Position numbers and translations under genes: made by a program | The notes under the pieces: generated by a model | The model's database searches: none | What the model was told of the DNA's origin: nothing | The model's input: only the letters and a program-made list of their open reading frames with translations | Assembly (NCBI GenBank): GCA_049975265.1 | Contig: JBNGDF010000013.1 | Coordinates: 1 to 17,550, forward strand | From: Fidelibacterota bacterium | GTDB taxonomy: Bacteria; Fidelibacterota; UBA2242 | DNA: 17,550 bases | Reading direction: 5' to 3' | Shown: piece after piece, positions 1 through 17,550 of the stretch | Layout of the letters: every line of letters starts with the position of its first letter | Numbering within the stretch: the stretch's first letter is position 1

Positions 1-177
1 TAAATGACTGTTATTACAATATATTAAGTACTTTCTCAGGAAGCCCTAATTAGTAGCGCATAATCGACTATGGGTAAATGACTATTATAATTCCTGTAAC
101 CTGTGTACAAACCAGATAGAATTATCCTATCGTATCCTTGAAATCAATAAATAGCGGCATCCGGCTGTTACCGATAA

Positions 178-1050
178 CTAATTGCCGCGTACATCCAGAC
201 CCCAGTTCATTTTTGTCCGCAGAGTCTTGAAAAAGGTATCGCCTTTAAACCGAACAATCTTAAGTAAAAAATCGGCTTTTTGAATTGTAATATTGTCTGC
301 CCCGTTCAGAGGCACTCGATTTTGACCATCGATTATCAAAGAGACATCACTGTTCAGTTCATTACATTCAATTCGGATCACCTGATCACCCGATAAAATC
401 ACCGGTCTGGCGGATAAGCTATGTGGACAAATCGGCGAAATGGCAATAACATTCAGATGAGGAGAAATAATCGGTCCGCCGGCAGACAGTGAATAGGCAG
501 TCGATCCGGTCGGTGTAGCAACGATCAAGCCATCGGCGCGGTAAGTATTAAAGTAATCACCGTCAACATAGGTGCGGATTTTGATCATTGTCATCGTCCG
601 CCCTTTATCAATGACAAAATCGTTGAAAGCAAAACAGCTCCTGTTCTCTTCCCGAGCCTGAACCGTCGCACTGAGAACACTGCGCTCTTCGATCTTATAA
701 TCACCTTTCAGGAATGCCGACAGACGCTCCCGACAGTTTTCAATGTTGACGTCCGCCAGAAAACCGAGTCCGCCCAGATGAATTCCCAATACCGGTTTAC
801 TGGTTTTCGCCATCAGTCGGGAAGCGCCCAGAAAAGAACCGTCGCCACCGATACTAAACATGGCATCTACCACCCCGGGCATCTTTGCCGCATCCATATA
901 TTCCACCCGCCCATTCTCGATCTGAACAAAATCCCTGACCGATTCCGGCAGAAGAATCTGCTGTTTTTGGGAAATTAAAAAGGAAATAATTTCCGTCAAT
1001 GTCTCGGCAATTGTCGGATAATGGGGATGCAGATAAAGTCCGATAATCAT
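178..1050 (-). CDS. nadK: NAD(+) kinase
   Basis: 290 aa with GGDGSFL, G(G)LGFL, FND and ADGLIVATPTGSTAYSLSAGGPI motifs. ATG preceded by AGGAG at the end of xseB. Confidence 0.96.
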   Translation of the reverse strand: MIIGLYLHPHYPTIAETLTEIISFLISQKQQILLPESVRDFVQIENGRVEYMDAAKMPGVVDAMFSIGGDGSFLGASRLMAKTSKPVLGIHLGGLGFLADVNIENCRERLSAFLKGDYKIEERSVLSATVQAREENRSCFAFNDFVIDKGRTMTMIKIRTYVDGDYFNTYRADGLIVATPTGSTAYSLSAGGPIISPHLNVIAISPICPHSLSARPVILSGDQVIRIECNELNSDVSLIIDGQNRVPLNGADNITIQKADFLLKIVRFKGDTFFKTLRTKMNWGLDVRGN

Positions 1051-1052
1051 TG

Positions 1053-1277
1053 CTACTCCTGCAGGTCTTCCTCTGAATACTCTCCGCCCTTTTCAACCAG
1101 CACTTTGACCCGTTTCTCCAAAGCCGCCAGCTGCTTTTGGCACTCACCGGACAACTCCATCGCTTCCTCAAAGAGCGCGATGGATTTTTCCAGTTCCGGT
1201 TCACTGGACTCCAGCTGCGCCAAAATATCTTCCAGCCGTTTCAAAGAACTTTCCAGTGAAACACTCTTCTTTGGCAT
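1053..1277 (-). CDS. xseB: Exodeoxyribonuclease VII small subunit
   Basis: 74 aa (LESSLKRLEDILAQLE...LEKSIALFEEAMELSGECQKQLAALEKRV), directly downstream of xseA. AAAGGAG RBS. Confidence 0.95.
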   Translation of the reverse strand: MPKKSVSLESSLKRLEDILAQLESSEPELEKSIALFEEAMELSGECQKQLAALEKRVKVLVEKGGEYSEEDLQE

Positions 1278-1299
1278 ACATTTCTCCTTTTACTTCAGG

Positions 1300-2496
1300 T
1301 CAATCCACAGATGTGACTTCCGCATGAAAATCACCGTCCGACATTTCGACGCTGATATTCTTACCGGGAGCCACTTCAGAGACCGACCGGATCACCTTTT
1401 TTCCGGTGTCAGTATACACGATGGCATAACCGCGCTTCAAAATCTCTTTCGGATTCAGGGCACGCAGCGTACTGCGGTAATTTTCCAGGCGCAATTGTGT
1501 CTGATGGATGCGATGCAGGACGGCTATATTGATCTGCCGCTGAATCTCCAGCAAACTACGTCGGTAATCCCGCACGATCTTTTCCGGATTGTATTGGACG
1601 ATGCGCGCGTAGAGATGATCCAGATACTGCATTTTCTGATTTAGTAAATTCCGGATAATGTGACTAAATCGCTCCCGGTAGTGTTGGATTTTCTGCTCAA
1701 TCGCTTCTCTGTCAGGAACCGCTAGTTCAGCCGCGGCGGAGGGTGTCGGTGCCCGAAAGTCAGCCGCAAAATCTGACAGGGTAAAATCCACCTCGTGACC
1801 CACCGCACTGATAATCGGCAGATCGGAAGCCGCTACCGCCCGTACAACCTTTTCTTCGTTAAAAGCCCAGAGGTCTTCGATTGATCCGCCGCCGCGTCCA
1901 ATGATGATCAGATCGACATTTTTCAGCCGGTTAAATACCTGAATGCCTGCAATAATCGTATCGGCAGCCTGTTCGCCCTGCACCAGAGCGGGAAAAACGA
2001 GAATCTCCACCGCGGGATTCCGCCGCCCGCTGATCTCAATGATATCACGGATTGCGGCTCCGGTAATGCTGGTAACGACACCGATCCGTTTTGGAAAGTG
2101 TGGTATCGGCTTTTTTCGCTCCTCCGCAAAAAGCCCCTCCTTGTCCAGTTTCTGTTTTAATGCCTCAAACGCCATGAAGAGGCTGCCGAGTCCCGCCGCA
2201 CGCACCGACCTGACATTGATCTGATACTGGGATTGAGCCGGATAGGTGATAATTTCTCCGTAGACGATCACCCGCATTCCCGACGACAGATGAAACGGAA
2301 TGGTCGCGGCAATGTTGCGCCATAGCACGCAATGGATCAGCGCCTTTTCGTCCTTTAGTGAAAAATAGACATGACCGATCCGGCTGACCGAATAGTTGGA
2401 GATTTCGCCTTCCACCCAAACCGCCGGGAGAAACTGTTCAATCACCCGCTTCACTTCCCGGGAAATTTCAGAAACGCTGTATATTTTTTCTTCCAT
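1300..2496 (-). CDS. xseA: Exodeoxyribonuclease VII large subunit
   Basis: N-terminal OB fold (VWVEGEISN..GHVYFSLKD) plus IGVVTS..GAAIRD, RGGGSIEDLWAFNEE, SAVGHEVDFTLSDFAADFRAPTPSAAAE and ILKRGYA motifs. Confidence 0.97.
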   Translation of the reverse strand: MEEKIYSVSEISREVKRVIEQFLPAVWVEGEISNYSVSRIGHVYFSLKDEKALIHCVLWRNIAATIPFHLSSGMRVIVYGEIITYPAQSQYQINVRSVRAAGLGSLFMAFEALKQKLDKEGLFAEERKKPIPHFPKRIGVVTSITGAAIRDIIEISGRRNPAVEILVFPALVQGEQAADTIIAGIQVFNRLKNVDLIIIGRGGGSIEDLWAFNEEKVVRAVAASDLPIISAVGHEVDFTLSDFAADFRAPTPSAAAELAVPDREAIEQKIQHYRERFSHIIRNLLNQKMQYLDHLYARIVQYNPEKIVRDYRRSLLEIQRQINIAVLHRIHQTQLRLENYRSTLRALNPKEILKRGYAIVYTDTGKKVIRSVSEVAPGKNISVEMSDGDFHAEVTSVD

Positions 2497-2498
2497 TG

Positions 2499-2535
2499 AA
2501 AAAGAGTGGTGACGACCATTCCGCCCTCACCACTC
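2499..2535 (-). terminator. Putative intrinsic terminator between the bS22-like gene and xseA
   Basis: Minus strand GAGTGGTGA-N14-TCACCACTC (perfect 9-bp stem, arms 2527-2535 and 2504-2512) followed by TTTTT. Confidence 0.7.
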
Positions 2536-2557
2536 CCCAGTTAATTGCAGTGTTACC

Positions 2558-2653
2558 TTATTTGCCTTTTTTCTTGTGACGGTCTCTTCTTAACCGTTTC
2601 TTGCGCTTGTGTGTTGCAATCTTCCGCTTTTTTCGTTTTTTACCACAGGGCAT
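2558..2653 (-). CDS. Small basic 30S ribosomal protein bS22-like (AURKAIP1/COX24, mS38-related family)
   Basis: Translated by hand: MPCGKKRKKRKIATHKRKKRLRRDRHKKKGK* (31 aa). AAGGAG RBS about 9 nt upstream of ATG. Matches the recalled Bacteroidota bS22 pattern MP.GKKRK..K.ATHKRKKR.R..RHKKK. Too short for the ORF track. Confidence 0.9.
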   Translation of the reverse strand: MPCGKKRKKRKIATHKRKKRLRRDRHKKKGK

Positions 2654-2680
2654 ATTGACAATCTCCTTAGTCGAATCTCA

Positions 2681-2974
2681 TTACAAATTCAGGTTATAGC
2701 GCTGGTTAATGCTCTCTTTTAACAGTTTGGACGGTTTAAATACCGGTACAATCCTCTCGGGCAGGTGAATCTCTTCTCCGGTGCCCGGATTCCGTGCCTT
2801 CTTGGGTTTGCGGACTTTCAGACTGAAACTGCCGAAACCACGAAACTCCACCCGCTCACCACGCTGAAGCGAATCGGTGATCGTTGCCAAAAAGCCATCA
2901 ATAACGGCTTCGGTATCAACCTTCGTCAATCCGGTCGCACGTGATACAACGTCTACGATATCAGCTTTTGTCAC
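2681..2974 (-). CDS. HU/IHF family DNA-binding protein (IHF-beta-like)
   Basis: MTKADIV...GERVEFRGFGSF...ARNPGTGE...PVFKPSK. Start reassigned to GTG at 2974, because AAGGAGGT abuts the TTG at 2980 but lies 6 nt before the GTG. The RBS overlaps the sppA stop. Confidence 0.93.
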   Translation of the reverse strand: MTKADIVDVVSRATGLTKVDTEAVIDGFLATITDSLQRGERVEFRGFGSFSLKVRKPKKARNPGTGEEIHLPERIVPVFKPSKLLKESINQRYNLNL

Positions 2975-2986
2975 AGTCAAACCTCC

Positions 2987-3859
2987 TTATCTCCACAGAT
3001 AATTGAGAGTTGGAATGGGCGCAAACAGCGAAAACAGCTCATCAATCCCGGTAAACAGCAGGTCAAATAGCGTTTTTGACTTTTTCTGCGGAAAAACCAG
3101 TTTCGGTCTTCCATCAATCCCGGTCAGCTTCCCAATCATCATTACCGCATCCTCAAAGGTTCCCAGTGTATCAATTAATCCATACTCCAACGCCTGTGAA
3201 CCAGTAAATATACGTCCGTCAGCAATTTTTAACAATTTCTTTTTATCAATTTTGCGTTCCAGAGCAACCGCATTAACAAATTGATTATAAATATCTTGGA
3301 TAACTGTTTCCAGCTGGGCTTCATCTTCAGTGGTAAATTCCCGATAGGGTGAACCGACATCTTTATACTCACCACTTTTGATCGTTTCTACGGATAAACC
3401 GATTTTCGCAAGCAGTTCCACAGCCACCGGAAAATCCACGATCACACCAATACTACCGGTCACACTCGCCGGATTCGCTACGATTTCCGAAGCCCCCAGG
3501 GCTGCATAATAGCCTCCGGATGCGCCGACCGAAGCGATTGCCGCCACCACCGGTTTGCCCGCATCTCTGAAGCGCTTCACCTCCCGGTACAACTCCTGAA
3601 AAGCAGCCGAGCCGCCACCTGGCGAATCGATACGCAGAATCATTCCCTTAATGTTTGAATTCCGACGCTGCTCATTGATCTGAGTGGCAATCTTCTCCGC
3701 CGAGCCGATGACACCTTTGATATCAATAACGACGACATCACCCCGCGATAGTCCGGACGATTGCTGTCGGGACCAATTGACACTAGTGAAGGAACCGATA
3801 ATGATAATGCCAACAATTATCAGTACAACAATAGTTATATTGCGGTCCGATTTTTTCAA
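2987..3859 (-). CDS. sppA: Signal peptide peptidase SppA, short (36K) type, peptidase S49
   Basis: N-terminal TM helix; RIDSPGG, ASGGYY, TGSIGV, KSGEYKD, ADGRIFTG and GLIDTLG motifs. TTG start is somewhat uncertain. Confidence 0.93.
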   Translation of the reverse strand: MKKSDRNITIVVLIIVGIIIIGSFTSVNWSRQQSSGLSRGDVVVIDIKGVIGSAEKIATQINEQRRNSNIKGMILRIDSPGGGSAAFQELYREVKRFRDAGKPVVAAIASVGASGGYYAALGASEIVANPASVTGSIGVIVDFPVAVELLAKIGLSVETIKSGEYKDVGSPYREFTTEDEAQLETVIQDIYNQFVNAVALERKIDKKKLLKIADGRIFTGSQALEYGLIDTLGTFEDAVMMIGKLTGIDGRPKLVFPQKKSKTLFDLLFTGIDELFSLFAPIPTLNYLWR

Positions 3860-3865
3860 AATGGC

Positions 3866-5659
3866 TTAGCTTCCGGTGGATTTATAGATGACGATTTTCT
3901 GCCCCGGATAGATGAATCTTCGCCCGTACAGATTATTCCAGGATCGAACCCGGCTGAGTCCTACACCGTAGGCATCGGCAATTTCACTGAGGGTCTCGCC
4001 CCTTTTGACCACGTGAATGATTTTCGTCATCCCGGAAGGAGTAGAAGAATACTGAACTGTTTGGGACTTTTTTCCCGGAATCTTCAAACGCTGCCCCGGA
4101 TAGATATATCGCTTTCCGTAAAGATCGTTGAGCGAGCGGATTTTACTGACACCTACACCGTAACGCTCGCCAATTTCGCTGAGGGTTTCTCCTTTTCGAA
4201 CAACATGAGTAATCATATCCTGATCAGAAGATGCACTGGGAGCGGCGTAGTAATTACTGGTGGGAATCCGCAGAACCTGCCCAACTTTGATCTGATTTTT
4301 ATTGCGAATATTGTTGGCGGCAATCAGAGCCGATACACTGGTACCGTATTTCCGGGCGATATACGAGAGGGTCTGCCCTCTGCGCACACGATGAGTTGTC
4401 CATTGCGGTTTGGAATCTACCGAAGGCAATTCAGCCAATTTTTCTGCCAGCCCCGCGCCTTTCCCCACCGGCACTCTGAGGACGTAATTTTCCACATCGG
4501 GCGGCGTTATCCAGCGCCGTAATTCGGGATTGTATTCCTTTAAAACCGAGGACGAAATACCGCTGACCCGGGCAATGTCTTCAAATTCATAACAGCCGTT
4601 GATAATGACTTCATCCCATTGCCAGGTCTCTTTCGGATTGTTTTCGAATCCGTACTTCGCCGGATTCAGTGCAATGGTCATTCCCGCCATCAGCGTGGGG
4701 ATATAATTCCGCGTCTGCTTCGGCAGCGAGCGCAATTTCCAGTAATCCCGGGTGCCTTCCCGGCGAATCGCCCGCCAGACACGCAGCTCGCCGGTGTTAT
4801 AGGCAGCCAATGCCAGAAACCAGTCATCGAATTCTTCATACAGCTTCTTCAAATATTTAGCAGCCGCGTAAGTGGATTTTATCGGATCGCGACGCTCATC
4901 AATCCACCAGTTCCGTTTCAAACCATACAGGGCACCGGTGGAGGCGATAAACTGCCATTGACCGGCGGCGTGGGCATAGGAGTAGGCAATCGGGTTATAA
5001 CCGCTTTCAATCAGAGCCAGATAAAAAATCTCTTCCGGCAAGCCATAGTCCCTCAAAATGGGCATCATATGCGCTTTATACAATCCGGCATTATTCAACC
5101 ACTCCTGAAATCGATCATGTTCACGGGTCTGAAAATACTCAATAATTCTCTGAATCTGGCGGGAACTGACCAGCGGAAAATGTCCGGGACGGTCATCCAC
5201 AATGATCAACGTATCATGTCCAATAGCAACGGTATCCAGGATGGTTTCCATTAAATCATCCTTTACCAGCGCAATGCCATAGGTTCCGGAATCTCCATCG
5301 ATATAATTAAAATTTTCCTGATAATCGGAGGTTATTTTTTCATAAAAACGGCTGAAATCATCCTCCTGCAACAACGTCAGCGTATCCAGTTCACTGATTT
5401 CAGCCATGATCTCAAAACAGCGATCAAAACAATATTTGACCTCGGCGGTATCCTTAAAATGAGCGGCAATCAGGGCATCCATATAGAAGGTTTTTGCTTC
5501 GGCAAACATCAGATCGAAGAGTTCCGGTCGGTTATTTTCCTGATCAGTCCCGATTCCGTAAGTATCGATGCTCGTCGAGTCTTCCATATCCCGGGCAATC
5601 GTTCCGCTGAATAATATTACTATCGTGAATGTCAGTGAAATGTATTTTTTTAGTATCAT
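3866..5659 (-). CDS. mltD: MltD-like lytic murein transglycosylase with three C-terminal LysM domains
   Basis: Signal-peptide-like N-terminus; SLT motifs ALIESGY, AAGQWQF, DERRDP, LAAYNTG and LPKQTRNYIP; three LysM repeats. Confidence 0.88.
   Translation of the reverse strand: MILKKYISLTFTIVILFSGTIARDMEDSTSIDTYGIGTDQENNRPELFDLMFAEAKTFYMDALIAAHFKDTAEVKYCFDRCFEIMAEISELDTLTLLQEDDFSRFYEKITSDYQENFNYIDGDSGTYGIALVKDDLMETILDTVAIGHDTLIIVDDRPGHFPLVSSRQIQRIIEYFQTREHDRFQEWLNNAGLYKAHMMPILRDYGLPEEIFYLALIESGYNPIAYSYAHAAGQWQFIASTGALYGLKRNWWIDERRDPIKSTYAAAKYLKKLYEEFDDWFLALAAYNTGELRVWRAIRREGTRDYWKLRSLPKQTRNYIPTLMAGMTIALNPAKYGFENNPKETWQWDEVIINGCYEFEDIARVSGISSSVLKEYNPELRRWITPPDVENYVLRVPVGKGAGLAEKLAELPSVDSKPQWTTHRVRRGQTLSYIARKYGTSVSALIAANNIRNKNQIKVGQVLRIPTSNYYAAPSASSDQDMITHVVRKGETLSEIGERYGVGVSKIRSLNDLYGKRYIYPGQRLKIPGKKSQTVQYSSTPSGMTKIIHVVKRGETLSEIADAYGVGLSRVRSWNNLYGRRFIYPGQKIVIYKSTGS
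3887..4393 (-). repeat. Three 129-nt LysM-coding repeats (4265-4393, 4079-4207, 3887-4015)
   Basis: H.V..G.TLS.I...YG pattern three times. Repeats 2 and 3 share 28/43 residues (hand count). Confidence 0.9.
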
Positions 5660-5695
5660 AATCTTTCTTTTATACTATTTAATTTTTCAGGTCGA

Positions 5696-5724
5696 AACTT
5701 ATATTGAACAGATCACAATATCAA
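5696..5724 (-). promoter_or_regulatory. Putative sigma70 promoter for the mltD-sppA-HU-bS22 cluster
   Basis: TTGATA (5724-5719), 17-nt spacer, TAAGTT (5701-5696), in the 70-nt intergenic gap. Confidence 0.5.
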
Positions 5725-5729
5725 GGTGT

Positions 5730-6203
5730 TTATATTGAAATCCGGCGTATCTTCTCAATGATTTCACTCGTGGACTGACCCGGTACAAGGGGAATAACTT
5801 TAACTTCCGGAACAATATCAAAACCGACAATCTCCTCTTTGCGATAATCGCCTCCTTTTACCAGAACGTCCGGCTGGATTTCCCGCAGAATTCCGGCGGG
5901 AGTCTCTTCGTCAAAAAAGGTTACCCAGTCCACTGCCTGAAGCGCCGCTATCAGGCGCGCCCGGTCATTTTCAGATACAATCGGTCGCTGCGCCCCTTTG
6001 ATCCTCCGGACCGAAGCATCCGTATTCAAGGCAACAATCAAAACATCACCAAAAGATTTCGCCTGTTCCAATAGATCAATATGACCGGCATGCAAAAGGT
6101 CAAAACAGCCGTTGGTGAAGACAATCCGCTGTCCGTGTCTCCGGGCAATCTGCACCCGCTTTCCTATTTCCGTCCGGTTGACTATTTTCTTATCCGTAAG
6201 CAT
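5730..6203 (-). CDS. rfaE2: D-glycero-beta-D-manno-heptose 1-phosphate adenylyltransferase (stand-alone HldE domain II / RfaE2-like)
   Basis: VFTNGCFDLLHAGH (HxGH), LNTDASVRRIKG..RPI, PDVLVKGGDY and STSEII motifs. Start moved to ATG 6203, which follows GGAGG and overlaps the DUF2851 end by 14 nt. Confidence 0.88.
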   Translation of the reverse strand: MLTDKKIVNRTEIGKRVQIARRHGQRIVFTNGCFDLLHAGHIDLLEQAKSFGDVLIVALNTDASVRRIKGAQRPIVSENDRARLIAALQAVDWVTFFDEETPAGILREIQPDVLVKGGDYRKEEIVGFDIVPEVKVIPLVPGQSTSEIIEKIRRISI

Positions 6204-7542
6204 ATTCCTCCAACGGGCATAACTTACACAGCTTGAGATCACAAAAACCGTGATGGAGTTCAATTGCGCCCTGGATTAAATAATTTTTCGTAAAAAAACG
6301 CTCCGGCATCCGCTTATACACCTCCCAGCGCCTGAGGAACGCCGGAATCTCACCGCGGGGAATCTGGTAATTCCAGGCAACGATCCTGTTCATCAGTCCG
6401 ATGTCACTGGCAAGTGCCGCCAGCGTCCAACTGAACGGCAACAACAGATTGCTGAGCAGGTCCATGCTGCGACCGGTTCCCAGCAGGACTTTTCCCCGAC
6501 AGCCGCTCAGCAGCGGATGATTGCGCCACATCCCCGCCGGCTGTTGAAAATATTCCTTTACCCAATTCAGTAGCGTCCTAAAATCCCGATTCGTCATGAC
6601 AAGGTTGGACCAGAGCTGCGCCGGTTCACCAGGATAAAATTTGTGAAGAATTTGTGCCAGTGCCACCAATCGCCGGGTGGGAAAATTCGGTGGTCGGATG
6701 CCGGCAAAATGCCAGTTCAAATGGAGTGGCGTGCATTTATACTTTCGGGCGATTGTGTGCCAGATTTTCTTGATTCCGGAAAAATACTCAGGATTTCCCT
6801 GTAAATAGCTCCTATTCGTATCTTCGAGAAAACCCGCGGTTCCCAGGAGCAGCGCCTCAAGTGTAATGATCCGCTTCGACTCGCCTGTTTCATTCAGGAT
6901 GGAATAGACTTTTTGTATTCTCAGATGATCGGCTAAGGTCCTGAAGGACTTCCTGTTCTGACTGTAGCCCAGAACATCAAATATCAATCGGTAAAAGGTG
7001 TGATGAGCAGACCACTTCAGAATCGCTTTCTTTACAGCGGCACTCTTGCGCTGGAAACGAATACCGGCGTATTGCTGCAGGCAACTTTTTACACCTTCTG
7101 CATCCAGCCGGACCCAGGATTGACAGGGCAAACACAACACTTTATCCGCGGCACCGGCAGATATTATCAATACAGGAATGCGCTTACCCTCCTGCGTGCA
7201 GATTTCCGCATCACCCGTTACATTCATGACGACATGCAACACTACGCTATTATAGACCGGATCGACATCGTGCTTATGCCGGTACCAGTCGAAATTATCA
7301 ATATGGATTTCCACATCTCCCTCATGCAGAACACCATCGATAAAAATTTGCGCATCCCTAAAATCCGGTCCCTCAAAGATATTTCGCTGCCCGGGATCGA
7401 CAATGCTGATGGAGCGTCCGTCGACAGTAGCCAGATTATGCTGGGGAAATCGCTGGTATAGCCAGGCTTTGTACAGCGACTTCTCCAGTGGTTTATAGCC
7501 GGGTCGTTTTTCCGAAATGGTATTTAATTGACAATTGTACAT
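6190..7542 (-). CDS. DUF2851 family protein
   Basis: PGQRN..EGPDF, GDVEIH....DW..H.H..DP.YNSVVLHVV, LGYSQN, EALLLGTAGFL, W.F..IRPPNFPTRRL and QG.IELH..FC....C..CP match my recollection of DUF2851. Start position is uncertain. Confidence 0.85.
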   Translation of the reverse strand: MYNCQLNTISEKRPGYKPLEKSLYKAWLYQRFPQHNLATVDGRSISIVDPGQRNIFEGPDFRDAQIFIDGVLHEGDVEIHIDNFDWYRHKHDVDPVYNSVVLHVVMNVTGDAEICTQEGKRIPVLIISAGAADKVLCLPCQSWVRLDAEGVKSCLQQYAGIRFQRKSAAVKKAILKWSAHHTFYRLIFDVLGYSQNRKSFRTLADHLRIQKVYSILNETGESKRIITLEALLLGTAGFLEDTNRSYLQGNPEYFSGIKKIWHTIARKYKCTPLHLNWHFAGIRPPNFPTRRLVALAQILHKFYPGEPAQLWSNLVMTNRDFRTLLNWVKEYFQQPAGMWRNHPLLSGCRGKVLLGTGRSMDLLSNLLLPFSWTLAALASDIGLMNRIVAWNYQIPRGEIPAFLRRWEVYKRMPERFFTKNYLIQGAIELHHGFCDLKLCKLCPLEEYAYG

Positions 7543-7655
7543 GCCGTTACTTTACTAATTCATCCTCGTATGCAACCACAAATCCGCTAATTGTCATTAG
7601 AATTTAACCGCCGTAACGGTTTAATTCCACTGTAAAATTCCAGAAAGCAGATCAC

Positions 7656-8351
7656 TTAGATGGATTTTTCGTAGCGGTCTTTGTATCCGATCATCAGATT
7701 GCGAACATGCTGCAGGCACGTTTCGATTGTTTCGTACTGCTCGGTATAGACCGGTTTTTCAATGACAACCTTCACGACACCGGGGTAAATTCTGAACGAT
7801 TTATTGGGTATGCAATACCGTGATCCCATCAGGATTACCGGAATCAGCGGCAGTTTATGGGAGTGCGCCAACCGAAAGGCACCCTTTTTAAATGGCAGAA
7901 TCCGACCGCTGCTGCTACGGGTTCCTTCGGGGCTGACAATGATCGAGATGCTTCGCCGGATCAGTTTACCGGACACTTTTTCAATTGCCTGAAGCGCCTT
8001 TTGCCGGTTTTTTCGGTCAATCGGGATGTGCCCGCCCCACTTTAAGACCCAGCCGAAAAAGGGAAGCCGGAACAGCTCCTTTTTTGCCATAAATCGAACC
8101 GGGACTCTGGTCGCAGCGACAGCAACAGGGATATCCAATGCGCTTTCATGATTGATCACCAGAACAGAGGGTTCTCCCTTCGGCAGATGATTGCGTCCGC
8201 CGACCTCCAGACGGACACCTATCAGTACCAGAGCGACTCTGGACCAGATGATCATTATCAGGCTGTGTATTGGCAAAAATATCAGGGCAAATACTACACC
8301 GATGATCAGCCAAAGGAAAATCAGCGCAATTTTTACTGCATTGATAATCAT
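7656..8351 (-). CDS. plsC: 1-acyl-sn-glycerol-3-phosphate acyltransferase (PlsC family)
   Basis: NHESALD (HX4D), FMAKKELF, IPIDR, PEGTRS and FKKGAF motifs. Start set at ATG 8351 to avoid overlap with the aldolase (track start 8423). Confidence 0.88.
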   Translation of the reverse strand: MIINAVKIALIFLWLIIGVVFALIFLPIHSLIMIIWSRVALVLIGVRLEVGGRNHLPKGEPSVLVINHESALDIPVAVAATRVPVRFMAKKELFRLPFFGWVLKWGGHIPIDRKNRQKALQAIEKVSGKLIRRSISIIVSPEGTRSSSGRILPFKKGAFRLAHSHKLPLIPVILMGSRYCIPNKSFRIYPGVVKVVIEKPVYTEQYETIETCLQHVRNLMIGYKDRYEKSI

Positions 8352-8364
8352 TACCAATCTCGTA

Positions 8365-9012
8365 TTAACGGAGCAGTCTACGAACCGGCTCGCTGACCGG
8401 ATAAGCCGCCAACAGTTCATCAACTTCAGAGCGGGACAGGGATTTCACCCTGCCAAGTGAGCGGGCGATCGCCAGAATTTTGAAAACGTGCTCCGCCCTT
8501 TCCAATTTATAATAGGCATCCCAGAGGTCTGCACCACAGCTGACGACGCCATGCCGTTCCAGAAGCAGAACATCGGCTCTTTTGGCATATTCTCCCACAA
8601 TGTCGGCAAACGCCTGAGTCGAGGGAGTCCGGTAGGGCACGAGCGGAATTTTCCCCAGTGTCACCAGGACTTCCGGAAAAAGCGGTTCTTCCAACCCTTC
8701 ACCGAGCATGGCAAAAGCGGTGGCATAGGGTGAATGAACATGAATAATTCCGCCTGCATCCGCCCGGACGGCATAGATTGCCCGGTGCATTTTGTATTCC
8801 GAAGATGGCTGAAGCGGTCCCTCAATCTTATTCCCACGAATGGTAATCAGGCTCTCCGCATCCAGACGACCCTTGGAAATACCGGTCGGCGTAATCAGAA
8901 ACGCCCTGGTATCAATGCGGGCGCTGATGTTACCGTCATTGGCTGCCACAAATCCCTGCCGGCAGACCTCCTTACCAATCGCACAAATTGTCTCTGCCAG
9001 TTTCTTTATCAT
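8365..9012 (-). CDS. Class II aldolase/adducin family protein (FucA/MtnB-like fold)
   Basis: DGNISAR, ITPTG, PSSE, HVHS and LLERHG retain the catalytic Glu and three metal-binding His. Start overlaps the serS stop (TGATG). Confidence 0.9.
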   Translation of the reverse strand: MIKKLAETICAIGKEVCRQGFVAANDGNISARIDTRAFLITPTGISKGRLDAESLITIRGNKIEGPLQPSSEYKMHRAIYAVRADAGGIIHVHSPYATAFAMLGEGLEEPLFPEVLVTLGKIPLVPYRTPSTQAFADIVGEYAKRADVLLLERHGVVSCGADLWDAYYKLERAEHVFKILAIARSLGRVKSLSRSEVDELLAAYPVSEPVRRLLR

Positions 9013-10289
9013 CAGGATTGAGTCTTTATCTGGGCAAAGCCGGTATAGGGTTGTAAAATTTTGGGAATGTTGATAGTGCCTTCATCCGTCTGATAGGTTT
9101 CCAGAAAAGCAATCATCAATCGCGGTGTCGCCACACCGGAGCCGTTCAGCGTATGCACAAACGCCACCTTACCGTCCGAAGCCCGGCGATAACGGATGTT
9201 TGCCCGGCGTGCCTGAAAATCCTCGAAATTGCTGACACTGGAAACCTCAAAATATTTTTCCGAACCCGGTGCCCAGACCTCGATGTCATAGCATTTGGCA
9301 GCTGCAAAACTTAAATCCCCGGAACACAGAGCAATAATCCGATAATGCAGATTCAGCGCCTGCAATACCTCTTCCGCCTCGTTTAACAACTCCTCGTGTG
9401 CCCGATACGAATTTTCGGGTTGCGTAATGCGAACCAGTTCGACCTTATTAAACTGATGAACCCGCGACAGACCGCGTGTATCTTTCCCGTATGACCCGGC
9501 TTCCCGTCGAAAACAGGCGGAATACGCCGTGTAAAGGAAGGGCAGTTGGTTCTCGGGAATGATCTCATCGCGATGGAGATTTGTAAGCGGCACCTCCGAA
9601 GTAGGAATCAGAAACAGATCATCCACATCATCCCGGTACATATCCTCTTCCAGTTTCGGGAGCTGCCCGGTACCAAAGGTCGCCTCGCGATTGGTCAGAA
9701 AGGGTGGAAAAATCTCCTGATATCCGTGTTTTTCCGTATGCAAATCCAACATAAAGTTGATAAATGCCCGCTCCAGCCGGGCGCCGGCATTTTTATAAAC
9801 CGGAAACCCGCTGCCACTGAGCTTGGCACCACGCTGAAAATCGAGTATATTGAGATTTTCACCCAGCTCCAGATGATCTTTCAGCGGATAGTCATAACGT
9901 CGTTGTTCACCCCACTTACGGACGATCTCATTCTCCTCTGCGCCCGCTCCGATTTTCACCGACTCATGTGGCAGATTGGGCAGAGTGATTAAAATCTGAT
10001 GCAACGCCTCGTCGATTGACTTGATCTGATCATCCAGCTCCTTAATCTTCTGAGCCACCTGTTTCATTTCAGCAATTCTATCGTCGGCGGACTGACCGGA
10101 TTTTTTCAGGCGGGCAATTTCCGCAGAGACCCGGTTCCGCAGCGCTTTCAGCTCATCTCCCTGCGATACGGCGGCTCGGCGCTGCCGATCCAGCTCCAGG
10201 ATCTCCTCAACCTTACCGGCACTGTTTTTCGCCCTCAAACCACGAATAAAAAAGTCAGGATCGCGTCGAATTTCCTTAATATCCAGCAC
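9012..10289 (-). CDS. serS: Serine--tRNA ligase
   Basis: MLDIK..R N-terminal coiled coil; LIPTSEVPL, CFRREAGSYGKDTRGL.RVHQFNKVE, YDIEVW and HTLNGSG motifs. GTG start with GGGAG RBS. Confidence 0.98.
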   Translation of the reverse strand: MLDIKEIRRDPDFFIRGLRAKNSAGKVEEILELDRQRRAAVSQGDELKALRNRVSAEIARLKKSGQSADDRIAEMKQVAQKIKELDDQIKSIDEALHQILITLPNLPHESVKIGAGAEENEIVRKWGEQRRYDYPLKDHLELGENLNILDFQRGAKLSGSGFPVYKNAGARLERAFINFMLDLHTEKHGYQEIFPPFLTNREATFGTGQLPKLEEDMYRDDVDDLFLIPTSEVPLTNLHRDEIIPENQLPFLYTAYSACFRREAGSYGKDTRGLSRVHQFNKVELVRITQPENSYRAHEELLNEAEEVLQALNLHYRIIALCSGDLSFAAAKCYDIEVWAPGSEKYFEVSSVSNFEDFQARRANIRYRRASDGKVAFVHTLNGSGVATPRLMIAFLETYQTDEGTINIPKILQPYTGFAQIKTQS

Positions 10290-10399
10290 TATTGTCTCCC
10301 GTTCAAATTCACTTCGCTCAATTTTCCCTAATGGCGTAAATTAAGCATATTTTCAGAGGAATTGTAGTGCTAAAATGCATGCCGGCAGTGGAATGCGGC

Positions 10400-12946
10400 T
10401 TAGTTGTAGGCAAATTTGTGCTTTTTCCGCAATCCGATCAGCAGCGTCTGGATGATAATTTTCAGGTCCAGTATAACGGACATATTTTCGATATAGTAGA
10501 GATCGTAGCGTAATTTTTCACGTACGTCATCGATACTTTCGTCGTATTTATACTTAATTTGTGCCCAGCCGGTGATGCCCGGCTTGACAATCAGCCGGCG
10601 GGAATAAAACGGAATCGACTTTTCCAGTTCGTTGACGAAATGCAGGCGCTCCGGGCGAGGACCGACAATGCTCATGTCGCCAATCAGCACATTAAAAAAC
10701 TGCGGAATCTCATCCAGACCGGTCTTCCGTAAGAATGAGCCGACGCGGGTCATCCGGGGGTCCTCTTTCTCCGCCCATTTTGGTCCGGTCAGCTCCTCGG
10801 CATTGTGCTGCATGGAGCGGAATTTGATCAGCTCAAATTCCTGCCGGTTTTTCCCCACCCGCTTCTGTTTATAAAACACCGGACCTTTGGAATCGATTTT
10901 AATAATCAAGGCAATGATCAGCCAAAAGGGCAAAAAAACCACCAAAACTATCAGCGAAATGACGATGTCGATAATGCGTTTTAATAACCACTCCCAGGTT
11001 TTCATATTCGATTTAAAAAAGCGGATCAGCGAGACACCGTAGATGTGACTGGTTTTAAATCCGGACATCAGGTTGTAGAAATCGGGCAGCAGCTTTACGG
11101 AAATGTTATACTGGCTAAAGAGGGCGATCAGGTCCATGATTGTATCGCTGTCGGCATCGTCCAGAGCAATGATGACCTCTTTGATCTTTTTCTGTTTGAT
11201 GAATTTCGGGATATCCTCGAAACCGCCCAGAATCGGTATACCGTTGATCAGTTTGCCGACATTGCCGTTGGCACGCTCATCGATATACCCCACCAGCTTG
11301 AATTTCAGTTCCGGTACATATTTTATCTTAGTCGCCACATTGATCGCCTGGCTCGACGCTCCGATGATCAACGTCGGTCTGGGTCGAAAGCCAAGCAGGT
11401 CATTATTTTTCAGAATGCCGATTAAAATCAACCGCCCGGCACCGAGACCGATAAAGAGCAGGATTCCGTAGGTTATCAGCACTCGCCGGGCAACAATGAT
11501 GGGAAAATAAAATTCGTAGGTAATAAAAAAGATGAACAGCGTGCCCACAAACACGATTTTAAAAACGGTAAAGAGCTCGTCAATCCGGGAGGTATCCCAT
11601 TCGATTTTGTAGAGATCGTTGGCGCCCAGCAATACCACCCAGAAGACGATCGTCCAGGAATTTTGCAGAATCAGTTCGCCTGCCGGGAACGAACGCTCCA
11701 GAAAGGGTACGATCCGCCAGTAATATGTCAGGAAAAATGCCAGCGTGATAAAAATAATATCACTGCAAATAAAAAGAAGTGACTGGATAAATTCGGAGGT
11801 ATCAAAGGGAATAAATTTGCTCTCCTGTTTGCCATTGCCATTGGTAATACCATTGGTTTTACCGTTGCCATTGCCATTTTCACCATTGGAAACAACTATA
11901 ATATTCTGCTCTATCTCAACATAACCCAGCCGGCGAATCAGGAGCGCCAATAAGACCGCTCCCACAATCAATACCGTCAGCAGTGCCTGGGTGTTCAGAT
12001 ATAAGAAGGAGAATCCCATAATGCCCGCCATGGCACTGAACAAATAAATGATTTTGACGGCATTTTTATGGGAAAATCCGATGCTCATCAGACGATGGTG
12101 AATATGCTCCTTATCCGCCATGAAGGGATGCATCCGCTTGCTGGCTCTCCGGAAAAAAGCGATGAGAGTATCCAGAGCCGGAACGATCAGGACGGTCAAT
12201 GGGACAATCAGGTTCAGAGTATTGGAGCGACCAACCCTGCCAATCTCCAGGGCGATCACAGCCGTGGCAAATCCCAGAAACAACGAACCGGCATCTCCCA
12301 TAAAGATCGATGCCGGATGATAATTATAACGGAGAAATCCCAAATTTGCCAGTATCAGCAGAAGATTTACCAGAGCGATGAGCGTTCTGCCCGACGACAT
12401 TGCGATAACGGTAAAGGTGGCGAAGATAATCGTCGACACTCCCGCCGCCAGACCGTCCAGACCATCCAGCAGATTCATGGTGTTGGTAATGAAAACAATC
12501 CACAACAGCGTAAACACAAAGGAAAAACCGCCCAGATAGATATCGCCGATCACCGGCAGATAGATCGTATCGAAGTGAAAACCGCCGATAACCACCATAA
12601 TGGCGGCGATGATCTGGCAGTAAAATTTGGTGGAGAATTTCAATCCCTTCAGATCGTCATATAAACCCACCAGTGTAATAAAAGTACAGGCAATGCCTAA
12701 AACGTAGTAGTGCGAAGGCACCTTCCCGGCAACGATGGGAACCAAAAGGACGGAGATGCCGACACCGATTAAAACGGACAATACAATAGCGACACCGCCA
12801 AGATAGGGAACGAAGATTTTGTGGACTTTACGATCGTTGGGAATATCGCCGATTTGGTATTTGATCGCAACTTTCCGGGCAAACCTGGTCAGCAGCAGTG
12901 AACTGCCCAGGGTTATGATCGCAATGATGAACAATCGCAAATACAA
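10400..12946 (-). CDS. Fusion of WecA/TagO (MraY-like polytopic) phosphoglycosyl transferase and WbaP/WcaJ-type large monotopic phosphoglycosyl transferase
   Basis: aa ~1-345: RKVH, GLYDD, NTMNLLDGLDGLA, FMGDAGS, HIHH. aa ~354-373: Asn/Gly linker. aa ~385-848: four TM helices, Rossmann-like TLIIGA domain, KRIID, KFRSM, DPR.TRVG.FLRKTGLDEIPQ..NV..GDMS.VGPRPER, KPGITGWAQ and DLYYI motifs. TTG start with GAGGG RBS. Confidence 0.92.
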   Translation of the reverse strand: MYLRLFIIAIITLGSSLLLTRFARKVAIKYQIGDIPNDRKVHKIFVPYLGGVAIVLSVLIGVGISVLLVPIVAGKVPSHYYVLGIACTFITLVGLYDDLKGLKFSTKFYCQIIAAIMVVIGGFHFDTIYLPVIGDIYLGGFSFVFTLLWIVFITNTMNLLDGLDGLAAGVSTIIFATFTVIAMSSGRTLIALVNLLLILANLGFLRYNYHPASIFMGDAGSLFLGFATAVIALEIGRVGRSNTLNLIVPLTVLIVPALDTLIAFFRRASKRMHPFMADKEHIHHRLMSIGFSHKNAVKIIYLFSAMAGIMGFSFLYLNTQALLTVLIVGAVLLALLIRRLGYVEIEQNIIVVSNGENGNGNGKTNGITNGNGKQESKFIPFDTSEFIQSLLFICSDIIFITLAFFLTYYWRIVPFLERSFPAGELILQNSWTIVFWVVLLGANDLYKIEWDTSRIDELFTVFKIVFVGTLFIFFITYEFYFPIIVARRVLITYGILLFIGLGAGRLILIGILKNNDLLGFRPRPTLIIGASSQAINVATKIKYVPELKFKLVGYIDERANGNVGKLINGIPILGGFEDIPKFIKQKKIKEVIIALDDADSDTIMDLIALFSQYNISVKLLPDFYNLMSGFKTSHIYGVSLIRFFKSNMKTWEWLLKRIIDIVISLIVLVVFLPFWLIIALIIKIDSKGPVFYKQKRVGKNRQEFELIKFRSMQHNAEELTGPKWAEKEDPRMTRVGSFLRKTGLDEIPQFFNVLIGDMSIVGPRPERLHFVNELEKSIPFYSRRLIVKPGITGWAQIKYKYDESIDDVREKLRYDLYYIENMSVILDLKIIIQTLLIGLRKKHKFAYN
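11828..11887 (-). repeat. Low-complexity Asn-Gly linker (NGENGNGNGKTNGITNGNGK) made of degenerate AATGGN units
   Basis: Repeated (g/a)ccatt units on the plus strand, located between the two PGT halves. Confidence 0.8.
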
Positions 12947-13107
12947 ATATATCCCTCTCGTGTTTGATCTACTTCAGCACCGCTGTTTTAAACTTCGCCC
13001 GCCAAGTAAAACTTGCTGATCGGACTATTTTTGTGAGTATGAGTTTAGTTTTTTATGGTACGTAGCAACTGTTTGTGACTGACACCCTCGACATTTCAAC
13101 TGGTTAA

Positions 13108-13136
13108 AATGTAAAAACAAAATAGCAACATGGCAA
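13108..13136 (-). promoter_or_regulatory. Putative sigma70 promoter for the dual-PGT fusion gene
   Basis: TTGCCA (13136-13131), 17-nt spacer, TACATT (13113-13108), about 160 nt upstream of the TTG start. Confidence 0.55.
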
Positions 13137-13176
13137 GGATAAAGTGCACTAATTCCCCTATAACCGCAATTCACCT

Positions 13177-13824
13177 TTATTTATCGAGAATCTTATCTCT
13201 GCTGGGTAATATTACTCTAATAACTGTTTTGAGAAATATTTTTATATCTCTAACCAAATTCCAATTGTCCGCGTATTGCCTTTCCAACTCAAATTTATGA
13301 GGCATGATAACATCCCGATAATATTGATGTGGATTCGCCGAACATGCCAATAATTCGTCCTCATGATGATAATACAGAGAACCAGCTCCCGTTATTCCCG
13401 GTCGCATTGAGTAATATTCAATAATCTCTTCAGGGTTAAAGGATTCCATCATCTGTTCCCGAATCAGAGGACGGGGACCAACAAAACTCATATCACCTAA
13501 TAAAACATTAATTAGCTGTGGAATTTCATTAATTTTGGTCTTTCTTAAAAATTTGCCAAACTTAAATGGTCGTTCATCATCGGTTGTCGTAATATAACCG
13601 GCTTTTTCAGAACCCTTTGGCATGGTTGTAAACTTATAGCAAAAAAAATCTTGTCCCAAATAGCCTACTCGTTTTTGATGATAAAAAACATCTTCACCTA
13701 AAATTTTCAACCGAATTGCTACCCAGATAAAAACAGGAGTAGTAAGAAGCAGTAAAATGATTGCCAGAATTTTGTCTGCCGTATATTTTATTAATAGTGA
13801 AAATTTAGGATTTCTTTGCACCAT
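13177..13824 (-). CDS. Small monotopic sugar transferase (PglC-like, Bac_transf family) with variant active site
   Basis: One hydrophobic segment; FYHQKRVG, KFTTM, GKFLRKTKINEIPQLINVLLGDMSFVGPRP and RPGITG motifs. Overlaps the upstream aminotransferase by 20 nt. Confidence 0.9.
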   Translation of the reverse strand: MVQRNPKFSLLIKYTADKILAIILLLLTTPVFIWVAIRLKILGEDVFYHQKRVGYLGQDFFCYKFTTMPKGSEKAGYITTTDDERPFKFGKFLRKTKINEIPQLINVLLGDMSFVGPRPLIREQMMESFNPEEIIEYYSMRPGITGAGSLYYHHEDELLACSANPHQYYRDVIMPHKFELERQYADNWNLVRDIKIFLKTVIRVILPSRDKILDK

Positions 13825-14971
13825 CCGTCAGTACCTTTAACACCATATCGCATTGTGCTTGTGTAAGATTCACCGAACAAGGAATGTTCAGTGTTTGTTC
13901 GAACAATCGAAAAGCATTTTCAATCTGATAGTGCTGACAATTCTTATAAGGTTTTTGTAAATGATTTAAATACCAAACCGGGCGAGTTTGGATATTATGT
14001 TTGGATAAATACTGCATCAGCGTTTCCCGATCCATTCCATACACTTTAGAATCAATTTTCAAACAATAGAACCAATAATTTGATTGGCCATATTCAGGAA
14101 CATCAGCTAAAGATAAACCTGGGATAGATTCAATATTTGTCTTATAGTATTTCCAATTTTTTCTCTTGATGTCAATATATTCCCGAAGTTGTTCCAATTG
14201 AGCTACACCCAATGCGGCTTGGATATTTGTCAATCGGTAGTTATATCCGATTTCATTATGAATGTAACGGACCGGATCATCTTTTGCCTGAGTTGTCAAG
14301 TACCTGGCTTTTTCGGCATATTTACTGTTGTTGGTCACAATCATGCCACCACCACCACTGGTAATGATTTTATTTCCGTTAAATGAATAACAACCTATCT
14401 CTCCAACTGTCCCGGTATAACAATTTGCTAAATTTCCGTGTGTATAATAAGCACCGATGCTTTCAGCAGCGTCTTCAATAACAGCAATATTTCTGAAACG
14501 ACATTTATTTAATAATTCAAAAGCATTCACCGGATTTCCAAAAATATGAACCAACATGATAGCAGCAATCCGCTTACCGGTATGTTTATTGTATGTATGT
14601 CCGTTTTTAAAAACCGTTTCATTTTCAATAAAAGCTATCGTTTTTTCAGGATCTATATTGTAATAATCATCGCAATCCATGAATACCGGTTTTGCATTTA
14701 GATAACTGACTGAATTGATCGAAGAAATAAAGGTAAGTGTCGGGACAATCACTTCATCTCCGGAGTGAACGCCAACCAATTGTAATGCGATCTGCAACGC
14801 TGCCGTTCCGTTGACACAAGCAATCGCGTACCGCGCACCTGTCAATTTGCATATATCTTCCTCAAACCGATCGACATATTTCCCGGCTGAAGACACCCAT
14901 TCGGTATCAATACATTCTTTTACATATCGCCATTCATTACCTCTGATCGTGGGGACAGAAAGGGGAATCAT
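13805..14971 (-). CDS. LegC-type PLP-dependent nucleotide-sugar aminotransferase (DegT/DnrJ/EryC1/StrS family)
   Basis: IPLSVP...GNEW.YVKEC.DT.WVSSAGKYVDRFE, NGTAAL, EDAAES.G, SFNGNKIIT.GGGG (PLP Lys) and GYNYRLTNIQAALG motifs. Confidence 0.92.
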   Translation of the reverse strand: MIPLSVPTIRGNEWRYVKECIDTEWVSSAGKYVDRFEEDICKLTGARYAIACVNGTAALQIALQLVGVHSGDEVIVPTLTFISSINSVSYLNAKPVFMDCDDYYNIDPEKTIAFIENETVFKNGHTYNKHTGKRIAAIMLVHIFGNPVNAFELLNKCRFRNIAVIEDAAESIGAYYTHGNLANCYTGTVGEIGCYSFNGNKIITSGGGGMIVTNNSKYAEKARYLTTQAKDDPVRYIHNEIGYNYRLTNIQAALGVAQLEQLREYIDIKRKNWKYYKTNIESIPGLSLADVPEYGQSNYWFYCLKIDSKVYGMDRETLMQYLSKHNIQTRPVWYLNHLQKPYKNCQHYQIENAFRLFEQTLNIPCSVNLTQAQCDMVLKVLTDGAKKS

Positions 14972-14981
14972 AATTTATTTC

Positions 14982-15953
14982 CTAACTATTACGATATTTT
15001 TCACTCTCAGAATCACGGATAATCCCCTGGGAGACTGCAGTGTAAATTGCCCTTATTCCATCAGGTACAGTTTTAGTAATTCTGAAATTCAGCTCGTTTT
15101 TTATTTTTGAAAAATCGACACGATAATCCCGTGGGTCTTCATCTTTATGAACATATTCAACCTGCATTTTAGGCACAATATTTTTAATTTCCTCGGAGAG
15201 CATCTTTTTCTGATAATTTTCACCTGTGTCACCAACACCAAACACGTTATGATCCACTTTACTAGGCTCCGACTCCAAGACCAGTATGCACGCCCGTGCC
15301 AAATCCTCGACATGACAGTATGGTCTCCAAAATTGTTCTCCGTAAATCAGCAATTTTTTTCCTAAGGCAACGTCACGGGTGAATTCATTGACAGTAAGAT
15401 CAAATCTCATTCGGGGTGATAACCCGTAAACCGTCGCAAAGCGTAACGAAGTGGGTACAAAATCCGATCTGGTTTGGCTCTTCAAAAGATAGGTCTCAAA
15501 CTCAACTTTCAATTCTGCATAAAGAGAAACAGGGCGGAGTGGAGACTCCTCATTAATAAATCCATCCCCCTCCATCTTGCCATAATTGCTACACGTTGAT
15601 GCAAAAATAAACCGCTTTACCTTTTTCGTTCGATGGCAAATATCAAATAAGTTTTTTGACGCAGTTAAATTAACTTCCCGTGCTAAATCAGGTTCTTTTG
15701 CACAAGCCGGATCACCTACAATCGCCGCCAAATGCACAACCGCATCCGCGCCATCAACAGCTTGGATAACATCAGATTCATCGCGGATATCACCTTTGAT
15801 AAACTCAAAATTTGAATGATCATAAATACCCAATAACGACTCTCCGCCAAACCTTAATACATCAAAAACTCTGACCTCGTAGCCTTTTTGTAACAATTGG
15901 CGGCTTAACACCGAACCTATATATCCTGCTCCTCCTGTTACTAATACTTTCAA
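14982..15953 (-). CDS. NAD-dependent nucleotide-sugar epimerase/dehydratase (extended SDR)
   Basis: TGGAGYIG, HLAAIVG, STCSNYG and YAELK (YxxxK) motifs. TTG start immediately after the upstream TGA, with GGAGG RBS. Confidence 0.92.
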   Translation of the reverse strand: MKVLVTGGAGYIGSVLSRQLLQKGYEVRVFDVLRFGGESLLGIYDHSNFEFIKGDIRDESDVIQAVDGADAVVHLAAIVGDPACAKEPDLAREVNLTASKNLFDICHRTKKVKRFIFASTCSNYGKMEGDGFINEESPLRPVSLYAELKVEFETYLLKSQTRSDFVPTSLRFATVYGLSPRMRFDLTVNEFTRDVALGKKLLIYGEQFWRPYCHVEDLARACILVLESEPSKVDHNVFGVGDTGENYQKKMLSEEIKNIVPKMQVEYVHKDEDPRDYRVDFSKIKNELNFRITKTVPDGIRAIYTAVSQGIIRDSESEKYRNS

Positions 15954-16622
15954 TCATACCTCCTGCTTAATCACTTCTTTAGCAGGGACTCCTACAACAG
16001 TTGTATTTTCCCTGACATTTTTGATAACTACGGCACCAGCGCCAACGACAGAATTCGATCCGATTTTTAAATATTGTAATATTGTCGCCCCGGTCCCAAT
16101 CAGACAGCCATCTTCAATTTCAACTCCACCGGATAAATTAACACCAGGATTGACAATACAATAATCAGCAATCCGCACATCATGACTAATATTGCAGGCA
16201 CGATTAATACAATTAAATGATCCAATTCGAATGTTTGTCGTGAAAATATTCCCGGCGCAGATAATATTTCCTATTCCCAACGAGACACCTCTCATATCAG
16301 GAACAACTCCGGGGTGAATAATATTAGGAAATTCAATATTACTTTTCAGCCCCATCAATTCACAATGGATTTTTTTTACAGTTCGGGAATTGCCGATCGC
16401 AATAACTAAATTCAGGTGTTCATCTTTCCTCTTTTTCAGAATGCTCTCCGGAAAAATTTCATACCCCATCATCGTATTTCCGATTTCTGCATCATCGTTG
16501 CTGATAAATCCAAGAATGTTCCATCGCCTCTCGGTTATATTTATATCCTCAATCAAATAGGCGATCTCCCTGGCATGTCCGCCTGCTCCAATGATAAACA
16601 AGTTTTTAATTATTTCGTCCAT
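15954..16622 (-). CDS. NeuD/PglD-family sugar acetyltransferase (hexapeptide repeat)
   Basis: IIGAGGHAREI N-domain, AIGN, NIIHP, SHD (catalytic His), left-handed beta-helix repeats and VVGVPAK. Confidence 0.92.
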   Translation of the reverse strand: MDEIIKNLFIIGAGGHAREIAYLIEDINITERRWNILGFISNDDAEIGNTMMGYEIFPESILKKRKDEHLNLVIAIGNSRTVKKIHCELMGLKSNIEFPNIIHPGVVPDMRGVSLGIGNIICAGNIFTTNIRIGSFNCINRACNISHDVRIADYCIVNPGVNLSGGVEIEDGCLIGTGATILQYLKIGSNSVVGAGAVVIKNVRENTTVVGVPAKEVIKQEV

Positions 16623-16633
16623 TAAATTAAATT

Positions 16634-17550
16634 TTACCCCGCTATTTTAATTATAAACTGTAAAATATTCAAAGAAATCTTATCTCTATCAAATTCCTTT
16701 TCTGCTAACATGCGCGCATTTTTTCCCATCTTTACGCGTAAAGCAGGGTCATTATATAATCTATGAATATTTTTTTCAAATTGACCCATATCCCAAAGGT
16801 CTGTTCCTAGTCCGGCATTATAATCTTCCACGACCCTCCTTTGCCAGCCAGAATAATTCAGCAGAATTGGTTTACCAGCACTCAACGAATCAAAGAATTT
16901 ATTGGCTGAATTGTTCTCGAGAATCGGATAGTTATTAAATAGTACTAGCGCTACATCAGCTATAGCAACATAATAAGGTAATTTCATTTTTGATACAGGT
17001 GGAATTATTTTGACATTGCTAATGTTTTCACGACGAATTCGATTCAACAATTCAGGTCGTTCACTTCCATCTCCGATAATTAAAAAAATAATATCTGAAT
17101 ATTGCTCGATTTTTTTTGATATGTCAACAATAAAATTTAGTCCGTTTACATGACCTATAGTACCAAAGTGAATCAGAACAAATTTACCTTCCAAGTCTAA
17201 TCTGTGACGAAGTTCCTGTGGATTTATCGCCGGATTAAAAAGGGTCAGATCGGCGCTATTTGGAGCAACGATAATTGGCGTATCTGTATTTGTATATTTC
17301 AAAATATTCTTCTTCATGCCAGGCGACAATGCCACAATGCCCGCTGCATTCCGATATATACATTTTTCCAACCCGTATAAAAAGGCGACTAATACTTTGC
17401 TTTTTAGAATACCCATTTCAACCGGGATTCGCGGCCATTCGTCCCGGACTTCAAAAATAAACGGTATGTGTTTTATCATCTTACAAAATACTGCCGGTAT
17501 TCCGATTGTCAAAGGTGTACTGGTTGCATATACAATGTCTGCTTTTTCCA
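16634..17550 (-). CDS. Glycosyltransferase family 4 (WbuB-like), 5' end outside the window
   Basis: Frame stays open to the window edge (EKADIVYATSTPLTIG...). FEVRDEWP, GDGSER and NKFFDSLSAGKPI motifs. Confidence 0.9.
   Translation of the reverse strand, partial: EKADIVYATSTPLTIGIPAVFCKMIKHIPFIFEVRDEWPRIPVEMGILKSKVLVAFLYGLEKCIYRNAAGIVALSPGMKKNILKYTNTDTPIIVAPNSADLTLFNPAINPQELRHRLDLEGKFVLIHFGTIGHVNGLNFIVDISKKIEQYSDIIFLIIGDGSERPELLNRIRRENISNVKIIPPVSKMKLPYYVAIADVALVLFNNYPILENNSANKFFDSLSAGKPILLNYSGWQRRVVEDYNAGLGTDLWDMGQFEKNIHRLYNDPALRVKMGKNARMLAEKEFDRDKISLNILQFIIKIAG

Follow-up and report, generated by a model that had tools for sequence, protein, structure and literature searches.

The 848-codon gene examined in the window, i.e. 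in the whole 17,550-nucleotide stretch of DNA analysed here, joins two unrelated glycan-priming transferases (PGTs), a WecA-type polytopic one and a large monotopic one (monoPGT), in a single chain. It is one real gene, neither a product of chance nor of misassembly. PGTs gate the flow of scarce undecaprenyl phosphate (Und-P) into surface glycans, and both active sites are intact in the window gene. Among its relatives, however, fused forms that have lost either one site or the other are found, and their sequences indicate that the fused body and its fold persist after such a loss.

One gene with two glycan-priming halves

The frame (10400–12946, minus strand) runs without a stop from a TTG start, a short distance (a few bases) 5′ of which stands the purine-rich stretch GAGAGGG, and thus bears out the single unbroken reading frame of the original prediction. 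The three Pfam domains expected there are all found above cut-off in the one protein, i.e. PF00953 at residues 83–234, PF13727 at 442–621 and PF02397 at 656–837, the order being a WecA-type polytopic PGT, an Asn/Gly linker and a complete large monoPGT with its four transmembrane helices (4TM), PF13727 domain and PglC-type core (Table 1).

Considering that the assembly is of the metagenome type and that none of the contigs from the sequencing runs covers the gene from end to end, it had to be weighed whether two neighbouring genes were joined artificially, by misassembly or by loss of a stop. This is refuted by three lines of evidence and can be regarded as practically negligible. An independent 1637-base contig from run X1 bridges the junction in frame over 10788–12409; its sequence differs from the window by 24 letters and, within the linker, by an insertion of 15 bases that keeps the frame, and run X1 therefore represents another strain. 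Stretches of the gene that runs X2, X3 and X7 leave uncovered are uninformative, and no RNA run with this DNA was among those listed. Of 41 further genomes sampled from the host order, 33 are likewise open across the junction, i.e. by a single-frame match across both halves in 29 and by contig-cut pieces crossing the junction without a stop in 4, while the remaining 8 gave fragments only, or no full match among the matches listed. Finally, all three Pfam domains occur together in more than 100 full-length homologues, so that relatives do not always encode two separate genes. None of the 1240 matching plasmid records covers 80 % of the fusion protein, and a scan for promoters and terminators was uninformative (9 and 4 sites vs 5.6 and 4.0 in shuffled sequence).

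Table 1. Features of the fused gene and its neighbours; residue numbers refer to the 848-aa protein
Feature	Position	Strand	Basis
serS, conserved downstream landmark	9012..10289	(-)	Pfam; synteny
Fused gene, 848 aa, polytopic PGT + large monotopic PGT	10400..12946	(-)	ORF, Pfam and model (pLDDT 80.7, pTM 0.77)
MonoPGT catalytic core, 648-848	10403..11005	(-)	PF02397, 238.5 bits; WbaP alignment; PglC fold, TMt 0.82
PF13727 nucleotide-binding domain, 515-647	11006..11404	(-)	PF13727, 71.1 bits
Four-helix membrane bundle of large monoPGT, 384-514	11405..11797	(-)	Model (helices 383-514)
W450-D451 signature of fused forms, in four-helix bundle	11594-11599	(-)	Alignment
Asn/Gly-rich linker, 343-383, inferred cytoplasmic	11798..11920	(-)	Disordered, pLDDT <50 at 345-378
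WecA/TagO-type polytopic PGT half, 1-342	11921..12946	(-)	PF00953, 132.8 bits; MraY/GPT fold and sequence matches
HIHH motif, 281-284, WecA-type	12095..12106	(-)	Sequence
FMGD motif, 215-218 (FMGDAG 215-220)	12293..12304	(-)	Sequence
NxxNxxDGxDGLxxG motif, N155-G169 (NLLDGLDG 158-165)	12440..12484	(-)	Invariant in 81 intact fusions
GxxDD motif, G94-D98 (YDD 96-98)	12653..12667	(-)	Sequence
Small monoPGT, last gene of upstream low-GC cluster	13177..13824	(-)	PF02397; GC 0.35

The N-half passes the PF00953 cut-off of 27 bits by a wide distance (132.8 bits), and its Foldseek matches include MraY (TMt 0.66–0.81) and human GPT. The YDD, NLLDGLDG, FMGDAG and HIHH motifs read from the sequence in the original prediction are all in place. 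According to the portions of the literature concerned with them, the GxxDD, NxxNxxDGxDG, FMGD and HIHH motifs serve in catalysis or donor recognition (PMC5222938; 10.1101/2023.09.19.558431), HIHH being linked to UDP-GlcNAc recognition (PMC5222938). The best-scoring model for this half is ECA_wecA (TIGR02380), yet well under its cut-off (141.3 vs 326.05).

The C-half, predicted to be a full large monoPGT, proved to be one: it exceeds the cut-off of the large monotopic PGT model TIGR03025 (439.8 vs 295.55) and holds the D745-E746 dyad (10709–10714) and the PRP motif (residues 763–765, 10652–10660). The WbaP alignment also places the D660-X12-P673 re-entrant helix, K708/R710, R740, P763-R764-P765 and D815, and D660-X12-P673, K708, R740, D745-E746, PRP and D815 correspond to residues listed for PglC and WbaP in the relevant part of PMC12802240. 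Among the specific models, the UDP-Glc-type WcaJ model (TIGR03023) is nearest, with the C-half just under its cut-off (402.6 vs 410.75) and a stand-alone orthologue at 399.3, while the score for the UDP-Gal-type WbaP model (TIGR03022) is far below (248.1 vs 403). The linker between the halves varies between 20 and 48 aa among intact fusions.

An AlphaFold2 model built from 81 intact fusions shows 11 helices (residues 2–340; a hydropathy scan gives 10), the disordered linker (345–378), four helices (383–514), a Rossmann-like domain with a hairpin of two strands at its end (632–643), a kinked helix (650–685) and the catalytic core, with WbaP, MraY, PglC and human GPT as Foldseek matches. The β-hairpin (strands 632–634 and 641–643), predicted with low confidence in this monomer model, resembles the dimer-swap hairpin of WbaP. 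When the halves were entered as separate chains, complex prediction gave a score of 0.01, which we counted neither for nor against contact. In the WecA-type family the loops that bear the motifs come after odd-numbered helices and lie in the cytoplasm; helix 11 should therefore end in the cytoplasm. The first loop of WcaJ is periplasmic (PMC4361858), and its start is therefore cytoplasmic. The 11 helices would thus bring the chain back to the side on which the four-helix bundle begins, with both sites facing the cytoplasm, and the helix count together with the cytoplasmic start of WcaJ supports the earlier view that topology allows the fusion.

Both motif sets are invariant in the 81 aligned intact fusions (38–83 % identity), and in 115 intact forms the catalytic positions of both halves show no variation or almost none. 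For five pairs of intact relatives, with dS not above about 1.1, dN/dS amounted to 0.04–0.13 in the polytopic half (one pair, 95 % identical, reaching 0.31) and to 0.02–0.10 in the monotopic core; pairs that include the window's own gene are near saturation, yet pN stays far below pS in both halves. Therefore, both halves look functional in the window gene, and its two intact active sites are likely to be working.

Locus, half-dead relatives and history

Upstream of the fused gene, whose GC content is 0.46–0.48, lies a cluster of 0.35–0.41 GC with genes for a UDP-sugar dehydrogenase, a dehydratase, an SLBB export protein, Wzz-like and Wzx-like proteins, GT2/GT4 transferases, an acetyltransferase, an epimerase, a LegC-type aminotransferase and the small monoPGT, which has Asn-Glu in place of the Asp-Glu dyad. 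Downstream follow serS and a housekeeping run, and among relatives the upstream cluster is variable while the serS side is constant. The fused gene occupies the same locus, upstream of serS, as the stand-alone large monoPGT (~466 aa) of other orders of the phylum, which lies at most two genes from serS in 9 of 11 loci. Outside the host order, no fused match was found among the matches listed (267 further matches were weaker), and 24 of 30 genomes have a single PF00953 match, presumably MraY. An unfused wecA just upstream of the large monoPGT was considered and rejected, i.e. the upstream ORFs of 370–390 aa have no match to the WecA half. In the Ignavibacteria-type class the fusion occurs in 4 of 251 genomes and takes the usual position of the stand-alone gene in all 3 loci, of the 4, in which the ORFs were resolved.

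In the genome from which the window comes (95 % complete), PF00953 is found in three genes, i.e. MraY, encoded separately in a cell-division cluster on contig C3, a WecA-like gene in its own operon, and the fused gene. Of the three PF02397 genes of this genome only the fused C-half retains the Asp-Glu dyad; besides the small neighbour there is a GT2 fusion, the core of which is gutted.

The original prediction of two working heads fits the two intact motif sets of the window gene, but the sequences of many relatives predict a single active half, in either direction. Among 257 distinct full-length fusions, which are the top matches of chosen queries and hence query-biased and no census, 115 have both sites, 9 lack the WecA site and 133 lack the monoPGT Asp-Glu dyad; P0140, P0142, P0147, P0208, P0222 and P0230, which are long, lack PF00953 and include three GT2 fusions, were excluded from these counts.

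In the forms without the dyad, K708, R740, D745 and E746 are gone, and Tyr-Lys replaces the dyad in 108 of 133. All 133 keep the WecA aspartates as well as K656, D660, G790 and Y818, and 112 keep R764. Source labels, where given, are Caldithrix (including Caldithrix abyssi), Calditrichota and Zixibacteria; most are unlabelled. Over about 35–60 % identity, the Tyr-Lys pair that replaces the dyad and the region around PRP remain conserved, and the model of a Tyr-Lys form (pLDDT 86.8, pTM 0.84) retains the PglC fold (TMt 0.79). On one metagenome contig, a Tyr-Lys gene stands directly before a GT2–PF13727 gene, as at the Ignavibacteria locus.

The nine forms without a WecA site have lost loop A, DD, FMGD and HIHH and keep 8–10 hydrophobic segments. 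In 6 of 7 pairs the dead WecA halves show pN of 0.14–0.23 vs pS of 0.67–0.80, while in the seventh the dead half is nearly relaxed (0.46 vs 0.63). Compensation by a stand-alone WecA left no signal: such matches occur in 4 of 6 of these genomes, and also in genomes with intact fusions, the two without a match being G069 (94 % complete) and G135 (77 %). The fusion of G033 is contig-cut and was assigned to this set by its C-half. Given one-site relatives in both directions, two working heads are therefore not what holds the fusion together family-wide, and the keeping of the fused body after the loss of either site may be a sign that a structural or regulatory task is common to both halves.

A quick C-half tree of 57 rows has the 42 fused C-halves on the same side of one branch (SH-aLRT 93, unstarred), and a careful tree of 20 rows gives the same grouping (support 92/94, unstarred), the root of the C-half tree resting on two paralogues. 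An origin of the host-order fusion from the stand-alone gene of its own phylum was rejected (p-AU 5e-8, 20 rows). The base of the N-half tree is unresolved, and Zixibacteria-type N-halves are placed elsewhere in it. Forms with a dead WecA half make up one clade inside the host-order fusions in both half-trees; P0144, apparently without any core, is nested among intact fusions. W450-D451 is present in 95–100 % of each fused state and in 0 of 37 stand-alone proteins, which have a Trp one residue earlier; it is thus a mark of the lineage, possibly just an inherited one, and an interface role is conceivable. The simplest reading of these trees, although not a proven one, would be a single old fusion that spread through transfer or hidden paralogy, and the site losses would come down to about two or three events, i.e. 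one loss of the polytopic site in a single clade and one or two losses of the monotopic site.

A proposed shared scaffold and its alternatives

Polytopic PGTs work through a ternary complex and monotopic PGTs by a ping-pong reaction with a covalent Asp intermediate; both release UMP. The reading we prefer, to which we give about an even chance, is that each half loads a sugar-1-phosphate of its own onto Und-P, that of GlcNAc in one case and that of glucose in the other, both probable, from one shared membrane scaffold in which the halves are predicted to pack. Both donors are guessed from the family scores. The N-half would transfer HexNAc-1-phosphate via the ternary complex and the C-half hexose-1-phosphate through Asp745, each site facing the cytoplasm and releasing UMP. 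The PF13727 domain of WbaP binds uridine nucleotides, makes most of the dimer contacts and is proposed in the pertinent part of PMC10942596 to be an allosteric UMP sensor. If the 4TM–PF13727 module of the fusion likewise dimerises the protein and senses UMP, the WecA half could come under the same UMP feedback and membrane address as the monoPGT half. In a variable polysaccharide cluster, the fused gene would be the constant primer, placed at the end that adjoins the housekeeping genes. A WecA hung on this module would provide a single locus with two ways of priming that answer to a common control. With the scaffold in common, a lineage could lose either chemistry and yet keep the body, and this part of the proposal we hold to be as probable as its opposite. 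A Marinimicrobia clade would then have become monoPGT-only on the kept body, and the Calditrichota- and Zixibacteria-labelled forms WecA-only on a dead monoPGT body. The earlier idea of two pathways drawing on a common Und-P pool is compatible with the shared scaffold. Several points count against the latter: in a genome with a separate WecA-like gene, GlcNAc priming might be possible without the fusion; the N-half stays under the ECA_wecA cut-off; the decays are few independent events, with three-state counts that come from the top matches of chosen queries; W450-D451 may be just inherited; one dead half is nearly relaxed; and motifs that are intact are no proof of use in vivo.

It is tempting to speculate further on an evolutionary switchboard between the two PGT superfamilies, in which WecA docked on the dimerising, UMP-sensing 4TM–PF13727 body of a large monoPGT and lineages then exchanged the priming chemistry of a conserved locus as they silenced either site, the conserved Tyr-Lys pseudoenzyme of Calditrichota would still bind a uridine nucleotide and regulate its WecA half, and the halves of the window protein, in its two-site state, would cross-regulate each other; we regard this extension as tentative and more probably wrong than right.

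The halves could also be simply tethered, i.e. active and independent, priming two glycans without cross-talk, with the dead halves carried along as folding or membrane-insertion baggage. A disordered linker of variable length would suit such an arrangement, as would the faster evolution of dead N-halves relative to their own C-halves and the stand-alone large monoPGTs at the same locus in most relatives, so that the C-half manages without an N-half. Nevertheless, the dead halves are full length and under purifying selection, the Tyr-Lys and PRP regions are conserved over a wide range of identity, and the whole-chain pTM values of 0.77 and 0.84, judged without PAE, appear to lie above what two freely tethered halves usually give, which makes plain tethering fairly unlikely. 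Rather improbable is that only one half is catalytic in the window protein, the other having already become a regulator or substrate-binding module despite its intact motifs: both one-sided states do exist, the clade with a dead WecA half nests in the host-order fusions and the genome has its separate WecA-like gene, but the catalytic positions of both halves hardly vary in the 115 intact forms and dN/dS is low and similar in both. Lower still we would rate redundancy, in which both sites make the same Und-PP-sugar for one pathway and either is dispensable. It predicts the reciprocal loss that is seen, and some monoPGTs use UDP-GlcNAc or UDP-GalNAc, as mentioned in a part of PMC11626204; truly redundant sites would hardly be retained across whole orders and two phyla, however, and the specific model to which the C-half comes closest by score is that of the glucose-type WcaJ.

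Relation to known systems

In a survey of monoPGTs by sequence-similarity networks, O'Toole, Imperiali and Allen (PNAS, 2021) reportedly described fusions of polytopic and monotopic PGTs, which would be the architecture seen here, with both PGT domains in one chain. The architecture is not new, and that survey may also cover forms without the dyad. In those parts of the PGT literature that were searched, a scope outside which the text of the 2021 survey lies, no description of a poly–mono fusion or of reciprocal decay was found. What is added here is a natural series of fused relatives, half-dead by their sequences, around a known architecture.

On one scaffold this series offers proteins with both sites intact, WecA-dead and monoPGT-dead forms, and the stand-alone monoPGT at the same locus. 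The role of the 4TM–PF13727 module of large monoPGTs is only partly understood, and the series makes it testable whether such a module regulates a structurally unrelated enzyme, and how one PGT superfamily replaces the other; Caldithrix abyssi, the label of one monoPGT-dead form, has been cultured. It also carries a warning for annotation, since the dead half gives many of these proteins their name.

Compared with WecA/TagO-type PGTs (PF00953; MraY/GPT fold), the N-half shares the GxxDD, NxxNxxDGxDG, FMGD and HIHH motifs, the 11 predicted helices and the MraY fold (TMt up to 0.81), but differs in running on into a complete large monoPGT and, with respect to enterobacterial WecA, in staying under the ECA_wecA cut-off. 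BiPGTs, in which a monoPGT core is combined with an acetyltransferase or GT domain (as described in part of PMC11626204), likewise join an extra catalytic domain to that core; while the partner in BiPGTs serves an adjacent step, the partner here belongs to the same reaction class and acts on the same lipid with a different fold. Closest to the C-half are Salmonella WbaP (PDB 8T53), the top Foldseek match of the fusion model, and E. coli WcaJ, with which it has in common the 4TM bundle, PF13727 domain and PglC-type core, the DX12P motif, the Asp-Glu dyad, PRP and the predicted hairpin. Unlike either of them, the fusion begins with a polytopic PGT of 11 helices and falls under both the WcaJ and the WbaP equivalog cut-offs.

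A small monoPGT beside the fusion and a gene with a gutted core

The small monoPGT encoded upstream of the WecA–monoPGT fusion carries Asn-Glu at the site of the catalytic dyad, and this pair is found in 10 of the 11 family members listed, including the copy in the window. Genes for an epimerase and a LegC-type aminotransferase usually adjoin those of this family. The protein may be a pseudoenzyme or use a variant mechanism.

Another gene combines GT2, 4TM, PF13727 and a gutted monoPGT core. In Ignavibacteria-type genomes and in L184, a metagenome contig with a Tyr-Lys fusion, it immediately follows the gene for the large monoPGT or the fused protein. Its product could be a partner built on the same scaffold.

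Coordinates of the features (L, fetched loci; C, contigs of the own genome, G000)
Feature	Position	Strand	Remarks
Small monoPGT	window 13177-13824	-	Asn-Glu replaces Asp-Glu dyad; KFTT replaces KFRS
WecA + PF13727-type proteins without monoPGT core	L135:4132-6204; L136:4206-6086; L138:3334-5160; L163:4124-6058
GT2 + 4TM + PF13727 + gutted monoPGT gene	L265:3162-5273 = G000 C14:59162-61273		upstream of accA
Stand-alone WecA-like gene	L139:2698-3831 = G000 C19:31697-32830		FLGD variant; within operon
Housekeeping run	window 178-10289	-	kept in much of phylum
GT4 gene, right edge	window 16634-17550	-	with L264:2509-3003

Other genes of the window and a stand-alone WecA-like operon

The housekeeping run comprises serS, a class II aldolase (absent in several cases), an acyltransferase, DUF2851 and a cytidylyltransferase, the remaining genes being those for a LysM lytic transglycosylase, an S49 peptidase, HU, exonuclease VII and NAD kinase. 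The GT4 gene shows up as two overlapping ORFs, one of 164 aa without a Pfam match followed by one of 292 aa, and may be split or frameshifted.

The operon of the stand-alone WecA-like gene was found in six genomes of the order and also encodes DegT, PIG-L, WbqC and an AAA_22 ATPase; in the own genome, Pfam additionally identified an HD-domain gene within it, and a GT4 gene follows.

Other combinations of the modules

Since the four coreless WecA + PF13727-type proteins lack the W-D signature of the fused forms and branch separately from the fusions in the tree, the two modules seem to have been joined more than once. Among the homologous proteins, P0142, P0147 and P0208 are intact large monoPGTs fused to GT2, while P0222 and P0230 each carry two PF13727 and two PF02397 stretches.
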